Below are positions 1 to 64,000 of a stretch of DNA of 64,000 nucleotides, piece by piece; position 1 is the first letter of the stretch; each line of letters starts with the position of its first letter. This stretch comes from Hadesarchaea archaeon (GTDB lineage: Archaea > Hadarchaeota > Hadarchaeia > Hadarchaeales > WYZ-LMO6). The notes beneath the pieces were generated by a model that was given only the letters and a program-made list of their open reading frames with translations, had not been told where the DNA came from and searched no databases. The stretch spans positions 1 through 64,000 of the forward strand of contig JAPDJF010000001.1 in NCBI GenBank assembly GCA_029259185.1, in the 5' to 3' direction. The position numbers were made by a program, and so were the translations under genes.

Positions 1-126
1 GTATTGCCCTCCGAGTGTCTTTATCGCATCGACCTTGCCAGCGTAGATCCACTTCTTCATCGTGTTGAAATGAATACCCAGCAGTCTGGCGGCTTTGCCG
101 GTTGAGTACAGTTTTTCCTCGCGCAT
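1..126 (-). CDS. tnpA: IS607-family serine recombinase TnpA, N-terminal MerR-like HTH (runs off window edge)
   Basis: Manual translation MREEKLYSTGKAARLLGIHFNTMKKWIYAGKVDAIKTLGGQY matches the IS607 TnpA N-terminal HTH pattern. Confidence 0.8.
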   Translation of the reverse strand, partial: MREEKLYSTGKAARLLGIHFNTMKKWIYAGKVDAIKTLGGQY

Positions 127-190
127 TTCCATTACAGTATTGTTTGGTATAACTTGTATAAAAATGTATTATTTTAGATAGCAACTACAC
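1..190 (-). mobile_element. Left end of IS607-like element (boundary approximate)
   Basis: AT-rich tract 127-180 upstream of tnpA; abuts a GG-containing junction at the end of the ThiF remnant. Confidence 0.55.
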
Positions 191-528
191 CCCACACACG
201 TTAGGCAATTCGGATCCCTGCGAACCTCGATTTCCTCAACTCTCATTTCTCTTCCGTCGAAGAGAAGCATCACAGTATCTACCCTAACACGCGAGTTTAG
301 TTTCTTTAGCTTTTCTAGCGGGCCCCACTTTTGATCTTTCCACATCACGATCCCAGTGGAGGATTTGTCGGTTCAGATCGTTCACGAGCTGAGGGTCTAC
401 AAGCGTGGCATGTCTGACTCCACCGTCGCGAGGTAAGCTGAGATGGAGGATCCTAGTTCCCCCCGACCTCTCCTCCCAAATCCCTCGATGAGGATCTGGT
501 AATCGTATCTCTCCCACTCCCTCCGCAT
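190..528 (-). pseudogene. Degraded ThiF/MoeB (E1-like) gene
   Basis: Motifs spread over different frames: WERYDYQILIEGFG, GELGSSISAYLA, TLVDPQLVNDLNRQILHWDRDV..KV, LFDGREMRVEEIEVRRDPNCLTC; large internal deletions. Confidence 0.75.
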
Positions 529-628
529 GGATCCAAGATAGGAATCCCCACCCGCTCTTATAAAACATTCAACAGCTTCGGAGTCCATCTGAGCACCGAC
601 CGGAGAGGTGTGGGATCTCAAACTTGGA

Positions 629-718
<90 letters not shown>

Positions 719-797
719 CTTTCTTCATTTACTCAAGAAAGATTTAATTTGGTAGCCAATCTGATTTTTTTTGATTCTCCGAGTGGAAGTGTTTCGG

Positions 798-2006
798 TTG
801 AAAGCCCTCCTAGTGGTATGTGATGGACTTGCGGATCGCCCGATGCGGGAACTCGGGGATCTCACCCCTCTTGAAGCGGCAAGGAAACCGATAATGGACG
901 AAATAGCAAAGAGGGGAATATGTGGACTCATGGATCCGATCGCCCCCGGCATAGCCCCGGGTAGCGATACCGCCCACCTCTCTCTCTTGGGCTACGACCC
1001 ATTCGAAGTGTATTCGGGAAGAGGCCCTTTCGAAGCGGCTGGAGCTGGGATAGATCTCAAACCTAGAGACATCGCGTTCCGCGTCAACTTTTCGACCGTG
1101 GATGAGAAACTCATTCTGAAAGACAGAAGAGCGGGACGCATCCAGAACGTAGATGAACTCGAACAACTCGTCCAGAGAGTGAAAATTCCGAATGTCAAAA
1201 CGATTTTCAAAGGAACCTCTTCTCACAGGGCCGTACTCGTCCTGAGGGGGAAAGGTCTTTCTCACGAGGTTTCCGACAACGACCCCCACGTAACGGGTGT
1301 CCGGGTGCCGGAAGTGAAGCCCCTCAACAGAAGAGCCGTAAAAACTGCCAAACTTCTCAACTCGTTTTTGAACAAATCACACCAGCTTTTGAAATCCGCC
1401 CCCCTGAACCTGAAACGAATAGAAAAAGGATTTCTCCCAGCCAACTATCTCCTCCTCAGGGGAGGAGGGATCGCCAGAAAACTTGAACCTCTAGAGAAGA
1501 GATTTTTTCTCCGAGGGGCTTGCATCGCTGCCACCGCTTTAGTGCGTGGTGTCTGCAAGCTGGCAGGAATGGATGTCATCCGTGTTCCCTCTTCCACGAC
1601 TGGAGTAGACACCGACCTAGACGCTGAGGTAAACGCCGTGCTTGAGAGTCTTGAAGAGCACGACTTCGTCCTATACTCGATAAAGGGATTTGACGAGGCC
1701 AGCCATGATGGAGACGCTGAGAAAAAAATAGCCTTCATCGAACAGGTGGATGAAAAACTCAGCAAGTTGATGGATGAGGTTGATTTTCTCATCCTCACGG
1801 CCGATCACACCACAGCCACTAGCACCAAAAAACACGTAGCAGATCCGGTACCCGTAGTGATCATGGGGCCAGGAGTTAGAACCGATGACGTCACGAAATT
1901 CGATGAAAGATCCTGTGCGAAGGGAGGGCTGTGCCGGATCAGGGGAATGGAACTTCTCCCTATCCTCGTCAATTTTATGGGAAAAGTTAGAAAGTTCGGA
2001 GCGTGA
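798..2006 (+). CDS. apgM: 2,3-bisphosphoglycerate-independent phosphoglycerate mutase (archaeal type)
   Basis: CDGLADRP..TPLEAA, PGSDTAHLSLLGY, GRGPFEAAG, TADH motifs; TTG start inferred. Confidence 0.93.
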   Translation: MKALLVVCDGLADRPMRELGDLTPLEAARKPIMDEIAKRGICGLMDPIAPGIAPGSDTAHLSLLGYDPFEVYSGRGPFEAAGAGIDLKPRDIAFRVNFSTVDEKLILKDRRAGRIQNVDELEQLVQRVKIPNVKTIFKGTSSHRAVLVLRGKGLSHEVSDNDPHVTGVRVPEVKPLNRRAVKTAKLLNSFLNKSHQLLKSAPLNLKRIEKGFLPANYLLLRGGGIARKLEPLEKRFFLRGACIAATALVRGVCKLAGMDVIRVPSSTTGVDTDLDAEVNAVLESLEEHDFVLYSIKGFDEASHDGDAEKKIAFIEQVDEKLSKLMDEVDFLILTADHTTATSTKKHVADPVPVVIMGPGVRTDDVTKFDERSCAKGGLCRIRGMELLPILVNFMGKVRKFGA

Positions 2007-2020
2007 ATTGAGAGGAGGAG

Positions 2021-3472
2021 ATAGCGACGTACCTAGTACTCGGAGCCAGCGATACGGGGTTTGAGATAGCCAGCCGCCTGAGGAAACTTGAAAAGGAAGT
2101 CATGGTTGTAGTACCCGATCAACGAAGGGCCAATCTCCTCGCTAGGAGGACTTTTAAAGTCCAAGTCGGGGATTTCACTTCCGAAGACCTGTTCAAACAA
2201 ATCAGCACAGAGGAGATGAAAAAAGTCGAAGTCATCTTCATTGCGACCACCGATTACCGTATCGTCGAACGGACATTGGAAACCCTCAATAAAGTAAAAA
2301 GTGAACTTGAGATATCCCCAATCGTGTTCACTTTGGTTCCTGATGAATTGCTTGAGAAGGGTGCAAAAGATAAGGGGGCGGATGGTGTTTTACCGGTGGC
2401 TCAATCCCTAGCCAAACAGGTCATCCCAAAACTCAAGGATCTCGAGAGGAGGAAGAAGGAAAAAACGATGAGGGAACTCATCTGTAGAAAAAGGGGAAGG
2501 ATGCTCATAATAACCCAAAACAATCCCGATCCCGATGGTATAGCCAGTGCGGCCGCCCTTAAGAGATATGCCCAAGCATTTGGCATCGAAGCCGACATAG
2601 CCTGTGCGGGGGAGATCAGTGGGTATTATGAGAACAAAGTTATGAAAAACATTCTCGAAATAGAACTCCTAGACCTCAAAAAAGTGAACTTCGAGAGGTA
2701 CTTCACCATAGCACTCGTGGACGTTTCAACCCGCACCAACTGCTCTCTCCCGGAAAAAGTCTTTCCGACCATAGTGATAGACCATCACTCAGTCCCCTCC
2801 AGTGAGGTGGAGGGAAGATTCAAAGACATAGAACCCACGGGAGCAACATCCACCCTGCTAGCTAACTACCTATGGTATGCGGGGATTGAAATAGACCCCC
2901 CACTCGCCACCGCTTTAGCCCTAGGTATAATAACAGACACGATGCACTTCACAAGAGGAGTCACACCCCTCGACTTCGAAGTGTTCCAACGCCTCCGAGA
3001 AAATGCTGATTTAGACCTTCTCCGGAGACTCCAAATCCCGCTCGTCTCGAAGGAGGCCTTTGACTCTCTAGCGAATGCGATTAAAAAGGGCAAGCTCGTG
3101 GAGGGTTGTTTCGTCACCAATATTGGGAGGATCGAAAATCCAGACGTGGTCCCACAAGTGGCTGATCTTTTGCTCCAACGAGAGGGGATAGTTACCTCCT
3201 TCGTTTACGGTTTGTGTGGGGACGCGGTGCGGATGTCCGCACGAACCAAAGATAAGAGCTTGCACCTCGGGCAGCTACTCAGAGACCTTTTTCCAAATTT
3301 CGCCGGAGGACACGCCAGCATGGCTGCTGGGATGGTTCCTCTCAGTCGTCTCACCAAGTCACGTCGTTCCGAAAGATCTGTTAGGAGTGTAGTGGACCGC
3401 AAGGTAGCTCGCAGATTTCTGGAGATGATGGACCTAGCACCGAAAAAGCGTAGGAAAAGAGCCAAGCGATAG
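2021..3472 (+). CDS. DHH/DHHA1 phosphoesterase with N-terminal TrkA-N (RCK) domain
   Basis: NPDPDG, IDHH, TDT, AGGHASMAAG motifs; Rossmann strand YLVLGASDTG lies upstream of first ATG (2102), implying a start near ATA 2021. Confidence 0.8.
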   Translation: MATYLVLGASDTGFEIASRLRKLEKEVMVVVPDQRRANLLARRTFKVQVGDFTSEDLFKQISTEEMKKVEVIFIATTDYRIVERTLETLNKVKSELEISPIVFTLVPDELLEKGAKDKGADGVLPVAQSLAKQVIPKLKDLERRKKEKTMRELICRKRGRMLIITQNNPDPDGIASAAALKRYAQAFGIEADIACAGEISGYYENKVMKNILEIELLDLKKVNFERYFTIALVDVSTRTNCSLPEKVFPTIVIDHHSVPSSEVEGRFKDIEPTGATSTLLANYLWYAGIEIDPPLATALALGIITDTMHFTRGVTPLDFEVFQRLRENADLDLLRRLQIPLVSKEAFDSLANAIKKGKLVEGCFVTNIGRIENPDVVPQVADLLLQREGIVTSFVYGLCGDAVRMSARTKDKSLHLGQLLRDLFPNFAGGHASMAAGMVPLSRLTKSRRSERSVRSVVDRKVARRFLEMMDLAPKKRRKRAKR

Positions 3473-3475
3473 CCC

Positions 3476-4294
3476 ATGGGCTACCTACAAAAAGTGTTAA
3501 GGGAAAAGCTACCCCCTGACGAACTCGACCTTTTACCCAAAAGTTTCACCCGCATAGGACATGTGGCGGTTCTCCACTTACCACAATCCCTGAGGCATCG
3601 GAAGGAGGAAATCGTTGACTCCCTGCTCAGACTGAAAGGGGTGCGAACCGTCGCGGCGAAAAAAGGTGGGATAAAGGGCAGGAAGAGGGAACCGGATCTT
3701 GAGGTAATAGGTGGGGATCCGAACACTGAAACGATCCACAGGGAGAATGGATGTTACTTCAAGCTCGATCCCTGCAGGGTGATGTTCTCCCCCGGAAACC
3801 TCTACGAGAGGAGGAGGATCCCCGAGCTCATCCAGCCAGGTGAGGTGGTGGTGGATCTGTTCGCTGGGATCGGCCAGTTTAGCATCCCGATAGCGAAGCT
3901 TAGCAAGGTGAAGAAGGTATATGCGGTAGAACTGAATCCCACAGCTTATCGGTACCTCTCCGAAAACATCAGGCTGAACCACGTTGGCTCTGTGGTCGAA
4001 CCCATTCAAGGCGATTGTGAGAAGGTGGCTCCTAGGGGGATAGCCGACAGGGTTTTGCTCGGGATCCTCCACGTTACGCACAAGTATCTCCCCCTAGCCT
4101 TGGAGGTTCTTAAACCCTCAGGAGGGATCATCCATTACCACGAGAGCGTCCCCCTCTCCATCCAATTCAAGAGACCGATCAAGCGGATTCTGAGCGCCAC
4201 CCGAGGTAGAAAAGTCAAGATCCTGGGCGTGCGGCGGGTCAAGAAATATTCTCCAAACGTTGTACACGTGGTGGTGGATGCCTACGTGGAATAA
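3476..4294 (+). CDS. Trm5/Taw2-family SAM-dependent tRNA modification enzyme
   Basis: ETIHRENG, VMFSPGN..ER, VVDLFAGIGQFSIP, VKKYSP motifs. Confidence 0.88.
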   Translation: MGYLQKVLREKLPPDELDLLPKSFTRIGHVAVLHLPQSLRHRKEEIVDSLLRLKGVRTVAAKKGGIKGRKREPDLEVIGGDPNTETIHRENGCYFKLDPCRVMFSPGNLYERRRIPELIQPGEVVVDLFAGIGQFSIPIAKLSKVKKVYAVELNPTAYRYLSENIRLNHVGSVVEPIQGDCEKVAPRGIADRVLLGILHVTHKYLPLALEVLKPSGGIIHYHESVPLSIQFKRPIKRILSATRGRKVKILGVRRVKKYSPNVVHVVVDAYVE

Positions 4295-4353
4295 CTTGGG
4301 ATCCCTAATCCAGCGATAGATTTAAAGCCAGAACCCGAGAGTAAGGGGATTGG

Positions 4354-4515
4354 ATGGGAAGGATATGTACCTCGTGCGAGAGACCCATCGTTTCTGAGAT
4401 AGCCGTGCGATTCCCCTGTCCGAACTGCGGGGAGTTCCAGATATGGAGATGTGAAAAATGTCGCAAACTCAGCAACCCGTATGAGTGCCCGAAGTGCGGG
4501 TTCACGGGTCCATAG
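4354..4515 (+). CDS. Small double zinc-finger protein (HVO_2753/DUF1610-like)
   Basis: Manual translation [39 protein letters not shown]; conserved position upstream of EF-1beta. Confidence 0.9.
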
Positions 4516-4523
4516 GTGGGCTC

Positions 4524-4778
4524 ATGGGAAACGTGGCTGTCACGATGAGGGTCATGCCTGAGAATACCGAGGTGGACTTGGAGGCGTTGGCCAAGGAGAT
4601 AGGAAAAATAGCTCAAGTAACTTCCATTTCCAGAGAGCCTGTAGCTTTCGGTTTGGAGGCATTGAAAGTCGTGGCGGTCGTTCCAGATGCCGCTGGAGGC
4701 ACCGAGCCCTTAGAGAAAAGTATCGAGGGGCTTCCCGGGGTTGGAAGTGTTCACGTCGTGGGAGTGACGCTCATCTGA
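4524..4778 (+). CDS. ef1b: Elongation factor 1-beta
   Basis: MGNVAVTMRVMPE..VDL, EPVAFGLEALKV, GGTEPLE. Confidence 0.93.
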   Translation: MGNVAVTMRVMPENTEVDLEALAKEIGKIAQVTSISREPVAFGLEALKVVAVVPDAAGGTEPLEKSIEGLPGVGSVHVVGVTLI

Positions 4779-4787
4779 GGGGTTAAA

Positions 4788-5444
4788 TTGAAGCTCGATC
4801 CACGTGTCGTAAAATTGTATCCTGGATTCATCGTCGGATACTCCATCGTTACGGGGATAACCGTGGAAAAGGAAGTGGAGGGACTCGAGGCTAAGAAAAG
4901 AGAAGTTCTGGAGATGGTGAGAAAGAAACTCATCGCTCATCCGATCGATGAGATGGAGGAAATCATACTCTATCGCTCCTTCCTCGAAAAAATGGGAAGG
5001 AAGGGAACCGCCTCCCAGCTGGAGACCTTAACCAAAGACGTTGAAAGGAATGATATTCCGTCCCATAACAATCTCTTGGACTCATGCGCGATCGCCTCAC
5101 TCGAGTACATGATTTTGGTCAACGCTCACGATTTACAGAATGTTAAGGGAGAACTCGAGGTCACCCTTTCGAGTGGAGATAAACCCATTCAGCTTTTGGA
5201 TGGAAGGAAGGAAGCTCCAAACGTGAACGAGGTGATCCTTAAAGACCAAGAGAAAATAATCTCCGCTTACGGACTGGGCAACGCCAAGTCCACGGGAATA
5301 TCCTTTAAGACCTCCAACGCCGTGCTCGTAGCTTGGAACGCTCCGGGGATAAAAAGGGAGCGAGTCGAGTCCGCACTGAAAACCGCATCCATCTATGCTA
5401 GGAAATACTGTGGAGGACACGTTGAAAAAACGGAAATCTTGTGA
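4788..5444 (+). CDS. Stand-alone B3/B4 (PheRS editing-like) domain protein
   Basis: YRSFL, NNLLDSC..ASL, AHDL..G, VILKDQEKII pattern of B3/4 proteins. Confidence 0.7.
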   Translation: MKLDPRVVKLYPGFIVGYSIVTGITVEKEVEGLEAKKREVLEMVRKKLIAHPIDEMEEIILYRSFLEKMGRKGTASQLETLTKDVERNDIPSHNNLLDSCAIASLEYMILVNAHDLQNVKGELEVTLSSGDKPIQLLDGRKEAPNVNEVILKDQEKIISAYGLGNAKSTGISFKTSNAVLVAWNAPGIKRERVESALKTASIYARKYCGGHVEKTEIL

Positions 5445-5650
5445 AAATGGATCTTCTTCTACCCCTCGGGATTTTTCTGATCCTGATCGGTGCCCTTTTC
5501 GTCACCTTATCCTTGGCAAACGAACTCATTGACTTTTCCTCCCTCCCGTGGTGGCTCGTTTACGTCTATAAGAGGAACGGATTTTACTTCGTTACCTCCC
5601 CTGCTCTCATCCTGCTCGTCTCCATAATTCTGCTCCTAATGAAAGTTTAG
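5441..5650 (+). CDS. Small membrane protein
   Basis: Two hydrophobic segments; overlaps upstream stop. Confidence 0.6.
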   Translation: MKMDLLLPLGIFLILIGALFVTLSLANELIDFSSLPWWLVYVYKRNGFYFVTSPALILLVSIILLLMKV

Positions 5651-6000
5651 ATCCTCTCTTTCTTCTCCTTGATCCTCAGGATAGCCTCAGCCAGATCCCC
5701 ACGTGTCTCCCTCAGTTCCTTTCTCGCCTCTCCTGCATCCGCCCCAGCTTGCTCCATTACGAGTTTCACATCCTCTTCGCTCGGTTCGTATTCTAACTTT
5801 TGCTCAATTTCATGTCCTGTCACTTGATAACTCTTCTGCCCAGCCACCTCCGTCACCACTACTCCCGCGTTGGGTATCACTATTTCCTTATCCACGAGTC
5901 TTATCCTCACCTCACGTACCCCTTGGAGTTCACGGGTTTTTATTCCCATCTGTCGCATCAACCGATCCAGCTGACGTCTGTCGATCCGCTTAGGAAACAT
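5647..6000 (-). CDS. nac: Nascent polypeptide-associated complex protein
   Basis: MRQMGI..EL, EDVKLVMEQAG, GDLAEAIL UBA-like tail. Confidence 0.93.
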   Translation of the reverse strand: MFPKRIDRRQLDRLMRQMGIKTRELQGVREVRIRLVDKEIVIPNAGVVVTEVAGQKSYQVTGHEIEQKLEYEPSEEDVKLVMEQAGADAGEARKELRETRGDLAEAILRIKEKKERI

Positions 6001-6472
6001 CCTTCTGTCCCCGCCTTACTTTCACCGCCTTTCCTTCTTTAAACGCTTTCATCTCTTCCCCACTTAACACAGCCGTCCCGCTCGCAAGCAAATTTCCGTT
6101 TACATCAACGACAAGGACTTCTTCCGCCGGTCTTATCTCCGGATCGGCCTCTACCACATGCTTCGCAAAAACTGTCCTTCCCCTCCTCACGGCTCGTGCG
6201 ACTTCCTCGGTTACCACTACCCGGAGCCTTCGGGCGGGAAGTACCTTATGGAGGATTTCCGCTCCCTTTCGGTTGAGTACGATGAACCCATCGCTCGCCC
6301 TCACCGCACAGAGGGGTTCATCTCCAATCCACACCTGTCTTATCCTCCCCCTACTCGACATCACTTTTATGGTGGGGGGAAAGAGATGTTCACCCACCCC
6401 CATCTCAAACTGATAGTCTGCTACCGCCCGAAGTTTCGCGAGCTCCTTTCCGGAAGGTTCTCTCAGCTTCAC
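5990..6472 (-). CDS. PUA-domain protein (TgtA C-terminal-like)
   Basis: LRAVADYQF, VFAKHVVEADPEIRPAEEVLVV, AVKVRRG. Confidence 0.85.
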   Translation of the reverse strand: MKLREPSGKELAKLRAVADYQFEMGVGEHLFPPTIKVMSSRGRIRQVWIGDEPLCAVRASDGFIVLNRKGAEILHKVLPARRLRVVVTEEVARAVRRGRTVFAKHVVEADPEIRPAEEVLVVDVNGNLLASGTAVLSGEEMKAFKEGKAVKVRRGQKDVS

Positions 6473-6543
6473 ATAACCTCCCCCGCGCCAACCACACCCC
6501 TATTACCCAGATTGCTCGATGCGTTGTAAGATTTTGCCGAACC

Positions 6544-7266
6544 TCAGATGTATATGTTATCCTCTTCTCGGACGGGGAACTCCGACCCCGAGGTCGTCCT
6601 CAGATCCGGGATGCTGGCTCCGTATTTATGAAGGTTTTCGACCCTCAAATCAAATCCATATACCTCTGAGAGGAGCCGGAGAATCTCTCCCGCTGCATCC
6701 ATGTCTACAACCCCTCCCCGGGTGGCCCCCATCAAACATATTCCTCTCCACCCGCGCATACCAGCTAAACCGACCACAAGCCCGTTCATTCCCACTATCA
6801 TCCCTCCATCCAAAGCTATCGCTCCTTTTTCCCAAAATTTTTTGAACCCCTTCGGGTCGGTAGCTGCTGCGAATACCCCCCTTCTGAATTCCCGCTCTGG
6901 CAAAACGTATGCCGCCATCGTCACCACGGTTTTGACTCCATAATCTTCCACCACGTTGAGGAACTCATCAGAAAGCTCATACTGACCGAGTGGTGAGACC
7001 GCTTGGGCATCTGATGTTGCCAATATAATGTCTTTTCCCGCTGCCTTCGCGTGGTAACATCTTATCATAAAAGCTTTCACCAGAGCTTTCTCTCGGATCA
7101 CCCATTCTGGAAAGTAGCTAGAATAGAGCTCTAAGAAGGGCTTCGCTTTGAACTCCCGGATGAGAAACTCCACTGAGATCCTTCCTATGTTAGCTATACC
7201 TGGGAACCCCGCAATCAGGAGAGGGGCCCTGAGTTTTGGATTCCCCACGGAATTTACACGAAACAT
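6544..7266 (-). CDS. PAC2 family proteasome assembly chaperone-like protein
   Basis: LIAGFPGIANIG, LYSSYFP, DAQA..GQYE, IVGMNGL. Confidence 0.85.
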   Translation of the reverse strand: MFRVNSVGNPKLRAPLLIAGFPGIANIGRISVEFLIREFKAKPFLELYSSYFPEWVIREKALVKAFMIRCYHAKAAGKDIILATSDAQAVSPLGQYELSDEFLNVVEDYGVKTVVTMAAYVLPEREFRRGVFAAATDPKGFKKFWEKGAIALDGGMIVGMNGLVVGLAGMRGWRGICLMGATRGGVVDMDAAGEILRLLSEVYGFDLRVENLHKYGASIPDLRTTSGSEFPVREEDNIYI

Positions 7267-7352
7267 CCGTGTTCCTTACATCTCTCGGGTTTATAGGGTT
7301 TAACTACGTTGCGGATTTCCGGCCAAGGGGTTAAAGACTTGTCCCACCTTCG

Positions 7353-8348
7353 TTGAATGATACGGTGAAATCAGTTCCGATAGGAAGCGGTGAAATACGA
7401 ATATTTCCCCTAGCGTTCGAGAGCTTAGGGGTGAGAAGCATGGCTACCTATGTAGAGACTTGTGATGTGAAGGTGGTGATAGATCCGGGTTCAGCCCTAG
7501 GTCCGAGGTTCAACCTCAACCCACACGAGCGAGAGTACCGGGCTCTCTCGCGCTCTAGGGAAACCATCCTAGAAGTAGCGAAAGAGGCCGATGTGTTGAC
7601 CGTGAGTCATTTCCATTACGATCACTACCTCCCCAGCTTCGAGAACTGGATGTGGATATGGAGTTCGCCTGAGTTGGCTGAGAGGCTCTACAGGGGGAAG
7701 CTCGTGTTGATGAAAGATCCAAGCTCACATATAAACTTGGCTCAGCGGAAGAGGGGATATCTGTTCAAAAAGTTCTGTTCAAGGGTTGCTAAGGAAGTCC
7801 ACATAGCCGACGGGAAGACATTCAGGTTCGGAGAGACCGTGCTTGAGTTCTCAAGTCCCGTCTACCACGGCCCGGAGGGCTCGAAGCTTGGATTCGTTCT
7901 GATACTGACCGTTCGAACTGAAGGATGTTGTTTAGTTCATGCTCCCGATGTCCAAGGACCGATGTACGAGGAGCCACTGAGAATCATCCTGAAACAATCT
8001 CCCGATGCTGTTATCATCGGTGGACCCCCCATCTACTTAGAGGGCTTCAAAATCAAGGTTGAGGAGCTAGAGAGGGGGAGGAAGAATCTCATGGAACTCG
8101 CCAGACGAGTTCCCCTCCTGATCGTTGATCATCACCTGTTGCGATCTTCGGAGTATCGCGAGTATCTCTCCCCTGTGATCTCTTCGGCAAGAAATGAAAG
8201 CAACCGTGTGCTGACGGCTGCAGAATTCATTGGAAAAGAACCGGAACTCTTAGAGGCCAAGCGGAGGGAGCTACACGCCAGGGAGCCGGTGAAGAAAACG
8301 TGGTATAAAAGGCTTGAGAAGGGGATCTTGGAGACGAGCCAAGATTAG
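7353..8348 (+). CDS. MBL-fold metallohydrolase (UPF0282-like)
   Basis: ESLGVRSMAT, IDPG, SHFHYDH, DVQG, DHHLLR. Confidence 0.85.
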   Translation: MNDTVKSVPIGSGEIRIFPLAFESLGVRSMATYVETCDVKVVIDPGSALGPRFNLNPHEREYRALSRSRETILEVAKEADVLTVSHFHYDHYLPSFENWMWIWSSPELAERLYRGKLVLMKDPSSHINLAQRKRGYLFKKFCSRVAKEVHIADGKTFRFGETVLEFSSPVYHGPEGSKLGFVLILTVRTEGCCLVHAPDVQGPMYEEPLRIILKQSPDAVIIGGPPIYLEGFKIKVEELERGRKNLMELARRVPLLIVDHHLLRSSEYREYLSPVISSARNESNRVLTAAEFIGKEPELLEAKRRELHAREPVKKTWYKRLEKGILETSQD

Positions 8349-8411
8349 CTCGGCTACCCGTGAAGCTCACTCGGGGAAAACCACGACCTTGAGCTGACCG
8401 GGTTTGAACGA

Positions 8412-9374
8412 TCATCCCTTACCTAAGTACTCGCGCACGGGGGTGAATATCTCGATCAACGCCTCCGCAACTGCTGATTTCAAATCCGCTGGGTGGAGTT
8501 CTCCAGCTACGTACAATTTCTTGAGTTCATCGCTTTCCCTCACGTTAAGGGTTCCTCCATACTTCTCCGGCCTGCGGATTTCGAGTTCTCCGAGCCTCGG
8601 CAACACCACATGTTCTGCATATTCTATGATCGGGTTTCCCTCCACTACCCTCATGGGACAGAACGCTTTTTTCACCTTCCTCCTCACCTCATCCGGATCC
8701 TCGTCAACAGCTATGAAATTCCCCTTTGAGGAAGACATCTTAGCATCTCCATCCAGCCCGTGGAGTAAGGGCATGTGCACACACACCGGCTTCTTGTAGC
8801 CGAGCTTCTCCAATTTTTCTCGAGCAATCATGTGAACCTTTCTCTGATCGATCCCCCCTATCGCCACATCAACCCCCAAGTAGCTCATATCCACCGCCTG
8901 CATTAACGGATAAATTACCTGTGCCACATCTGGATTCTTCAAGTGGCGAGCTATCTCCGCCATGGACCTCCTCGCCCGCAAGAGGGTGGTTTCGGTCGCC
9001 ATCCGGAGGACATCCATAGTGTATTTGGACTCAAGCTGGAACTCTGATCCAACCTTGAACTCAATCCGCTCCGGGTCTGCACCCATTCCTATGAAACACT
9101 GCTTGTTGTACTCCACCATCTGTTCGATCTCTTCTCGGCTTCCCTTATCGTTCAGATACGCGTGAAGATCTGCCAATAGTAAGATCGTGTGTGCACCCAC
9201 CTCCTGAAAATCCAACAATTTCCAAAGAGTAATCACGTGGCCGTAGTGGATCTTACCCGAAGGTTCATAACCACAATACACGACCGGCCTTCTCGCTGTC
9301 AACACCTTGCGGAGTTCTGTCTCTGTCACCACCTCGATTGTTCCCCGCGTGACCAGTTCGTACTTTTTCTGCAT
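8412..9374 (-). CDS. tyrS: Tyrosyl-tRNA synthetase (archaeal)
   Basis: YCGYEPSGKIHYGH, YPLMQAVD, GGIDQRKVH, KMSSS. Confidence 0.97.
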   Translation of the reverse strand: MQKKYELVTRGTIEVVTETELRKVLTARRPVVYCGYEPSGKIHYGHVITLWKLLDFQEVGAHTILLLADLHAYLNDKGSREEIEQMVEYNKQCFIGMGADPERIEFKVGSEFQLESKYTMDVLRMATETTLLRARRSMAEIARHLKNPDVAQVIYPLMQAVDMSYLGVDVAIGGIDQRKVHMIAREKLEKLGYKKPVCVHMPLLHGLDGDAKMSSSKGNFIAVDEDPDEVRRKVKKAFCPMRVVEGNPIIEYAEHVVLPRLGELEIRRPEKYGGTLNVRESDELKKLYVAGELHPADLKSAVAEALIEIFTPVREYLGKG

Positions 9375-9413
9375 CCCATTAGACTCAGACAGATTACTAA
9401 AAAAACCGAGAGT

Positions 9414-9752
9414 TTAGCTCCTACCCCTTGATTTCCACTCCAGCACTTTTCTCTTCCATCTCTCAAATTGTTGACATTTTACCTTGGTTTTGAGTTTCCC
9501 GCTCAAGTATTCCGTTAAAGCGATTACATCTTCCTTCCTTCTGACTTCCCACCTGTGTAAAATACCACACTTTCTCACTTCCCCACATCCCATCAGATTA
9601 TTGATCAAGTCTAACGGTTCTCTTTCCACACTCGTAACATAAAAGACGGGGTTTAGATACACTCGCTCTTTCCCAGACCCACTCACGTATTTCACTTTAT
9701 TCAACGTGAAACATCCTTTCGCTTCGATATATCCTAAAACCCATTCTTTCAT
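9414..9752 (-). CDS. Stand-alone single-motif LAGLIDADG-family protein
   Basis: WVLGYIEAKGCF motif, F.V....EPLDLI..LMGCG.V, LKTKVK..QF..W. Confidence 0.7.
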   Translation of the reverse strand: MKEWVLGYIEAKGCFTLNKVKYVSGSGKERVYLNPVFYVTSVEREPLDLINNLMGCGEVRKCGILHRWEVRRKEDVIALTEYLSGKLKTKVKCQQFERWKRKVLEWKSRGRS

Positions 9753-9865
9753 GTATAATTATAACAAAAATCTCTTCCTTTTTATAAATTTTTGTTCCAG
9801 TGGAAATAAGGGGGGCCCGGATATTCGTTTGTAAAACTTTTATTAATGGAATCCCGTAGAAACAA
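9753..9865 (+). promoter_or_regulatory. Candidate replication origin: ORB (9794-9815), AT-rich DUE-like tract, weaker mini-ORB (9851-9865)
   Basis: GTTCCAGTGGAAATAAGGGGGG matches the archaeal ORB consensus with G-string. Confidence 0.65.
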
Positions 9866-9880
9866 TCTTGAGAAGAGCCC

Positions 9881-10378
9881 ATGTTTGAGGACGAGTTCTT
9901 TAAGAGGATTCGAAAAGTAATCGAGGAAAGGATAGAAAGGGAAGAGCGAGGCAGGAAGGAAGAATTCTGGGGCAAGTTGGGCCTCCGGGGAATCTCCATT
10001 GAAATAAGAAATGGGGAGGGGGAAGAACCCCAAGTGAAGATTAGGAGGATAAGGGAGCGACCGAGGAGCTATCGTGAGAGTATCAGAACAAAAAATATAG
10101 GGACGGAGAAAAGAATAACTAAGATGCTCGATTCGAGTTGCGTGAGAATCGAGAAACCTCGAGAGATCCTTTTCAGCATGCATATCCCTGGAGCAACTGG
10201 CGAGAGAATTGAGATCAGGAGATACGGAAACGCGCTGGAGGTGCTCGCTAGGAAAGATGATGGAAAGGCGTATTTTTCCACTTTTGAATTACCCTCCGAT
10301 GCAGTTCCCGAGGAACGCGTGGTGAGGGTGAAGGGGGACATCCTTACTATAATAGTACCGAGACGAAGGAAGCAATAG
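9881..10378 (+). CDS. Hsp20/alpha-crystallin-like protein (divergent)
   Basis: IPG....IEI, Y..FELP, GDILTIIVPR. Confidence 0.65.
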   Translation: MFEDEFFKRIRKVIEERIEREERGRKEEFWGKLGLRGISIEIRNGEGEEPQVKIRRIRERPRSYRESIRTKNIGTEKRITKMLDSSCVRIEKPREILFSMHIPGATGERIEIRRYGNALEVLARKDDGKAYFSTFELPSDAVPEERVVRVKGDILTIIVPRRRKQ

Positions 10379-10390
10379 GGAAATCCAGAG

Positions 10391-10906
10391 GTGGGCGCAA
10401 TTCAAGTCAGGCTGGAGATGGAGCTAGAGGATATACCCGGACAACTCGTTCGGGCACTTGAGCCCATATCGAGGTTTGGAGGAAATATAAAGAGCGTGGT
10501 TCATCGAAGGGAGAGAAAAACTCAGCTAGGAATGGTCCCGGTGACCGTGGTTTTGGAGGTGGGAGAAAAAGAGAGATTCAACAGGATCCTTTCAGAACTC
10601 AAATCCATGGGCGTGAGGATAACCCATGTAGGGGAAAGGGAGGAAATGAAGAAGAGGGTAGTCCTGATATCTGGTCCTCTAACGATTGAAGAACTGGATG
10701 AGATCACGAAGAGGGTTGGGGAACTGAAAGGCACAAAGATCTCGGACGTGAGCTTGGCGATGGAAAGCGTAGGGGGTGGAATGGCAGCGCGCTTGACGAT
10801 CAGCGGAAGGAGCGATCGATCCTTGGATAGTGCTTTCTCCCTGATCGAGTCGATTGCGGAAAAAAAGAGATTCCTTTTGATGAAGTCGGTGGAGGAAGGT
10901 GGTTGA
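10391..10906 (+). CDS. ACT-domain protein, homoserine dehydrogenase-associated regulator
   Basis: LEDIPGQLVRALEPISRFGGNIKSVVH; adjacent to hom. Confidence 0.88.
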   Translation: MGAIQVRLEMELEDIPGQLVRALEPISRFGGNIKSVVHRRERKTQLGMVPVTVVLEVGEKERFNRILSELKSMGVRITHVGEREEMKKRVVLISGPLTIEELDEITKRVGELKGTKISDVSLAMESVGGGMAARLTISGRSDRSLDSAFSLIESIAEKKRFLLMKSVEEGG

Positions 10907-11907
10907 AGCTCATATTGGTTGGATTCGGAAATGTGGGGAGAGGTCTCGTTCGAGCGCTCGTGCAGAAAAGGAATTTTTTTTTGAAGGAGCATGGGATGTC
11001 ATGTGAAATCGTTGCGGTGGTGGACGGACACGGGGCGGTGGTGGATGAGAATGGACTGAGCTTCAGACGGCTCCTCAGGATGGTGGAGGAAGGAAATCTG
11101 ATCGGAAGTGAAAGAAAACTTGGGGTTGAGATCATCCGAGAGGTGGATGCCGATGTCGTTTTCGAGCTCACACCCACCAACATCAAAACAGGAGAACCAG
11201 GGTTGACGCATATCAAGACAGCAATGCGTACGGGAAAGAGCGTGATAACTTCCAATAAAGGCCCATTGGTGGTCGCATTCAGGGAGCTTGAAGAGTTAGC
11301 CAAGAAGAGAGGGGTAGAGTTCAGGTATTCTGCTTCGGTGGGTGGAGCCGTGCCCGTGATAGGATTGGCCAAGAGGATCTTGATGGGGAACGAGGTTCTG
11401 GCGATCAGGGGGGTATTGAACGGGACGACGAACTACATCCTCACCCGAATGGCCCAGGAGGACGCACCCTTCGACATCGTTTTGAAGGAGGCTCAAGAGC
11501 TAGGAATAGCAGAAAAGGATCCGAGCCTAGACATCCAAGGAATAGACACAGCTTGTAAGATAACGATTCTGGCCAATTCGGTCCTAGGAATCGACGCGAA
11601 ACTCGGAGAGGTGAAGACGAAGGGGATCTCCGGAGTTACCCCGGAGGCAATCAGGCTCGCCCGAGAGGCAGGATTCACCGTTAAGCTGGTCGGGATTGCG
11701 AGTAAGAGGACATTGGAAGTAGGGCCCAAGCTCGTTCCGATTCACCACCCGCTGGCTGTGAGCGGGACTTTAAATGCCGTGACCTTCGAAGTCGACTTGG
11801 CTAGGGAGATCACCATCAGCGGATTTGGTGCTGGGCCGAGGGAGACTTCAAGTTCTCTACTCGGTGATTTAGTGGATGTATACCAGGCGATCAGTCAGAG
11901 GGGTTGA
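10903..11907 (+). CDS. hom: Homoserine dehydrogenase
   Basis: GFGNVG, TSNKGP, VGGAVP, LNGTTNYIL, GAGPRET. Confidence 0.95.
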   Translation: MKLILVGFGNVGRGLVRALVQKRNFFLKEHGMSCEIVAVVDGHGAVVDENGLSFRRLLRMVEEGNLIGSERKLGVEIIREVDADVVFELTPTNIKTGEPGLTHIKTAMRTGKSVITSNKGPLVVAFRELEELAKKRGVEFRYSASVGGAVPVIGLAKRILMGNEVLAIRGVLNGTTNYILTRMAQEDAPFDIVLKEAQELGIAEKDPSLDIQGIDTACKITILANSVLGIDAKLGEVKTKGISGVTPEAIRLAREAGFTVKLVGIASKRTLEVGPKLVPIHHPLAVSGTLNAVTFEVDLAREITISGFGAGPRETSSSLLGDLVDVYQAISQRG

Positions 11908-11909
11908 CC

Positions 11910-12060
11910 GGTCTAGAGAACTTCGTGATTGGCGTGTGGATGGGTAGGGTTGGGGATAGGATTTTCCGCGATCACCGGAAAGCTCGTTTCGGAGATAGTG
12001 TTGGATGGAAAGCCGTCCATACCGATAGACGAATTCGGTTACCCTAGACCCATCGGATAG
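11910..12060 (+). pseudogene. C-terminal remnant of FAD-dependent oxidoreductase (DAO/glycine oxidase family)
   Basis: GLENFVIG then, in another frame, GIGFSAITGKLVSEIVLDGKPSIPIDEF. Confidence 0.6.
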
Positions 12061-12105
12061 CGTTCTCTCTCTCATCACGCATAGGCTATTAATCGGTTAA
12101 ACGTA

Positions 12106-13338
12106 GTGGAATGGATGAGGTCGTGGTTCGAGTATGAGTGTATAGATTGCGGTAAGAGACAGCCTCCTGAGAAGAGATTTTATGTCTGTCCTGAGTGTGG
12201 AGGATTGTTGGAGATAGAGCTAGACCTCCAGTATATCTCAGAGCGTTTGGATCGGGAGGCGCTTGAGAGGAAACCCCTGAACGTGTGGAGGTATCGACAG
12301 TTTTTGCCGATCGTGGATGAGTCCAAGATAGTCACTCTCCAAGAAGGAGGGACACCACTGTACAGGTGTAGACGATTAGAGGAGAAGCTCGGGATAGCAG
12401 AGTTCTACGTGAAGTACGAGGGAGCTAATCCTACCGGATCCTTCAAAGACAGGGGGATGACGGTAGGGGTCACAAAGGCCCTCGAGTTTGGGGTGAAGAC
12501 AGTGGCTTGTGCATCCACCGGCAACACCTCAGCCTCACTCGCGGCTTATGCGGCCAAAGCTGGGCTGAAGTGTTTAGTGATCCTCCCTAGCGGAAAAGTA
12601 GCCCTGGGGAAACTGGCACAGGCGGCGATTCACGGGGCACGCATAGTAGCCGTTAAGGGAAACTTCGATCGGGCACTTTCACTCGTCCGGCAGATATGTG
12701 AGAAGCGTGGGGACATATATCTACTAAACTCCCTCAATCCCTTCAGGCCGCAGGGACAGAAGACGATAGGGTTCGAAATAGCCGATCAACTCGGGTGGGG
12801 CGTTCCGGATCGATTAGTGGTCCCGATGGGGAACTGCGCTAACATATGGGCGATATACAAGGGATTCTTTGAGTTAAAAGAGGTGGGCATGATAGAAAAC
12901 ATACCGAGGATGGTGGGGATCCAAGCTGAAGGGGCTAAACCCATAGTCGATGCGGTGAGGAAGGGGATTGATAAATTCATTCCAGTTGAGAACCCGGAGA
13001 CGATAGCAACGGCTATCCGTATAGGCAATCCGGTGAACGGTTCGAAGGCGATCCGGGCCATAAAGCGCTCGGGCGGTACGGCTGAGAGCGTAACGGATGA
13101 GGAGATAATAGAAGCCCAGCGTGAACTAGCTAGGTCAGAGGGAATAGGTGTCGAACCCGCCAGCGCGGCAGCGATAGCAGGGATTAAAAAGCTCATAGAG
13201 AGAGGGGAAGTGGACAGAGATGAGAAGGTAGTTTGTGTGGCCACGGGTAACGTGCTCAAGGATCCGGAAGAAGCAGTGCGGGTATCTGAGAGCCCCTTGG
13301 AAACGGAGCCGGAGGAGGTATTGAAGGTGGTAGGATGA
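12106..13338 (+). CDS. thrC: Threonine synthase
   Basis: NPTGSFKDRG PLP lysine, CASTGNTSASLAAYAA, VEPASAA. Confidence 0.96.
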   Translation: MEWMRSWFEYECIDCGKRQPPEKRFYVCPECGGLLEIELDLQYISERLDREALERKPLNVWRYRQFLPIVDESKIVTLQEGGTPLYRCRRLEEKLGIAEFYVKYEGANPTGSFKDRGMTVGVTKALEFGVKTVACASTGNTSASLAAYAAKAGLKCLVILPSGKVALGKLAQAAIHGARIVAVKGNFDRALSLVRQICEKRGDIYLLNSLNPFRPQGQKTIGFEIADQLGWGVPDRLVVPMGNCANIWAIYKGFFELKEVGMIENIPRMVGIQAEGAKPIVDAVRKGIDKFIPVENPETIATAIRIGNPVNGSKAIRAIKRSGGTAESVTDEEIIEAQRELARSEGIGVEPASAAAIAGIKKLIERGEVDRDEKVVCVATGNVLKDPEEAVRVSESPLETEPEEVLKVVG

Positions 13339-14663
13339 GACTGATGCATCCGAGCGAAATCCTTAATCGAACATTTGAACTCCTCAGGAAACATCACGAG
13401 TGGATGAAGGGGACTGTAAATCTGATAGCTAGTGAGAATGTAACGAGCGTTGCCGTTAGGGAAGCGTTGATAAGTGATTTCCAGCATCGATACGCCGAGG
13501 GCTGGCCGGGGGAAAGAGTTTACGCGGGTTGTAAGTACATCGACCAGATAGAGCTCATGAGCATAGACTTAGCCAAGCAGCTCTTTAAGGCGGAGCATGC
13601 CAACGTTCAGCCGACCTCAGGAGTGGCGGCAAACTTGGCAATGTTCACCGCACTCACTGAGCCAGGGGACACGATGATGTGTCTCTCCATCCCATCGGGG
13701 GGGCACATAAGCATGGGAAAGAAAAAGCTTGGAGGGACAGCAGGGGCAGTTCATGGCTTGCAGGTGGAGAACTGGCCCTTCGATGAAGGGCGCATGAACA
13801 TCGATGTGGATGCAGCGATAAAGAAAGTGAGAGAGGTGAGACCGAAACTCTTACTCTTCGGTGGGAGCGTGTTCTTGTTCCCCCATCCTGTGAAAGAGTT
13901 CGCAGAAATCGCAAACGAGGTGGGAGCACACATCGCGTATGATGCCGCTCATGTGGCGGGCCTGATAGCTGGGGGACAGTTCCAAGATCCACTCAGGGAG
14001 GGGGCGGACGTGATGACTTGTAGTACCCATAAAACCCTGCCCGGACCCCAACACGGGATGATCCTTTGCAAGCAGGAGCTTGCAGAGAGGATAAACAAAG
14101 CGGTTTTCCCAGGTGTGGTGAGCAACCATCATCTCCACTGTGTTGCTGCGTTGAACGTAGCGCTGGCGGAGATGTTAGAGTTTGGGAAGGAGTATGCCAT
14201 CCAGATAATCAAGAATGCGAGAGCACTCGCTAAAGAGCTCTATGAAAGAGGATTCAGTGTGCTGTGTCCGGATCAAGGGTTCACTTCTTCTCACACGATT
14301 CTCATAGACGTGACGAAATACGGTGGGGGAGGGATCATTGAGAAGAGGCTAGAGGAGGCTAATATAATCATAAACCGCAACTTGCTCCCCTGGGATCTAC
14401 GAGAGGGCAGACACTACGTGAATCCAGGTGGTATAAGACTGGGAGTCTCAGAGGTCACCAGGCTTGGTATGAGAGAAGGAGAAATGAAGGAAGTGGCAGA
14501 CTTCATCACAAGAGTGGTAGTGGATGGGATCTCACCTACTCGAGTTGCGGTGGAAGTTCAGGAGTTCAAGAAGAGGTTCACCAAGCTTCACTATGCGTTC
14601 GACTCCATGGATGAGGCATACGAATACATAAGGATACGAGGGAATCCCCCCTCATCCGGATAA
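13335..14663 (+). CDS. glyA: Serine hydroxymethyltransferase
   Basis: LIASEN, RYAEG, YDAAHVAGL, STHKTLPGP. Confidence 0.97.
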   Translation: MRLMHPSEILNRTFELLRKHHEWMKGTVNLIASENVTSVAVREALISDFQHRYAEGWPGERVYAGCKYIDQIELMSIDLAKQLFKAEHANVQPTSGVAANLAMFTALTEPGDTMMCLSIPSGGHISMGKKKLGGTAGAVHGLQVENWPFDEGRMNIDVDAAIKKVREVRPKLLLFGGSVFLFPHPVKEFAEIANEVGAHIAYDAAHVAGLIAGGQFQDPLREGADVMTCSTHKTLPGPQHGMILCKQELAERINKAVFPGVVSNHHLHCVAALNVALAEMLEFGKEYAIQIIKNARALAKELYERGFSVLCPDQGFTSSHTILIDVTKYGGGGIIEKRLEEANIIINRNLLPWDLREGRHYVNPGGIRLGVSEVTRLGMREGEMKEVADFITRVVVDGISPTRVAVEVQEFKKRFTKLHYAFDSMDEAYEYIRIRGNPPSSG

Positions 14664-14894
14664 CTTTCAACGATCTCTCTGAGAGGTGCTTTTTTCTGGA
14701 GTGATGGCCGTGTAGGTTAGAGATGGCACGCTTGTCTCTTCTCGGGAGAAGAAAAATAACACAACATATTCTTAGGGGAGTGCAAAAAATTTGCTTCTTT
14801 TTAAACCATGTGAACCAATGGACACCGATTTGGCTAAATAGCTCCCACTTCCTCCAAGGGAACCGGAGGTCAAGGGGGGTAATTTCTGGAGGAG

Positions 14895-17800
14895 ATAGGT
14901 CTCTCCGTCGATGAGGAAATAAAGGAGAAGCTTACAGGATTTTTCCAGAGCAAGCGGATTTTGAAGGAGGTATATGCAGCTTCGTCAGCGGGGCGGGATT
15001 CGCTCGTGATAGATTTCGACAATTTGGTTGAGCACGACATTACACTAGCAAAATACTTGTTGGAGAGCCCCCATCCCTTTTTCAAAATAGCCAACGGGCT
15101 GCTTGTTGAACTGACTGGAAACCCGAAAATACAACTCCGGGTTAGGGGGGCGGGGGGCCTCACCAGGATAAGGGAGCTCAGGGCCACCCATGTCGGAAAG
15201 TTTGTCCAAGTGGAGGGGATCCTCACCCGTGCGAGCGAGATAAAGCCGGAGATAAGGGAGGCCCTCTTCAGGTGTCTCCATTGCGGGGAGCTTAATCCGG
15301 TGCCCCAGAGCGACGAGGTGTTCAGAGAGCCGTTGAGTTGTCAGAATCCAAATTGTAGACGACGAGGCCCCTTCAAACTGGAAGTGGAGCAATCGGAGTT
15401 CAGGGACTGGCAGAGCCTCCGTGTTCAAGAGAGACATGAGGAGCTCAGGGGGGGACGCATGCCGATGATGCTCGATTGCATAGTCAGGGACGACTTGGTG
15501 GATGTAGCAGTTCCTGGAAATCACGTGATCCTGAGTGGCGTGTTGGAGGTATTCCAGGAGAGTTTCAAGCAGAGACGAAAGACTTTCCGCAAGATCCTCT
15601 ATGTTTCCTACCTAGAGGTAATTCAGAAGGGCGTCGAAGAAACGGAGCTGAGTGAGGAAGACGAGAAGCAGATAGAGGAGATGGTAAAGGACCCTTGGCT
15701 CTACAATAGGGTGATTCAGTCCATAGCTCCGAGCGTCCACGGGTATGAAGCCGTCAAGGAAGGAATAGCTCTCATGCTTTTCGGATGTGATCCTTTGGCC
15801 CTCCCAGATGGTACGCGCGTGAGGGGAGATACCCACATCCTGCTAACAGGTGATCCGGGGGTGGCGAAGAGCATGCTCCTGACATGGGTGGCGGGGGTAG
15901 CGCCACGCGGGCTCTACACGTCTGGGAAGAAGGCGACGGGGGCAGGGCTTACAGCCACAGCCGTTAGAGATGAACTCGGCGGGGGATGGACACTCGAAGC
16001 TGGAGCTCTCGTGATAGCCGATGGGGGGGTTGCTTGCTTGCATCCCTCAACTCACATAATTTACAATGGGAGGATCGTTCGGATAAGTGAACTCGCTGAT
16101 GGAGTGAACTTCGAGAAAGCTTGGTCTGGGGGGGAAGAGGTTGAAGTTGGAGCCATCGATGGCGAGGTTCCTTCCCTAAACTTGAGAACTTTAAAGGTTG
16201 AATACACGCCGGCCGTCCTGATCCGGCGGAAACGTTACTGTGGAGAGATGGTGAGAATGAGGTTCAGATCAGGGTTTGAGATAAGTGTCACTCCAGACCA
16301 CCTCTTGTTGGACGGAGATACGTTCGGGTGGAAGGAGGCATCGGATTTTAGAGAGCTGGATCGAGTGGTAGCACCGTCTCACATTCCGAGCTACAGGGGA
16401 GAGGTTTTCCTGTGGGATATCCTACCCGAGGACTGCTTGGTCTACCTAACCCCAAAGGAGAAAAATGAATTGGAACGGCTGTTGAAGCAGAGATTCAGAA
16501 CGTTGGCTACTGCCAGTAAAGTGCTTAGTATCCCGTGTTTGCCTGCATTTTTCCATGGGGGGGTACATCCCCTCCTTGGGGAACTCAGAGCGATGGTAAG
16601 GGCGGTGGGCGTTGAGTGGGAGTGGAGAGTCAAGCCTCACCGGTACTTCGGGTCGGAAACAAAAATCGCAAGGTTGACATGGGAGCTAGGGTACCTTCTA
16701 GGATTCATCTTCGGAAGCGACACGGTGGAGAGTGAACCCGAGGCAGATGTCCCTCCGAGTCGATCGGTCAAGTCGCGAGCGTGCATTGAGAGATTCAGAG
16801 ACTGCTGGAACAGGGTTTTCCCAGAGTTTTCGTACGGGGAATTGGGGAGACGATTCCATCCGAGGAGTGGGAATAACCGTGAGTTAAGGATGCTGGCTTG
16901 GCTCTACAATTTCTCCTTCGGAAACGATTTGAAGAATCTCCCATCTCTATCACCAGAATTCATAGCGGGAGTTTTTGCTGGCCTGACGGATTCACATGAA
17001 GGTAATCTAGGGTGTGGGGGGGAGGGGGAAAAACTCGTCCGTAACGTGTCCGAGGGGATCAACCGATTGGACTTGAATTTTTTGCTCGCCCTTCGGATGA
17101 TCGACCGGTACGGAATCTGTGGGGGGTGTGTGAATAATGTTGTACCTTCTGGAAAGCGCGATTGTCAGGGGTTCGAACAGGTCGGCTGTTTGGTGGAGGT
17201 GTCCACCGAGGTCGGGAGGAGAGGTGGTTCAGAGTTCAGCGTACGAGAAAGAGAGCGCGGAACTTTCCCTACAGGGGAAGGAAAAGATTGGTTCAGTCCT
17301 CGAGATTCGATCCGCTTCGATTGTTTCTTAGATCAGTTAGTCAAAGTGGAACGGGAGAAGTATGAAGGGTACGTGTACGATATCTACGTGCCCCATTCAC
17401 ATAATTTCATCGCGGAGGGGGTGTTCGTCCACAATTGTATAGATGAGTTCGACAAGATGAGCGAAGAGGATAGGAGCGCAATACTCGAAGCACTTGAGCA
17501 ACAAACGATAAGTGTGGCGAAAGCAGGGATAGTCGCAACGCTTAATGCACGCACCTCGGTGCTTGCAGCCTCCAACCCGAAGGCTGGAAGGCTCGATCGG
17601 AGCAGGAACTTAAACGAACAGATAGCACTGGACCCCGTGCTCCTTTCGAGGTTTGATCTCATTTTCGTAATGAGGGATGAACCTAGAGGGGATGTGGATA
17701 AGAGGATCGCTAGACACATGTTGGAGCTCCATAGAAAGCCAGAGATCGCGAAGCCCCCGATCGATGCTGAAACCCTACGTAAACTCATAATTTACGCGAG

Positions 17801-18311
17801 GAAGTACATCCATCCAAAACTAACCAGCGAGCGCGTGATAAAGCGCATAGAAGATTTCTACGTGAGGAACAGGAGTGTGGCCGAGAGGGGTGAAGCACCG
17901 ATCCCCATAACCCCGAGGCAACTGGAGTCCCTGATAAGACTAGCCAAGGCGAGCGCCCGGATGCACTTCAGAGAAGAGGTGACAGAGGAAGATGCGACGC
18001 GGGCAATAGAGCTGATCAACCGATACCTTAGGGAAGCGGGATTCGATGCGTCTACGGGCAAAATAGATGTGGACATAATACTCACGGGTAAGAGCAAGTC
18101 TCAGCGAGATAAGATCCAACGAGTCATGGATATCATAGCTAAGCTTGAAACTACCCACGGTGGAGCGGCACCCTTGGAAGAGATCAAGAGGGTAGCCGAG
18201 GAGGATGGGATAGAACCCAACTTCGTCCAACGGGTGATAGAGGAGGAGATGCGCAACGGCTTCTTATACGAGCCCAAACCGGGGCACGTGACTAGGGTGA
18301 TAAAGGGATGA
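14895..18311 (+). CDS. mcm: MCM replicative helicase with one intein
   Basis: Zn finger, GDPGVAKS Walker A, IDEFDKM Walker B, SRFD arginine finger; start uncertain (ATA 14895 or TTG 14961). Confidence 0.96.
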   Translation: MGLSVDEEIKEKLTGFFQSKRILKEVYAASSAGRDSLVIDFDNLVEHDITLAKYLLESPHPFFKIANGLLVELTGNPKIQLRVRGAGGLTRIRELRATHVGKFVQVEGILTRASEIKPEIREALFRCLHCGELNPVPQSDEVFREPLSCQNPNCRRRGPFKLEVEQSEFRDWQSLRVQERHEELRGGRMPMMLDCIVRDDLVDVAVPGNHVILSGVLEVFQESFKQRRKTFRKILYVSYLEVIQKGVEETELSEEDEKQIEEMVKDPWLYNRVIQSIAPSVHGYEAVKEGIALMLFGCDPLALPDGTRVRGDTHILLTGDPGVAKSMLLTWVAGVAPRGLYTSGKKATGAGLTATAVRDELGGGWTLEAGALVIADGGVACLHPSTHIIYNGRIVRISELADGVNFEKAWSGGEEVEVGAIDGEVPSLNLRTLKVEYTPAVLIRRKRYCGEMVRMRFRSGFEISVTPDHLLLDGDTFGWKEASDFRELDRVVAPSHIPSYRGEVFLWDILPEDCLVYLTPKEKNELERLLKQRFRTLATASKVLSIPCLPAFFHGGVHPLLGELRAMVRAVGVEWEWRVKPHRYFGSETKIARLTWELGYLLGFIFGSDTVESEPEADVPPSRSVKSRACIERFRDCWNRVFPEFSYGELGRRFHPRSGNNRELRMLAWLYNFSFGNDLKNLPSLSPEFIAGVFAGLTDSHEGNLGCGGEGEKLVRNVSEGINRLDLNFLLALRMIDRYGICGGCVNNVVPSGKRDCQGFEQVGCLVEVSTEVGRRGGSEFSVRERERGTFPTGEGKDWFSPRDSIRFDCFLDQLVKVEREKYEGYVYDIYVPHSHNFIAEGVFVHNCIDEFDKMSEEDRSAILEALEQQTISVAKAGIVATLNARTSVLAASNPKAGRLDRSRNLNEQIALDPVLLSRFDLIFVMRDEPRGDVDKRIARHMLELHRKPEIAKPPIDAETLRKLIIYARKYIHPKLTSERVIKRIEDFYVRNRSVAERGEAPIPITPRQLESLIRLAKASARMHFREEVTEEDATRAIELINRYLREAGFDASTGKIDVDIILTGKSKSQRDKIQRVMDIIAKLETTHGGAAPLEEIKRVAEEDGIEPNFVQRVIEEEMRNGFLYEPKPGHVTRVIKG
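16035..17435 (+). mobile_element. Intein (467 aa) in MCM immediately before Walker B, with degenerate LAGLIDADG region
   Basis: ADGGVA|CLHP..VTPDH..VYDIYV..HNFIAEGVFVHN|CIDEF. Confidence 0.93.
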
Positions 18312-18844
18312 AGATCAGGGCCATCGTTCGAAAGGGGGTCGGTGAAGTGGAGATCGCGGGGAGGAAGTTGGGCCCGTTCAGGGAGGGGGAAGAGGTAGAG
18401 CTGGAGCACTGGGAGTTAAGAGTCTTGAGGAGACATGGGATGGCTGAACCTGCTCAAAGGATGGGCATTGCCGAGTTGCGGAAGGTGTTAATCTCGGAGG
18501 GAAAGCAAGCGGAGCTCTCCGTTTTGCCAGAGTGGTTTTATCACTCGGTTGCTGGAGAAATAGAGAGTCTCCGGAGGGAGGGAAAAAACGAAAAAGCCAA
18601 TGAACTTCGGGCGGCGCTGGAGAGTTTCATAGAGATGCGGTTACACAAACTCGTGAAACTCGCACTCTCTCCCTCGGAGGCCAAGGGGGCACTCCCTGAA
18701 GAACGGATGCTTTTGTCTCGTCTATCCTCTTGTGTGGAGGAATGGATCGAATGGTTGAATGAGCGTTTCGAGAGAAAGGAGGTGGGGGGAATTGGAGCAC
18801 GAGGGAATATTCCGAATGTGGTTGGAGAGAAAACCGATATTTAA
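18308..18844 (+). CDS. GINS subunit Gins23-like
   Basis: N-terminal B-domain LGPFREGEEVELEHW, LPEWFY, R..KLVKLA; next to mcm. Confidence 0.75.
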   Translation: MKIRAIVRKGVGEVEIAGRKLGPFREGEEVELEHWELRVLRRHGMAEPAQRMGIAELRKVLISEGKQAELSVLPEWFYHSVAGEIESLRREGKNEKANELRAALESFIEMRLHKLVKLALSPSEAKGALPEERMLLSRLSSCVEEWIEWLNERFERKEVGGIGARGNIPNVVGEKTDI

Positions 18845-20036
18845 GAACAGGGAGTACCTGCGACCAACCTACACTCCCGAGAGACTCCCGCATCGTGAGG
18901 AACAGATCCACCAACTAGCTAGGATCTTGGTCGCCCCGCTTCGGGGGGAAACCCCGTCCAACATCTTCATTTACGGGAAGACGGGGACGGGAAAGACGGC
19001 GACAGTTAAGTACGTGATAAAGGAGCTGGAGAAGGTGGGAAAAGAGCTCCAGCGGAGGGTAGAGGGGATTTATGTAAATTGTGAGATGGTCAACACACGC
19101 TACAGGGTACTAGCAACCTTGGTGAATTGCTTGGTGGGAGGCGATAGGGGGGCTCGAGGCGTTCCAATGACTGGGTGGCCAACCGATGCGGTCTATGATT
19201 GCTTCCTCCGATCCCTTGACTCAACGGAGCGCGTGGTGGTGATAGTTATGGACGAAGTGGACAGGCTCGTTGCCAAGAACGGAGACGATGTGCTTTACGA
19301 CTTGACCAGAATAAACTCAGAGCTTAGGAGCACTAAGGTGAGCGTCATCGGGATCTCAAACGATGCTAGGTTCACGACTTACCTTGATCCGCGGGTGAAA
19401 AGCAGTCTCGGAGAGGAGGAGATAGTTTTTCCTCCTTATAACGCGATCCAACTCAAAGACATTTTAGAGCAGAGGGCGTCGGAGGCTTTCAACCCAAGGG
19501 TCTTGGGGGAGGGCGTGATTCAGCTTTGTGCCGCCCATGCAGCGAGGGAGCATGGGGATGCGAGAAGGGCTCTTGATCTGTTGAGAGTAGCCGGAGAACT
19601 TGCGGAGAGGGATAATACTGGAATGGTGACGGTGGAGCATGTGAGGAGGGCATACGAGAAAGTAGAGCAGGACAAAATGATGGAGCTCATAAGAACTCTC
19701 CCGAGCCAGTCGAAACTCGTGCTCTACAGCGTACTCTTGTTGACCGAAAAGGGGAGGAACAGGATAACGACGGGAGAGGTTTACGAAGCGTACAGGAGGA
19801 TATGCAGGTCCGGTGGGGTGGACGTCTTGACCCCCCGCAGGGTGAGTGACCTCATCTCAGAGTTAGACATGCTCGGAGTGATAAGCACCCAACTTATCAG
19901 CAGCGGGCGTTACGGTAGGACGAAAGAGATAGTCCTCAACATTTCTCCGGTTCAGCTTAGAGCGGCCTTGCAAGAAGATGACTCAATAAGCACTATCGAC
20001 GTGCTCACGCTCCCACGTCAGCTGACGCTCATGTAG
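18792..20036 (+). CDS. cdc6: Orc1/Cdc6 replication initiator
   Basis: PERLPHRE, YGKTGTGKT, MDEVD, GDARRALDLLR, GRYGRT winged helix. Confidence 0.96.
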   Translation: MEHEGIFRMWLERKPIFKNREYLRPTYTPERLPHREEQIHQLARILVAPLRGETPSNIFIYGKTGTGKTATVKYVIKELEKVGKELQRRVEGIYVNCEMVNTRYRVLATLVNCLVGGDRGARGVPMTGWPTDAVYDCFLRSLDSTERVVVIVMDEVDRLVAKNGDDVLYDLTRINSELRSTKVSVIGISNDARFTTYLDPRVKSSLGEEEIVFPPYNAIQLKDILEQRASEAFNPRVLGEGVIQLCAAHAAREHGDARRALDLLRVAGELAERDNTGMVTVEHVRRAYEKVEQDKMMELIRTLPSQSKLVLYSVLLLTEKGRNRITTGEVYEAYRRICRSGGVDVLTPRRVSDLISELDMLGVISTQLISSGRYGRTKEIVLNISPVQLRAALQEDDSISTIDVLTLPRQLTLM

Positions 20037-21578
20037 GTGGAGAAGGTGGATGGAGAGTTACTGGTTCGGAAATTCCGAGATGCAGACCTTTGCCTCACCC
20101 CGGAGGCTCTGGAGTTCCTCCTCAGAATGGAGGGCAAAGAGGTAGAGGAGCTCCTGGAGAAGCTGAAGAAGGTTCGTGATGGTCCTTTCGTTACTCCGGA
20201 GGTGTTGAGAAAAGCCCTAGGTCTTGAAGAGAAACCCTCCAAAGCGGAGGGAGAAGAGGGTGGAGCCACGGGTGGTCGCGCTCCGGAGAGAGGGTTAAAA
20301 GAGCTCTCTCATGGATCAAAACCCCTCGCGGCCGAGATAGATGCTAGGGTGGAGGTAATAAAGGACATAACCGGGAAGAGTTACAGCCGTGGGGAGATCA
20401 GGGATTTCTTGAGTCTATTCCGTGACCGTTACGAGCGTCTCAGCGCGCTTCTAAGGAGGCGAACAGATTTTCAGAATCCGGTTTATATTGAGGAGCTTGG
20501 GAGGATGGAAGGCGAGACGGTTACCGTTATAGGGATGGTAATGAGCAAGCGTGAAACCTCCAGCGGACACCTACTGATCGAAATAGAGGACCTAACGGGG
20601 AGGGCGGCGGTTTGGGTTTTCAAGGGGCAGAGAGAGCTAATGCAGAAGGCCGGTGAGGTGGTACCGGATGAAGTCATAGGAGTAGAAGGAAACGTTCGTC
20701 CAGGCGATAAGATCCCCCGCATCCTAGCCAGAGACATAGTTTGGCCCGACCTGCCGACTCCGAGAGAACCAACGCGCGCTGACGAGCCTGTTTGTGCTGT
20801 GTTGATCTCCGATCTGCATGTGGGGAGCAAAATGTTTCTCGAAGACGTTTTCATGAGGTTCATTAAGTGGCTGAGGGGGGAGCTGGGAAATGCGGATCAC
20901 CGCGAGCTCGCGGGTAGAACGAAGTATGTGGTTATAGCTGGGGATGTGGTGGACGGAATAGGTATCTATCCAAAACAGGAGGAAGAACTCTTGATCCATG
21001 ATATCTTCAGACAGTACGAGGAGGCCGCGAGATTGCTGGAGCAGATCCCTGATCATATAACAATAATAATCTCCCCTGGAAATCACGATGGGGTAAGACC
21101 CTCTGAACCTCAACCGGCTATTTCGAGGGAGGTGGGTGGACGATTGTATGAGCTGAATTCGGTCATGGTCGGAAACCCAGCTTGGGTTTCCCTCCACGGA
21201 GTTAAATTTCTGATCTACCACGGCAGGAGTTTTGATGACCTAGCGGCCACGGTGCCCGGGAGCAGCAGGAGCGATATTTCATCGATGATGATTAAACTAT
21301 TACAAAAGAGACACATGGCCCCGGTCTACGGTGGGAGGGTAGCGGTGGTTCCGGAAGAAAAAGATTTCTTGGTGATAGAGGAAGTTCCAGATGTTTTTCA
21401 CTGTGGTCACGCCCATGTTTACGGGCTCAAAAGCTATCGATCTGTCTGGGCGGTCAACTCGGGGACATTTCAGACGATGACTACTTACATGTGGGAGAGG
21501 GGGATAACTCCGACCCCCGGGATAATCACGGTGATGGATTTACAAAAAAATCAACCGAAGGTGATAAGACTTGCGTGA
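20037..21578 (+). CDS. polB: DNA polymerase D small subunit DP1
   Basis: OB fold, SDLHVGS, AGDVVDG, PGNHD, YHGRS, HCGHAH. Confidence 0.95.
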   Translation: MEKVDGELLVRKFRDADLCLTPEALEFLLRMEGKEVEELLEKLKKVRDGPFVTPEVLRKALGLEEKPSKAEGEEGGATGGRAPERGLKELSHGSKPLAAEIDARVEVIKDITGKSYSRGEIRDFLSLFRDRYERLSALLRRRTDFQNPVYIEELGRMEGETVTVIGMVMSKRETSSGHLLIEIEDLTGRAAVWVFKGQRELMQKAGEVVPDEVIGVEGNVRPGDKIPRILARDIVWPDLPTPREPTRADEPVCAVLISDLHVGSKMFLEDVFMRFIKWLRGELGNADHRELAGRTKYVVIAGDVVDGIGIYPKQEEELLIHDIFRQYEEAARLLEQIPDHITIIISPGNHDGVRPSEPQPAISREVGGRLYELNSVMVGNPAWVSLHGVKFLIYHGRSFDDLAATVPGSSRSDISSMMIKLLQKRHMAPVYGGRVAVVPEEKDFLVIEEVPDVFHCGHAHVYGLKSYRSVWAVNSGTFQTMTTYMWERGITPTPGIITVMDLQKNQPKVIRLA

Positions 21579-22380
21579 GCGAAGAATCGAAAGGGCCTCA
21601 GGATTCATCTTAGACATGGACGGGGTTCTCTACTTGGAAGACTCTCCGATCGAAGGGGCATCGGAGACCGTGAGGAAATGGCGTGAGAAAGGGAAAAAAG
21701 TCATATTCCTAACCAACAACTCCTCCCTCTCAAGGAGGATGTATGTGAAGAAGCTATCCAAGATGGGCATTAGGGCGGACGAGCGAGAGATAATAACCTC
21801 AGCTTACATGACGGCTCTCTATTTGCAGAGGAGGTGTGAGGAAACCTTATTGTATGTGGTTGGGGAGAGAGGGCTCAGAGAGGAGCTAAAGGAGGCGGGA
21901 CTTGAGATGGTTGGAGAGGAGGAGGCGGAAACCGCTACCCATGTGGTGGTGGGAATAGATCGATCGTTTAGCTACGATAAGATAGCGGCCTCATTGAGCG
22001 CCCTCAGCAGAGGGGCCAAACTGATAGCGACGAACCCAGATCCAACCTATCCAACGGGGAGGGGACTCCTACCCGGAGCGGGAGCGATGGTAGCGGCCAT
22101 CTCCAAGTGTTCAGGAAAGAGACCTCTCATCGTGGGCAAACCTTCTCTGAGGATGTATGAGTTCGCTCTCCGTATCTTGGGGATGAAACCGGGTGAGGTG
22201 GTAGCGGTGGGTGATAGGGTTGATTTAGACATCAAACCTGCGAAGAAGCTGGGGATGATCTCGGTGCTGGTTCTCAGCGGGGTGAGCGGGCGTGATTCGC
22301 CGATACCGAAGGAAGCTTATTTCCCTGACTATGTCGTTGATCGGATATCAGATTTGGAGGTGAATCGATGGAAGCGATGA
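21571..22380 (+). CDS. HAD-IIA (NagD-like) phosphatase
   Basis: DMDGVL, LTNNS, ATNPD, GKP, VGDRVDLD. Confidence 0.92.
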   Translation: MRERRIERASGFILDMDGVLYLEDSPIEGASETVRKWREKGKKVIFLTNNSSLSRRMYVKKLSKMGIRADEREIITSAYMTALYLQRRCEETLLYVVGERGLREELKEAGLEMVGEEEAETATHVVVGIDRSFSYDKIAASLSALSRGAKLIATNPDPTYPTGRGLLPGAGAMVAAISKCSGKRPLIVGKPSLRMYEFALRILGMKPGEVVAVGDRVDLDIKPAKKLGMISVLVLSGVSGRDSPIPKEAYFPDYVVDRISDLEVNRWKR

Positions 22381-25300
22381 GTTCGAGAATGAAGGAGTAC
22401 TTTGACGAAATCGAGAGGAAGGTCGAGGAAGCGTATGAGATCGGGAGGAGAGCTCGCTCACTCGGCCTTGATCCCGAGCTGAGTCCAGAGATTCCGATCA
22501 CGCGAGACTTGGCCTCCAGAGTAGAGGAACTCGTGGGTCCACCGGGTGTGGGTGAGGTAATCCGAAGGCTGGAGAAGGAAATGTCGAGAGAGGAGTTGGC
22601 ACTCAAGGTCGCGGAGATGATCGTTGATGGAGAATTGAGTGGGGAGAGAAGTGATGAGAAAAGAGCAGAGCAAGCGATCCGAACTGCGCTCGCGATAATA
22701 ACCGAGGGAATAGCGGTGGCCGCACCCCTTGAAGGGCTAACGCAAGTGAAGATACGGAAGAACTTGGATAAAACCCCATACTTAGCGTTGTACTTTTCGG
22801 GCCCGATAAGATCCGCAGGGGGGACAGCGGCTTCGCTTGCTGTTCTTACGGGCGACTTTGTCCGCAGGAAGTTGCTCCTGGAGCCGTTTAAACCGACGGA
22901 GGAGGAAGTTGAGAGATTCGTGGAAGAGGTTAATCTCTACGCTAGCGAGGTAGCCCATCTCCAATACACTCCTCCTTCCGCCGATGACATACGCCTCGCG
23001 GTGCGCAACCTTCCGATAGAACTTACCGGAGAACCCACGAGGCGGGATGTGATGGTGACGGCTCACAGGGATCTTCCTAGGATCGGGCATAACTTCGTTC
23101 GGGGCGGGGCGGTCTTGGCACTCGTTGAAGGGGTGTTGCAGAAGGCTCCGAAGATCCTGAAATACGTTAAAAAACTGGGGATCGATGGCTGGGAGTGGCT
23201 TGAGGAGCTGGTGGGCAGGATCCCGGCTACGGATGAGGAAGTGGAAGTGCCGAGGGGAGACAAATATTTGGAAGAAGTGATAGGAGGCAGACCGGTGATA
23301 TCCCATCCAGGCAAACCTGGTGGACTGAGGCTTAGGTATGGGAGGTCTAGGAACACGGGAATAGCGGCACTGGGACTTCACCCCGCAACGATGGTGATTT
23401 TGGGTGGATTCCTAGCGGTTGGAACTCAACTCAAGATCGAGCGTCCAGGTAAGGGGGGAGCCGTGGCCCCAGTGGACTGTATAGAGGGACCAATAGTGAA
23501 GCTCGTGGACGGGTCGGTGGTGCAAGTCTCGTCGGTGGAGGAGGCCCAAGAGTTGGTTGGCAAGGTCAAGGAGGTGATTTCACTCGGGGATTTGCTCGTG
23601 GGGTTCGGGGAATTCTTGGAGAATAATCATCCATTAATGGTAGCGGGGTACTCTGAAGAATGGTGGGCTCAGGAGGTCGAGCGAGCGCTCACTAAACAGG
23701 CATTCGGTAGAGATCTCTCCCCTTACCTTTCTCCTCCTTATCCGAAGCCACCTGCGAGGCTCGCGATAGAAATTTCAGAGAGGCTTGGGGTTCCACTTCA
23801 TCCAGCTTACACGTACTTTTTCCACGATGTGGGCGTCCCGGAGTTGCTTGACTTAGCTAGGTGGCTTGCTGAGGGGAAAGCGGAATTCAAGGATGGCGAA
23901 CTACAAATGTTGGTTTTGTCGTTCAACGAAAGGGCTAAGCGGATACTGGAATTGCTCGGTGTACCCCATCGGGTTGAGGGGGGGGAGGTAAAAGTGGGGG
24001 AGCACGCTTTGCCCCTCTGCAGGTTGTTAGGAATGTTGGGAAGAGGTGAACTGACGGATGAAAAACTCAAGAAGTTGGCGAGGGAGAAGCCGGGTGTAGA
24101 TGCAGTGGAGTTCGTCCAGGAGCTGGCAGGGTTCCCGATAAGGAAGAAGGCCCCAACCAGAATAGGGTGCAAGATGGGTAGACCCGAAAAAGCGAGTCCT
24201 AGGGAGATGAGACCTCCGCCCCACCTGTTATTTCCCGTGAGTTCCAAAGGGGGGCCGACGAGGAGTGTGGTGAAAGCGGCGATGAGCGATGAGGTTTGGG
24301 TAGAGATCGCCCACCTCCAGTGTCCCGCATGTAAAACGGTGGGATTCTCTAGGAAGTGTCCGAATTGCGGGCAGCAGATGGAGTTCGTAAAGACGTGCCC
24401 TAGGTGCGCCCGGCAATCGACGGAGGAGAGGTGTCCTACGTGCAGGGTCAGAACGGAGTACTTCAGCAAAAGGAGGGTGGAAATCGGTAAGCTCTTGGAA
24501 GAGGCTCAGCGGAGACTCGGGGAGAAGGCCCCGGCGGGACTCAAGGGGGTAAGGGGCATGTCAAGTGCTTGTAAGATCCCTGAGCTCCTCGAGAAGGGGA
24601 TCTTGAGGGCAAAGCACGGCTTACATGTGTTCAAGGATGGTACCGTTCGCTTCGACGCGACGAATCTCCCACTAACCCACTTCCGCCCGAGGGAGATAGG
24701 AATTTCGGTGGGGAGGTTGATAGAACTCGGTTATACGCGTGACTACTTAGGACAACCACTTGAAAGAGACGACCAGATACTCGAACTCAAGGTTCAGGAT
24801 CTAATCCTCTCAGAGAGTTGTGCGGACTACATGCTCAGGGCATCGAAGTTCGTAGATGAATTGCTCCAGAAGGTGTACCATCTTCCCCCTTATTACAATG
24901 CTTCCAAGAAGGAGGACTTGGTGGGCCACCTCGTGATCGGCCTTGCCCCCCATACTTCGGTGGGAGTGGTCGGAAGAATAGTAGGGTTTACCAAAGCGAA
25001 CGTGGGATACGCACATCCATATTTCCACGCGGCGAAAAGAAGGGATTGCGATGGTGATGAGGATGCGGTGATGCTTTTGCTGGACGCCCTCCTCAATTTT
25101 AGCAAACGTTTTCTTCCGGCCACGCGAGGAGGATTTATGGATGCCCCCCTGATCCTCAATGTCCACATCAATCCTAGGGAAGTGGATAAAGAGGTACACA
25201 ACATGGATACGATGTTTAGATATCCGTTGGAGTTCTACGAGGCTACCCTCAGGTTCGCCCATCCGTCTGAGGTGGTGCACCTCGTGGAAACCGTGGAACG

Positions 25301-25799
25301 TCGGCTCGGGAGCGAGACCCAATATGAGGGGCTGACCTTCAGCGTCGATACCTCCGACATAGCTAAAGGGCCCCTCGTCTCAAGTTATTCGATTCTCGAG
25401 AGTATGGAGGAGAAAACATTAGCACAGCTGGAGCTCGCAAGACGAATCCGGGCCGTTGACGAGCGAGATGTAGCCGAACGTGTAATAGAACACCATTTCA
25501 TTCCAGATTTGAGGGGGAATTTGCGCAAGTTTTCGAGTCAGCAGTTCAGATGCACGGGATGCAATGCAAAATATCGCCGTATTCCACTTGGGGGATCTTG
25601 TCCTGAGTGTGGGGGAAACCTCGTTTTGACCGTTTCGAGGGGTACGGTGGAAAAATACCTAAACATGGCAATGAAGGTGGCTGATGAGTTTCAAGTCAGA
25701 GAGTACACTAAGCAGTGTTTGAAGCTCGTTGAGAAAGACATAAAATCTGTCTTCGAAAGCGATGCCCAAAAGCAAGTGAGTTTGGCAGATTTTCTGTAG
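22368..25799 (+). CDS. polC: DNA polymerase D large subunit DP2
   Basis: GPIRSAGGT, RLRYGRSR, HAAKRRDCDGDED, C-terminal PIP-like QVSLADF. Confidence 0.97.
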   Translation: MEAMSSRMKEYFDEIERKVEEAYEIGRRARSLGLDPELSPEIPITRDLASRVEELVGPPGVGEVIRRLEKEMSREELALKVAEMIVDGELSGERSDEKRAEQAIRTALAIITEGIAVAAPLEGLTQVKIRKNLDKTPYLALYFSGPIRSAGGTAASLAVLTGDFVRRKLLLEPFKPTEEEVERFVEEVNLYASEVAHLQYTPPSADDIRLAVRNLPIELTGEPTRRDVMVTAHRDLPRIGHNFVRGGAVLALVEGVLQKAPKILKYVKKLGIDGWEWLEELVGRIPATDEEVEVPRGDKYLEEVIGGRPVISHPGKPGGLRLRYGRSRNTGIAALGLHPATMVILGGFLAVGTQLKIERPGKGGAVAPVDCIEGPIVKLVDGSVVQVSSVEEAQELVGKVKEVISLGDLLVGFGEFLENNHPLMVAGYSEEWWAQEVERALTKQAFGRDLSPYLSPPYPKPPARLAIEISERLGVPLHPAYTYFFHDVGVPELLDLARWLAEGKAEFKDGELQMLVLSFNERAKRILELLGVPHRVEGGEVKVGEHALPLCRLLGMLGRGELTDEKLKKLAREKPGVDAVEFVQELAGFPIRKKAPTRIGCKMGRPEKASPREMRPPPHLLFPVSSKGGPTRSVVKAAMSDEVWVEIAHLQCPACKTVGFSRKCPNCGQQMEFVKTCPRCARQSTEERCPTCRVRTEYFSKRRVEIGKLLEEAQRRLGEKAPAGLKGVRGMSSACKIPELLEKGILRAKHGLHVFKDGTVRFDATNLPLTHFRPREIGISVGRLIELGYTRDYLGQPLERDDQILELKVQDLILSESCADYMLRASKFVDELLQKVYHLPPYYNASKKEDLVGHLVIGLAPHTSVGVVGRIVGFTKANVGYAHPYFHAAKRRDCDGDEDAVMLLLDALLNFSKRFLPATRGGFMDAPLILNVHINPREVDKEVHNMDTMFRYPLEFYEATLRFAHPSEVVHLVETVERRLGSETQYEGLTFSVDTSDIAKGPLVSSYSILESMEEKTLAQLELARRIRAVDERDVAERVIEHHFIPDLRGNLRKFSSQQFRCTGCNAKYRRIPLGGSCPECGGNLVLTVSRGTVEKYLNMAMKVADEFQVREYTKQCLKLVEKDIKSVFESDAQKQVSLADFL

Positions 25800-25846
25800 T
25801 CGGTTCTGGGGATCGTCATTTATTTTTGAAGGGGAGAATTGTTTTG

Positions 25847-25931
25847 GCCGGGGTAGCCTAGCCAGGTAAGGCGACAGCCTCGAGAGCTGTTGACCCATCG
25901 GGTCTCGAGGGTTCGAATCCCTCCCCCGGCG
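25847..25931 (+). tRNA. tRNA-Ser(CGA)
   Basis: GCCGGGG acceptor, ACAGC-CT-CGA-GA-GCTGT, long variable arm, TTCGAAT. Confidence 0.95.
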
Positions 25932-26095
25932 CTGTAGCAAAGTGAAGGATATCCCCTTTGATGGGGGATTCAATGGGAATTTTCCTTCGGATCTTGAAAT
26001 TCATTTAGCGCTACAATTAGAGCAGATGCCGGTGGGTTCTAATCTGGTTCAAAATTTACAGGATTATTTCGAAAAATGTTCTCCAATACCTAATT

Positions 26096-26186
26096 GCTGG
26101 CGGGGCTGTTCCCCGGCGTGTGGACACCCGTTTCATTGTAAAATACTCGAGGGGCCATGGCTACCGGGGGCTAACACCCCGCCAGC
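26096..26186. ncRNA. Candidate structured ncRNA (long GC-rich hairpin)
   Basis: GCTGGCGGGG/CCCCGCCAGC, TGTT/AACA and CCCCGG/CCGGGG stems within an AT-rich intergenic region. Confidence 0.45.
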
Positions 26187-26250
26187 GATTATTTTGGATA
26201 TAAAACATGTTTTAATCTAACGGCTAAATACTCAATCAGGAAACGTTAGG

Positions 26251-26326
26251 GCCGCCGTAGCTCAGCCGGTAGAGCGACCGCCTCGTAAGCGGTAGGTCGT
26301 GGGTTCAAAGCCCACCGGCGGCTCCA
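26251..26326 (+). tRNA. tRNA-Thr(CGT), CCA encoded
   Basis: GCCGCCG acceptor, ACCGC-CT-CGT-AA-GCGGT, TTCAAAG T-loop. Confidence 0.95.
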
Positions 26327-26334
26327 GATTTTGG

Positions 26335-26565
26335 TTACATCTTCTCCAACAGCTCGAAGAATTTTTCTCGAGTGAGCTCCGCCTCCCGGATTATCGCCCT
26401 CACAAGTGCTGGCTTGACCTCTTTGCCCGGATGAACTGGGACAACAGTGCGCATGTTCCCTTTCATCAGGATAACATGAGAACCCTTCCTTCTTACGACC
26501 TGAAATCCTTCATGGATCAATATTTTGATGAGCTTCTCAGCTGGAACGGGTCCGATTTTAGGTAT
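26335..26565 (-). CDS. hicA: HicA-family toxin
   Basis: (M)PKIGPVPAEKLIKIL..GF..RKGSH..VVPVH; apparent ATA start. Confidence 0.85.
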   Translation of the reverse strand: MPKIGPVPAEKLIKILIHEGFQVVRRKGSHVILMKGNMRTVVPVHPGKEVKPALVRAIIREAELTREKFFELLEKM

Positions 26566-26797
26566 GAACCTCTACTTTTTGTAATCCTACAACTGACTGA
26601 GCCATTTTGAGAACTTCTGATTTCTCCTCTTCATCCAAGGTTTCTAGGTAGAGCTCAATCGCTTCTTCAACGTTTTTCATCAACTCTTCGAGCGTTTCGC
26701 CTTGCGTGTGGCACCCGGGTAGGGAAGGAACAAACGCCACATACCCGCCCGTTTCATCTTTTTGAACCACGACATCAAACATCAATCTCTTGGCCAT
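26558..26797 (-). CDS. hicB: HicB-family antitoxin
   Basis: GGYVAFVPSLPGCHTQGETLEEL..NVEEAIELYL. Confidence 0.92.
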   Translation of the reverse strand: MAKRLMFDVVVQKDETGGYVAFVPSLPGCHTQGETLEELMKNVEEAIELYLETLDEEEKSEVLKMAQSVVGLQKVEVHT

Positions 26798-27158
26798 GCT
26801 CTCTCCAACCGCTACTTTATGTGAATCTGAGTATAAAATCTATTTCTGGAAGTTCTAGACTCTGAATATTGCTCAACTTCCAGTTTGACAAGCAATTATA
26901 AGGGGTGTTGAGCCAGGAGGCAAGTGGGAGAAACCTCTGTCCCTTATACTTCTGGTGAGAAACCCACCGGCGAAAAGGCTTTGAAGGTGCTCACCTACTT
27001 CTTTGAGAACCCGCGAGAGGAAGTTTACTTGCGGGAACTGGCGCGCCGGCTACGGATGAGCCCAGCAACTGTTATGCGAGCTCTGCGTCTCCTCATTAGA
27101 GAAGGCTTGATAACCAAGCGCCCGGAGAAGCACGCCACCTATTTCAAGGCCAACCTTA

Positions 27159-28263
27159 ACAGTTATGTAAAGTAACAGAACTTCAAAGTTGTAAAGTATT
27201 TATATTTCAATAGGAAACGAGAGATAGGGCGATGAGACAGCTGTTTGTCAGAAGGCTCACCAAGCGGGAGAGGGACTTCGTTTACAGACTCATCGAGGAC
27301 AAGCGGTACAGAGCGCGGGGGCTCGTGATCGCGCTGAGCTACGAGGGCTATCCTGTAGACATGATTGCTAGAAAGGTCAATATGCACCCGGTCAACGTGA
27401 GGAAGTGGATACGGAGGTTCAACCGATCCGGTGTCGAGGGCATTGCTCCCCAGAAGGTCGGGAGGAAGCCGAAGCTGGACAAGCGGACGGAGGATCGGAT
27501 CGTCGCGATCGCGCTGATCGACCCGGAAGCGCTGGGGCTCCGATTCTCGACTTGGAGCCTGCGCAAGCTGAGCGCCTATCTGAGATCAAGGGGGATAGCC
27601 GACCTGAGCCACACCCAGCTCAGAACCATCCTGACGAGCAGGGGGTTGAGGTTCAGGCGGAGCAGGGCCAAGCTCATTTCCCGAGACCCCGAGTACGAGG
27701 CCAAAAAGCGCAGAATTCAGCGCCTGCTGAGACACCCCAACTGCAGGGTCATGTTCGAGGACGAGAAGCGTCTGGTGGCCAAGGAGTACGGCGGGTGAAG
27801 CTGGTGTAGGAAGGCAAAAGTGGTGGAGCTGAACCAGCGGACGCGGGGGAAGGAGATTCTCTTCGTCGCCTACGACCCGCACCGGCATCGGATCGTGAGG
27901 CGGTACACACCGAACATGCACGCGCGGTGCTTTGTCGAGTTCCTGAAGCTCCTGTCGCGCACGACCGACGAGGACATCTATCTGATCTTGGACAACCATC
28001 CATCTCATCGCTCGAGGGAGGCCGGGGAGGTGTTCGCGAAGGGCAAGATAAAGCCCGTGTGGTTGCCGAAACATGCGCCCGAGCTGAACGATGTGGACAA
28101 GATCATCTTCTCTCTTCTTCAGCGGGAGGTCATTCAGAACCGGAAGTTCAGGTCGCTCGATGAGATGGAGCGATGCATCGACCGATGGATAAGAGGGTTC
28201 AACTCCTCACACAGAATAAATCCAAGTTTACAAAATTGAAGCACAATTATTTTACAATACTCT
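27159..28263 (+). mobile_element. IS630-family element, 1105 bp, TA duplication
   Basis: TA at 27157-58 and 28264-65; imperfect 17-bp TIR ACAGTTATGTAAAGTAA / AGAGTATTGTAAAATAA. Confidence 0.9.
27232..28239 (+). CDS. IS630 transposase with a single in-frame TGA at 27796-27798
   Basis: HTH domains, FEDE, LILDNHPSH, WLPKHAPELN; the two ORFs are in the same frame. Confidence 0.8.
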
Positions 28264-28640
28264 TAACCCATGCTTCAGAGAGTTGAAGAAAGCGTATACG
28301 GTTTCCAAAATCTTGCGCTCCGGAGTCCTTGGACTCCTCAGCGAGAAATCGGTTGGTCTGAGTTCAATACTGCTCTACGGTAGCGCTGCTAAGGGTGAAG
28401 ACGACCGAGAAAGCGATTACGACTTTTTGGTAATCGCCGCAAGATGTACCGCGAAAAGTAGTGAGCTCTTGAGGCTCCTAGGAAGAGAGGTCACCCTGCA
28501 GGTCTTCGACGCAGCGGGCTGGAAGCGAGTAGCAAAACGAAATCGAGCATTCTACCTAGACGTTATAAGCAGCTCCATTGTCCTTTATGGTGAAAAGCCG
28601 GTGATCGATTGACGCTTAGGGATTGTTTCGCGCTGACAAA

Positions 28641-28935
28641 GTGGCGGATGCTTACATCTGCAAGGTAACATCCGTAGGTCAAATAACCTTACCAAAAGAA
28701 ATTAGAAAGGAGCTAAACATCAAAGGAGACGATTTCGTTATTTTGGAGAAAATCGGGAAAACATATTTTCTCAGAAAGGTCGGGATCGAGAAAGACATTT
28801 TGAAAAAATTAGGGCACGAGTGAAGAAGAGTGCCATAACGGGGAACAAATTGTTTAAGATCTTCGAGAATATTTCCGAAGACGTGTGGAGAAAAACTTAT
28901 GAAAGTGTTCGTTGACGCGAACACTATTGTAAGTT
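28641..28935 (+). pseudogene. Decayed AbrB/MazE antitoxin (frameshift in A-run) plus truncated PIN toxin start
   Basis: KVTSVGQITLPKEIR; alternate frame continues to YESVR* overlapping MKVFVDANTIVS, which then loses PIN similarity. Confidence 0.7.
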
Positions 28936-29007
28936 TGGTGACATGTGGTGGGACTTTTTTCTCAATCCGAAACTCAACCACTTTTTTGCCTGTGGGAGAA
29001 AGGAGAA

Positions 29008-29799
29008 ATGATGTCCAAGAAGAGGAGATGTGGGATAATCGCGGTTGGAAACGAAATCTTGCAAGGCTATGTTCGAGACTCGAATTCCTTTTGGCTTGCT
29101 AGGAGACTCAACAATTTAGGGTTCGATGTGGAGAGAATTTTCGTTGTCGGAGACGTGATAAACGATATAGTCGATGTCTTGGATTCAGCTTTGAGGCTAG
29201 GACTGGATTTGATATTCGTTTGTGGAGGAGTGGGCGGAACCCCGGATGATAGGACTGTGACCGCAGTGGCACAGGCCTTGGGTCTCGAGTTGGTAAGAGA
29301 CGAAACCGTCTTAGGGGAGATCCAGAAAAAAATAGAGCTTTTAAAGAAGAAGAATTTCGAGATAGAACTATCCAAGTGGATTCTGAAAATGGCGTATATC
29401 CCTAAAGGAAGCATTCCGTTGAAAAACAGCCTAGGTTTTGCTCCTGGAATAATGATCGAGCTTCAGGGAACGAAGATCTTCGTTCTCCCGGGAGTGCCTG
29501 TTGAGATGAAGACGGTTTTCGCTGAGGAAGTTGAGCCTAAACTAGGTTTCGGTGAGAGAAGGGTGATGCGGGAAGTCAAATTAGATTCTGAAGAAACTAA
29601 ATTCAGTGGGATCGTGGAAAGATTGGAGAAAAAGCATGAAGGCGTGACCATAGGCATGTATCCTCACTTCGGAAAAATGCAGGTGATAATTAGGATCATC
29701 GGAGACGAACGGGAAGTAAAAAATGTGGAAAGGGAGATAATCGAGAAAGCGAAAAGGCTTGGGGTAGGTTTTTCTTCGGTGACCGATGATTTCGAGTGA
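29008..29799 (+). CDS. CinA-like molybdopterin-binding domain protein
   Basis: IAVGNEILQG..DSN, GGVGGTPDD.T, APG, LPGVP.EM. Confidence 0.88.
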   Translation: MMSKKRRCGIIAVGNEILQGYVRDSNSFWLARRLNNLGFDVERIFVVGDVINDIVDVLDSALRLGLDLIFVCGGVGGTPDDRTVTAVAQALGLELVRDETVLGEIQKKIELLKKKNFEIELSKWILKMAYIPKGSIPLKNSLGFAPGIMIELQGTKIFVLPGVPVEMKTVFAEEVEPKLGFGERRVMREVKLDSEETKFSGIVERLEKKHEGVTIGMYPHFGKMQVIIRIIGDEREVKNVEREIIEKAKRLGVGFSSVTDDFE

Positions 29800-29983
29800 A
29801 CTACCCCTCCTCACGGAAGGAGCTTCTCCGACCGTGCCTTCGCAGCTTGGGGAACTCCAGCACGGAACCCCTTTACGGAGACCTCTGTCCCAGAGGCGTC
29901 CCCGACAAAGAAATATCACCAAAAGTGTGTATATGAATTGCGGGCTCTCATCCCCTCCCTTTCGAACTTCCCGTCCGCATCGG
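29796..29983 (-). mobile_element. IS200/IS605-derived non-autonomous mini element (tnpB-type right end retained)
   Basis: Minus strand ends GAAGCTCCTTCCGTGAGGAGGGGTAGTTCAC; other end GAAAGGGAGGGGATGAGAG resembles the end of the tnpB remnant at ~51630. Confidence 0.6.
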
Positions 29984-30796
29984 TTAAAAGGCGGGTTCAC
30001 ACTCGACTTCAAAAGCTTCGCAAATGGATTCGATGTTCGTGCAGATTTTCTTCCAGTACCCCGAACCACTTGCTAGGAGGGCTGGGATCTGTTCTTTCAT
30101 TCCGGGGTATTCTCGATCCAAGAAGGATCCAAGCCGGTGCAAGACCCACCTTCTCAAGTTCAGCTTGTCATATATGAGATAGCTATTCGTACTTTTAGCC
30201 ACTTCAACGATTTGCTTGAAGTTTTCTTGGCTGTCGTTTACTCCGGGAATGATTGGTCCGAGGAAGAGCCAGGTTCTCACCCCTGAGGAAGAGAATTCTT
30301 CAAGGATGCGAGCTCTAGCTTCGGGTGGGGAGGCATTTGGTTCCAGCTTCTCGGCTAACTTCCGGTTCATGGTTGTTATGGTCACTCCGACCTCGAATCC
30401 ATCAGGTTTGATCACATCCATATCGCGTAGGATCAGGCTGGACTTGGTCTGGATGCATACTGACAAGTTCCTAAACGACAGCAGTTCGATGCATTTGCGC
30501 GTGAGTTCGAATTTAGCCTCGGCCGGCTGGTATGGGTCACATGTAGTACCTAAGCCGACGACTCCGGCCGGTCTTCTCCTTAGTTCGGTCTCCAGTACTT
30601 CAGCGATGTTTTGTTTCACCTTAACGAGTTTCCCCCAGTTCAATCCCATCCATTCGTCGCGTAGGGTAGATGGGGAATAACAATACAGACAAGCATGTTC
30701 GCATCCGATGTACGGGTTGAGAGCATAACGTAGCCCTGGGAGCCTGCTCGGGGAGAGGGCTGACCTACACTTTATTATCGATATTTCTGCTCTCAT
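29984..30796 (-). CDS. Radical SAM protein, spore-photoproduct-lyase-like family
   Basis: NPYIGCEHACLYCY, DPYQPAE, QTKS..ILRD, GPIIPG. Confidence 0.88.
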   Translation of the reverse strand: MRAEISIIKCRSALSPSRLPGLRYALNPYIGCEHACLYCYSPSTLRDEWMGLNWGKLVKVKQNIAEVLETELRRRPAGVVGLGTTCDPYQPAEAKFELTRKCIELLSFRNLSVCIQTKSSLILRDMDVIKPDGFEVGVTITTMNRKLAEKLEPNASPPEARARILEEFSSSGVRTWLFLGPIIPGVNDSQENFKQIVEVAKSTNSYLIYDKLNLRRWVLHRLGSFLDREYPGMKEQIPALLASGSGYWKKICTNIESICEAFEVECEPAF

Positions 30797-32109
30797 GAGA
30801 ACTCCGTGATCTTCTTCTGGAAGAACGCATTCCTCAGGAGGGCACTGTTTTCGACCCACTTCGACACGGGAACGGTCAATTTCTCGCTGATGTGTTTCAT
30901 GACTTGTTGAAGGGAATCGAAAACATGTGGTTTGTTCCTAAGCGCTACTCGCACACATTCCCGCGTGAACCATACCCCAACCGGAAGCACATAGCCAGGA
31001 TGAATTTCTCTCAAAGCCAACACGGATGCTTGTTTTCTTTCTCGGTTGAGTTTCTCAGCTACCGCTAGTCTGCACGCGTAGTAACATCCCCCGATATCAG
31101 GATAGGTTTTCCTTCCTTGATAAGGTTCCCAATCCCCCATGATCGCTGGGTTCTCTGCGGTTGGGGGATTCCATGTGGTTCCTGGAAACCAAGATTCGAT
31201 CCACTCAAAGCTCCACCGTTCCGGCATCATGATAATCACAAACACGTTGTCCATTTGTTTCAAGTGATAAACTCTGTATTCGTTGATCGTCTCCCATTGT
31301 TTTATTCGTTCGATAAGTTTGGATGAGACGATCGAGTCTACAGCGGTGATACTCCACCTCGTCGGCACGAGTTTTCTGTTATGGCCCAGTCCGAAAATCC
31401 CTAGACTAAATGCCCGCTGGATTCGTGTGATGGTTACTCCCTCCTCATAGAGCTTTACGACGGCATCGTCTGCCCTCAGGTCTCGGTCGTAGAAGAGCTT
31501 CTCTATCCTTTTATCGACCTTGATGTCGGAGAGCTTTAGTTGGCGCATGGGGGCTGAGGGGCCGAATGGGGGAGTTTCGTGGCTTAGGGTCAGCACCGCC
31601 TTTGGTATTTTTGCCAGCAGGACTTCGGCATCGATCGGATGTTTTCCCATCGCCACTTCTTGTAAACTTTCCACCATCCTGTTTCCAGCACGTATTGCCC
31701 GGACATCGGTACACACACTCCCGCGAATCAGTGCGGATCGGTAATCCACTATTGCTTGGAGCGGCTTCCCTAACCAAAGTTCTGGTGTATCGAGGATCTC
31801 CGTGTTTCCCTTGTATGGAGGTACCATTGGCCCTACGAATACCTTGGGATATCCTATTCGTCCTACGAATACGGCAGGGGGAGTTGAACCTTCGATACGC
31901 GGAGAGTCGATTTGAACGGTAGCCTTTAGCAAAGACCTCGCTCTCAGGAGGATGGGGCACCTCAGCTTTCCACACAACATTTTTGCCCCCCTACACAGAA
32001 GGCAAATGGTCTCTCTTGTCCCTGAGACCCTGAGGTTGTTCGTGGATAGTTCCCTAGCGATCCGGAGGGGGAGGATTTCTCTCAGCCAATGAATGTCTTC
32101 GGTCACCAT
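30793..32109 (-). CDS. nreA: Nre-family DNA repair protein
   Basis: C..CRG...LCG..CP, GSTPP.VFVG..GYP, LVPTRWSITAVD, C-terminal PIP box QKKITEF. Confidence 0.92.
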   Translation of the reverse strand: MVTEDIHWLREILPLRIARELSTNNLRVSGTRETICLLCRGAKMLCGKLRCPILLRARSLLKATVQIDSPRIEGSTPPAVFVGRIGYPKVFVGPMVPPYKGNTEILDTPELWLGKPLQAIVDYRSALIRGSVCTDVRAIRAGNRMVESLQEVAMGKHPIDAEVLLAKIPKAVLTLSHETPPFGPSAPMRQLKLSDIKVDKRIEKLFYDRDLRADDAVVKLYEEGVTITRIQRAFSLGIFGLGHNRKLVPTRWSITAVDSIVSSKLIERIKQWETINEYRVYHLKQMDNVFVIIMMPERWSFEWIESWFPGTTWNPPTAENPAIMGDWEPYQGRKTYPDIGGCYYACRLAVAEKLNRERKQASVLALREIHPGYVLPVGVWFTRECVRVALRNKPHVFDSLQQVMKHISEKLTVPVSKWVENSALLRNAFFQKKITEFS

Positions 32110-32146
32110 TCTAATTGTTTGGGATTTCGAGATTTAGAGGTTAGAT

Positions 32147-32824
32147 TCAGAGACGACTAAGGGCTATGCACCTTATTATGTCACTAACATCTTCACAGTA
32201 GTCAGCCACATTTTCCATGTTGTCGGTGATCTCCTTCAGCAAGAGGGAGGAACCTATATCTCTGTTCTTCCTATACCATTCGAGGAGTTGGGGCATCAAT
32301 TTTTCAGCTCGGAGGTCGTCTATCTCTTCTTCGAGTTTTTCCACTTGGTGGGATATGGCCACGGCAGAAGTTGGGTTTTTGCTCAGGACGAGAAAGTTCT
32401 TATATGTAGTCTTTGAAATCTCCACCAATCGATTCGAAAAAGTACACAGCGTCTTACGCAGTTTCTGGGGAAGACTCTTGGGGTCTATGAAGGTCAATTT
32501 TCTCGCCACGGCTTTGGCGTTGGAGGCCACATCGTCGGCAGTCATGACGAGTCTAACTATCTCATCCCTGTTTATGGGGTGAAAGATACCTTTCGCTAGA
32601 TCTTCTAATATCTTCCTCTTTATTTCGTCAGCTTCCCTTTCTCTTTTGAAAGTACCGGAAAAGCCGTTTATGGTCTTCTTCTTGTTCAGATTGCATACCC
32701 CTTGAACGGCTTTGTCCATCTCAATTACGGTCTCCATTATCTTCTTCATGTGAATGTCACAACTCTTCAGAACCTCTTTCTCCCTTCCCTTCGCAACCCA
32801 GAAAAGAGGACCCGCGTGTCTCAT
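32147..32824 (-). CDS. DUF47 phosphate transport regulator
   Basis: EREADEIKR, P..RDE, LEEEID, ENVADYCED; downstream of pit. Confidence 0.88.
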   Translation of the reverse strand: MRHAGPLFWVAKGREKEVLKSCDIHMKKIMETVIEMDKAVQGVCNLNKKKTINGFSGTFKREREADEIKRKILEDLAKGIFHPINRDEIVRLVMTADDVASNAKAVARKLTFIDPKSLPQKLRKTLCTFSNRLVEISKTTYKNFLVLSKNPTSAVAISHQVEKLEEEIDDLRAEKLMPQLLEWYRKNRDIGSSLLLKEITDNMENVADYCEDVSDIIRCIALSRL

Positions 32825-34029
32825 GCTATCCCCAATCCATGTCCCAATAACACGAAAAGCACGATGCTTAATAAGGCTACGCATGGGATGGTCAAGATCC
32901 AGAACAACAAAATCTTTAGCGTAGTTGGCTTGTGGAGGGCGCCCATCCCCCCCCTCGCCAAACCCACCCCTATTATGGTCCCTATGCTGCTATGGGTGGT
33001 AGAAACGGGTATGCCGAACCCCATTAAGAAGGTGGGAACCACGGTGAATAAAAAGACGGTGAGGGCATTCGAAAACTCAGCTACCATCCCCATCAAGGGA
33101 TCAAGTCTTGTCACCCTGTAAGCGCATGTGGAGATGACCCTGTATCCCCAAGTGAGACCTCCTATAAGTATGCCCGTGGCTCCCAGAATGCTGAGAAGAA
33201 ACATGGTGAGAAGTGTTGGTTCTCCTATCAGTCGCTGGGTAGGAGTGACGAAAACTCCGGTTGCGTTCGCCATGTCGTTGGCACCGAAGGAGAGGGCAGA
33301 GAAACAGAGGGAAACTATGAGAAGGGAAGAAAGGACGAACTCGTTCTTGAAGGTTTTGTACTTCTTCCACATCGATGTGATAAGGATGGAGGGGGGGAGA
33401 AAAGAGATGGTCAGGCTACCGACCACTGCAGATAGCTTATCCCACTCGAGGAGTTTGTAGAGGACGGAGACTGAGGTGATGAAACTCAGGAAATAGGTGA
33501 CGAAGTAAACTAAGATAACGTTTCCATGCTTTCTCTCCCTGCTGAAGTAGTTCCTCGCTGGACGGAAAAGACCGAACGAAAGCAGAATGGAGAGAAGGGG
33601 GGAGAGGAGGAGACTGAGGATCACGGTGAAGAGAACTCCATGGTTTATCAATCCGGGCGAGATGAGCAGACCGAAGCCTAGGACACCTCCTATCACCGAG
33701 TGGGTGGTGGACACGGGCATTCCCTTCCAGCTCGAGAAGGTGACCCAAAGGCATGCAGCGAGAGAGGCAACGAAGCTTCCCAAGATGAGTTTTTGTGTCT
33801 CGAGTTCTTCCCTCGCTATCAGTCCCCTATCGATGGTTTTCATGACGAAGGGACCGAGTATTATCCCTCCGGTGGCGGTGAAAATCGCAAAAAGGATAAA
33901 GGCTTTCTTCAAGGAGAGTACTCCAGATCCGACCGCACAATCGGTAGGATTGGCGGCATCGTTGGCCCCCATGTTCCATGCGTAGTAGAAAGCGAGAGCG
34001 ATTCCAAGGGCGTATACGACCTCTAGCAT
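32821..34029 (-). CDS. pit: Inorganic phosphate transporter (PiT)
   Basis: GANDAAN, PVSTTH twice, GANDMAN. Confidence 0.95.
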   Translation of the reverse strand: MLEVVYALGIALAFYYAWNMGANDAANPTDCAVGSGVLSLKKAFILFAIFTATGGIILGPFVMKTIDRGLIAREELETQKLILGSFVASLAACLWVTFSSWKGMPVSTTHSVIGGVLGFGLLISPGLINHGVLFTVILSLLLSPLLSILLSFGLFRPARNYFSRERKHGNVILVYFVTYFLSFITSVSVLYKLLEWDKLSAVVGSLTISFLPPSILITSMWKKYKTFKNEFVLSSLLIVSLCFSALSFGANDMANATGVFVTPTQRLIGEPTLLTMFLLSILGATGILIGGLTWGYRVISTCAYRVTRLDPLMGMVAEFSNALTVFLFTVVPTFLMGFGIPVSTTHSSIGTIIGVGLARGGMGALHKPTTLKILLFWILTIPCVALLSIVLFVLLGHGLGIA

Positions 34030-34112
34030 TTTCCCCCTATAGAGGAGGGATTTATATAGTTTACTGAAAGGGAGACATATAGAGTTTAAATATAGAAAAA
34101 TAATCTATATAG

Positions 34113-35144
34113 ATGGAGAGCGAGCGAAGGAAAGTTCAATTGACGGGCAAATCTACCTACATAATCTCCATCCCGAAGAAGTGGGCCGTGGAGATGGGGA
34201 TAAAGGAAGGCGATGAGCTTGTAATAGAAAAGCAAGATGGGTTATTACGTATCTCCCCAAAAGCGGTGAAAAGGGCCAACAAAACGGGGGAGGTTACCCT
34301 AAAGCTCTCCGCTACCGAGGATCCCCATGCGGGGGCTAGAAAGGTCGTCTCTCTGTACTTGGTGGGTTATAACGTGATACGACTTCAAGCGGAGGAGGAG
34401 AGGATATCCGCTCCCCAGAGGGAAACGATAAAACAATTCGTGAGGACGAAGCTCGTTGGGATGGAAATAACGACCGACTTACCGAACGAGATGGTTCTCC
34501 AAGTCCTCATGAGCTATCCCGAACTATCCGTCAAAGATGCTTTAAAGCGAATGTGTTTGATAGCCACATCGATGAAGAGGGATGCGATCAGCGCGTTGGA
34601 GAACTTCGATGAGACCCTCGCCAGAGACGTGATTGGGAGGGACGACGAGGTCGACAGGTTCGGTATGTACGTGATCAGACAGCTGAAGTCAGCGGTTCAG
34701 GAGCAGAGTTTAATAAAGGAGATAGGATTGGAGACACCCCGCGATTGTCTCGGGTACCGGCTCATCGCCAAGATAATCGAGAGGGTCTCCGATCATGTTG
34801 TCTTGATAGCCCAAAACATTCTCCAGATGAAGGGCAGGGTTGGACGTTTCCTCGTAAAGAAAATAAAAGAGATGGATTCCTTCGTTTCCGAGATATTCGA
34901 GGATGCGGTGAAATCGTTGTTTGAGGGGGATTACGAAATGGCAGAGAAAGTGATAGAGAGAGGAAGGGCATTGGTCGAGGTCGAGGAAGGTGTGGTTCGA
35001 GAAGTGCTTCGGAGGGCCTCACGGGAGCACCTGATAGCCCTGAGATTGATAATAGAGAGTCTAAGGAGGATAGGGGAATACGGGAGTGACATAGCAGAGA
35101 TAGTGCTGAACCTGAATGCCACCAAAATGGTGGAAGGACGGTAG
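34113..35144 (+). CDS. phoU: Phosphate uptake regulator (AbrB + PhoU domains)
   Basis: RKVQLTG.STYIISIPK.W, DDEVDR, ERVSDH, RIGEY. Confidence 0.92.
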   Translation: MESERRKVQLTGKSTYIISIPKKWAVEMGIKEGDELVIEKQDGLLRISPKAVKRANKTGEVTLKLSATEDPHAGARKVVSLYLVGYNVIRLQAEEERISAPQRETIKQFVRTKLVGMEITTDLPNEMVLQVLMSYPELSVKDALKRMCLIATSMKRDAISALENFDETLARDVIGRDDEVDRFGMYVIRQLKSAVQEQSLIKEIGLETPRDCLGYRLIAKIIERVSDHVVLIAQNILQMKGRVGRFLVKKIKEMDSFVSEIFEDAVKSLFEGDYEMAEKVIERGRALVEVEEGVVREVLRRASREHLIALRLIIESLRRIGEYGSDIAEIVLNLNATKMVEGR

Positions 35145-35161
35145 ACGGTGGTAGGACGGAG

Positions 35162-36157
35162 ATTTACGATTTCGAAGAGAATCGCGTGAGGGAGTTCCTC
35201 CGGAAGTATCGAGCCGAACTCGCCGCCATCCAATTACCTCCGGGGCTGAGGAGGTGGACTGCTAAGATCGGAAAAGTTTTCGAAGAGGAAGGAGTAGAAT
35301 TCGTGATTCTCGGGAAGAGTTGTTACGGAGCCTGTGATCTCGCGGATAAAGAGGCGAAGCAGGTCGGTGCCGATGTGCTCGTACACTACGGACATGCGGA
35401 CATGGGGCTCCCTGCCTCTTTGCCTGTTTTGTTTGTTGAGGCTAGGATGCTCGTGAACGTTACCGAAAAGCTCGAGCAGGGTTTTGAAGAGATCGACTCG
35501 AGGAGGGTGGGGGTAGTCACTACGGTTCAACATGTTGGTGAATTGCAGAAGGTTCGGGAATTACTGACTTCTCGGGGAATAGAAGTGGCGATCGGGAAAC
35601 CCGGGTTCAGGGCGAGATATCCTGGGCAGGTCCTCGGGTGTGATATGGGCTCGGCAACCTCTGTGATGGGAGAGGTGGACGAGTTTCTCTACCTAGGTAC
35701 GGGAAGGTTCCATCCCCTAGGAGTGGCTTTGGTCACCGGAAAGGAAGTTTTGACGATAAATCCCATAACTGGAAATTTTGAAAGGTGGTCGAGGGAAACG
35801 GAAAGCTTTTTGAAGAAGAGGAGAGCTCTCGTAGCCCGAGCAGCGTGTTGCAGGAGATTTGGGGTCGTGACGAGCACAAAGATAGGGCAGGCTCGGTTCA
35901 AGCTTGCAAGACATTTGGTGGAGAAGTTGACGAAGGCGGGAAAGGATGTACAGATGATATTGGTGGATGAAGTCACGCCTGAAACGCTCGGAGATTTCGG
36001 GTTAGACGCTGTGGTGTGCGCCGCCTGTCCCAGAATTCCGATAGATGATGCTGAGCGGTTTGAGATCCCTCTTCTGACTCCTTTTGAATTGTCGCTCGTG
36101 CTTGGTGAGAGGTGGGAGGGCTACAGGTTGGATGTGGTAAAGGCAATTGATTTTTAA
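35162..36157 (+). CDS. dph2: Diphthamide biosynthesis enzyme Dph2
   Basis: QLPPG, CYGACD, VHYGH, GQVLGC, ACPRI; start ATT 35162 or GTG 35186. Confidence 0.93.
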   Translation: MYDFEENRVREFLRKYRAELAAIQLPPGLRRWTAKIGKVFEEEGVEFVILGKSCYGACDLADKEAKQVGADVLVHYGHADMGLPASLPVLFVEARMLVNVTEKLEQGFEEIDSRRVGVVTTVQHVGELQKVRELLTSRGIEVAIGKPGFRARYPGQVLGCDMGSATSVMGEVDEFLYLGTGRFHPLGVALVTGKEVLTINPITGNFERWSRETESFLKKRRALVARAACCRRFGVVTSTKIGQARFKLARHLVEKLTKAGKDVQMILVDEVTPETLGDFGLDAVVCAACPRIPIDDAERFEIPLLTPFELSLVLGERWEGYRLDVVKAIDF

Positions 36158-36192
36158 TAGTTGGATCCAAGTTAAATGGTGGTTTTCTGGAA

Positions 36193-36780
36193 GTGATAAA
36201 AACTGGAACTTTCGTAGTGCCTGGCGTCTTCCTCTCTACGGTAGAGGAGTTCATGCCTGGAGAAGGTGCGTACGAGGAGAATGGGAAAGTCTACTCTTCG
36301 TGTGCGGGTTTGGTGTTGGTGGATCTCCGAACTCGGAGGATCTCGGTATTTCCTGCGGCGGCACCGCCAATCCTGAAGCGTGGGGATACCATCATAGGTG
36401 AAGTGGAAGAAGTTACTCCTCAGAGGGCAGACGTGTCCATCGAGATTCTCCACGGACATGAAGGGAGGGAGTTGCCTCCTCCGAGGGTCGGAACGATCCA
36501 TGTCTCTCACACGAGCAAGAGCTATGTGAGGGACGCGACGAAAAAGTTTAGGGTTGGGGACGTGGTGCGGGCACGTGTACTCAATGTCGGGCGGGAACTC
36601 GTTCAGCTCTCTACCGAGGGCGAGGATCTGGGGGTTATCTTCACGAAGTGCTCCAGATGTAGTACCCCGCTAGAAGTGGAAAACCAGAGGACGGGAAAGC
36701 TGAAATGTCCGATATGTGAAAAGGTGGAATTCAGGAAGCTCGCTAGGGACTACCGCAAGGGGGTGCTGTGGGGGGAATGA
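36193..36780 (+). CDS. csl4: Exosome RNA-binding protein Csl4
   Basis: EEFMPGEGAY, S1 domain, LGVI..CSRC..CPIC..E.RK. Confidence 0.92.
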   Translation: MIKTGTFVVPGVFLSTVEEFMPGEGAYEENGKVYSSCAGLVLVDLRTRRISVFPAAAPPILKRGDTIIGEVEEVTPQRADVSIEILHGHEGRELPPPRVGTIHVSHTSKSYVRDATKKFRVGDVVRARVLNVGRELVQLSTEGEDLGVIFTKCSRCSTPLEVENQRTGKLKCPICEKVEFRKLARDYRKGVLWGE

Positions 36781-36986
36781 AAGGAAAAAAAGTTTTGAGT
36801 TTCAAGCTACCCAACTCCCAGAGTGCGGTAGAAGTTATGCGCCGGCTTGGTGAGCTGAGGGCGAATCTGGAGGCCGAGGCGAAGTTGAATCGGATAGTGT
36901 TAACGATCCATGGCCCCTCCTCTGAAATTAAAAAGGTGAGCAGAGAAGTAAGAGAGATCATCAAAGGCGTACACGGAGGGAGTTGA
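36777..36986 (+). CDS. Small conserved-looking protein between csl4 and rpoL
   Basis: Overlaps csl4 stop and abuts rpoL start. Confidence 0.6.
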   Translation: MKGKKVLSFKLPNSQSAVEVMRRLGELRANLEAEAKLNRIVLTIHGPSSEIKKVSREVREIIKGVHGGS

Positions 36987-37268
36987 GTGAAAATCGAGGT
37001 AGTGGAAAGAGGGGAGAAAAGCATACGTGTGAGGATCATAGGTGAGGATCATACCTTTTGTAACATACTCAGGAAAATGATGTACGAAGATGACAATGTA
37101 GAGATGGCTCCCTACACCATAGAACATCCGATGTTGGGGCACCCAGAATTCTATGTGAAGGTCAGGAGGGGAAAACCCGAAGACGCGATGCTCAAGGCAG
37201 CTAAGCGCTTGATGGAGAGATGTGAGGAACTCCGCGAAAAACTCAAAAACAAACTGGAGACGCGGTAA
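36987..37268 (+). CDS. rpoL: RNA polymerase subunit L (Rpo11)
   Basis: GEDHTFCNIL, YTIEHP. Confidence 0.95.
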   Translation: MKIEVVERGEKSIRVRIIGEDHTFCNILRKMMYEDDNVEMAPYTIEHPMLGHPEFYVKVRRGKPEDAMLKAAKRLMERCEELREKLKNKLETR

Positions 37269-37273
37269 TCCAA

Positions 37274-37879
37274 GTGTCCTTGGGGCACGTTAAGTTCTGG
37301 GGCATCAAACCGGAAATAAGAGTACTGGGCCTCGACGACGGTTCTTTTAAACCTAGGGTCAGAGGTAAAGCTTTGGTCATCGGTGTGGTTCTTCGAAGTG
37401 GGCGCATGCTCGAGGGAGTGATGAGCACAAGTGTCGAGATAGATGGTACAGATGCTACTGGGAAGGTGATTGAAATGGTCAATCGGAGTAGACACAAGCC
37501 TCAACTGAGGGTCATCATGAGCGAGGGAATAACGCTTGCCGGATTCAACGTCTTGGATTTGGGAGAGATATTCAGACAGACGGGGTTGCCCATGATCGTA
37601 GTGACACGCAAGAAACCCAACATGTTGGAGGTAAAAAAAGCCTTAAAGCACCTCCCCTGCTGGCGCGAGCGATGGAGGATGATGAAAGCGGCTGGAAAGG
37701 TATACCCCGTGAGTTTCAGGGGAAGAAAGATCTACATGCAGTTGGCCGGCATACGGAGGGAGGATGCTGAAAAGATTTTAACCATCACGACCACGCACGG
37801 GGTGATGCCTGAACCTCTCCGGGTTGCTCACCTCATCGCCACTGGCATGACGAGGGGGGAAAGTGTAGGGAGGGTCTGA
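37274..37879 (+). CDS. DUF99/UPF0215 endonuclease V-like protein
   Basis: RVLGLDDG, IDGTDAT, GITLAGFNV, PEPLRVAHLIA. Confidence 0.9.
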   Translation: MSLGHVKFWGIKPEIRVLGLDDGSFKPRVRGKALVIGVVLRSGRMLEGVMSTSVEIDGTDATGKVIEMVNRSRHKPQLRVIMSEGITLAGFNVLDLGEIFRQTGLPMIVVTRKKPNMLEVKKALKHLPCWRERWRMMKAAGKVYPVSFRGRKIYMQLAGIRREDAEKILTITTTHGVMPEPLRVAHLIATGMTRGESVGRV

Positions 37880-37880
37880 G

Positions 37881-38432
37881 ATGGGGGGGCGGAAAGGGAT
37901 CAAGAGAGTTTTCATCCCACTTGTGAAGAACGATTTTATCTATGAGGTACTTTCCTTCTTTCTTTGCATCGGTATCTTGTACTTTTCCCATCAGGGAATC
38001 CTGATGTTGGCCCTGGACTGCGATACCCCCCTCATGCCTGTCATCTCGAATAGCATGCAACACCACAGCGAGAGCTGGAAAGTACCATACGAGCAGATGG
38101 GTTATGACCCCTCCCAGTTTCCGTTTCAGGGGGGATTCGAGAGGGGCGATCTTCTTGTGATAAAGGGTGTAGATTCACCTAGTGAGATATCGGTCGGAGA
38201 TGTGGTGGTATACCAGCGAGTGCCGGGTACGATACCGGTGGTGCATAGGGTGCTATCGAAGTCAGAAGACGGACAGATCATCGTCCTGAAAGGGGATGCG
38301 AATTCGAGTCCGGATCCGAGCATATCTTTCGAGATGGTTAGGGGAAAGGTGATATTGGCAATCCCTAACCTCGGTTGGTTCTCTATATCAGTTTGGAAGT
38401 ACAGATGGCTTTGCACAAAAATTAGCCCCTGA
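37881..38432 (+). CDS. Signal peptidase I (Sec11-type); native stop replaced by element insertion
   Basis: VISNSM, GDLL, VVHRV, KGDAN..D, GKV; the reconstructed empty site ends WKYR-TGA. Confidence 0.88.
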   Translation: MGGRKGIKRVFIPLVKNDFIYEVLSFFLCIGILYFSHQGILMLALDCDTPLMPVISNSMQHHSESWKVPYEQMGYDPSQFPFQGGFERGDLLVIKGVDSPSEISVGDVVVYQRVPGTIPVVHRVLSKSEDGQIIVLKGDANSSPDPSISFEMVRGKVILAIPNLGWFSISVWKYRWLCTKISP

Positions 38433-39561
38433 GGCCAATTTCCGTGCTTGGGGGCTCGGAGTCCCCCTCAAGGGCCGAAAGCCCTACGGCCCCGTCCCTG
38501 AGCCAGTGGCCCAGGAACCTCTCTCCAATGTTTATGGCTCCGTTGAGGTCGGCGTTGTACTCGAGGCCACACGAGGGACATTTGAAGAAGCCTTGAGAGA
38601 CCCTTCGTCCTTCGTTTCCGCAGCGGTGGCACGTTCGGCTGGTGTACGCCTCGCCGGCGTGCACCACGGGGATCCCCTCCCAGAGAGCCTTGTACTCGAT
38701 GTACCTTGACAGCCGGTGGTGGGGCATCGAGTGCACGATGCGCCTGAACCTCCGCCCCTTTGCCCGCTTGCGGATTCCCTTCAGATCTCCTATCACGATA
38801 ACCGAGTTCCGCTCCTTAGCTTCGCTGACGATAGCCCTTGAGATCTTGTGGCACAGGTCGTCTATTCGCCGGCGCTCCGTTCTGCCTATCCGCTTGATCA
38901 CCCGCAGTAGCTTGCGCTCGCCGAGTCGCTTTCGGAGCCAAGCGTAGTGGCGCCTTATCCCCCTTGCTTCCTTCCCGTAGAGCTTGGGGGAGGTGATGTT
39001 GGCCTCCTTCTGCAGCGCCACAGACGCCGCGAGAAAGCGCTCCCCCAAGTCCACTGCGAGGACGCCGGAGGGACGCATCGGCTTGACCCTACGCTTGACC
39101 GTGAGGTGGAGGAAGAACCTCCCGTTGCGGTGGACGAGCTGTGAGTCGGAGATCTCAACCCTACCCGAGGAGAGAAGCTCCTCGTGGGAGCGCCACATCC
39201 GCAGCGGGCACCAGATGCGCCCGCCGGGGGTTGAAACGGATACGAAAAACCTGGCGAACCTGTTTCCGGTGTCGGTGAGCTTGAATGAGTCCTTATCGAT
39301 GAGGATGGGAGCCTTCCGCCTGTCCCCGGCCTTCCAAGCTAAAGCACGGCAGTAGTAGGAGGGCAACCTCGTTTGCTCTCTCAGAGTCCGGTAGTCCCTC
39401 TCAAGGGCCTGGGCGCGATCCCACTCGGCTTGGAGGTCCTCCAGAAGCTTGCGCTTGAACCGGGTGAGGCCGTAGAGTTCAGCCCTTATCGTCTTGGAGA
39501 CCAACATCGAACGTGGTCTGTCGGAACCATTTTAAGTTTTCCGGTATTTTTGTGCAAAGCG
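38407..39561 (-). mobile_element. TIR-bounded, transposase-less tnpB element (1155 bp)
   Basis: TIR GCTTTGCACAAAAAT at 38408-38422 and 39546-39560; direct repeat AGTACAGAT at 38398-38406 and 39562-39570. Confidence 0.9.
38422..39507 (-). CDS. tnpB: TnpB-family RNA-guided nuclease
   Basis: RuvC-I VLAVDLG, IVIGDL, EAYTSRTCHRC..CPSC zinc finger, RuvC-III NADLNGA. Confidence 0.93.
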   Translation of the reverse strand: MLVSKTIRAELYGLTRFKRKLLEDLQAEWDRAQALERDYRTLREQTRLPSYYCRALAWKAGDRRKAPILIDKDSFKLTDTGNRFARFFVSVSTPGGRIWCPLRMWRSHEELLSSGRVEISDSQLVHRNGRFFLHLTVKRRVKPMRPSGVLAVDLGERFLAASVALQKEANITSPKLYGKEARGIRRHYAWLRKRLGERKLLRVIKRIGRTERRRIDDLCHKISRAIVSEAKERNSVIVIGDLKGIRKRAKGRRFRRIVHSMPHHRLSRYIEYKALWEGIPVVHAGEAYTSRTCHRCGNEGRRVSQGFFKCPSCGLEYNADLNGAINIGERFLGHWLRDGAVGLSALEGDSEPPSTEIGLRG

Positions 39562-39619
39562 AGTACAGATGAAAGATTTATTGGTACCCAAGTGAGTAGA
39601 TTTAGCTTGGAGGCAGGCG

Positions 39620-39940
39620 ATGAGGTTCTGCAAGAAATGTGGTGGTCTGATGGTTCCCAAGAAGAGTGGGGGAAAGAACGTATTGCTTTGTGAGATGTGT
39701 GGAGAGACGGAGGAGGCCGATAGCTCCGGCTACACGTTGGTTCGAAAAGTTGAGGAAAAAGCGGAAGTGGTGGTGATTGAGAATGAGCCTTCTACCTTGC
39801 CGACCACACGCGCCAAGTGTACTAAATGTGGGAATGACAAAGCGTATTGGTGGATGAGACAGACGAGGAGTGCGGACGAGCCCTCTACTCGATTCTACAG
39901 GTGTACCAAGTGCGGGAATACATGGAGGGAATACGCATAG
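39620..39940 (+). CDS. tfs: Transcription elongation factor S
   Basis: Two zinc ribbons, QTRSADEP. Confidence 0.95.
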   Translation: MRFCKKCGGLMVPKKSGGKNVLLCEMCGETEEADSSGYTLVRKVEEKAEVVVIENEPSTLPTTRAKCTKCGNDKAYWWMRQTRSADEPSTRFYRCTKCGNTWREYA

Positions 39941-40315
39941 GTGGTTCAGGTGGATGAGTTTCAGCCCCGAAGGAAAGTGGCCAAACCGAGACGAATTTCG
40001 GAAATAAGGGTGGGGGAGGAGTTCGTGAGGGTCACCGGGTGTGTCGCCTACAAGAAGAACAGCGAGATAGTCCTAGATGACGGATCCGGGATGCTCACGG
40101 TTTTTTCAGACGATTCTGGGATGTTCCGCGATGTCGATATAGGCTCGAAGATAAGGGTTTTCGGCACGCCGTTAATAACGGAGGGTGGGCAAGAGCTTAA
40201 GGCGGAGATAGTTCAAAAGGTGGACGGGCTGGATCTCCAGCTCCTCGAAAAAGTTATGGAGGAAGTAAAAAAATTCGAGTCAGAAGTGAAGGGGGAAGAG
40301 AGTGTTCAGAGCTAG
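39941..40315 (+). CDS. Single OB-fold protein (RPA small subunit-like)
   Basis: RRISEI, VRVTG, LDDGSG, IRVFG, DLQL. Confidence 0.7.
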   Translation: MVQVDEFQPRRKVAKPRRISEIRVGEEFVRVTGCVAYKKNSEIVLDDGSGMLTVFSDDSGMFRDVDIGSKIRVFGTPLITEGGQELKAEIVQKVDGLDLQLLEKVMEEVKKFESEVKGEESVQS

Positions 40316-41057
40316 AATGTCGGATACGAGGGTTTGGAAAACTTGCGTCGGAGCGATAGTGAATCTGATCGAGGAAGCGGCTTTTAAATTCACGGGGGAA
40401 GGGGTCAGGATGAGAGCTATGGACCCCTCCCATGTCGCTTTGGTGGATTTCGACCTTCCCGCAAAGGCATTCGATGAGTACGAGGTTTCAAAGCCTGTGG
40501 TTCTGGGTATCGTGCTGGTCGAACTTAACAAGATAATGTCTAGGGCGAAGAGTGAGGATTCCCTGATATTGGAATTTGAGGAGGAGAAAAACCGTCTATC
40601 ACTCGTCTTCAAAGGTAGATCCAGCAGGAGATTCAATCTTCCTCTCGTCGACATAAAAGAGAGCGAGCTTCCCGAGCCCAAACTCCAGTTCGGTGCCACC
40701 GTCCGGGTTCTAGGCGAGATAATTCAGGATGGACTCCGCGATGCCGAGGTGGTTGGGGATACCGTACGCTTCGAGGCTAACGAATCTGGATTCTTCATGT
40801 ACTCGGAGGGGGACGGAAGATCGGTTGAACTCAAACTCGAAAAGGGTAGTGAAGCACTGGCGAAGTTGGAGGTGCGACAACCATCGAGAGCGATGTTCAA
40901 CGTGAAGTATCTTTCTGACATGCTTAAAGCCGCAGACATGAAGGATTTCATAACGATAAATCTGGGAACGGATCTCCCAATAAAACTCGATTTCCCAATA
41001 GCGGGTGGGGAAGGGAGGCTCAGCTTCATCCTAGCTCCACGGATCGAGTCAGAGTGA
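40302..41057 (+). CDS. pcn: PCNA sliding clamp
   Basis: AMDPSHVALV, P.KLDF, FILAPRIE. Confidence 0.96.
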   Translation: MFRARMSDTRVWKTCVGAIVNLIEEAAFKFTGEGVRMRAMDPSHVALVDFDLPAKAFDEYEVSKPVVLGIVLVELNKIMSRAKSEDSLILEFEEEKNRLSLVFKGRSSRRFNLPLVDIKESELPEPKLQFGATVRVLGEIIQDGLRDAEVVGDTVRFEANESGFFMYSEGDGRSVELKLEKGSEALAKLEVRQPSRAMFNVKYLSDMLKAADMKDFITINLGTDLPIKLDFPIAGGEGRLSFILAPRIESE

Positions 41058-42322
41058 CCCGAGAGCCATATATGTTTCCCCTTCCAGAGTATCCAGCTGT
41101 TTTAGATCTCTTTTCCCAAGAAGCAAAGGAGATCGTCCGAACCTCTCCACCGCTCGGCTCCTTGCCCCAAGAGGTAAGCGAGAGAGCCGTGAAGAGGGTG
41201 ATGTGGAAAACGGGTGGGGAGATGATGGTGGGGTTCAAATCCTCCGAAGTCAGAATGGATGTGCTCTCTTTCTATCTGATGTGTCAAGGAGTAGCGGCAG
41301 TCTCGTATCCCTATTCTAGAGAGGTCAGGCTGGTGAGTGAAAAGACTGCGGAGACGATCCGATATAGGATGTATTATCTGTTTTCCCACGGTTATGGGGA
41401 GCAGTGCTTGGGGGTTGTTCGGAGGTACTTCAGGATTTCAAGACTTGAAAATCGCAGGGTTGCGGGTGAGGAAATCCCAAAGGAGGATCTCTTCAAACTG
41501 AGAAACGCGTGTTTGGCTCGTGCAGGTATCCAAGTTCCATCGGATCGGATCCCCCCCCAGTACGTGCCCGAGTACACCTTACCTTGGGTCGACCTCGCCC
41601 CCTTGCTGAGGCAGGGGCGGATACAGCTTACAGATCTTTATGTGGTGAGAGGGAGCGTTGTAATAACTCCCTACGAGCTTTGGGACATGTTCGCGTGGAT
41701 GATGAGTATGAAGTGCGAAGAGTACATAGCTGCTCTCTATGAACGCTTCACGGAGACGGGTCCTCCTCCCGAAGTGATCGGTAAAGTAGGTGAGCGCATA
41801 TCCTCCCTCTTCCCCCCCGAACTTGAGGTAGTGGAGAGAGGGGGCAGGTTTCCGAGGGGGAAGCTCCGTCCGGAGTTCTTCCCCCCATGTGTCAAACGTG
41901 CACTTGCTGGGGTGGGTTCTGGGGCTAGGAATTACGCGATAACGGTTCTTTTGACTTCTTTTCTTTCCTACGCCCGTATTTCTCCCTCCGGAAAAGCTGC
42001 GATGAGGATAAAGGACTTTGTGGATAACCTCTCCGTGTTACAGGAGGAGGTCATCCCTCTCATATTCGAAGCCGCTGAGCGATGCAATCCCCCCCTTTTC
42101 AGGGATCAGCCCCAAGAACGCGCCAATGTGTATTACCATCTCGGGTTTGGAATGACCACCGAACCAAGACTTGAGGATTCGGGGAGGAGTCGCTGGTATA
42201 AAACCCCCAATTGCCGGAAAATAGCTTCTTCTGCACCACTCCTCTGCACCCCTGATGAGACATGTAAGGAAGTGAAGAACCCTCTCACCTATTACTATAA
42301 GCGTTTAGCGAGAAAGAGTTGA
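41054..42322 (+). CDS. priL: DNA primase large subunit
   Basis: FPPCV, G.RN, PNCRKI..C..C..KNPL.YY Fe-S cysteines. Confidence 0.9.
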   Translation: MTREPYMFPLPEYPAVLDLFSQEAKEIVRTSPPLGSLPQEVSERAVKRVMWKTGGEMMVGFKSSEVRMDVLSFYLMCQGVAAVSYPYSREVRLVSEKTAETIRYRMYYLFSHGYGEQCLGVVRRYFRISRLENRRVAGEEIPKEDLFKLRNACLARAGIQVPSDRIPPQYVPEYTLPWVDLAPLLRQGRIQLTDLYVVRGSVVITPYELWDMFAWMMSMKCEEYIAALYERFTETGPPPEVIGKVGERISSLFPPELEVVERGGRFPRGKLRPEFFPPCVKRALAGVGSGARNYAITVLLTSFLSYARISPSGKAAMRIKDFVDNLSVLQEEVIPLIFEAAERCNPPLFRDQPQERANVYYHLGFGMTTEPRLEDSGRSRWYKTPNCRKIASSAPLLCTPDETCKEVKNPLTYYYKRLARKS

Positions 42323-42329
42323 AAAATGG

Positions 42330-43274
42330 ATGTTGGAGCTACGGAAAGCAACACCGGAGGAAAGGAAAATATTCTATGCGGAGGAGTGGGACAAGCGTGA
42401 GATCCCTGATTTTATCCTTCACACCCTTTCCCTCCGGGAGTTCGGCTTCGACCCGGATGGTAGCGGGCCCAATCAGAGATACAAGCAGTTCACCACTCCC
42501 GAACAGCTCGCGGATTATCTGAGGAGGACGGCTCCCTATTCGGTCTTCTCGAGTGTTGCCCTCTACGAAGATCCCTCCCAACGGAGGGGTTGGCTGAAAG
42601 CTGAACTCGCTTTCGACATAGATGCGAAGGATCTGCCGATAAAGCCATGCTCTTGTACGGGGGGAAAGGTATGTGAACGATGTTTGGACGAGGCTAAGAG
42701 GGTGCTGATGCTCATCTCCGATGTGTTGTCTTCCAACCTGGGCTTGCGCGATCAGCATTTCTCTTACTCCGGGAGGGGATTCCACCTGCGTGTTCTCGAC
42801 GAGCCAGTCATGCGCATGGAACAAAACGAGAGAACCCAGTTGGTCGCCTATGTTACCGGGGGAGTGATACCGAGCGATATAACCCTAGCGTTGGGGTACT
42901 CGAAAGTTTTCAGGGAGTTCGCCGCGCGGACTTTTGAGCGTTTGGATAGGGAGAAACTCGGGGAGGTTCTTACCCAAAGGGCAGTGAGGAAGTTGATCGA
43001 AAAGAAGGACGAGGTCTTGGGGGCCATACGCAATGGGAGGATCGAGGAGATAAAAAACCTAGGGGGAAGGAAAAGCGTGGAGCAATTGCTTGGATTCTTA
43101 GCTAGACTCAACTCCGAGTTCGTGGACGGAAAGGTTACGGTAGACGTTAAACGAATCCTCCGTCTTCCTTCGAGTCTTCATTCGGGGGTGAGCATGAAGT
43201 GCATCTCTATCCGGAACATAGAGAAGTTTTCTCTGGATGAGGCGGTCCCCAAGTTCGTGTCCGAGAGGCGATGA
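42330..43274 (+). CDS. priS: DNA primase catalytic subunit
   Basis: REFGFD, ELAFDIDAKD, YSGRGFH, D..VT.D.KRILRLPSSLH. Confidence 0.95.
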   Translation: MLELRKATPEERKIFYAEEWDKREIPDFILHTLSLREFGFDPDGSGPNQRYKQFTTPEQLADYLRRTAPYSVFSSVALYEDPSQRRGWLKAELAFDIDAKDLPIKPCSCTGGKVCERCLDEAKRVLMLISDVLSSNLGLRDQHFSYSGRGFHLRVLDEPVMRMEQNERTQLVAYVTGGVIPSDITLALGYSKVFREFAARTFERLDREKLGEVLTQRAVRKLIEKKDEVLGAIRNGRIEEIKNLGGRKSVEQLLGFLARLNSEFVDGKVTVDVKRILRLPSSLHSGVSMKCISIRNIEKFSLDEAVPKFVSERR

Positions 43275-43828
43275 GGGTGGATGACTTTTCGTTTCAGGAT
43301 CTCGAGCGGGTTTGGATATCGGAGAGGACTTCAAGCAAGCTCTCAGAGCTTCCTAAGGAGTTTTATGCACGAGTGGCCGGTTGCATCTCCCAGTTGATCA
43401 AAGAGTTGGATCTGAGCGAGGGATTGCGGAGGGAACTCCTCCAAGAAGAGCTGATTGAAATCACGAAGATGGTTAGCGAGATTTACTCAGTCCGTATGCT
43501 CAAGGCGATGGGTGAGATGTTGAGGGGAAGGGAGGTATTCTCCCTAGATGAACGTGAGCTCGCGGCTTTCAAGGAGATGAAAAAAATTCTTGAGAAGGCG
43601 CACGAGCTCATGGAGTGGCCAGGCGAGGTGGATCTCTCCCCTCCCCAGCTGGCGAACGAATTGTTGCTGTTGCGTGGGGAAGTCCCTCGTATAGTGGGCG
43701 AGGACCTGAAGTATTACGGGCCCTTCAGTCCAGGGGATATCGTTAGTCTACCGAGATCCACGGCGGAACTCCTGGTAAAACACAGACTTGCCGAGAAAAT
43801 CCGAGCCAAATGGTATTTTTTTGGGTAG
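43271..43828 (+). CDS. GINS subunit Gins51/Gins15-like
   Basis: ER....L.ELP.EFY, C-terminal B domain IVGEDLKYYGPFSPGDIVSLP; follows priS. Confidence 0.82.
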   Translation: MRVDDFSFQDLERVWISERTSSKLSELPKEFYARVAGCISQLIKELDLSEGLRRELLQEELIEITKMVSEIYSVRMLKAMGEMLRGREVFSLDERELAAFKEMKKILEKAHELMEWPGEVDLSPPQLANELLLLRGEVPRIVGEDLKYYGPFSPGDIVSLPRSTAELLVKHRLAEKIRAKWYFFG

Positions 43829-43844
43829 AATGATAAGTAGTGAG

Positions 43845-44123
43845 ATGAAAATCCCAAAAAAGATTCGAACCTATTGCCCGTCGTGCAGGAAACACACTGA
43901 GCACACAATGACCCAGCTCAAAAAGAGATCCCCGAGGTCGCTGAGCTGGGGGCAGAGACAGTTTGCTCGCGTGATGAAGGGATACGGTGGACAACCCAGA
44001 TCGGAGCAGAAGAGGTTTGCCAAGACAACAAAAAAGGTGGCCTTGGTGTTAAGGTGTAGCATATGTGGCAAGTCTCATCCGAAGGTCGGGTTCAGGGCCA
44101 AAAAAGTGGAAATGGTGGGGTGA
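43845..44123 (+). CDS. rpl44e: 50S ribosomal protein L44e
   Basis: MKIPKKIRTYCPSCRKHTEH, GYGG, KTTKK. Confidence 0.96.
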   Translation: MKIPKKIRTYCPSCRKHTEHTMTQLKKRSPRSLSWGQRQFARVMKGYGGQPRSEQKRFAKTTKKVALVLRCSICGKSHPKVGFRAKKVEMVG

Positions 44124-44124
44124 C

Positions 44125-44310
44125 GTGCCCGGCAGGTTCTTGAGGATAGCTTGTGATGGATGTGGTAACGAGCAGGTGGTCTACAGCCATTCCTCCACCT
44201 CAGTTAGGTGCTCGGTGTGTGGTAGGACTCTAGTGAAACCACGGGGCGGTAAGGCGGAGATATTCGGCACCATCAAGGAGGGTGATAGAAGTGGTGAGGT
44301 ACAGGAGTGA
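44125..44310 (+). CDS. rps27e: 30S ribosomal protein S27e
   Basis: FLRIACDGCGNEQVVY..V.C..CG..LVKP.GGKA. Confidence 0.93.
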   Translation: MPGRFLRIACDGCGNEQVVYSHSSTSVRCSVCGRTLVKPRGGKAEIFGTIKEGDRSGEVQE

Positions 44311-45097
44311 ATTCCCTTCTCCAGATGAGCTCGTGGTCTGTACGGTCTCAAAGGTTTTCTCTCAGGGTGCTTTCGTCAAGCTGGATGAATACGGTGGGAA
44401 AGAAGGGTTAATTCACATTTCTGAGGTGGCCTCTGGCTGGATAAAGAATATCCGGGAACACATAAGGGAAGGTCAAAAGGTTGTGTGCAAAGTTTTGGCC
44501 GTGGATGAACAGAAAGGTCATGTCGATTTGTCCCTCCGGAGGGTCAAAGAGAACGAGAAGCGTTGGAAAAGGGAGCAGTGGAGGAGGGAGCAAAGAGCGG
44601 AAAAACTACTTGAGCTAGCCGCTCGGAAGCTCAAGAAAACGTTGGACGAAGCATACGAGGAGGTGGGGTTCGCGATCCAAGATAAATTCGGGGATTTGTA
44701 TTCGGGGTTGGAAGCACTCGCGAGGGAGGGGAAGAAAGTGTTCGATGGGTTGAATGTATCCAAACGTTGGGTTAACGCGCTAGCCCACGTTTCTTCTTCG
44801 TTGGCCGAGTTGCCGACTTTCAAAATATACGGATATTTGGAGCTTTACTCTCCAGCTCCGGACGGGGTGGAGAAGTTGAGATCCGCGATGATGAGGGCAC
44901 GCGACTCAGTCTCGGATGGAGACGTAAAAGTCGAGATCTCCTATATGGGTTCCCCCAGGTATAGGGTGGAGGTGGCTGCTCCTTCCTACAAGGAGGCTGA
45001 GGCCGCAATGCAAAAGGTAGCGGAGTTGGTTATAAATTCATTGGAAGCTGATGGGGGAAGAGGGGAATTTCACGCTGAGAGGAAGGCGGGGAAGTGA
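44282..45097 (+). CDS. eif2a: Translation initiation factor aIF-2 alpha
   Basis: S1 domain LDEYGG.EGLIHISEVASGWIKNIR, IDLS-like VDLSLRRV, SPRY. Confidence 0.95.
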   Translation: MIEVVRYRSEFPSPDELVVCTVSKVFSQGAFVKLDEYGGKEGLIHISEVASGWIKNIREHIREGQKVVCKVLAVDEQKGHVDLSLRRVKENEKRWKREQWRREQRAEKLLELAARKLKKTLDEAYEEVGFAIQDKFGDLYSGLEALAREGKKVFDGLNVSKRWVNALAHVSSSLAELPTFKIYGYLELYSPAPDGVEKLRSAMMRARDSVSDGDVKVEISYMGSPRYRVEVAAPSYKEAEAAMQKVAELVINSLEADGGRGEFHAERKAGK

Positions 45098-45255
45098 AGC
45101 TCAGAAGATGCAAGCGTTGCGGAAGCTACACGCTGAAAGAGGCGTGTCCAAAATGCGGAGGGTCCACGACCTCACCCCACCCCCCAAGGTTCTCTCCTCT
45201 CGACCCATACGGAAGGTACAGAAGGAGATTGAAGAAGGAGGTGGAAGGAAAGTGA
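45094..45255 (+). CDS. nop10: H/ACA RNP protein Nop10
   Basis: Manual translation MKLRRCKRCGSYTLKEACPKCGG..PHPPRFSPLDPYGRYRR. Confidence 0.95.
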   Translation: MKLRRCKRCGSYTLKEACPKCGGSTTSPHPPRFSPLDPYGRYRRRLKKEVEGK

Positions 45256-46013
45256 AGACGGAGATAAGATTTACTTCCGTTCCCAAGGTGAGGGGGCCTA
45301 TAATGATCGAGGGATTGCCTGGAGTGGGCCACGTGGGAAAACTGGCAACCGAACATCTAATCGAGGAGTTCGGTGCTCAGAAGTTCGCAGATCTCTACTC
45401 CCCCCACTTTCCCCATCACGTTATTGTGGAAAAAGACGGATCGGTAAGGTTGCCGCGGAACTCGTTTTATCTAGCCAAGGTTGGCGGAAAGGATCTCATC
45501 ATAGTGGCGGGGGATGCGCAAGCGGTTTCATCTGAGGGGTATTATGAAATAGCGAATAAGATCCTTGACTTGGCAGAGAGGTTTGGCGTGAAAAGACTTT
45601 TCGCTCTTGGGGGTTACGCTACCGGAAGGTACACGAGTGGGAAACCTAGAGTGGTGGTTTCAGCCACAGACCCTTCGCTGTTGAAAGAATGTGGGGATTT
45701 GGGAATAACCGGTGGGGAGGAGACAGGATCGATTGTGGGTACCACAGGACTTCTTCTCGGTTTAGGAAAAGTGCGGGGGATAGAGGGGATATGTCTGCTT
45801 GGTGAGACCCACGGGGCCCTTATAGATCACCGCTCTACTCAGTCGGTGCTGGAGGTGCTAGGCACTATCTTAGGTATAAAAATTAACACCGTCGTGCTCG
45901 AGGAGAGGGCGAGGGAGGTGGAGCGAATGCTTGCCAAGTTCAAAAGGGAGTTTGAGCGTAGAGAAGCGATAGAAAGACAGAAGGCGAAGGAGGAGCTCTG
46001 GTACATAGGGTGA
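45252..46013 (+). CDS. PAC2 family protein (second paralog)
   Basis: IEGLPGVGHVGKL, LYSPHFP, LGGY, LLGET, YIG terminus; conserved position after nop10. Confidence 0.9.
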   Translation: MKTEIRFTSVPKVRGPIMIEGLPGVGHVGKLATEHLIEEFGAQKFADLYSPHFPHHVIVEKDGSVRLPRNSFYLAKVGGKDLIIVAGDAQAVSSEGYYEIANKILDLAERFGVKRLFALGGYATGRYTSGKPRVVVSATDPSLLKECGDLGITGGEETGSIVGTTGLLLGLGKVRGIEGICLLGETHGALIDHRSTQSVLEVLGTILGIKINTVVLEERAREVERMLAKFKREFERREAIERQKAKEELWYIG

Positions 46014-46017
46014 TGGA

Positions 46018-46551
46018 ATGCCGGCACTCACCCGGCTGACCATAGCTTTAGATAAAGAGACAGAGGAGATCTTGAGGAAGCTCACCAACGAGAGTGGAAT
46101 GTCCTATAGTGCATTGATCAGGACCACCCTGAAATTCTTCTCTCAGTATGGGGATCTGATGAAAGATCCGGAAAAAGTCAGGCTTTGGTTGAACCTCCTT
46201 ACGAGCGGAGAACACCTGATACTTGACATAGACCACTGGGCACTATTTCTGAAATACATAGAGGAGTGTGGTAAAAAAGAAGAGTTCTATGAGGAATGCA
46301 AGAATGTAGCGAAATCTCATGCGGAGCAGCTCTTGAGGGTTACATCCACTCCAGCGGATTACCTCAAGAGGATTGAGGCTTGTAATTTTTATAGGCTTAG
46401 CAAGGAATCGGATAGCGAGTTCACTTTGGTTCTTAACTCGGAGGCTAGCAAGAGATTCATTAGAGAACTTCTATCAGAGACGATGGAGGGAATGGGATAC
46501 AAAATTGAGATCAAAGAAGACCTGATGAAGCTGAGGGTCAAGATTCTTTGA
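46018..46551 (+). CDS. Ribbon-helix-helix (CopG-like) regulator with C-terminal ligand domain
   Basis: RLTIALD..L..L....SYSALIR; GEH.ILD.DHW. Confidence 0.75.
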   Translation: MPALTRLTIALDKETEEILRKLTNESGMSYSALIRTTLKFFSQYGDLMKDPEKVRLWLNLLTSGEHLILDIDHWALFLKYIEECGKKEEFYEECKNVAKSHAEQLLRVTSTPADYLKRIEACNFYRLSKESDSEFTLVLNSEASKRFIRELLSETMEGMGYKIEIKEDLMKLRVKIL

Positions 46552-46678
46552 AGTGTCTAGAATCCTATTCGGTGGATGCGGGCATAGCCGGATGCGAGCA
46601 TCACCAACTCCATGGGGACGAGTTCCGAAAACAACACCTTTTGCAAGGCACCGATCCCCACTGGTGATGGGGTAGTGA

Positions 46679-47563
46679 TTAGCCTGGGTCTTGGCTGTAC
46701 ACCCTCAGGGAAGTGTGAGTTTCGTCCCACACGGTGATCTCCTTAAATTCGTCTCCCTCAACAGGTTTTTTTCTGTAGAGCGAGGGGTCTGGGATATCCG
46801 CACTTTTAAACGCTAGGTACCGCCTCCTGCAGTTACTGCAGATCCCACAGTGGACTGGGAGTTTTTCCTCCCCGTGGATTACCCAGATATCGCCCGAGTA
46901 ACAGCTGTAAGTGTATCTCCAATCAACACCCAAGATCTTGCCGATCTTTATACATGAGTCTTTATCCAAGTTGATGAAAGGTGCGTACACACGATATCCA
47001 CCGAAGTGGGTGGAAACTTCGGCGACCCGATTCATTTCCTCGATGAACTCGGGAGTGTTGTCCTTCATCGCTACCGGGGTTTCCCTCCTTATCCCGATGT
47101 AGATATCCCATATTTCCCTGGTGCCTTTGGTGATGTAGCTTTTGAGATCGAAAGACTCGGCGTGTGCCAATCCTATCGTGATCAACTGTAGGTTCCGAAC
47201 GACATCCCACCATCTGAGGATCCTATCGCTGGCCTTTTGGGGATCCCACAGGGCGTCCACAGGTGTCTCGGGTATTGGCTCATCACTAACGAGTTTACTC
47301 GTTGATAGTTCTCCAAGCCATCTCACGTCAATCTCTTTGAATGGAACCTTAAGAACCTCAGCGGTTTTTGCTGCACACCATCTTTCGTATTGGACCATTC
47401 TCTGTCCGTAGTTAGCGTGGATTATCAGCATCTTTGGAGGATTAACCACCTTTTTCACATAGTAGGTCATTGGAACACTGTCGGCACCCCCACTAACGAG
47501 GCAAACGGCATTTCGCTTTCCGATAACTTCCACCTCCGCGCTTTTCCCAAGTATCATTTTCAC
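46679..47563 (-). CDS. QueC-like PP-loop ATPase (7-cyano-7-deazaguanine synthase family)
   Basis: SGGADS, YGQR, RN, TYSCY..HCGICSNCRRR. Confidence 0.8.
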   Translation of the reverse strand: MKMILGKSAEVEVIGKRNAVCLVSGGADSVPMTYYVKKVVNPPKMLIIHANYGQRMVQYERWCAAKTAEVLKVPFKEIDVRWLGELSTSKLVSDEPIPETPVDALWDPQKASDRILRWWDVVRNLQLITIGLAHAESFDLKSYITKGTREIWDIYIGIRRETPVAMKDNTPEFIEEMNRVAEVSTHFGGYRVYAPFINLDKDSCIKIGKILGVDWRYTYSCYSGDIWVIHGEEKLPVHCGICSNCRRRYLAFKSADIPDPSLYRKKPVEGDEFKEITVWDETHTSLRVYSQDPG

Positions 47564-47610
47564 CCATCAAATAATAGAGCACGCTTTATTAACTTCGACT
47601 TCGGGAGTGA

Positions 47611-49338
47611 TTAGAAGCTCCTGTATCGATTGGTGATGGGCATCTTACGATCTTTCCCCAGTGCCCGAGGAGTGATCTTTACGCCTGGGGGCGCTTGCCT
47701 GCGCTTGTATTCGTTCCTGTCGACCATGGTTACAACTTTTCTCACGGTTTTTTCATCGAACCCAAGATTCAAGATTCCCTCGTATGGGACATCATCTTCC
47801 ACGTAAGATTTCAGGATAGGATCGAGAACCTCATACGGGGGAAGGGTGTCTTGATCTTTCTGGTTCGGTCTCAGTTCGGCACTCGGAGGTTTTTCTAACA
47901 CCCTTTGCGGTATAACAGGGGATAAGGAATTTCTGTACAGTGCTAGTCTGTAAACCCTCGTCTTGAACACATCCTTTAGAACTGCGAAGCCACCCGCCAT
48001 GTCTCCGTAGAGGGTGGCATAACCCACACTCATCTCACTTTTGTTTCCAGTAGTCAAGACGAGGGAGCCGAACTTATTCGAAAGCGCCATGAGTATGTTG
48101 CCCCTTATCCTCGCTTGGATGTTCTCCTCCGTTACATCCGGTTTTTCCTGTTTGAAAACCTCTGAGAGACTCCGGAGGTATGCATCAAAAATGCCCTCTA
48201 TAGAAATTGTGATAGTCTTTATCCCTAGATTCTCTGAAAGTTCCAGCGCATCTTCCACGGACTCCCTCGAGGTGTAGCGGGAGGGCATGAGAACACCTGT
48301 GACGTTTTCTCTTCCAAGAGCATCCACAGCGATGGCGGCAGTTAGAGATGAGTCAATACCTCCGCTCAATCCGATGAGCACCCCTTTGAAGCCATTTTTT
48401 CTCACATAGTCTCTCGTCCCAACAACGAGTGCTTTGTATACCTCTTCGTCCTCCTGGAGCGGGCTCGTGAGGCTCGTTTTTATCCGAGGCTTGCTCCTTC
48501 GTGCAACTTTCTTTAGCTTTATGGTAACGACCTCTTGATCCCCCTTAAATTTCAGGATTTCTTTCCGCCTCCGAGGGTCGTGAAGCCTCGTCCTGAACAC
48601 GGACTCGGGATTAACGTCGACCACGAGGAGCTCTTCTTCGAAAGCCTTCGCCCTAGCAGTGATTTCACCGCATTCGTTCACCACGAAGCTCTGACCATCG
48701 AAAACGAGCTCATCTTGTCCCCCCACCATGTTCACATAAGCTATGATGAGTTCGTTGTCGAACGCCCTTGTGGAGATCATCTTCTCCTTCAGGTTCCTCT
48801 TTCCTGCGTGGTAAGGGGATGCATTGAGGTTGATGGCTATCTGTGCCCCGGCCAGGGACTGAACGTGCACCGGTCCTTTCGGGTACCAAATATCTTCGCA
48901 TATGCTTACTCCTATCCTCACCCCGTCCAGTTCAAAAATAACATTCTTGTCTCCAGCTTGGAAGTAACGATCCTCGTCAAATACACCATAGTTGGGGAGG
49001 AACATCTTGTGGTATATCCCAGCGAGTTCACCATCATGGATTAGAGCGGCAGCGTTATAGATGTCATCACTTTTGTCCACGAAACCGACGAGTGCGGTTA
49101 TCCCGACGCACTTTTCCTCGATCTTTTCCAGAGTTTTGATGTTATCCTTTATGAACTGAGGCTTGAGCAGTAGGTCCTCGGGAGGATATCCGGTCAAACA
49201 CAGCTCCGGGAATGCTATCAGGTCAACTCCGAGCCTCTTGCCTTCTTCTACTCGCTTTAAGATTTTTTTTCTGTTTCCTTCTAGATCCCCAACCACTGGG
49301 TTTATCTGAGCCAGTCCGATCCTCATTTTATCGACCAC
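47611..49338 (-). CDS. nadE: Glutamine-dependent NAD+ synthetase
   Basis: Nitrilase domain FPEL, K..LPNY.VFDE, ICEDIW; [20 protein letters not shown]. Confidence 0.95.
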
Positions 49339-49387
49339 AGCTTCACATAGTCTTCCACTCGTTCAAAATAAGTCTTTCAGAGACCTC

Positions 49388-49976
49388 TGCTTTGCACAAA
49401 AATACCGGAAAACTTAAAATGGTTCCGACAGACCACGTTCGATGTTGGCCTCCAAGACGATAAGAGCTGAACTCTACGGCCTCACCCGGTTCAAGCGCAA
49501 GCTTCTGGAGGACCTCCAAGCCGAGTGGGATCGCGCCCAAGCCCCTTGAGAGGCCGGACTCTGAGAGAGCAAACGAGGCTGCCCTCCTACTACTGCCGTG
49601 CTTTAGCCTGGAAGGCTGGCGATGGGCGGAAGGCTCCCATCCTCATCGATAAGGACTCATTCAAGCTCACCGACACCGGAAACAGTTCGCCAGGTTTTTC
49701 GTATCCGTTTCAACCCCCGGCGGGTGTACGCCGGCGAGGCATACACCAGCAAATGTGCCACTGGAAACGAAGGACGAAGGGTCTCTCAAGGCTTCTTCAA
49801 ATGCTCGTCGTGTGGGCTGGAGTACAACGCCGACCTCAACGGAGCCATAAATATTGGAGAGGGGTTCCTGGGCCACTGGCTCAGGGACGAAGGCGTGGGG
49901 CTTTCGGCCCTTAGGGGATCCCGAGCCCCCAAGCACGGAAATTGGCCTCAGGGGCTAATTTTTTTTGTGCAGAGCC
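49388..49976 (+). mobile_element. Internally deleted copy of the TIR-bounded tnpB element (589 bp)
   Basis: Near-identical ends to 38407-39561; direct repeat AGAGACCTC at 49379-49387 and 49977-49985; tnpB frameshifted and deleted. Confidence 0.9.
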
Positions 49977-49990
49977 AGAGACCTCTCAGG

Positions 49991-51538
49991 TCACTCCCAC
50001 TCTATGGTAGCTGGAGGCTTGTGGGTGATGTCGTATACCACCCGGCTTACTTGGGGGATCTCGTTAGTGATTCTCGTGGAGATCCTCTCCATAAGGTCAT
50101 GGGGTAATTTTGCATAGCTCGCCGTCATTCCATCCACACTCTCAACCGCTCTTATGGCTACTGTGTATCCGTACGCTCTCGCATCCCCTTTCACACCCGT
50201 GGATTTCGTGTCCAAGAGAACCGCGAAATATTGCCAGAGGGATCCCTTAACTTCATGCTTTTCGATTTCCTCCCTCACTATTGCATCCACCCTCTTGAGT
50301 ATCTCGATCTTCTCCTTAGTCACCTCACCGATTATCCTTATGGCCAATCCAGGGCCGGGAAAAGGCTGTCTGTTCACTATACTTTCGGGTATTCCAAGGG
50401 ATCGGGCTATTTTCCTGACCTCGTCCTTGTATAACTCTCTCAAGGGTTCCACCACCCCCTTGAACTTGATTTCGGTCGGGAGACCACCCACGTTGTGATG
50501 GGTTTTTATCTTCTCGGAGTGTTTCGAAGCCCCTGACTCTATCCTGTCCGGATAGATCGTTCCTTGGATGAGGTATTCCGCCTCGCTCTCTTCTGCTACT
50601 TTCTCGAACACATGGATGAATTCTTCCCCGATGATCTTCCTCTTAAGCTCGGGATCGCTTACCCCCCTGAGCTTTTCCATAAACCGTTTTCGTTCGTCTA
50701 AGACGAGGAGATTCATCCCAAGCTCGGTAAAAGTCTTCTTTATACTCTCTGGTTCCCCCTCCCTCATGAATCCGTGGTCAACGAAGACGGCTGTCAAATT
50801 TCTCCCCACGGCCTTAGCGGCTAGCACAGCAGCTGTGCTTGAGTCTATTCCACCACTCAGGGCGATGATACATTTCGAGTTTCCAACCTTTTCCCTGATC
50901 TCCTCAACGCACTTTTTCACGAAGTTTTCGGGTGTCCAGTTCGGAACACATCCACATATCTCGAAAAGGAAGTTCCTCAGCAACATCTTTCCTCTGGGTG
51001 TGTGGACGACCTCGGGGTGCCACTGGACTCCATAGAGGGGTTTGTGTCTGTGGCGGAACGCAGCTACTGGGCAATTTTCGGTGTGTGCGAGTATCTCAAA
51101 CTCTTCGGGCATTTCGTACACGGTGTCTCCATGGCTTGTCCAAACTCTCTCGACCTTTTGGTGTCCTTTCAGCAAGGTGTCGGTTACATCCACATAGACT
51201 TCGGTGATACCGTATTCCATTTTGTCTCCCTTCCTCACATCACCCCCCATGTAATGGGCTACCAGCTGGTGACCATAGCATATCCCCAAGATGGGCAACC
51301 CCATCTCGAGTATTTCCTTCCGGCATCGGGGAGCCCCTTTCTCATAGATGCTGGAGGGCCCTCCCGAGAGGATGATCCCTTTCACCGAGTATTCATCATC
51401 AAAAGATCGAATCTCCTCGGGCGTGATATCCGGAGGGACGATCTCGGCATACACCTCCTCTTCCCTGATTCTCCGTTTGATCAAGTGGCAGTACTGCCCG
51501 CCGAAGTTCAAGACAAGCACGACATCAGTTTTCATCAA
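49991..51538 (-). CDS. guaA: GMP synthase, fused glutaminase + ATPPase
   Basis: FGGQY, GICYGHQ, QWHPE, SGGIDS, IKTHHNV, KPPATIEWE. Confidence 0.97.
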   Translation of the reverse strand: MMKTDVVLVLNFGGQYCHLIKRRIREEEVYAEIVPPDITPEEIRSFDDEYSVKGIILSGGPSSIYEKGAPRCRKEILEMGLPILGICYGHQLVAHYMGGDVRKGDKMEYGITEVYVDVTDTLLKGHQKVERVWTSHGDTVYEMPEEFEILAHTENCPVAAFRHRHKPLYGVQWHPEVVHTPRGKMLLRNFLFEICGCVPNWTPENFVKKCVEEIREKVGNSKCIIALSGGIDSSTAAVLAAKAVGRNLTAVFVDHGFMREGEPESIKKTFTELGMNLLVLDERKRFMEKLRGVSDPELKRKIIGEEFIHVFEKVAEESEAEYLIQGTIYPDRIESGASKHSEKIKTHHNVGGLPTEIKFKGVVEPLRELYKDEVRKIARSLGIPESIVNRQPFPGPGLAIRIIGEVTKEKIEILKRVDAIVREEIEKHEVKGSLWQYFAVLLDTKSTGVKGDARAYGYTVAIRAVESVDGMTASYAKLPHDLMERISTRITNEIPQVSRVVYDITHKPPATIEWE

Positions 51539-51615
51539 TTTCGATTATCGTCTGGGCTTAAAACTTCCCTCGCAAGGTTTTTGGTCCTCGGGTTGAAGTT
51601 TTAGGAACTTTTAAC

Positions 51616-52477
51616 TCCACCGCCGGGGAGTCCCCTTCCGCAAGGGGGGGAATGAGAGGTGGAACGATATATAGTTTGTAGTAATCTATTGCGATGACGA
51701 AATACATCATCACGGTTGAAGATAGGTTGGGGGGAGGAATTCAAGCGGACCATAACGAAGGACAAGACCATCAATGAAGCAATGGAGCTGATAAAGAAAA
51801 AAGTGGGGCAGGGGCGTGCTTAGCCACAGGTTCTGCTTGTATCCTTCAAAGACAGCCGAGCGCGCTCTGAATCGACACATGGCACTTTGCAGGTGGCTCT
51901 ACAACCGCCTGCTCTCGGAGCTGAACTTGGTGAGGGAGAAGGGAATGAGGCTGAGAGACACCCAAGCCTTGATCGTTGACCTGAAAAAGCACGAGAAGCC
52001 TGAACTCAACGAGGTGCACTCAAGAGTTTTACAGATGGTCAGCTCTGGTCGAACGTTCGTGCTCTTGCTTGGCTGAAGCGGAGCGGTAAAAAAATCGAGA
52101 AGTTGTGGTTCAAGGGAAGGGGCTGGTTCAAGACGCTGAACTACAACCAGTCGGGGTTCAAGCTTGAGAGCGGAAAGCTCGCCCTCTCGAAAATCGGGGA
52201 AATCCCCATCAAGCTCCACCGAAAGATTGAGGGAAAAGTGAAGGGGGTTATCTGTCAAGCGCGAACGCTAGGGCAAGTGGCACGCGATATTTCAGGTGGA
52301 GGGGGAATTGGAACCCCTGCCGAAGACGGGCAAGGCGGTCGGGATCGATGTCTGATCAAGCGCTTCCTGAGCCTCAAGAACCCGCGCTTCTACGAGCGAA
52401 CACTTGAACGGATAAGGGTGAGGCAAAAACAGTTGTCTAAGAAGCGGGAGGGTTCAGCCAACAGGAGAAAAGCTCGA
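51616..52477 (+). pseudogene. Degraded IS200/IS605 (IS1341-type) tnpB element with a frameshifted small upstream ORF (~51694)
   Basis: FCLYP..CRWLYN, YNQSGFKL..LSKIG.I.IKLHR, KNPRF..QKQLSKK.GS.NR.KAR in broken frames; end hairpin CCCCTTCCGCAAGGGGGG. Confidence 0.8.
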
Positions 52478-52500
52478 TCTTCTCAACTTTTTTGGGGAAG

Positions 52501-52560
52501 GCCTCAGTCCGCCCATCATCAAATCATCGCTGGGCTCAAAGGTACCGTGACATCATCGGC
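52501..52560 (-). ncRNA. Candidate C/D box sRNA
   Basis: GCC-GATGATG..TTGA..GATGATT..CTGA-GGC: C, D', C' and D boxes with a terminal stem. Confidence 0.6.
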
Positions 52561-52597
52561 GAATGATTTTTGTCTTGGATCCATAAATCCTTGTCGG

Positions 52598-52969
52598 CTA
52601 CACCACTTCGAGGAGAAGCTTCTCTTCATTTGGAGCGTATACGGCTATGTTGGTTTCTCCGTATGGATATGCGACGATCATGAGCAATCGTCCGAATGTG
52701 TAGTTCATATCGTGTGCGGAGGGAATCAAGATGCCAGAGGGATGTGAGTGAACGCTCCCCATTATTGAGGGATCCAAGGGAAGTGCATGTAGGGGGAACC
52801 CGGCGAAATCTCTACCCCGGGTGACGAATGGGGGAAAGAGAAATTCAGTTAATTCGACCACCCCTCTCTTCGATTTTCCCCGCAGGAGGAGAAGCATTTC
52901 TTTTGGGTGCATATCCCCGGCATTTTTTAGGATGAGACTCAGTAGCTCTCTGTCGATTCGGACTCTCAC
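52598..52969 (-). CDS. JAB/MPN (Mov34) domain metalloprotein
   Basis: HPKE, GSVHSHPSG...PS..D, IVAYPY. Confidence 0.9.
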   Translation of the reverse strand: MRVRIDRELLSLILKNAGDMHPKEMLLLLRGKSKRGVVELTEFLFPPFVTRGRDFAGFPLHALPLDPSIMGSVHSHPSGILIPSAHDMNYTFGRLLMIVAYPYGETNIAVYAPNEEKLLLEVV

Positions 52970-53069
52970 ATCTCTGTTTTGTTGGGATCGTTTTTTAACT
53001 TCGGTACTTCTGGTGCTTGGTGCCGAAGTGTTTATTTTTGTTTGATCCCTTATTTTTTATGGTGAAACG

Positions 53070-53678
53070 ATGTGGGATTTCTGGGAGGATTGGTTCAGGA
53101 GATGGCGACGGAATTTCTTTAGAGATGTCTTCAGGGATTTCAGGGAGATGAACAGGGAGTTTGAAGAGATGTTTGCCCGGATGTTCAGGGAGTTACCGAG
53201 AGAGTTTCTCCGAGAGTCGAAACTCCCCGATGGAAGCATCGTCAAGACGTGGGGTCCTGTGGTCTACGGGTACTCCATGACGGTCGGGCCTGATGGTAAA
53301 CCGTCCGTGAAGGTATTCGGTAATGTGAGTCCAGAACTTGGCCTGCCTAACGTAGAGATGAAACGCGAGCCACTGGTCGAGTGCATTCCTGGTCCGAAGC
53401 ACGTGAGGGTGATAGTCGAACTTCCCGGGGTGAGTAAATCCGATATCGATCTCAAAGCGGAGGAGAATAGGGTTGTGGTTTCTGCCGAGAGGGGGGATTG
53501 GAAGTACTACAAAGAGATCGAGCTTCCTTGCAAGGTAGATCCTAAGTCCGCGGACGCGAGTTACACCAACGGGATCCTAGAGGTGATATTCCGAAGGCAA
53601 GAGAAACCTGAACCCAAAGAGAAAATCGAGATAAAGGGGCCAGAGGAGAGGAAAGAAGAAAAGAAGGAAAAGAAGTGA
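53070..53678 (+). CDS. hsp20: Small heat shock protein Hsp20 (archaeal)
   Basis: GPVVYGYSMTVGPDGKP, REPL, ELPGV.K, YYKEIELP, NGILEV. Confidence 0.93.
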   Translation: MWDFWEDWFRRWRRNFFRDVFRDFREMNREFEEMFARMFRELPREFLRESKLPDGSIVKTWGPVVYGYSMTVGPDGKPSVKVFGNVSPELGLPNVEMKREPLVECIPGPKHVRVIVELPGVSKSDIDLKAEENRVVVSAERGDWKYYKEIELPCKVDPKSADASYTNGILEVIFRRQEKPEPKEKIEIKGPEERKEEKKEKK

Positions 53679-53844
53679 ACTCCTTTCTTATCTTTTTTTA
53701 AGCTCATTGGATAATGTTGACGTTAGAAGTCGAGGTATGCGTACAGCCATATTTTGTCCCCCATTAGATCTAAGAATGTTCAGAAACGATCTTGATAGGT
53801 TCCCGAGAAATCGAATTTATAATTTGAGGCACAAAAGGTATTGG

Positions 53845-53953
53845 GCCCCGGTGGTGTAGACCGGTCAAGGAGGAAGCTCCGCCGAAATCATACAGCCCTT
53901 TCGAGCAACGAGGACAGGCTGTGACGTGGGTTCAAATCCCGCCCGGGGCACCA
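53845..53953 (+). tRNA. tRNA-Glu(UUC) with two introns (D-loop 53868-53886; anticodon loop 53904-53915)
   Basis: Removing both introns gives a canonical archaeal tRNA-Glu with CCA; both junctions fold as BHB-like motifs. Confidence 0.88.
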
Positions 53954-54033
53954 CCTCCGAAATACTCGTTTGTGGATCTCGGAAAACACGAACAGGGGAA
54001 GTCAATGTACCAAGAATAATCTAAAGAAACTCA

Positions 54034-54291
54034 GTGATGGAGTTTCCGTGCCACCGTTGTAGAGAACTTATTCTTTCATTCGTGTTCGTCCTCTTATTCC
54101 TGGGTCAGATTACCCCAGTTGGATCACAGGCGCTAACATCGGTTCCAGAGGAGGGAGTGGTGGTGGCTGTTTTTGATCCCACAACCGGAGATATCGTATA
54201 CCTCTTCTCTTTCATGGGTGACTGTGGCCCCAGTTTTGAAATGTATGAACGCATGGGTCTTATCCCCATTGTTATCGAAAACCATCCATGA
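54034..54291 (+). CDS. Hypothetical protein with signal-peptide-like N-terminus (possible remnant)
   Basis: Hydrophobic N-terminal stretch only; followed by ~400 bp without a convincing ORF. Confidence 0.3.
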   Translation: MMEFPCHRCRELILSFVFVLLFLGQITPVGSQALTSVPEEGVVVAVFDPTTGDIVYLFSFMGDCGPSFEMYERMGLIPIVIENHP

Positions 54292-54740
54292 AAAACGAGA
54301 TATGGAGGGATCCAACTAGATTTCTACTTCGATTTTGAAGACGAGCGAGCACATCAAGAACCGCACCATCAGAGGCGAAGACATAGGTTAGGGACAAGTC
54401 ACGAACACGAGATAGCTTTGGGTACAATCCTTCCCAGGAGCCTCAAGCTCAAAGAAAAGTTATTAGCATCGGACGGTGGAGTTTTTCGCCACCTTTTTAC
54501 CTGCGCTACCAAATCCATTAGTTTGGGCGGAGATGGGCTCCAAGTTCGGTGATTACCTCCTTCGGATAGGTTATGTTCTCGAAACCGTCGCGCTCCACGA
54601 AGTAGCGCTTGCACTTTTGCATCGATAGCCCTGTTCACTTCTTCGTCACCTACCAAGTCCAGCCTCCAAGATGAATTGACCAATCTTAAATCACTAATCC
54701 TAGGAAAACCTTAAATCCAGATGAAGTCATTGAGTGATGA

Positions 54741-56066
54741 GTGGAAGACAAAAGTAAAGTTCTGAAAACCGCTGAAACCGAGAAGGTAAAATTCGTCCAG
54801 ATGCAGTTCATGGACATCCTTGGTACAGTGAAAAATGTCACGATACCCGTGAGTAGGCTTGAGAGGGCCTTAGAGGAGGGTGTTTTCTTCGATGGTTCCT
54901 CGATCTTGGGATATGCCACCATCGAAGAATCAGACATGCGCCTCATGCCCGACCCAAAAACTTTCACCATATTGCCTTGGACCGAAGAGGGACTCAAAAC
55001 TGCCCGCATGGTCTGCGACGTTTACGACCATGAAAACAATAGGTTCGAAGGGGATCCTAGATACGCTATACAGAGGATCTTGGGCAAAGCTAGAGAGATG
55101 GGGTACATTTTCAACACGGCACCAGAATACGAGTTCTTCTTCCTACTTCTCGATGAGAAAGGGAACCCGACAAACAAACCTTCCGATTCTGGGGGATATT
55201 TCGACCTCATGAAAGATCGTGGAGATGAAATAAGGAAGGAAATTGTTTCCCACTTGAACGCGATGGGTTTTGAGGTAGAGGCCTCACATCATGAAGTGGC
55301 TCCGGGACAGCACGAGATTGACCTCAGGTATGCTGACGCGCTGACCTCTGCAGACAGGGTAGCGATGATGAAATACGTGGCCAAGGTCATCGCTTACAAA
55401 CACCAACTCTTTGCCACCTTTATGCCAAAACCTATATACGGGGTCAACGGTTCAGGCATGCACACCCATATGTCGCTTATAACCCCGGACGGAAGGAATG
55501 TGTTTTACGATCCGAATGGCAAATACCAACTCAGCGATCTCGCCCTGTACTTCATAGGCGGGCTGCTGAAGTACGCTAAAGAGATCTGTGCAATCCTAGC
55601 ATCATCCGTCAACTCTTACAAGAGACTCGTGCCCGGCTACGAAGCCCCAGTATATATCTCCTGGGCGAACAGGAACAGGAGTGCCTACATAAGGGTACCC
55701 TCGGGAAGAGGCATGAGAACCAGAATAGAACTACGCAGTCCTGACCCGGCGGGGAATCCCTATCTCCAATTCACGGTCATGCTGGCTGCTGGTTTGAAAG
55801 GGATTAAAGACAAGATTTCACCTCCTGATCCCGTCGAGAAAAACATTTTCCGCATAAACGCTGAAGAGAAGAAAGCTCTGGGAATCGAATCGCTACCGAG
55901 AAACTTGGGAGAAGCGCTGGAATACATGGAAAAAAGTAGCCTAGTGAAGGAGGCTCTGGGAACCCACCTCTTCGAGCACTTCCTTTACATCAAGGGACAG
56001 GAGTGGGACACTTATAGGGCTCAGGTGAGCGACTGGGAAGTCAAAAACCTCCTGCCTTCCCTTTAA
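54741..56066 (+). CDS. glnA: Glutamine synthetase type I
   Basis: FDGSS, HHEVAPGQHE, TFMPKP, NGSGMH, NSYKRLVPGYEAP, RIELRSPD. Confidence 0.97.
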   Translation: MEDKSKVLKTAETEKVKFVQMQFMDILGTVKNVTIPVSRLERALEEGVFFDGSSILGYATIEESDMRLMPDPKTFTILPWTEEGLKTARMVCDVYDHENNRFEGDPRYAIQRILGKAREMGYIFNTAPEYEFFFLLLDEKGNPTNKPSDSGGYFDLMKDRGDEIRKEIVSHLNAMGFEVEASHHEVAPGQHEIDLRYADALTSADRVAMMKYVAKVIAYKHQLFATFMPKPIYGVNGSGMHTHMSLITPDGRNVFYDPNGKYQLSDLALYFIGGLLKYAKEICAILASSVNSYKRLVPGYEAPVYISWANRNRSAYIRVPSGRGMRTRIELRSPDPAGNPYLQFTVMLAAGLKGIKDKISPPDPVEKNIFRINAEEKKALGIESLPRNLGEALEYMEKSSLVKEALGTHLFEHFLYIKGQEWDTYRAQVSDWEVKNLLPSL

Positions 56067-56118
56067 ATTCATCAAAGCTCAATAATCTTGAGGAGAACCC
56101 CTCCGAACATGAATAGAC

Positions 56119-56682
56119 ATGAAAAAGAAAGTTTCGAACGAGGATGTTTATAGGTTGCTTCACCCCAGACAGGTTGTTCTCGTGACAAGCATCGGTGAAT
56201 CAGGGGAACCGAACATCATGCCCGTTGCTTGGTCTACCCCCCTATCTTTCAGCCCTCCCTTGGTCGGGGTCTCGGTGGGATTTCAGCGATATTCTCACAA
56301 GCTCATCATCGAGAGTGGTGAGTTTGTGATCAACATCCCCGGGGTCGAGCTTGCTTTGAAGGTGCAGGAGTGCGGTAGGGTTTCAGGAAGAACCCATGCC
56401 AAATTCGAGGAGGTGGGCCTCACCCCGAAACCTTCCAAGAAGTTGAAGACTCCGATCGTAGAAGAGTGTTTAGCCCACTTGGAATGTAAACTCTTCAAGT
56501 CGTTGGAAGTTGGGGACCATACCTTCTTCGTCGGTCGGGTGGTGGAAGCATACGCTGACGAAAAAGTCTTCAAGAGAGGAGTATTCGATCTCAATAAGGC
56601 TAAGATACTTTATCATGTTGGGGGTAGCTCTTTCACCACGTTGAGCGATCGTCTACTGAATGGTGGGGATGTATCCGCTTAA
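56119..56682 (+). CDS. Flavin reductase-like FMN-binding protein
   Basis: PNIMPVAW, GEFVINIP, CG..SG, LEC, GDHTFFVG. Confidence 0.9.
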   Translation: MKKKVSNEDVYRLLHPRQVVLVTSIGESGEPNIMPVAWSTPLSFSPPLVGVSVGFQRYSHKLIIESGEFVINIPGVELALKVQECGRVSGRTHAKFEEVGLTPKPSKKLKTPIVEECLAHLECKLFKSLEVGDHTFFVGRVVEAYADEKVFKRGVFDLNKAKILYHVGGSSFTTLSDRLLNGGDVSA

Positions 56683-56812
56683 AGCCCGAGACTTGTGAAC
56701 AGTTCGATCCGTCATCCCCTCCAACCTATGGGTGGTTCCACTTTGGCCCTTGGCCCGAAGGTTTTAAATGTGGAACAGAGGGAAAAATAGCAAAGGTGGG
56801 AGTTTGCAGAGG

Positions 56813-57199
56813 ATGCCCGTAGTCGTGCAAGAAGTATTGAATAACCCGGGAAGATTGTTGGGGATTGCCGGGATCCTGTTGTTTGTGGGTTCTCTAGGTT
56901 CCTGGTATTCGGGTCCCACCACAAGTGGCTGGGATGCCGGGATAGGTAAGATCAGCTTCTTCATTTCGCTGATTTTCTTAGCGACGGCGGCTACTCATCT
57001 CGGGTACATCCGTCACCCAATCGCCCACCCACTCCTGCCCATGCTCAGCATTTCCTCGATTTGCGGATTCATAGCGCTGATAACTTGTCTCGTGGGGTTT
57101 GACTTGCGCCCGAATTATTCTTGGGGACTCCTCCTCAGCACCGTAGGGGCACTGGCTGCGCTTTTCGCGGCTTACAAGGCGTACACGCTCAGGGTTTAG
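56813..57199 (+). CDS. Membrane protein (about 4 TM)
   Basis: Hydrophobic segments; upstream TATA-like TTTTAAAT. Confidence 0.65.
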   Translation: MPVVVQEVLNNPGRLLGIAGILLFVGSLGSWYSGPTTSGWDAGIGKISFFISLIFLATAATHLGYIRHPIAHPLLPMLSISSICGFIALITCLVGFDLRPNYSWGLLLSTVGALAALFAAYKAYTLRV

Positions 57200-57235
57200 T
57201 CTTCTTTGGGATGAGTGGGGGAGAGGAAAAGCGAA

Positions 57236-57448
57236 ATGTCGGTCTGTCCAGTCTGTGGAAAACCGCTTGAAGCGAGAAAAGTGAAGTGTTTCGGTTGTGC
57301 CGTTGAGCTCCACAGGGAGTGTGCTAAAAAAACAATGGGTAAGTTCTATTGCAGGCGGTGTTACAGGGAGGGGAAAAGGCGCGCGCGGTTAGAACGGATG
57401 CGGCAGTGGGGGGGTATGGGCAAAAAAGTCCCGCACAAGCTCTGGTAG
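57236..57448 (+). CDS. Small Cys-rich zinc-finger protein
   Basis: CPVC..CFGC..H.EC..CRRC. Confidence 0.65.
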   Translation: MSVCPVCGKPLEARKVKCFGCAVELHRECAKKTMGKFYCRRCYREGKRRARLERMRQWGGMGKKVPHKLW

Positions 57449-57517
57449 GATCCCTCATCCCCGGTCGCGCATGATGGTTAGGTTGAATAAAGGGTCGAAA
57501 TCGAGTATAATTATGGT

Positions 57518-57602
57518 GCGAGGGTGGCCGAGCCAGGTCAAAGGCGTAAGCCTTAGGAGCTTATCCCGTAGGGGTTCGAGGGTTCAAATCCCTCCCCTCG
57601 CA
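57518..57602 (+). tRNA. tRNA-Leu(UAG)
   Basis: GCGAGGG acceptor, TAAGC-CT-TAG-GA-GCTTA, variable arm, TTCAAAT. Confidence 0.95.
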
Positions 57603-57731
57603 CTTCCAAGGAGTAAACTGATCCCAGCAGTCGAACGCCAGTCTTTTCGTGAGTCAAGAAGCGTTTCCGCACCCAATTTGACTTAGAAGTGGTTCTTGAG
57701 GATTTTTTATATGGAATAGACAAAAAGACGA

Positions 57732-57908
57732 ATGATGAGGACCGAAGAAATCGTTGCACTCGCCGGTATTCTGCTCATCATGCTCGGCATGGTGGGGGGA
57801 GGGAGCTCGTATCTCCCTTGGTGGGCTATCTCCATCCTCATTGGAGTATTGCTCCTGTTGGTAGCGTTTGTACTTACGCGGATGGCCCCCAGATTCGGTG
57901 TTCCTTGA
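57732..57908 (+). CDS. Small two-TM membrane protein (58 aa)
   Basis: Manual translation MMRTEEIVALAGILLIMLGMV..WWAISILIGVLLLLVAFVL. Confidence 0.55.
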   Translation: MMRTEEIVALAGILLIMLGMVGGGSSYLPWWAISILIGVLLLLVAFVLTRMAPRFGVP

Positions 57909-57920
57909 GGAGCGACTTGG

Positions 57921-58715
57921 ATGAGGGCGGAAATAGGGATAATAGGGGGAACGGGAGTTTACGAGTTCGAGGGGATAGCAAATCCAAAATGGAGAGTTGT
58001 CAAAACCCCTTACGGCAAGGTGGAGATCCTTCTCGGCTCAGTCGGCTCTCGAAGTGTGGGGTTTCTCTCCAGACATGGGAGAACTCACAAGTTGCCCCCC
58101 CACAAGGTGAATTATCGTGCCAATCTGTGGGCACTGTGGTCGATAGGCGTCCAGAGGATCCTCGGAATCACCGCGTGTGGTTCTTTGAATCCAGTGTTGA
58201 AACCAGGGGAACTGGTGCTACCGGATCAGTTTATAGATTTTACGAAGGGTCGGATCCCCAGTTTCTACGAAGGGGGGAGAAAGGGGGTCGTGCATGTGGA
58301 TGTTACGAACCCGTACTGTCCTGAACTGCGCACATTGGTGGCGGGGGTGGCGAGGAGGATGGGATTTCGCGTCCACCGAAAAGCGACCTATGTATGCACC
58401 GAGGGACCAAGATTCGAAACCGCGGCAGAGATAAGAATGTTCAGGAGACTGGGCGGGGATCTCGTCGGGATGACGAATGTCCCGGAATGTGTTCTAGCTC
58501 GGGAGCTGGAGATGTGCTATGCCGTTATTGGTGTGGTCACGAACTTCGCAGCTGGTATTTCCAAGACCAAGCTCACCCACACGGAAGTCGTCGAGCGCAT
58601 GGGGGCGGGAATAAAAAAAATTAAAGGAATAGTTTCGAGTGTTATACCAGAAGTTCCCAGGGAACGGTCATGTCCGTGTCGGAGAGCTTTAGAAGGGGCC
58701 GTGGTAAAGCCATAG
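57921..58715 (+). CDS. mtnP: Methylthioadenosine phosphorylase
   Basis: IGIIGGTG, TPYG, RHG..H..PP..VNYRAN, EGPRFET.AE, VGMT..PE. Confidence 0.94.
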   Translation: MRAEIGIIGGTGVYEFEGIANPKWRVVKTPYGKVEILLGSVGSRSVGFLSRHGRTHKLPPHKVNYRANLWALWSIGVQRILGITACGSLNPVLKPGELVLPDQFIDFTKGRIPSFYEGGRKGVVHVDVTNPYCPELRTLVAGVARRMGFRVHRKATYVCTEGPRFETAAEIRMFRRLGGDLVGMTNVPECVLARELEMCYAVIGVVTNFAAGISKTKLTHTEVVERMGAGIKKIKGIVSSVIPEVPRERSCPCRRALEGAVVKP

Positions 58716-58766
58716 CTCTCTCCCCGTGAGCATTTCCCCTTCCGTTCGGGTGCGGGTCTCTCATCT

Positions 58767-59018
58767 TCATTCCTCAAACATATCTTCGTAAAACTCGATA
58801 GGTTCCAGCTCGTATTCTTGTTGGATCAGTTTTCTCTTCTTCTTTTCAGATTTTGTTATGATTGGGATCTCTTTCGGTTCCCCCCCTTTCTCCCTTATTT
58901 TGTAGGCCTCCCTACTCCGGACGTTGATCTTGTACCCGCATCGCTTGCACATCAATCTGGTAGCTCTCTTCACTTTTTCCGGATACAGGATACTCCCACA
59001 CTTAGGACAAAACTCCAT
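58767..59018 (-). CDS. TFS/RpoM paralog with only the N-terminal zinc ribbon
   Basis: MEFCPKCGSILYP..CKRCGY; acidic tail; no QxRSADE ribbon. Confidence 0.75.
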   Translation of the reverse strand: MEFCPKCGSILYPEKVKRATRLMCKRCGYKINVRSREAYKIREKGGEPKEIPIITKSEKKKRKLIQQEYELEPIEFYEDMFEE

Positions 59019-59115
59019 GTTCTCGCTGTGAGTTGTTAAAGGCAGAGGAGACTTATAAGTGTATCGATTGATTTTGGATTTTTTAGCACCTCGTCCACGT
59101 TTGGAGGCCACGTTT

Positions 59116-60150
59116 TCAAGGGGTTCTTAGGATTTCAGGTATTTTCTTTCTGAATGGAGGATAGACGATTCCACGTTCGGTGACTATCGCGGTTACGAGA
59201 TCCGGAGGGGTAATATCGAAAGCGGGGTTCAGGGTTTTCACTCCTCGGGGAAGCACCCTCTTCCCGAATATCTCCTCGATCTCGCGTCGGTCTCTCTCCT
59301 CGATCTTCACTTCCCGCACTTCACTTTTAGGATCAAAGGTTGAGAGGGGTGCTACCACGTAGAAGGGGATGCGATGGCGCTTGGCCGCCACCGCTATCGT
59401 GTACGTACCGATCTTGTTGATCACATGCCCATCCTTCAGGATGCGATCAGCACCCACCATCACGAGGTCTACCATCCGGTTGGAGAGGCAATATCCTACC
59501 ATGTTATCGGTTATCACGGTAACGTTTATTCCATCCCTTTTGAGTTCCCAAGCTGTGAGCCTCGCCCCCTGCAAAAGGGGTCTGGTTTCGGTGGCTATCA
59601 CTCGCACTCTCTTTCCTTCCTCTTTTGCCATCCTTACGGCCGCGAGGGCAGTTCCGTACCCTCCTCCGGTCGCAAGCCACCCGGCGTTACAGTGGGTCAG
59701 GACAGTGTCGTTGTCACGTATGAGTTTAGCACCGATCGTTCCGAGAGTCCGGTCAGTCTCGTCGACTTCTCTCACTATACACTTGACCTCCATGACCACG
59801 GCTCTCCGCACTTCTTCCGCGCTTCCCTTGGCTCGTTCGGCAACTCCCACTACACGTTCCAAGCGGGTGAACAGGTCAGCGCCAGTTGGTCTCGTGCGTC
59901 GAAGTCTGGCAGCAGCTCGTTTGAGGTCTTTAAGTATCTCTCTCTTGGTCTTTCCTTTAGATCCGAGTGCAGCGATTGCCAATCCCATGGCTCCCGCGAT
60001 TCCGACCGCTGGAGCACCTCTGATCTTCATCCCTTCGATAGCTCTGGCCACATCTTCCACCGTCAGGCATTCTAGGGTTTTGAGTCTGTCGGGCAATTTC
60101 GTTTGGTCGATCAACACCACTTTTTTCCCTTTGAGTTCTACAGCTCGCAT
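59116..60150 (-). CDS. mtnA: Methylthioribose-1-phosphate isomerase (aIF-2B family)
   Basis: IDQTKLP, IRGAPA, LTHCNAG.LAT, ETRP.LQGARLT, NPAFDITP. Confidence 0.93.
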   Translation of the reverse strand: MRAVELKGKKVVLIDQTKLPDRLKTLECLTVEDVARAIEGMKIRGAPAVGIAGAMGLAIAALGSKGKTKREILKDLKRAAARLRRTRPTGADLFTRLERVVGVAERAKGSAEEVRRAVVMEVKCIVREVDETDRTLGTIGAKLIRDNDTVLTHCNAGWLATGGGYGTALAAVRMAKEEGKRVRVIATETRPLLQGARLTAWELKRDGINVTVITDNMVGYCLSNRMVDLVMVGADRILKDGHVINKIGTYTIAVAAKRHRIPFYVVAPLSTFDPKSEVREVKIEERDRREIEEIFGKRVLPRGVKTLNPAFDITPPDLVTAIVTERGIVYPPFRKKIPEILRTP

Positions 60151-60194
60151 ACTCAAGACCCTAAATATTAGTAGGATTACAATTCAATGGTCTT

Positions 60195-61589
60195 ATGCTT
60201 GCAGGAATAAAAAAGGCGGCCGAAATCATAAGGAAGCACAGGGGCGACTTGGTTGAGATCATTTCACACATGGACGCGGATGGTGTTTGTGCAGCGGCTA
60301 TAATGTCTAGGGCCTTGGATAGGGAGAACGTGGAGCACAGGGTCAAGTTCGTCCGCATGCTCTACAGGGATGTGGTTGAGAAGCTGGATCCTGCTCCACT
60401 CACGATATTCACAGACCTTGGAAGTTCCCAGCTTGAAAATCTTCGGCAAAGCTATCGTTCAGCTCGGGTGATAATCTGTGACCACCACCCCCCACAGCGG
60501 GTGGATGGGTTGGAGGGTCTGGTTCACCTCAACGCTTACGAGATGGGAATGGACGGGCTCAAAGAGATAAGTGGGGCTGGTATGGCGTTTCTGCTAGCTA
60601 GGGAACTCAATCGAAAGAACTCAGACCTCTCCGCGTTGGCAGTGATCGGGGCGATCGGAGATATCCAGAACGCATGGGGGAAGCTCTCGGGTAGTAACCG
60701 GGAGATCCTGAATGAAGGAATGAGGGCAAAAGTGCTCGATCGGAGAATAGATCTGCAGCTATACGGGAGATATACCAAACCTCTATTCCAGAGCTTAGAG
60801 AGTTTCTCGGATCCACCAATTGAGGGCGTGACCAATTCTAGTGCTGGTTGTATGGAGTTGATCCGCTCGCTCGGAATACCTGTGAAAGGGGAAAATGGAT
60901 GGAGACGGTTGGCGGATCTCAGTGAGCACGAGAGACGTATGTTGGCAACTGAGCTCATATCACGTGCTCTCTCCAGCGTTCCGGAGGAATTCATCCCATA
61001 CGTTCCGAATCTGATAGTTGGGGAGTGCTATACGATCCTCGGTGAGGATGAGAACTCGGAACTGAGAGACGCTGGGGAGTTCGCTACGTGTCTGAACTCC
61101 ACCGCTAGACACGAGCAACCACTGATAGGGCTTGAGGTCGCGAAGGGAGATAGGGGTGCATATTACCGCGCTATGCTTAACCTCCTACACCACCACCGGC
61201 GCGCTATAGCGAGGGGGATGGAATTCATAGAAACCGAAGGATTGAAGGTTGGCGATGGCGGCTACCTCCAATACTTCGACGCGACGGGTGTGGTGAAAGA
61301 GACATTCGTGGGGACTCTCGCCAGTCTTTCCCTCGGCTCCCGAGTGGCGGATCCATACAAGCCTGTCGTTGGGACAGTCCGGGAAGGGGGTATGGCGAAG
61401 GTCTCAGCGAGGTGCTCAAAACTTCTCTTTTTGAGGGGGCTGGATCTGGCCGCCGCTATCAAGGAGGCTGCGGAGGAGGTTGGTGGGGAAGGGGGAGGGC
61501 ACCCCATCGCTTCGGGTGCGCAGGTCGAGGAGGAGAGAATATCCGAGTTCCTCCACAGCCTTGAGCAGAACATACTGCGGCAACTCTGA
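60195..61589 (+). CDS. RecJ/GAN-like DHH nuclease
   Basis: SHMDADG, TDLGS, CDHH, GAIGD.Q, GGGHPIASGA. Confidence 0.88.
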   Translation: MLAGIKKAAEIIRKHRGDLVEIISHMDADGVCAAAIMSRALDRENVEHRVKFVRMLYRDVVEKLDPAPLTIFTDLGSSQLENLRQSYRSARVIICDHHPPQRVDGLEGLVHLNAYEMGMDGLKEISGAGMAFLLARELNRKNSDLSALAVIGAIGDIQNAWGKLSGSNREILNEGMRAKVLDRRIDLQLYGRYTKPLFQSLESFSDPPIEGVTNSSAGCMELIRSLGIPVKGENGWRRLADLSEHERRMLATELISRALSSVPEEFIPYVPNLIVGECYTILGEDENSELRDAGEFATCLNSTARHEQPLIGLEVAKGDRGAYYRAMLNLLHHHRRAIARGMEFIETEGLKVGDGGYLQYFDATGVVKETFVGTLASLSLGSRVADPYKPVVGTVREGGMAKVSARCSKLLFLRGLDLAAAIKEAAEEVGGEGGGHPIASGAQVEEERISEFLHSLEQNILRQL

Positions 61590-61622
61590 GTTTTCCGTGT
61601 ACTTTGAGGCCTCTTTCTTGAC

Positions 61623-61975
61623 CACCGCAAGGAGACCCCATCCGAAAGGGCGGGGAGGGATTGTGACCATTGCCGGCAGGACTTTCGGGCGCGGTCACTC
61701 CACCGTGGGTGCTCACGGTAGCACCCCCGGCGGTTCGGATATACCGAGCCGCCTCAGTCAGGTTCCGACCAGCTTTGCGGCTTTCGCCCGATGCACTTCT
61801 ATTTCGGAGAGTTGACCGCCAAGCGCGTTTGACGCCTGCTGGGTGGCGTTCTCCGAAGCCCACGCCCCATACGAAAGAGGCGTGTTGATCTCCTTCGGAA
61901 CCTAACCGGCCATTGGTTTGTTGTTTCTCCGTAAATATACCGCCTCGCTAACCCCTCCCTTTCGGAAAGGGACTG
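61623..61975. mobile_element. Non-coding, highly structured cassette flanked by IS200/IS605-like hairpins
   Basis: End hairpins 61636-61655 and 61956-61972; at least six internal helices; no credible ORF. Confidence 0.55.
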
Positions 61976-63696
61976 CGTTCTGCATTGAGTTCACCTCCTT
62001 TTCGCCCGTGCTGGGTGCGGTACATCTGCATGATCTCTTCGATGGTGGTTGCCTCCTCGGGCCTGCGATCTTCCCTTATCCGAATGAACCTCGGGAACCT
62101 TAGCCCTACACCTCCAGTGTGCTTTTCGGGTGGACTCAGCTGGATTTCTTCAAACGCTACTTCAAAAATTACCTCGGGTTTGAAGTAAGCGTCGCACTCT
62201 ATTTCGATGTCCACCTCATCCGAGGGCTTCTCGAGCTTGATACGGTTAAAGAACTCAGTGAGTTCTTTTAGATCTTTGTCCGTGTATCCACTACCACATC
62301 GAGTAACAGTCTTATATCTCCCGGTTTTTTCATCTCTGGCTGCGAGTACATAGCTTCCGAAGGTTCCAGCCCTTTTTCCTTTTCCATAATGTGCTCCCAC
62401 GACCACAAGGTCGACCGTGTCTACTTCGGGCTTAAGTTTGAGCCAGAGAAACTCCCTCCTCCCAGCTCGATACGGAGATTCTAGATCTTTCGCAACGAGT
62501 CCCTCATGGCCGAGGCTGAGGGAGTGCTTTAGGAACTTCAGGATGTCTTCCTTCTTCCCGGTTACTATTTTTTCCACTATCATGACCTTGCCGGGAACGG
62601 ATGTAACGATCTGTTCGAGGATCTCTCTCCTCTCCTTGTAGGGCTTGTCGATAACACTTCTCCCCTCGACCATCAACACGTCGAATAGATATATCTCGAT
62701 CGGAATTTGTTCAGCGGCTTTCTCTATTCCATACTTCCTTCTTCGCTTTAGCACTTCTTGGAATGGCATGGGTTTCTGGCGATCTTTGTCCATTGCGACA
62801 AGTTCTCCGTCGACTATCACCCTTTTTGGATTCAGGGCCTTACGTATTGGATCCACGAGGTCTGGAAACATGGAGGTGTAGTCCTCCATCCTCCGAGTGA
62901 AGAGGGTGATCTTATCCTCGTTTTTGTGGGTCTGAATTCTTATCCCATCCAGCTTTATCTCGAAAGCCGCTTTTCCCCCCATTCGCTCTAGGATCTCGTC
63001 CACACTCTCCGCTCGTTGGGCTAGCATAGGACTCACGGGGTGTCCGAGAGTGACGCCTAGCTTCCTCAGAGTTCCCACCCCTTGCGCCGCCGCTTTCGCT
63101 ACGATCGCATAGTCGGTGGTGAGCATGTAGGCATGTTCTACGATTTCGGGGGGCAAGTTGAAGGTTGCCGCTATAGCGTCCCTCATTCTCCCCTCGGCCA
63201 CCCCTATCCTGAGATCCCCCAGCACGGTTCTAACGATGAACTTTGCCTCGATGGGGGTGGCGCTCGTCAGGAGTTCTGAAATGAGTGCGATCTTCCGGTC
63301 CACCGATCCCTCCCCTGTTACATCGGGGAGAGATTTCACTCTATCGAATACTTTTTCTACCGTGAGCGGTTCTGAAAAGAGAACGACCTGTTTCCTCCTT
63401 TCGGCTAGGAGCTTAGCGACCTCTCCCAGATCCCCGATACGGGCCATCAAGTTTTCTATCTCTTTTAGTGAGTGACCGGAGGCTGTGCTGATAGCCTTTT
63501 TCATTTGTTGGATTCCCACCCCAGTTTCCTTCGAGACATAAGTTGGCCACGGTCTTCCGAGGAGAAGGTAGACCACACGATCCATTTCTTCCACCGCCGT
63601 CCGTTTCAGGAGATCCACGATTATGGCATTTTTCTCCAAGTAACCCGATGCCTGCTCCAATTTCTCCAGTGCTTCGGCTAAAACTCTGTAGAGCAT
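61948..63696 (-). CDS. lig: ATP-dependent DNA ligase
   Basis: PMLAQ, EIKLDGIRIQ, VDGE, EGLVAK, WLKLK, LRFPRF..IREDR. Confidence 0.96.
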   Translation of the reverse strand: MLYRVLAEALEKLEQASGYLEKNAIIVDLLKRTAVEEMDRVVYLLLGRPWPTYVSKETGVGIQQMKKAISTASGHSLKEIENLMARIGDLGEVAKLLAERRKQVVLFSEPLTVEKVFDRVKSLPDVTGEGSVDRKIALISELLTSATPIEAKFIVRTVLGDLRIGVAEGRMRDAIAATFNLPPEIVEHAYMLTTDYAIVAKAAAQGVGTLRKLGVTLGHPVSPMLAQRAESVDEILERMGGKAAFEIKLDGIRIQTHKNEDKITLFTRRMEDYTSMFPDLVDPIRKALNPKRVIVDGELVAMDKDRQKPMPFQEVLKRRRKYGIEKAAEQIPIEIYLFDVLMVEGRSVIDKPYKERREILEQIVTSVPGKVMIVEKIVTGKKEDILKFLKHSLSLGHEGLVAKDLESPYRAGRREFLWLKLKPEVDTVDLVVVGAHYGKGKRAGTFGSYVLAARDEKTGRYKTVTRCGSGYTDKDLKELTEFFNRIKLEKPSDEVDIEIECDAYFKPEVIFEVAFEEIQLSPPEKHTGGVGLRFPRFIRIREDRRPEEATTIEEIMQMYRTQHGRKGGELNAERSPFPKGRG

Positions 63697-63825
63697 TCGC
63701 CCCACTCCCAACTAAGTATCGCCCTCTAACTATTTTCACTTTCCCGAGCCGTAACATCCGGAAAGCATATTAACGTAGCTATCTTAAAGAGAGTAGGGCT
63801 GGGGGTGGGGGGAAGGGAGAAAAGG

Positions 63826-64000
63826 ATGAGACCCCCTAAGGCCCTCTTGGAAAGCGCATTGGACTTGGCGTCCAAGGTTAAGGCGAAAGCTTTGCTAGTG
63901 TTAGCTTCGACTGAGCAAGACTTGGTTCCTCTTCTTTCAGAAAATGGATTAAAGCTTGTGGTTGCGACGACAGACGACCACCTCTACCGAGAATTGAAAA
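63826..64000 (+). CDS. Partial ORF, possibly DacZ-type diadenylate cyclase N-terminus
   Basis: MRPPKALLESALDLASKVKAKALLVL..LVVAT resembles a pyruvate-kinase-like alpha/beta domain; catalytic domain not in window. Confidence 0.35.
   Translation, partial: MRPPKALLESALDLASKVKAKALLVLASTEQDLVPLLSENGLKLVVATTDDHLYRELK

What the first reader, a model, noticed from the sequence alone, without database searches (positions are those of the whole stretch)
38398..39570. TnpB carried by a TIR-bounded, TSD-generating element with no transposase (two copies)
Seen: tnpB fills almost all of a 1155-bp unit bounded by a perfect 15-bp inverted repeat GCTTTGCACAAAAAT and flanked by the direct repeat AGTACAGAT (9 bp, extendable to 11 with one mismatch). 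A second, deleted copy at 49388-49976 has the same ends but a different flanking repeat (AGAGACCTC), so these are independent insertions. The reconstructed empty site restores the signal peptidase stop (WKYR-TGA). Known: canonical prokaryotic tnpB carriers (IS200/IS605 Y1, IS607 serine recombinase) have no TIRs and make no TSDs, while GGCTTTG-type ends with 9-bp TSDs are typical of IS903-group IS5 DDE elements. Inference: an RNA-guided nuclease captured by a non-autonomous DDE cut-and-paste element mobilised in trans, a prokaryotic parallel to Fanzor1 riding TIR transposons.
Basis: partly seen in the sequence, partly recalled or inferred. Interest (0 to 1): 0.9.

Follow-up and report, generated by a model that had tools for sequence, protein, structure and literature searches.

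The report
TnpB riding a DDE-type transposon
A small archaeal jumping gene with inverted ends and 9-bp target duplications carries an RNA-guided nuclease (TnpB) in place of a transposase, so these nucleases can hitch-hike on DDE-type transposons in prokaryotes, a kind of partnership already reported for a few other families.

Summary
Window 38407-39561 is a 1,155-bp element with a 15-bp perfect inverted repeat (16 bp with a mismatched end base). It is flanked by a 9-bp duplication and filled by an intact tnpB. A deleted copy lies at 49388-49976 with a different duplication. The 1.27-Mb archaeal genome holds three full-length copies and many 145-640-bp derivatives. All five family relatives show the empty site.

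The TnpB has a rearranged RuvC-II site: Gly at the canonical Glu, and a conserved Glu seven residues before the zinc finger.

No matching transposase is in this genome. Related genomes of the phylum hold DDE_Tnp_1 (IS5-like) transposons with GGCTTTGC-type ends and a 9-bp duplication. One such end is 20 of 22 identical to this element's right end.

Altae-Tran et al. 2023 already report DDE-associated TnpBs with inverted ends, and solo TnpBs mobilised in trans.

New here:
- TTT sits directly 5' of the duplication, on the tnpB-start side only, in 14 of 17 left ends. The right-flank guide would therefore match the empty site next to a T-rich TAM-like motif.
- A sister TnpB sits between IS6-like ends.

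The parts
38391..38406 (-). Flank just beyond the right end. It would be the guide part of a read-through omegaRNA (ATCTGTACTTCCAAAC on the - strand). Its first 9 nt are the TSD copy.
   Evidence: Read from the sequence. The guide role is inferred, by analogy with TnpB systems as described in PMC13565253.
38398..38406 (.). Target-site duplication, copy beside the right end (AGTACAGAT).
   Evidence: It is present only once in the orthologous empty sites of 5 of 5 family relatives.
38407..38422 (-). Right-end terminal inverted repeat, GGCTTTGCACAAAAAT read from outside inwards. The tnpB stop codon (38422-38424) overlaps its inner base.
   Evidence: It is 20 of 22 identical to the end next to a DDE_Tnp_1 gene in G019.
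38407..38505 (-). The most conserved roughly 95-100 nt of the element, kept in all 18 right ends aligned, including every miniature derivative. It holds the transposon end plus a candidate omegaRNA scaffold 3' part, ending in a hairpin and a 6-nt tail (AAAGCC).
   Evidence: The RNA role is not shown.
38422..39507 (-). tnpB, 361 aa and intact. Key residues: D153, G240 at the canonical RuvC-II Glu, E286 as alternative Glu, CxxC..CxxC zinc finger at 293-313, NADLN with D320.
39546..39561 (-). Left-end terminal inverted repeat, CGCTTTGCACAAAAAT read from outside inwards. The outermost base is C or T in 15 of the 17 left ends listed (C 12, T 3).
39562..39570 (.). Target-site duplication, copy beside the left end (AGTACAGAT).
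39571..39574 (-). TTTC on the element's sense strand, directly 5' of the TSD on the left-end side. Candidate TAM.
   Evidence: The TAM role is inferred.
49375..49378 (+). TTTC directly 5' of the TSD of copy 2.
49379..49387 (.). TSD of copy 2, left copy (AGAGACCTC).
49388..49976 (+). Copy 2: an internally deleted, non-coding derivative (element positions 1-341 joined to 896-1153).
49977..49985 (.). TSD of copy 2, right copy (AGAGACCTC).

Best explanation
The element is a non-autonomous member of a DDE_Tnp_1 (IS5-like) transposon family with GGCTTTGC-type inverted ends and 9-bp target duplications. The transposase gene has been replaced by tnpB and the region that would encode its omegaRNA.

Shown:
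- Inverted ends, variable 9-bp duplications, an empty site in relatives, and many copies and miniature derivatives in the genome.
- An intact TnpB with a rearranged but complete catalytic set.
- Autonomous transposons with the same kind of ends and duplication in other genomes of the phylum, and no such transposase in this genome.

Inferred:
- The element is, or was, moved in trans by such a transposase.
- TnpB is transcribed with an RNA that runs across the right end into the flank. Its guide would then be the 9-bp duplication plus the next bases.
- TTTB sits directly 5' of the duplication on the left-end side. The uninserted allele therefore reads TTTB followed by the guide match and would be cut. 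The occupied allele matches only 9 nt and would be spared.
- TnpB would thus convert empty alleles (other chromosome copies or sister chromosomes) to occupied ones. That would favour insertions lying next to a TAM in the right orientation.
For: Architecture
- The genome search gave 49 matches, three of them full-length.
- Only the window copy has an open tnpB; the C15, C4 and C34 copies carry stops.
- The empty site is seen in 5 of 5 family relatives.

TnpB
- D153, G240, E286 and D320 are invariant in 13 of 13 aligned sequences.
- In the profile alignment to Cas12f, G240 aligns with the catalytic Glu of 'MEDL' and E286 aligns with the Pro of 'DPQYTS'.
- This is the pattern Altae-Tran 2023 describe for RIIr-5.

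Partner family
- G056:C25:3449-6262 is 2,814 bp, has identical GGCTTTGCTCATAAA ends and the TSD GATTTTCAT, and encodes a 414-aa DDE_Tnp_1. NCBIfam was run only on the G019 and G058 transposases; their best hit is IS5.
- The G019 end is 20 of 22 identical to this right end.
- 8 of 80 metagenome loci fetched with the 16-mer hold inverted pairs of the same end. 4 have clear and 2 have approximate 9-11-nt flanking repeats.

Target asymmetry
- TTT lies 5' of the TSD at 14 of 17 independent left ends, 12 in register and 2 shifted by one.
- Of the 3 exceptions, one is explained by a later nested insertion and one by an 8-bp tandem duplication.
- The mirror motif occurs at 1 of 16 right ends.
- The genome-wide rate is 0.020 per position.
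- 4 of 29 ends of the same end-family in five related genomes have TTT in that register. Fisher p = 6e-6.
Against: - No RNA data exist, so the omegaRNA, its 3' end and the guide are unproven.
- No cognate transposase is in this MAG. It is 94.9% complete, and repeats are collapsed at contig ends, so mobilisation in trans is not shown and may be historical. Copies are 88-93% alike.
- The 4 control ends that do have TTT also follow TATA-like boxes, as do the left-end flanks here (A/T-rich at -22..-17). Part of the bias may therefore be a preference of the transposase for promoter regions, or selection for expression, rather than a TAM.
- The control pattern required GG at the end, so ends like this element's left end (Y instead of G) were not sampled.
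- The terminal hairpin of the right end is also present in the G019 transposon end. It may be a DNA feature of the transposon end rather than an RNA feature.
- In the sister element of G029 the TTT overlaps the TSD by one base.
- 6 of 16 elements have no recognisable TSD. Three miniatures share a 22-nt left flank, which the model does not explain.
Confidence: 0.7

Rival explanations
1. The one-sided TTT (and the A/T-rich box upstream) has nothing to do with TnpB. It reflects the target preference of the DDE transposase for promoter regions just downstream of TATA boxes, or selection for copies that capture a host promoter to express tnpB. The architecture is as in the best explanation, but TnpB's TAM is unrelated.
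For: - Left-end flanks are A/T-rich at -22..-17. For example, A occurs in 12 of 17 at -19.
- 4 of 29 control ends without any TnpB show the same TATA-like box plus TTTB.
- A second, unrelated TnpB family with other ends (GGTTCTGTTGCG...) also sits behind T-runs.
Against: - A symmetric DDE transpososome does not by itself explain why the tnpB-start end is on the TTT side in 14 of 17 ends while the mirror motif occurs at 1 of 16 right ends.
- The rate in controls is 14%, against 71-82% here.
- The one autonomous element with a clear TSD (G056) has no TTT on either side. Nor does the IS6-like IS in this genome.
Confidence: 0.3
2. The element is moved by the IS6-like transposase that is intact in this genome (G000:C4:8346-9533), not by an IS5-like enzyme.
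For: - That IS makes a 9-bp TSD, GATCGTAGC.
- Its ends (GGTTCTCTTCGGAAC) are the ends of the tnpB-only element of G029, whose TnpB is 63% identical to this one.
- The right end here fits the GGnnnTG signature noted for IS6/IS26 ends (PMC6807381).
- Archaeal IS6-type ISs are recorded with 8- or 9-bp TSDs.
Against: - Beyond GG..T.. the two ends are unrelated (GGCTTTGCACAAAAAT against GGTTCTCTTCGGAAC).
- A far better match exists to ends of DDE_Tnp_1 transposons (20 of 22).
Confidence: 0.08
3. It is an ordinary IS200/IS605 (IS1341-group) element moved by a Y1 TnpA. The inverted repeat and flanking repeats are incidental.
For: - The genome holds Y1_Tnp genes or fragments (4 matches) and a collapsed canonical hairpin-ended TnpB family.
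- Relatives at about 47% identity include a Y1-TnpB fusion (P0098).
- The right end has a subterminal hairpin.
Against: - Seven elements have perfect 9-bp repeats of seven different sequences.
- The empty site holds the 9-mer once.
- Homologues at 40-45% identity lack such inverted ends.
- Miniature derivatives keep both inverted ends.
Confidence: 0.02
4. TnpB itself (an RNase-H-fold RuvC nuclease), alone or with host factors, carries out the transposition of these inverted-repeat elements.
For: - No cognate transposase is in the genome.
- Three different TnpB-only families with inverted ends co-occur in the phylum.
- A second family has 100% identical 127-nt ends at several contig ends, which implies recent copies.
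Against: - Autonomous DDE transposons with the same ends and TSD exist in relatives.
- MAG binning drops repeat contigs.
- No precedent is known to me (recalled).
Confidence: 0.03

Closest known systems
DDE-transposase-associated TnpBs (branches DDE-1 to DDE-6) and solo TnpBs with the same ends, Altae-Tran et al. 2023 PNAS (PMC10691335; passages and section 9 read)
   Same: - TnpB lies between inverted terminal repeats of a DDE-type transposon.
- The tnpB 3' end is within 250 bp of the transposon end; here the stop codon overlaps the repeat.
- It is a solo TnpB presumed to be moved in trans.
   Different: - A review (PMC13565253) names the DDE partners as ISL2, IS630 and IS1031.
- Here the frame is a GGCTTTGC-end family with a 9-bp TSD, in an archaeon.
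- The TSD is long and variable, so a TAM cannot lie within it.
- I could not see the supplements, so I cannot say whether this family is among the six branches.
ISAba12 group and MITEAba12 (PMC6382973, Table 2 read). The assignment to the IS5 family, IS903 group, is recalled and comes from no call.
   Same: - 16-bp ends beginning GGCTTTG...CACAAA.
- 9-bp TSDs.
- Miniature non-autonomous derivatives moved in trans.
   Different: - Those are bacterial, with a TTG insert in the repeat (GGCTTTGTTGCACAAA against GGCTTTGCACAAAAAT) and no cargo.
- The phylum's own transposases (343-414 aa) score below NCBIfam's IS5 cut-off.
IS1341-group (tnpB-only) IS200/IS605 elements
   Same: It carries only tnpB. 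The protein family is the same.
   Different: IS200/IS605 elements have no inverted ends and make no TSDs (PMC13565253; PMC3119063). This element has both.
Fanzor1 in eukaryotic TIR transposons (PMC13565253 passages)
   Same: - A TnpB-type nuclease is cargo of DDE transposons that make TSDs.
- The catalytic Glu sits just upstream of the zinc finger.
   Different: In Fanzors the short fixed TSD (TA, TTAA) is read as part of the TAM, and the 3' TSD lies in the scaffold. Here the TSD is 9 variable bases that would be the start of the guide, and the T-rich motif lies outside it.
Archaeal IS6-type insertion sequences (PMC6807381, passages and Table 5)
   Same: - Ends begin GG with G at position 7.
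- TSDs are 8-9 bp.
- An intact one in this genome shares its ends with the sister TnpB element of G029.
   Different: The ends of the window's element match DDE_Tnp_1 transposon ends much better.

Membership tests
TnpB (RNA-guided nuclease, OMEGA) | Sequence membership in the curated family models | tested here: met
   PF07282: 82.3 bits against a cut-off of 26.3. NF040570: 170.2 bits against 100. PF01385 is below its cut-off (28.8 against 30.5).
TnpB (RNA-guided nuclease, OMEGA) | RuvC catalytic triad and zinc finger | tested here: met
   D153, E286 (alternative position; canonical Glu is G240) and D320 are invariant in 13 of 13 sequences, as are C293, C296, C310 and C313. The register was checked against Cas12f and TnpB structures by sequence profile. 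No structure was predicted here.
TnpB (RNA-guided nuclease, OMEGA) | omegaRNA from the tnpB 3' end across the right end, with a flank-derived guide; TAM 5' of the left end | tested here: inconclusive
   - No Rfam match and no RNA run.
- The right end is conserved in 18 of 18 copies.
- The terminal hairpin is kept in G029, with changes on both sides in 5 of its pairs in a 5-sequence alignment. The same hairpin type occurs in a transposon end without TnpB.
- TTTB is found at 14 of 17 left ends.
RuvC-II-rearranged TnpB (RIIr-5 type of Altae-Tran 2023) | Canonical RuvC-II Glu replaced by Gly with a compensating Glu; NADxN in RuvC-III | tested here: met
   IVIGDL with G240, GEAYTSRTC with E286, and NADLN. 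Placement in that tree branch was not tested.
IS200/IS605 family (IS1341 group) | No terminal inverted repeats, no TSD, subterminal hairpins at both ends, insertion 3' of a fixed 4-5-mer | tested here: not met
   A 15/16-bp inverted repeat and variable 9-bp TSDs. A hairpin is found only at the right end.
IS5-like DDE_Tnp_1 transposons with GGCTTTGC ends (non-autonomous member) | Ends shared with autonomous members | tested here: met
   20 of 22 identical to the G019:C4:134261 end. The first 8-9 nt are shared with both ends of G056:C25:3449-6262.
IS5-like DDE_Tnp_1 transposons with GGCTTTGC ends (non-autonomous member) | TSD length equal to that of autonomous members | tested here: met
   9 bp here (7 perfect cases). 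9 bp in G056. 9 bp for the ISAba12 group.
IS5-like DDE_Tnp_1 transposons with GGCTTTGC ends (non-autonomous member) | A cognate transposase in the same cell | tested here: not met
   - PF01609 in the own genome gives only C51 (IS1182-like, 1,358-bp contig without ends; about 62% G+C by my estimate from the sequence printed, not computed) and a decayed copy on C15.
- tblastn with the G056 and G019 transposases found none.
- The MAG is 94.9% complete, with collapsed repeats.
IS6 / IS26-type | Ends GGTTCTGTTGCAAA-like (G1, G2, G7), 8-bp TSD, DDE_Tnp_IS240 transposase | tested here: inconclusive
   G1, G2 and G7 fit at the right end. The TSD is 9, not 8, although 9 is recorded for ISH15 and ISPfu5. 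The genome's IS6-like IS has other ends.
MITE (for copy 2 and the 145-640-bp derivatives) | Short, non-coding, both inverted ends kept, TSDs | tested here: met

The most novel reading that the evidence does not exclude
TAM recognition by TnpB is coupled to the fate of a DDE transposon that has no fixed target. One route is that TnpB helps choose the site and orientation at insertion. The other is that TnpB acts as an intracellular gene drive: only insertions that land directly 3' of TTTB in the right orientation produce a guide (TSD plus flank) that cuts the still-empty chromosome copies, so only those insertions become fixed. The variable 9-bp TSD then serves as the seed of the guide. This would be a natural solution to the problem of pairing an OMEGA nuclease with a transposase that has no target specificity. 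The same TnpB lineage has been plugged into at least two unrelated DDE frames (IS5-like and IS6-like).
Probability: 0.25. Interest if true: 0.85.

Novelty: new variant of a known kind. Interest (0 to 1): 0.6.

Why it matters
TnpB is thought to persist because its TAM has co-evolved with the fixed target site of Y1 or serine transposases. Reviews attribute the rarity of DDE partners in prokaryotes to this constraint (PMC13565253).

This element is a clean natural test case:
- The frame is a DDE-type transposon with a long, variable TSD.
- The copies nevertheless sit next to a T-rich motif on one side only, in the geometry a TnpB would need.

If the motif is the TAM, it shows how an RNA-guided nuclease can serve a transposon with no target specificity. 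It would also provide an archaeal, 361-aa, RuvC-II-rearranged nuclease with a simple TTTB-type TAM to test.

The finding that sister TnpBs sit in IS5-like and IS6-like frames supports the idea that the TnpB-omegaRNA module is portable between transposons. That is the route proposed for Fanzors.

Tried and rejected
- **Rfam** on 38200-39800 at E up to 1 gave no family.
- **Sequencing runs:** no RNA holder was listed. Laying four DNA runs (contigs) showed contigs of 8,493 and 9,887 or 9,863 nt ending about 29 nt inside the two ends in X1-X3. No contig was reported that joins across the element, i.e. no empty allele. This is no evidence of absence.
- **Covariation among the genome's own right ends** was uninformative because the copies are too alike.
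- **The search for related loci in genome contigs** returned 4 loci, the best at 44% identity, none with inverted ends examined further.
Most are chance matches. None of the 80 encodes a TnpB relative, an IS6-like transposase or anything like the element's interior.
- **Exact 15-mer matches in five other genomes of the phylum** were first read as possible transcription-factor sites, because the 9 neighbouring ORFs tested hold no transposase. I now read them as ends, or solo ends with subterminal repeats, of the same transposon family. This is not proven.
- **IS5-like genes of G058 and G019:** I could not find the second end. Only G056 gave a complete element.
- **Other DDE families in the own genome:**
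  - PF12762: 0 matches.
  - PF03400: 0 matches.
  - PF00872 and PF00665: only weak hits, both on the IS6-like gene.
  - PF13358: one pseudogene in the window.
- the script mis-registered the C6 left end by 6 nt, and the correct register is. The script was cut short and did nothing.
- **Literature searches** for a prior description of TnpB in IS5/IS903-like or IS6-like frames, or of the TTT-TSD geometry, were. None was found in the held library. Supplements of PMC10691335 (lists and ends of DDE-1 to DDE-6) are closed and may hold such a case.
Full report
**What is there**

The window holds a 1,155-bp unit at 38407-39561.
- Its core GCTTTGCACAAAAAT (38408-38422) is repeated, inverted and perfect, at 39546-39560.
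- One more base on each side makes a 16-bp repeat whose outermost base is mismatched. Read from outside inwards, the end next to the tnpB stop is GGCTTTGC and the end next to the tnpB start is CGCTTTGC.
- The 9-mer AGTACAGAT flanks both sides at 38398-38406 and 39562-39570.

The only long ORF is 38422-39507 on the minus strand. It is 361 aa, and its stop codon overlaps the inner base of the repeat.

A second copy at 49388-49976 has the same ends, a 555-bp internal deletion (element positions 1-341 joined to 896-1153) and the flanking 9-mer AGAGACCTC.

The 15-mer with up to two mismatches occurs 4 times in the window against 0.05 expected. None of 100 shuffles reached 4.

**Copies and duplications**

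The window lies in a 1.27-Mb, 54-contig, 94.9%-complete genome with archaeal-type genes. These include an archaeal signal peptidase I (TIGR02228) and a TFIIS-type TFS.

A DNA search of the genome with the element gave 49 matches. Three are full-length (100, 91 and 90% identity). The rest are partial copies and miniature derivatives of 145-640 bp that keep both ends.

Only the window copy has an open tnpB. The C15, C4 and C34 copies carry stop codons.

Of 16 elements with both ends, the flanking 9-mers agree as follows:

| Agreement | Elements |
|---|---|
| 9/9 (seven different sequences) | 7 |
| 8/9 | 1 |
| 5-6/9 | 2 |
| 4/9 or fewer | 6 |

The right flank always begins with C, or T once, so that base belongs to the element.

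**Empty site**

The insertion sits on the stop codon of the signal peptidase gene. In all 5 genomes of the same family the orthologous gene ends ...W(R/T)(Y/H/Q)G* or similar. It is followed by a short spacer and the TFS gene, with no insertion, and the 9-mer region is present once. The duplication is therefore a true target-site duplication, and the element's limits are the inverted repeats. This removes the Y1-hairpin alternative.

**The protein**

It is a TnpB: PF07282 at 82.3 bits and NF040570 at 170 bits. It has 613 relatives at E up to 1e-40 in the large protein collection, the best at 75% identity, with archaeal names where any name is given.

In an alignment with its 12 best relatives the following are invariant: D153, G240, E286, the four zinc-finger cysteines, and D320 within NADLN. 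In the profile alignment to solved Cas12f structures, G240 falls on the catalytic Glu of 'MEDL' and E286 on the Pro of 'DPQYTSQRC'.

This is the RuvC-II rearrangement, Glu to Gly with a compensating Glu just before the zinc finger. Altae-Tran et al. 2023 describe it for their RIIr-5 clade, and a 2026 review notes it for Fanzors. I did not place the protein on their tree.

**Who moves it**

Nothing in the element can. In the own genome:
- PF01609 finds only a 1,358-bp contig without ends that encodes an IS1182-like protein (about 62% G+C by my estimate, not computed; the genome is 52%), plus a decayed copy on C15.
- Y1_Tnp gives 4 matches, which belong to canonical elements.
- PF12762 and PF03400 give none.

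Across the phylum (66 species genomes), 36 hold DDE_Tnp_1 genes. Several of these lie next to GGCTTTGC-type ends.
- **G056:C25:3449-6262** is complete at 2,814 bp. It has GGCTTTGCTCATAAA at both ends with subterminal TCTGCTCATAAAGT repeats and the 9-bp duplication GATTTTCAT. It encodes a 414-aa DDE_Tnp_1 protein and a 269-aa ORF.
- **The G019:C4:134261 end** reads GGCTTTGCACAAGAATTAACCC. That is 20 of 22 identical to this element's right end, and it lies about 20 nt 3' of a 343-aa DDE_Tnp_1 gene.
- The G019 and G058 proteins hit NCBIfam's IS5 model best, at E = 1e-36 and 6e-34, below the curated cut-off.
- tblastn with the G056 and G019 transposases finds nothing in this genome.

Further support comes from outside the phylum.
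- Of the 80 metagenome loci fetched with the 16-mer, 8 hold an inverted pair of the same end 105-982 bp apart. 4 have clear and 2 have approximate 9-11-nt flanking repeats in the same geometry. The end type is therefore widespread.
- In print, the ISAba12 group has GGCTTTGTTGCACAAA ends and 9-bp duplications and moves MITEAba12 in trans (PMC6382973, Table 2). Their IS5/IS903 assignment is from my memory.

The partner is absent from this MAG, and mobilisation may be past rather than present, since copies are 88-93% alike.

**Other frames for TnpB in the same lineage**

- **IS6-like frame.** The only close relative among the 65 genomes of the order is G029:C6, at 63% amino-acid identity. It is a 1,177-bp tnpB-only element with a 23-nt inverted repeat GGTTCTCTTCGGAAC... 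and the 9-bp duplication TAACTAGCC. Those ends are the ends of an intact IS6-like IS in the window's own genome, at C4:8346-9533. That IS encodes a 293-aa protein (PF13610 at 46.5 bits; NF033587 best hit) and has the 9-bp duplication GATCGTAGC.
- **A third frame.** GGTTCTGTTGCGTAATCGGGAG has its first 11 nt equal to the published IS6/IS26 consensus. It bounds a second, collapsed TnpB family with a canonical DRD motif and 8-bp duplications. One deleted copy holds a PF07282 hit between such ends.
- Homologues at 40-45% identity show no such inverted ends.

**A one-sided target motif**

All copies were oriented from the tnpB-start end (left) to the tnpB-stop end (right). The left flank then reads TTT-B-(9-bp duplication)-Y-GCTTTGCAC.
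- Among 17 independent left ends (three miniatures with one shared flank counted once), TTT is in register in 12 and shifted by one base in 2.
- Of the 3 exceptions, the C23 end regains TTTT once a later nested insertion of the second family is removed.
- The C3 end carries an 8-bp tandem duplication between a TTTT and the end.
- The third exception is unexplained.
- The fourth base is C, T or G, and A only once.

For comparison:
- The mirror motif after the right-hand duplication occurs in 1 of 16.
- The genome-wide rate of TTT is 0.020 per position.
- 4 of 29 ends of the same end-family in five related genomes have TTT in this register. Fisher p = 6e-6 for 14/17 against 4/29.
- The complete G056 element and the IS6-like IS have no TTT on either side.

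If an omegaRNA runs out of the right end, as in other TnpB systems, its guide starts with the duplication. For the window copy the guide would be ATCTGTACTTCCAAAC. The uninserted allele reads TTTC followed by exactly that, while the occupied allele matches for 9 nt only. This is the geometry a TnpB needs to cut empty alleles and spare occupied ones.

- The left flanks are also A/T-rich at -22..-17, like TATA boxes.
- The four control ends with TTT have the same look.
- Preference for promoter regions, or selection for expression, may therefore contribute.
- The control pattern also demanded GG at the end, so it did not sample ends like this left end.

**Right-end structure**

The last 95-100 nt are the best conserved part and are kept in 18 of 18 right ends aligned. 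They fold into three hairpins. The last hairpin (GCACGGAAAUUGGCC / GGGGCUAAUUUUUGUGC) is followed by AAAGCC and the flank. For the 253-nt stretch folded, z = -2.0.

In a five-sequence alignment with G029, 9 of 32 predicted pairs keep pairing through changes on both sides. The terminal hairpin plus a 6-nt tail is kept although the sequence differs. However, the G019 transposon end has an inverted subterminal copy too, so this hairpin may be a DNA feature of the end. There is no Rfam match and no RNA run.

**Novelty**

The architecture is in print. Altae-Tran et al. [quoted passage not shown] They also found solo TnpBs with the ends of transposase-bearing relatives, 'mobilized in trans'. A 2026 review lists ISL2, IS630 and IS1031 partners.

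I found no description of the following in six literature searches:
- a GGCTTTGC-end, 9-bp-TSD frame;
- an IS6-like frame;
- the TTT-TSD-guide geometry;
- an archaeal case.

The supplements that list the DDE branches were closed. I therefore rate this a new variant of a known kind.

**Limits**

- This is one MAG with collapsed repeats.
- There is no RNA or biochemical evidence.
- Related copies are not independent events in every case.
- Three miniatures share a 22-nt left flank without a duplication, and 6 of 16 elements lack a recognisable duplication. Recombination between copies may explain some of these cases: the right flank of the C20 copy resembles the left 9-mer of that trio.

Noticed in passing
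G000:C4:8346-9533 (L229:1202-2389): An intact IS6-like insertion sequence of 1,188 bp. It encodes a 293-aa DDE_Tnp_IS240 protein, has inverted ends GGTTCTCTTCGGAAC..., and has the 9-bp duplication GATCGTAGC. Decayed relatives lie at C2:79370-79992 and C10:43039-43257. 9 of 66 genomes of the phylum hold relatives.
   Followed up: yes
L031:1296-2472 (G029:C6): A tnpB-only element of 1,177 bp whose TnpB is 63% identical to the window's. Its inverted ends are those of the IS6-like IS above, and its duplication is TAACTAGCC. No IS6-like transposase was found in G029 at E up to 1e-10.
   Followed up: yes
G000 contig ends C7:48125-48251, C22:1-127, C28:1-127 (left ends); C7:1-127, C16:37349-37475, C23:20805-20931 (right ends); C12:36578-36890; C8:41470-41997: A second TnpB family (DRD motif) bounded by a 22-nt inverted repeat, GGTTCTGTTGCGTAATCGGGAG, with 8-bp duplications (TACCAAGC, GTGGTAAA) behind T-runs. 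Its interior is collapsed or missing from the assembly (k = 127 overlaps). One copy is inserted between the T-run and the left end of a copy of the window's family at C23:20793.
   Followed up: partly
G000:C13:31877-32182, C14:36950-37255, C23:8665-8810: Three miniature copies share the same 22-nt left flank (AAAACTTTTCGAACCTTTAC) but have different right flanks and no duplication. That flank occurs nowhere else in the genome. The right flank of the C20:3953-4143 copy (GAACCTTAG) resembles the shared 9-mer. This is unexplained.
   Followed up: partly
G000:C26:6505-6560; also L221:146-210, L222:11975-12013, L226:2448-2483: Arrays of GGCTTTGCAC(A/T)AAA followed by one or two direct repeats of TGCACA.AAAT at about 20-nt spacing, next to ordinary genes. 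In G000 the array lies about 150 nt upstream of a 548-aa ORF that looks like a thermosome (named by eye, not tested). They are probably ends or solo ends of the same transposon family with subterminal binding sites. A role as regulatory sites is not excluded.
   Followed up: partly
window 27232-28239: An IS630-type DDE_3 transposase gene (PF13358, 76.8 bits) interrupted by one TGA. It is unrelated to the finding.
   Followed up: no
G000:C51 (1,358 bp): A contig that is one IS1182-like transposase ORF with no ends and no overlap to other contigs. Its G+C is about 62% by my estimate from the sequence printed (not computed), against 52% for the genome. It may be a binning contaminant.
   Followed up: no
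G000 contig ends C1_R, C4_R, C5_L, C20_L, C26_L, C31_R, C35_L, C43_L (one end); C15_R, C19_R, C20_R, C31_L, C32_R, C53_L (other end): A high-copy canonical (hairpin-ended, no inverted repeat) TnpB element, collapsed in the assembly. 8 and 6 contig ends share its two termini.
   Followed up: no
G000:C3:5770-5798: An 8-bp tandem duplication (CCGGGTGA twice) lies between a TTTT run and the left end of a deleted copy. It looks like the footprint of another insertion.
   Followed up: no
L127:4023-4160, L125:2403-2553, L078:934-1038, L131:3612-3795 (metagenome contigs): Miniature elements of 105-184 bp in unrelated metagenome contigs (G+C 48-58%). They have the same 15-16-nt ends as the window's element and 9-11-nt flanking repeats.
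   Followed up: partly
G000:C32:2000-2878: A left end of the window's type (TTTG + 9 nt + C + GCTTTACACAAAAAT) is followed by different interior sequence and, about 650 nt in, a weak PF07282 match (C32:2130-2231, 25.1 bits, just below the cut-off). It may be another TnpB type in the same frame.
   Followed up: no

Follow-up and report, generated by a model that had tools for sequence, protein, structure and literature searches.

Two insertions of one transposon family

The analysed stretch of the Hadesarchaea archaeon genome (hereafter the window, i.e. the whole 64,000 nucleotides at the start of contig JAPDJF010000001.1) carries two insertions of a single transposon family (Table 1): element 1, in which tnpB is the only gene, lies beside tfs (assigned by Pfam Zn_ribbon_TFIIS), and element 2, which retains no intact tnpB, lies beside nadE (Pfam NAD_synthase and CN_hydrolase) with guaA (49991-51538, minus strand) as the neighbour of its right end. 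Both are bounded by a 15-bp perfect TIR (GCTTTGCACAAAAAT), whose four matches in the window correspond to both ends of both elements (0.05 expected from shuffled sequences). Element 1 measures 1153 bp from TIR to TIR, with one additional terminal base per side (on the left, a single element base separates the TSD from GCTTTG, and on the right, CAAAGC is followed by one C), and element 2 aligns to its positions 1-341 (95%) and 896-1153 (88%). The TSDs are 9 bp long and read, in element orientation, ATCTGTACT (element 1) and AGAGACCTC (element 2). By comparison with uninterrupted orthologous sites, the reading frame of the gene upstream of tfs (37881-38432) now continues into element 1. The left flanks quoted in the first-pass annotation were found as given, i.e. 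AATAAATCTTTCA-tctgtactc-GCTTTGCAC at 39582..39546 (minus strand) and AATAAGTCTTTCA-gagacctct-GCTTTGCAC at 49367..49397; the 9-nt spacer that it placed between motif and TIR was off by one base, the true TSD starting at the final A of the motif.

Table 1. Coordinates of the elements, their ends and the adjoining promoters (positions in the window)
Feature	Position	Strand	Basis or context
Element 1, full-length TnpB-only TIR element	38407..39561	-	TIR matches, boundaries, flanks
Element 1, left-end TIR GCTTTGCACAAAAAT	39546..39560	-	TIR search
Element 1, right-end TIR	38408..38422	+	TIR search, fold, comparison of 18 right ends
Element 1, left-end TSD copy (AGTACAGAT on + strand)	39562..39570	.	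identical 9-mer at 38398-38406
Element 1, right-end TSD copy	38398..38406	.	inside last codons of upstream gene 37881-38432
tnpB, 361 aa, sole intact family copy in genome	38422..39507	-	ORF, Pfam, NCBIfam
Predicted BRE/TATA-like tnpB promoter of the element, CCGGAAAACTTAAAATG	39528..39544	-	21 nt before ATG, genome-wide motif geometry
Predicted omega-RNA scaffold	38407..38540	-	fold; overlaps tnpB 3' end
Host tfs promoter, GAAAG (BRE-like) + ATTTATTG (TATA-like)	39571..39583	+	36 nt before tfs ATG at 39620
Element 2, 587-bp internal-deletion derivative without intact tnpB	49388..49976	+	TIRs, flanks, alignment
Element 2, left-end TSD copy (AGAGACCTC)	49379..49387	.	identical 9-mer at 49977-49985
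Element 2, right-end TSD copy	49977..49985	.	5 nt from guaA stop codon
Host nadE promoter, GAAAG + ACTTATTT	49366..49378	-	ca. 28 nt before nadE start at 49338

Copies across the genome

Used as a query, element 1 returned its own 100% match and some 20 related copies in the same genome, where the family comprises about 19 left ends, including three full-length copies and MITEs. The short non-coding copies (145-636 bp, element 2 among them) have both ends in common with the longer element and are flanked by TSDs, as expected of MITEs. Among the 18 TSD pairs printed, seven were identical in 9/9 positions and two more were near-perfect. The longest ORF in the full-length copies C15 and C4 spans 118 aa (i.e. 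two of the three full copies are broken), and since the copies have moreover diverged by 9-10%, the family may by now be inactive in this genome. A DNA search of 40 relatives recovered the element in its own genome only, besides weak tnpB similarity; contigs assembled from four DNA runs stop at the element ends, and none joins across either element. These contigs showed no empty-site variant, which for assembled contigs is no argument that such variants are absent, and the sequencing runs listed include no RNA run.

Insertion register and flanking promoters

The first-pass annotation had proposed, from the two window copies, that the elements sit at one register next to a common motif, and had named further copies lacking this motif as the observation that would speak against it. 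The pattern is real and extends well past these two copies: AA occupies outward positions 11-12 at 17 of the 19 left ends in the genome as compared to 3 of the 19 right ends (binomial P of at least 17/19 = 4e-17, against an intergenic AA frequency of 0.081), and VAAA stands in register at 14/19 left ends. An A/T block (at least six A/T in eight positions) follows 12 of these 14 VAAA sites, versus a background of 25% among intergenic VAAA sites in general (n = 5011; P = 3.5e-6), giving the outward layout 1 nt + 9 nt + VAAA + A/T block, which resembles a BRE/TATA promoter facing away from the element. Exceptions are two of the 19 left ends, which lack the motif, and two others in which it is displaced by 7-8 nt. 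The fixed register and orientation recur in two other genomes: in a second Hadarchaeal genome the 9-bp TSD is exact in 4/6 pairs and AAA directly follows it in 4/6, and in a complete Micrarchaeal genome VAAA is in register at 4/7 left ends. Between the two Hadarchaeal element families, the register lies one base apart (TSD-V-AAA versus TSD-AAA).

The common core of the flanks is narrower than had been suggested. The full 13-mer (AATAARTCTTTCA, at most one mismatch) is confined to the two window sites and is weak on its own, since 3/100 shuffles also yield at least two matches; instead of this 13-mer or TCTTTC, which the annotation took as the target, what the copies hold in common is TTTB directly 5' of the 9-bp TSD together with the A/T-rich (TATA-like) block. 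Among nine TSD-verified sites, two have a non-coding stretch exceeding 100 nt on their upstream side, and at three the 3' end of a called gene overlaps the TSD or the flank; judged from these sites, the register is not explained merely by lack of room.

The flanking motif is a predicted archaeal BRE/TATA promoter of host origin, as the annotation had surmised. In all five element-free genomes of the sister genus (5/5) this tfs promoter is conserved and adjoins the stop codon of the upstream gene; in the window, the tfs promoter reads ...AATAAATCTTTC in element orientation, with its T-run directly 5' of the TSD. Furthermore, matches to a weight matrix built from the insertion sites are 3-6 fold enriched in front of gene starts (17-35%, as compared to 5.7% at random positions), with a peak 20-30 nt before the start, and an independent motif search of 439 upstream regions recovered an AAA..T-rich motif. 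The gene starts were taken from a greedy gene call, which replaced a test of ORF proximity that 44% of random positions passed. Archaeal promoters have a purine-rich BRE immediately followed by an A/T-rich box some 25 nt ahead of the transcript start, and the flanking motif agrees with this layout in sequence and position. At the insertion sites the AAA positions hold 1.35, 1.28 and 0.76 bits, as compared to 0.86, 0.31 and 0.69 in this generic promoter motif (for which the gene calling was crude and the alignment noisy), a difference that points to the T-run as the feature that is itself chosen at insertion sites.

TnpB, its predicted omega-RNA and the position of the T-run

The TnpB of element 1 matches Pfam Cas12f1-like_TNB (PF07282, 82 bits) and OrfB_IS605, as well as NCBIfam guided_TnpB (170 bits, cut-off 100). 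D153, E286, D320 and four Cys are invariant across 24 homologues, i.e. by its sequence the protein has the RuvC-like D-E-D and the zinc-ribbon TNB of a TnpB / OMEGA nuclease. The predicted omega-RNA (MFE -79.1 kcal/mol, z = -3.12 versus 200 shuffles; no Rfam match over the element) would end in a terminal hairpin (ca. 38413-38447) followed by AAAGCC and then by the guide, from the TSD onward. Read as RNA, the right TIR would supply the 3' half of this last hairpin plus AAAGC. Across 18 right ends belonging to four element families, stems with differing sequence were recognised (judged by eye; RNAalifold gave one full stem only), and the TIR always equals the predicted 3' end of the omega-RNA and varies together with it.

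With the right TIR placed in the terminal hairpin of the predicted omega-RNA, the right-hand TSD copy and its flank would make up the guide; with a guide starting at the 3' TSD copy, the T-run would fall exactly at the 5' TAM position of the empty site, and TTTB is found there in 14-17 of 19 sites. By this model the T-run fits the predicted TAM geometry exactly. The occupied left junction keeps the TAM-like motif together with only 9 nt of guide match, which according to work on ISDra2 is reportedly below what TnpB needs for cutting, and it probably escapes cleavage. A TAM cannot be transferred here by homology, since the other genomes' tnpB loci include IS605-type ones, which have a Y1 TnpA and whose target is likely TTAAC. 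An inverted-repeat scan of 35 such loci (12-mer, at most one mismatch) gave no TIR for many of them, some of which do have diverged TIRs; homologues at 37-48% identity adjoin a Y1 TnpA.

Search for the mobilising transposase

In other archaeal genomes, identical or similar TIRs with 9-bp TSDs also bound elements that encode an IS5-like DDE transposase, among them elements that carry no tnpB. TSD-bearing DDE elements were found at L127 (CGATAGAAC), L177 (GGATAATTC) and L180 (ACGGAAATC), and at two further loci (L229 and L230) the exact TIR accompanies a DDE gene (encoding proteins of 403 aa in L229 and 413 aa in L230), but for these larger transposons no right end with a TSD could be located. 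The best NCBIfam match of these DDE proteins is NF033579 (IS5 family), four of five scoring 87-124 bits against a cut-off of 140 and one 148.5. When three A/T-rich genomes were searched with a degenerate TIR pattern, the matches were mostly due to chance, as were most TIR matches with two mismatches across the order; only those with an element-like inner sequence were kept. In the second Hadarchaeal genome, the TIR of the TnpB element differs from that of the DDE element found there, and this genome fits the picture of a shared TIR less than perfectly.

The element's own genome (95% complete) yielded no IS5-like DDE transposase in searches with PF01609 and NF033579, by tblastn and at the protein level; PF01609 detected two genes only, one IS1182-like and the other IS1634/IS4-like. 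The element is therefore probably non-autonomous, and its mobilisation in trans is suggested by the other genomes. A tblastn search with the Y1 domain from a homologue's neighbour gave no match in the genome, and a search of the plasmid collection found no relative of the DDE protein.

Target choice and its alternatives

We consider the chances about evenly balanced that these observations describe a non-autonomous TIR/TSD element carrying TnpB, moved in trans by a DDE transposase and inserted register-selectively beside promoters with a T-run at the TAM position. Both window insertions would then be of the cut-and-paste type, with TnpB and its omega-RNA as the sole cargo, and an IS5-like DDE transposase acting in trans would most likely mobilise them. 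Its staggered cut would put the left end downstream of TTTB, at a distance of 9 bp and one element base. This T-run is complementary to VAAA, the BRE core of the host promoter, and the TATA box lies just past it, so that this promoter would be left intact, firing away from the element and back to back with the tnpB promoter. TnpB would recognise unoccupied copies of the site via the T-run as a 5' TAM; target choice and TAM would thereby be matched, comparably to the TnpA target and TAM in IS200/IS605, the TAM here being outside the variable TSD. Of this account, the anatomy, the register and orientation, the host origin of the promoter and the occurrence of the TIRs on DDE-bearing elements are shown by the sequences, whereas movement in trans, the omega-RNA guide, the role of the T-run as TAM and homing are inferred. 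The more specific proposition, which we put forward tentatively, is that an archaeal family of DDE-type TIR transposons carries TnpB as a passenger and has linked the sites it chooses to the TAM of this nuclease, with TTTB outside the 9-bp TSD that would serve as guide seed and the right TIR doubling as the last omega-RNA hairpin.

The sharp pattern might alternatively arise after insertion, if the elements inserted loosely into A/T-rich, accessible DNA in either orientation, TnpB homing spread through the chromosome copies, and retained, only those with TTTB directly 5' of the TSD, and purifying selection purged the rest (the coding fraction of the genome is 0.905). In favour of this account, which we deem unlikely, the sharp pattern was seen in families that bear TnpB and omega-RNA, and the TnpB-less elements with related TIRs are looser: their flanks are A/T-rich, with a T-run in exact register at only 2/10 ends (a small sample) and at either end; in one of them, L180, GGAAAAC-TTTTAAG abuts the TSD on the right-end side. 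The transposase alone may thus be insufficient to set the register. The compared families may nevertheless use different transposases, which leaves the comparison of TnpB-bearing and TnpB-less elements uncontrolled; moreover, tnpB-less MITEs, some with only ca. 75-90 nt of the right end, keep the same register, and both polyploidy and homing are unproven for this organism.

A direct contribution of the transcription machinery is, in our view, rather improbable. In this model, the first of those suggested in the annotation, TFB on the BRE, TBP on the TATA box or the DNA bend that they produce would position the transpososome where the TFB footprint ends on its upstream side, similarly to Ty3 and TFIIIB. 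By their sequence, the sites are true promoters and not arbitrary T-runs, given their A/T block and host genes at promoter distance; the pattern appears in three archaeal genomes of distant lineages with differing element sequences, and the register is fixed to the BRE, the part of archaeal promoters that gives direction. Against such tethering, the insertion sites exceed the generic promoter motif in conservation of AAA but fall below it in that of the TATA-box T's, which favours direct reading of the T-run; the one-base difference in register between the two Hadarchaeal families also speaks against it, as does the fixed orientation, Ty3 integration not being known to be orientation-specific.

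It is very improbable that TnpB takes part in insertion itself, either by placing a partner transposase while scanning for the TAM or as the transposase of TnpB-only TIR elements. Such elements do encode TnpB alone in several archaeal lineages, their TIR co-varies with the omega-RNA 3' end that it always equals, no cognate DDE transposase was found in this genome, and the T-run is where TnpB would be expected to bind. On the other side, similar TIRs and 9-bp TSDs occur on DDE elements without tnpB, and known TnpB proteins cleave 15-21 nt from the TAM, unlike the positions 0 and +9 seen here. In the families that the 2026 review discusses on this point, TnpB is dispensable for transposition (PMC13565253). 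Lastly, an element-borne motif or a chance likeness of two promoters can practically be dismissed: an identical stretch of 21 nt lies beyond the TIR in three MITEs (which, given this common 'flank', are not independent insertion events) and the 13-mer is only weakly significant, but flanks differ between copies outside the short core, TSDs intervene between TIR and motif, and the element-free tfs promoters and the P of ca. 4e-17 for the core contradict it.

Implications

How an RNA-guided homing nuclease could operate inside a cut-and-paste element is raised as an open point in the passages on this subject of the 2026 review (PMC13565253). TnpB has so far been understood in scarless, TSD-free elements (IS200/IS605, IS607), and the present family suggests a concrete solution for TnpB homing from a cut-and-paste element with a variable TSD. 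Insertion at a single-base register upstream of archaeal promoters, as documented in this family, was not reported in any source returned by our full-text literature search, and the pattern is usable as a promoter marker in uncultured archaea. Furthermore, the compact TnpB (361 aa) of this hydrothermal-vent archaeon, for which TTTB is the predicted TAM, is a candidate tool. If the tentative proposition on coupled target choice is true, archaeal promoters would offer the elements a safe harbour and at the same time be the sites that an RNA-guided homing system recognises, and TnpB, while scanning or by way of its partial match of 9 nt to the occupied junction, would be a competitor of TFB for the adjacent host promoter.

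Comparison with known systems

IS607 elements use a serine recombinase TnpA and have neither TIR nor TSD. Membership in this group was rejected for the present element, which has both, the IS607-type TnpA of this genome being located elsewhere (C5:51424-52026), outside the element. Within the IS5 family, IS903-type elements have GGC-type termini, a 9-bp duplication and a palindromic target preference; the window elements would resemble them in termini and duplication length, and the linked DDE proteins match NF033579 best (four of five below its cut-off). In terms of the IS5 family as a whole, TIRs with a TSD of fixed length are present and similar TIRs occur on DDE-bearing elements, whereas the window elements carry no transposase, no cognate one was found in the genome by the searches described above, and the target motif is asymmetric with a fixed orientation. 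The likeness to Ty3 at Pol III promoters consists in the fixed distance from a promoter complex of the TBP/TFB type; Ty3, however, is a retroelement with an integrase and a demonstrated contact via TFIIIB, while here contact is one hypothesis and orientation is fixed.

The IS1341 group of IS200/IS605 likewise has tnpB as its only gene, an omega-RNA (predicted in the present family) at the right end and a short conserved motif 5' of the left end, at the TAM position. IS200/IS605 elements are described, in the relevant passages of two sources, as having neither TIRs nor TSD (PMC4810608, PMC13565253), in contrast to the 15-bp perfect TIRs and 9-bp TSD of the window elements, in which the TAM-like motif is also set off from the left end by the TSD and for which the genome search found no Y1 TnpA. 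Another parallel is provided by the DDE-transposase-associated TnpB branches of Altae-Tran et al. 2023 (PMC10691335), in which, as here, TnpB lies within inverted terminal repeats and near the element end (at most 250 bp from it in the text of that study), and for which solo TnpB copies with ends resembling transposase-bearing elements are mentioned. The DDE partner families named in the corresponding passages are IS630 (PMC10691335) and ISL2, IS630 and IS1031 (PMC13565253). The main-text passages of PMC10691335 on these branches mention neither a TSD of 9 bp nor a target at promoter edges nor a TAM located outside the TSD, the element ends being given in its supplements. Fanzor, the RNA-guided TnpB relative in eukaryotic DDE transposons, likewise resides in TIR/TSD transposons with a TAM tied to the target site, and in the account of the 2026 review its short specific TSD (TA, TTAA) forms part of the TAM, the 3' TSD lying within the scaffold (PMC13565253). 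In the family described here, on the other hand, the nine variable bases of the TSD would lie inside the predicted guide and the TAM-like motif outside the TSD.

Anatomy of the two insertions

Both insertions (element 1 next to tfs and element 2 next to nadE, as identified by Pfam) terminate in the 15-bp inverted repeat GCTTTGCACAAAAAT (TIR; 4 matches in the window versus 0.05 expected) and carry a 9-bp target site duplication (TSD) at both junctions, which in element orientation reads ATCTGTACT in element 1 and AGAGACCTC in element 2. At the left end (left and right being taken in tnpB orientation) a single element base (C or T) separates the TSD from GCTTTG, and the right end reads CAAAGC, followed by C in 17 of 19 right ends. 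The flank sequences quoted in the first-pass annotation are present in the window as stated; its 9-nt spacer is one base off, because the reading of the junctions gives the 9-bp duplication and both TSDs start with the last A of the motif. The 13-mer reported as shared was found at both insertions, but taken alone it is weakly significant (two matches arose in 3 of 100 shuffles). The insertion site of element 1 lies within the final codons of the gene upstream of it, and that gene's frame now enters the TIR: the native TGA stop, overlapping the tfs BRE, was lost, and the gene reads 8 additional codons into the right TIR.

Positions of the elements, the interrupted gene and further repeats in the window
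Feature	Position	Strand	Remarks
Element 1	38408-39560	minus	Full-length, TIR to TIR
tnpB of element 1	38422-39507		ORF, 361 aa
Element 2	49389-49975	plus	587-bp internal-deletion derivative; matches element 1 positions 1-341 and 896-1153
Gene upstream of element 1	37881-38432		
Repeat family unrelated to the TnpB-TIR element	51607-52479		About 10 or more genome copies; just upstream of the guaA start
Repeat family unrelated to the TnpB-TIR element	29779-29988		10 or more genome copies
Repeat family unrelated to the TnpB-TIR element	61667-61993		4 genome copies

A fixed register at the left end

Copies were sought by BLASTN and TIR search throughout the 1.27-Mb genome (54 contigs, C1:1-64000 being the window), which yielded three full-length copies (with an intact tnpB in the window copy only) and many MITE-like ones (145-636 bp). 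Among 18 left/right pairs the TSD was exact (9/9) in seven, near-perfect in two (8/9; one 1-nt indel), weak (6/9) in one and missing in six, with one end insecurely placed in the remaining two. Read outward, the logo of 19 left ends consists of one base (G in 15/19), nine uninformative positions, a not-T position, three A (17/19, 17/19 and 14/19), two unconstrained positions and a block rich in T/A. The claim that both insertions lie in the same register beside the motif thus holds for further copies: AA stands in register at 17/19 left ends (P about 4e-17 versus an intergenic AA frequency of 0.081) and at the same offset in only 3/19 right ends. Exact VAAA was found at 14/19 left ends, 12 of them with at least 6/8 A/T in the following block (P = 3.5e-6; background, 25% of 5011 intergenic VAAA sites).

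As for exceptions, the left ends of C23:20793 and C3:5798 lack the motif as scored, in C11:22758 and C3:5798 (both without TSD) a short tandem duplication has moved it by 7-8 nt, and the C6 and C33 left ends are one base out of register. Furthermore, three MITEs without TSD (C13:32182, C14:36950 and C23:8810) share, beyond the left TIR, ~21 identical nt (one base, 9 nt, BRE-like part, T-run), a 16-mer of this stretch being absent elsewhere in the genome; they are not independent insertion events. With regard to the host, the near-identical contig ends C13:50-979 and C38:1-985 encode a methyl-coenzyme M reductase (MCR) alpha C-terminal domain, so an MCR-type enzyme is present in this organism.

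The flanking motif as host promoter

The proposal that the motif is a BRE/TATA-like promoter is supported by a weight matrix made from the insertion sites (2811 genomic matches at ≥8 bits): 17%, 24% and 35% of its matches at 8, 10 and 12 bits are correctly oriented and precede a called gene start by 1-100 nt (random positions 5.7%), with a peak 20-30 nt before gene starts, and an independent motif search in 439 upstream regions returned an AAA-N2-T-rich motif. Moreover, in 5/5 genomes of the sister genus the same upstream gene precedes the tfs orthologue with no element there, its stop being directly followed by a GAAAGC(T)TTATTTGAA-type sequence. Since all five have the motif without the element, the BRE/TATA-like motif at tfs is, as judged by comparison of these sequences, native to the host. 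Non-coding upstream DNA exceeds 100 nt at 2/9 TSD-verified sites, and the 3' end of a called gene overlaps the TSD or flank at 3/9; limited room does not simply by itself explain the register.

Related elements, predicted omega-RNA and putative TAM geometry

The D-E-D triad of TnpB is invariant, and 712 archaeal homologues were found at E <= 1e-10 (best 75% identity; closest named relative, a Hadesarchaea MAG). Among 80 tnpB loci from named genomes, several have TIRs and 9-bp TSDs, with a left flank of T-run/TATA-like type. A second Hadarchaeal genome (TnpB 62% identical, TIR GGTTCTCTTCGGAAC) holds one full copy and five MITEs, with exact TSDs in 4/6 pairs (8/9 in one), AAA directly after the TSD in 4/6 and ORF starts 42-53 nt out in 4/6. 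The complete Ca. Fermentimicrarchaeum limneticum genome (TIR GCTTTGCACATAAAT) has VAAA in register at 4/7 left ends and off by one base at another; single loci of like appearance occur in one Woesearchaeote and two other archaea.

The final ~130 nt of the element, the putative omega-RNA, have a stable predicted fold (z = -3.12) ending in a 16-bp hairpin, of which the right TIR is the 3' half, and then AAAGCC. In an alignment of 18 right ends representing four element families, all finishing in ARAGCN, the first stem and terminal hairpin are by inspection paired despite different sequences (GCAC...GUGC, CUUCGGA...UCCGAAG, GUAGAA...UUCUAC); RNAalifold fully recovered the first stem only. If the guide starts after the AAAGCC tip, as in studied TnpBs, it would be made up of the right-hand copy of the TSD and the adjoining flank, and at the empty site the T-run would lie directly 5' of the guide-matched sequence, i.e. 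in the position of the TAM, the 5' recognition motif of TnpB (TTTB; TTT in the second Hadarchaeal family). At the occupied left junction 9 bases matching the predicted guide remain, and no more.

The candidate transposase

A standard IS1341-type element is ruled out by the TIRs and TSD, because IS200/IS605 and IS607 elements, according to the passages on them in PMC4810608, PMC13565253 and PMC6188088, have neither. A search of the genome for a Y1 TnpA found none; an IS607-type serine recombinase TnpA (Resolvase + HTH_17) lies at C5:51424-52026, outside the TnpB-TIR element. A second ORF (C5:11809-12426) has HTH_17/MerR only, and other diverged tnpB families are located at C2:61716-62917, C5:15457-16464, C29:6396-7322 and C13:17130-18557.

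In Ca. Fermentimicrarchaeum limneticum, a 6.8-kb transposon (L127, CP058998.1:584501-591341) has the TIR of that genome's TnpB elements, TSD CGATAGAAC and left flank GGTTTTT, and encodes at its right end a 343-aa DDE_Tnp_1 protein (IS5-like transposase); its defence-like cargo comprises N6/N4 and D12 DNA methyltransferases, a MORC-like GHKL ATPase and a Panacea-domain protein. Hadarchaeal elements of 1.4-1.5 kb (TIR GGGCTTGGGACAAAAAT, 9-bp TSDs GGATAATTC and ACGGAAATC) encode a 355-aa DDE protein, found in 14/65 genomes of the order and 0/6 of the host's own family (own genome counted), and the exact TIR GGCTTTGCACAAAAAT opens larger DDE-carrying transposons, without confirmed TSD, in two further genomes. 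NCBIfam NF033579 (IS5 family) is the best match of all five DDE proteins (four below the cut-off, one above). Because like TIRs bound DDE elements elsewhere and no IS5-like DDE protein was found in the host genome (95% complete), we conclude that the window elements probably belong to an IS5-like TIR family as non-autonomous members. In their GGC ends and 9-bp duplication they would resemble the IS903 group.

Three direct repeats TTGCACAyAAAt upstream of the thermosome gene (C26:6505-6560) resemble the TIR core; repeats of a similar kind, 3-4-fold, make up the subterminal left end of DDE-bearing transposons in other genomes (L127 501-580, L231 546-610), and TGTTTAAAAAGT(S)CC stands three times in tandem directly outside the left TIR of another (L229 640-713, G060:C16). 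Contig C51 (1358 bp, 64.5% G+C), which carries an IS1182-family transposase, matches a contig in another Hadarchaeal MAG (L173, G045:C19) at 94% identity along 1350 bp; either a mobile element common to both or contamination during binning could account for it.

What sets the register

Three explanations may be ranked from the sequences. The one placed first, to which we give about an even chance, is that the transposase itself reads the T-run and A/T block, coinciding with the TAM; this is favoured by the AAA, whose information content at insertion sites exceeds that in the generic promoter motif, and by the MITEs, which obey the register rule. We consider it unlikely that the transposase is merely A/T-biased and that TnpB homing and purifying selection retain the TAM-flanked insertions: TnpB-less elements with related TIRs, which have the T-run exactly in register at only 2/10 ends and can carry the promoter-like motif on either end, argue for such a filter, but their sample is small and the transposases compared may differ. 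Less likely still is placement by tethering to TFB/TBP, in favour of which speaks the occurrence of the insertions at true promoters, not arbitrary T-runs.

Comparison with known systems

A full-text literature search found no report of insertions that keep one orientation and a single-base register at the upstream border of BRE/TATA promoters, of a motif in TAM position that lies outside a TSD of 9 variable bp, or of a right TIR serving also as the last hairpin of a predicted omega-RNA. TnpB, IS5-like TIR elements, MITEs and archaeal promoters are already known, and TIR-bounded TnpBs are published: the branches described by Altae-Tran et al. 2023 (PMC10691335) include six DDE-associated ones with inverted terminal repeats, together with solo TnpBs sharing those ends.
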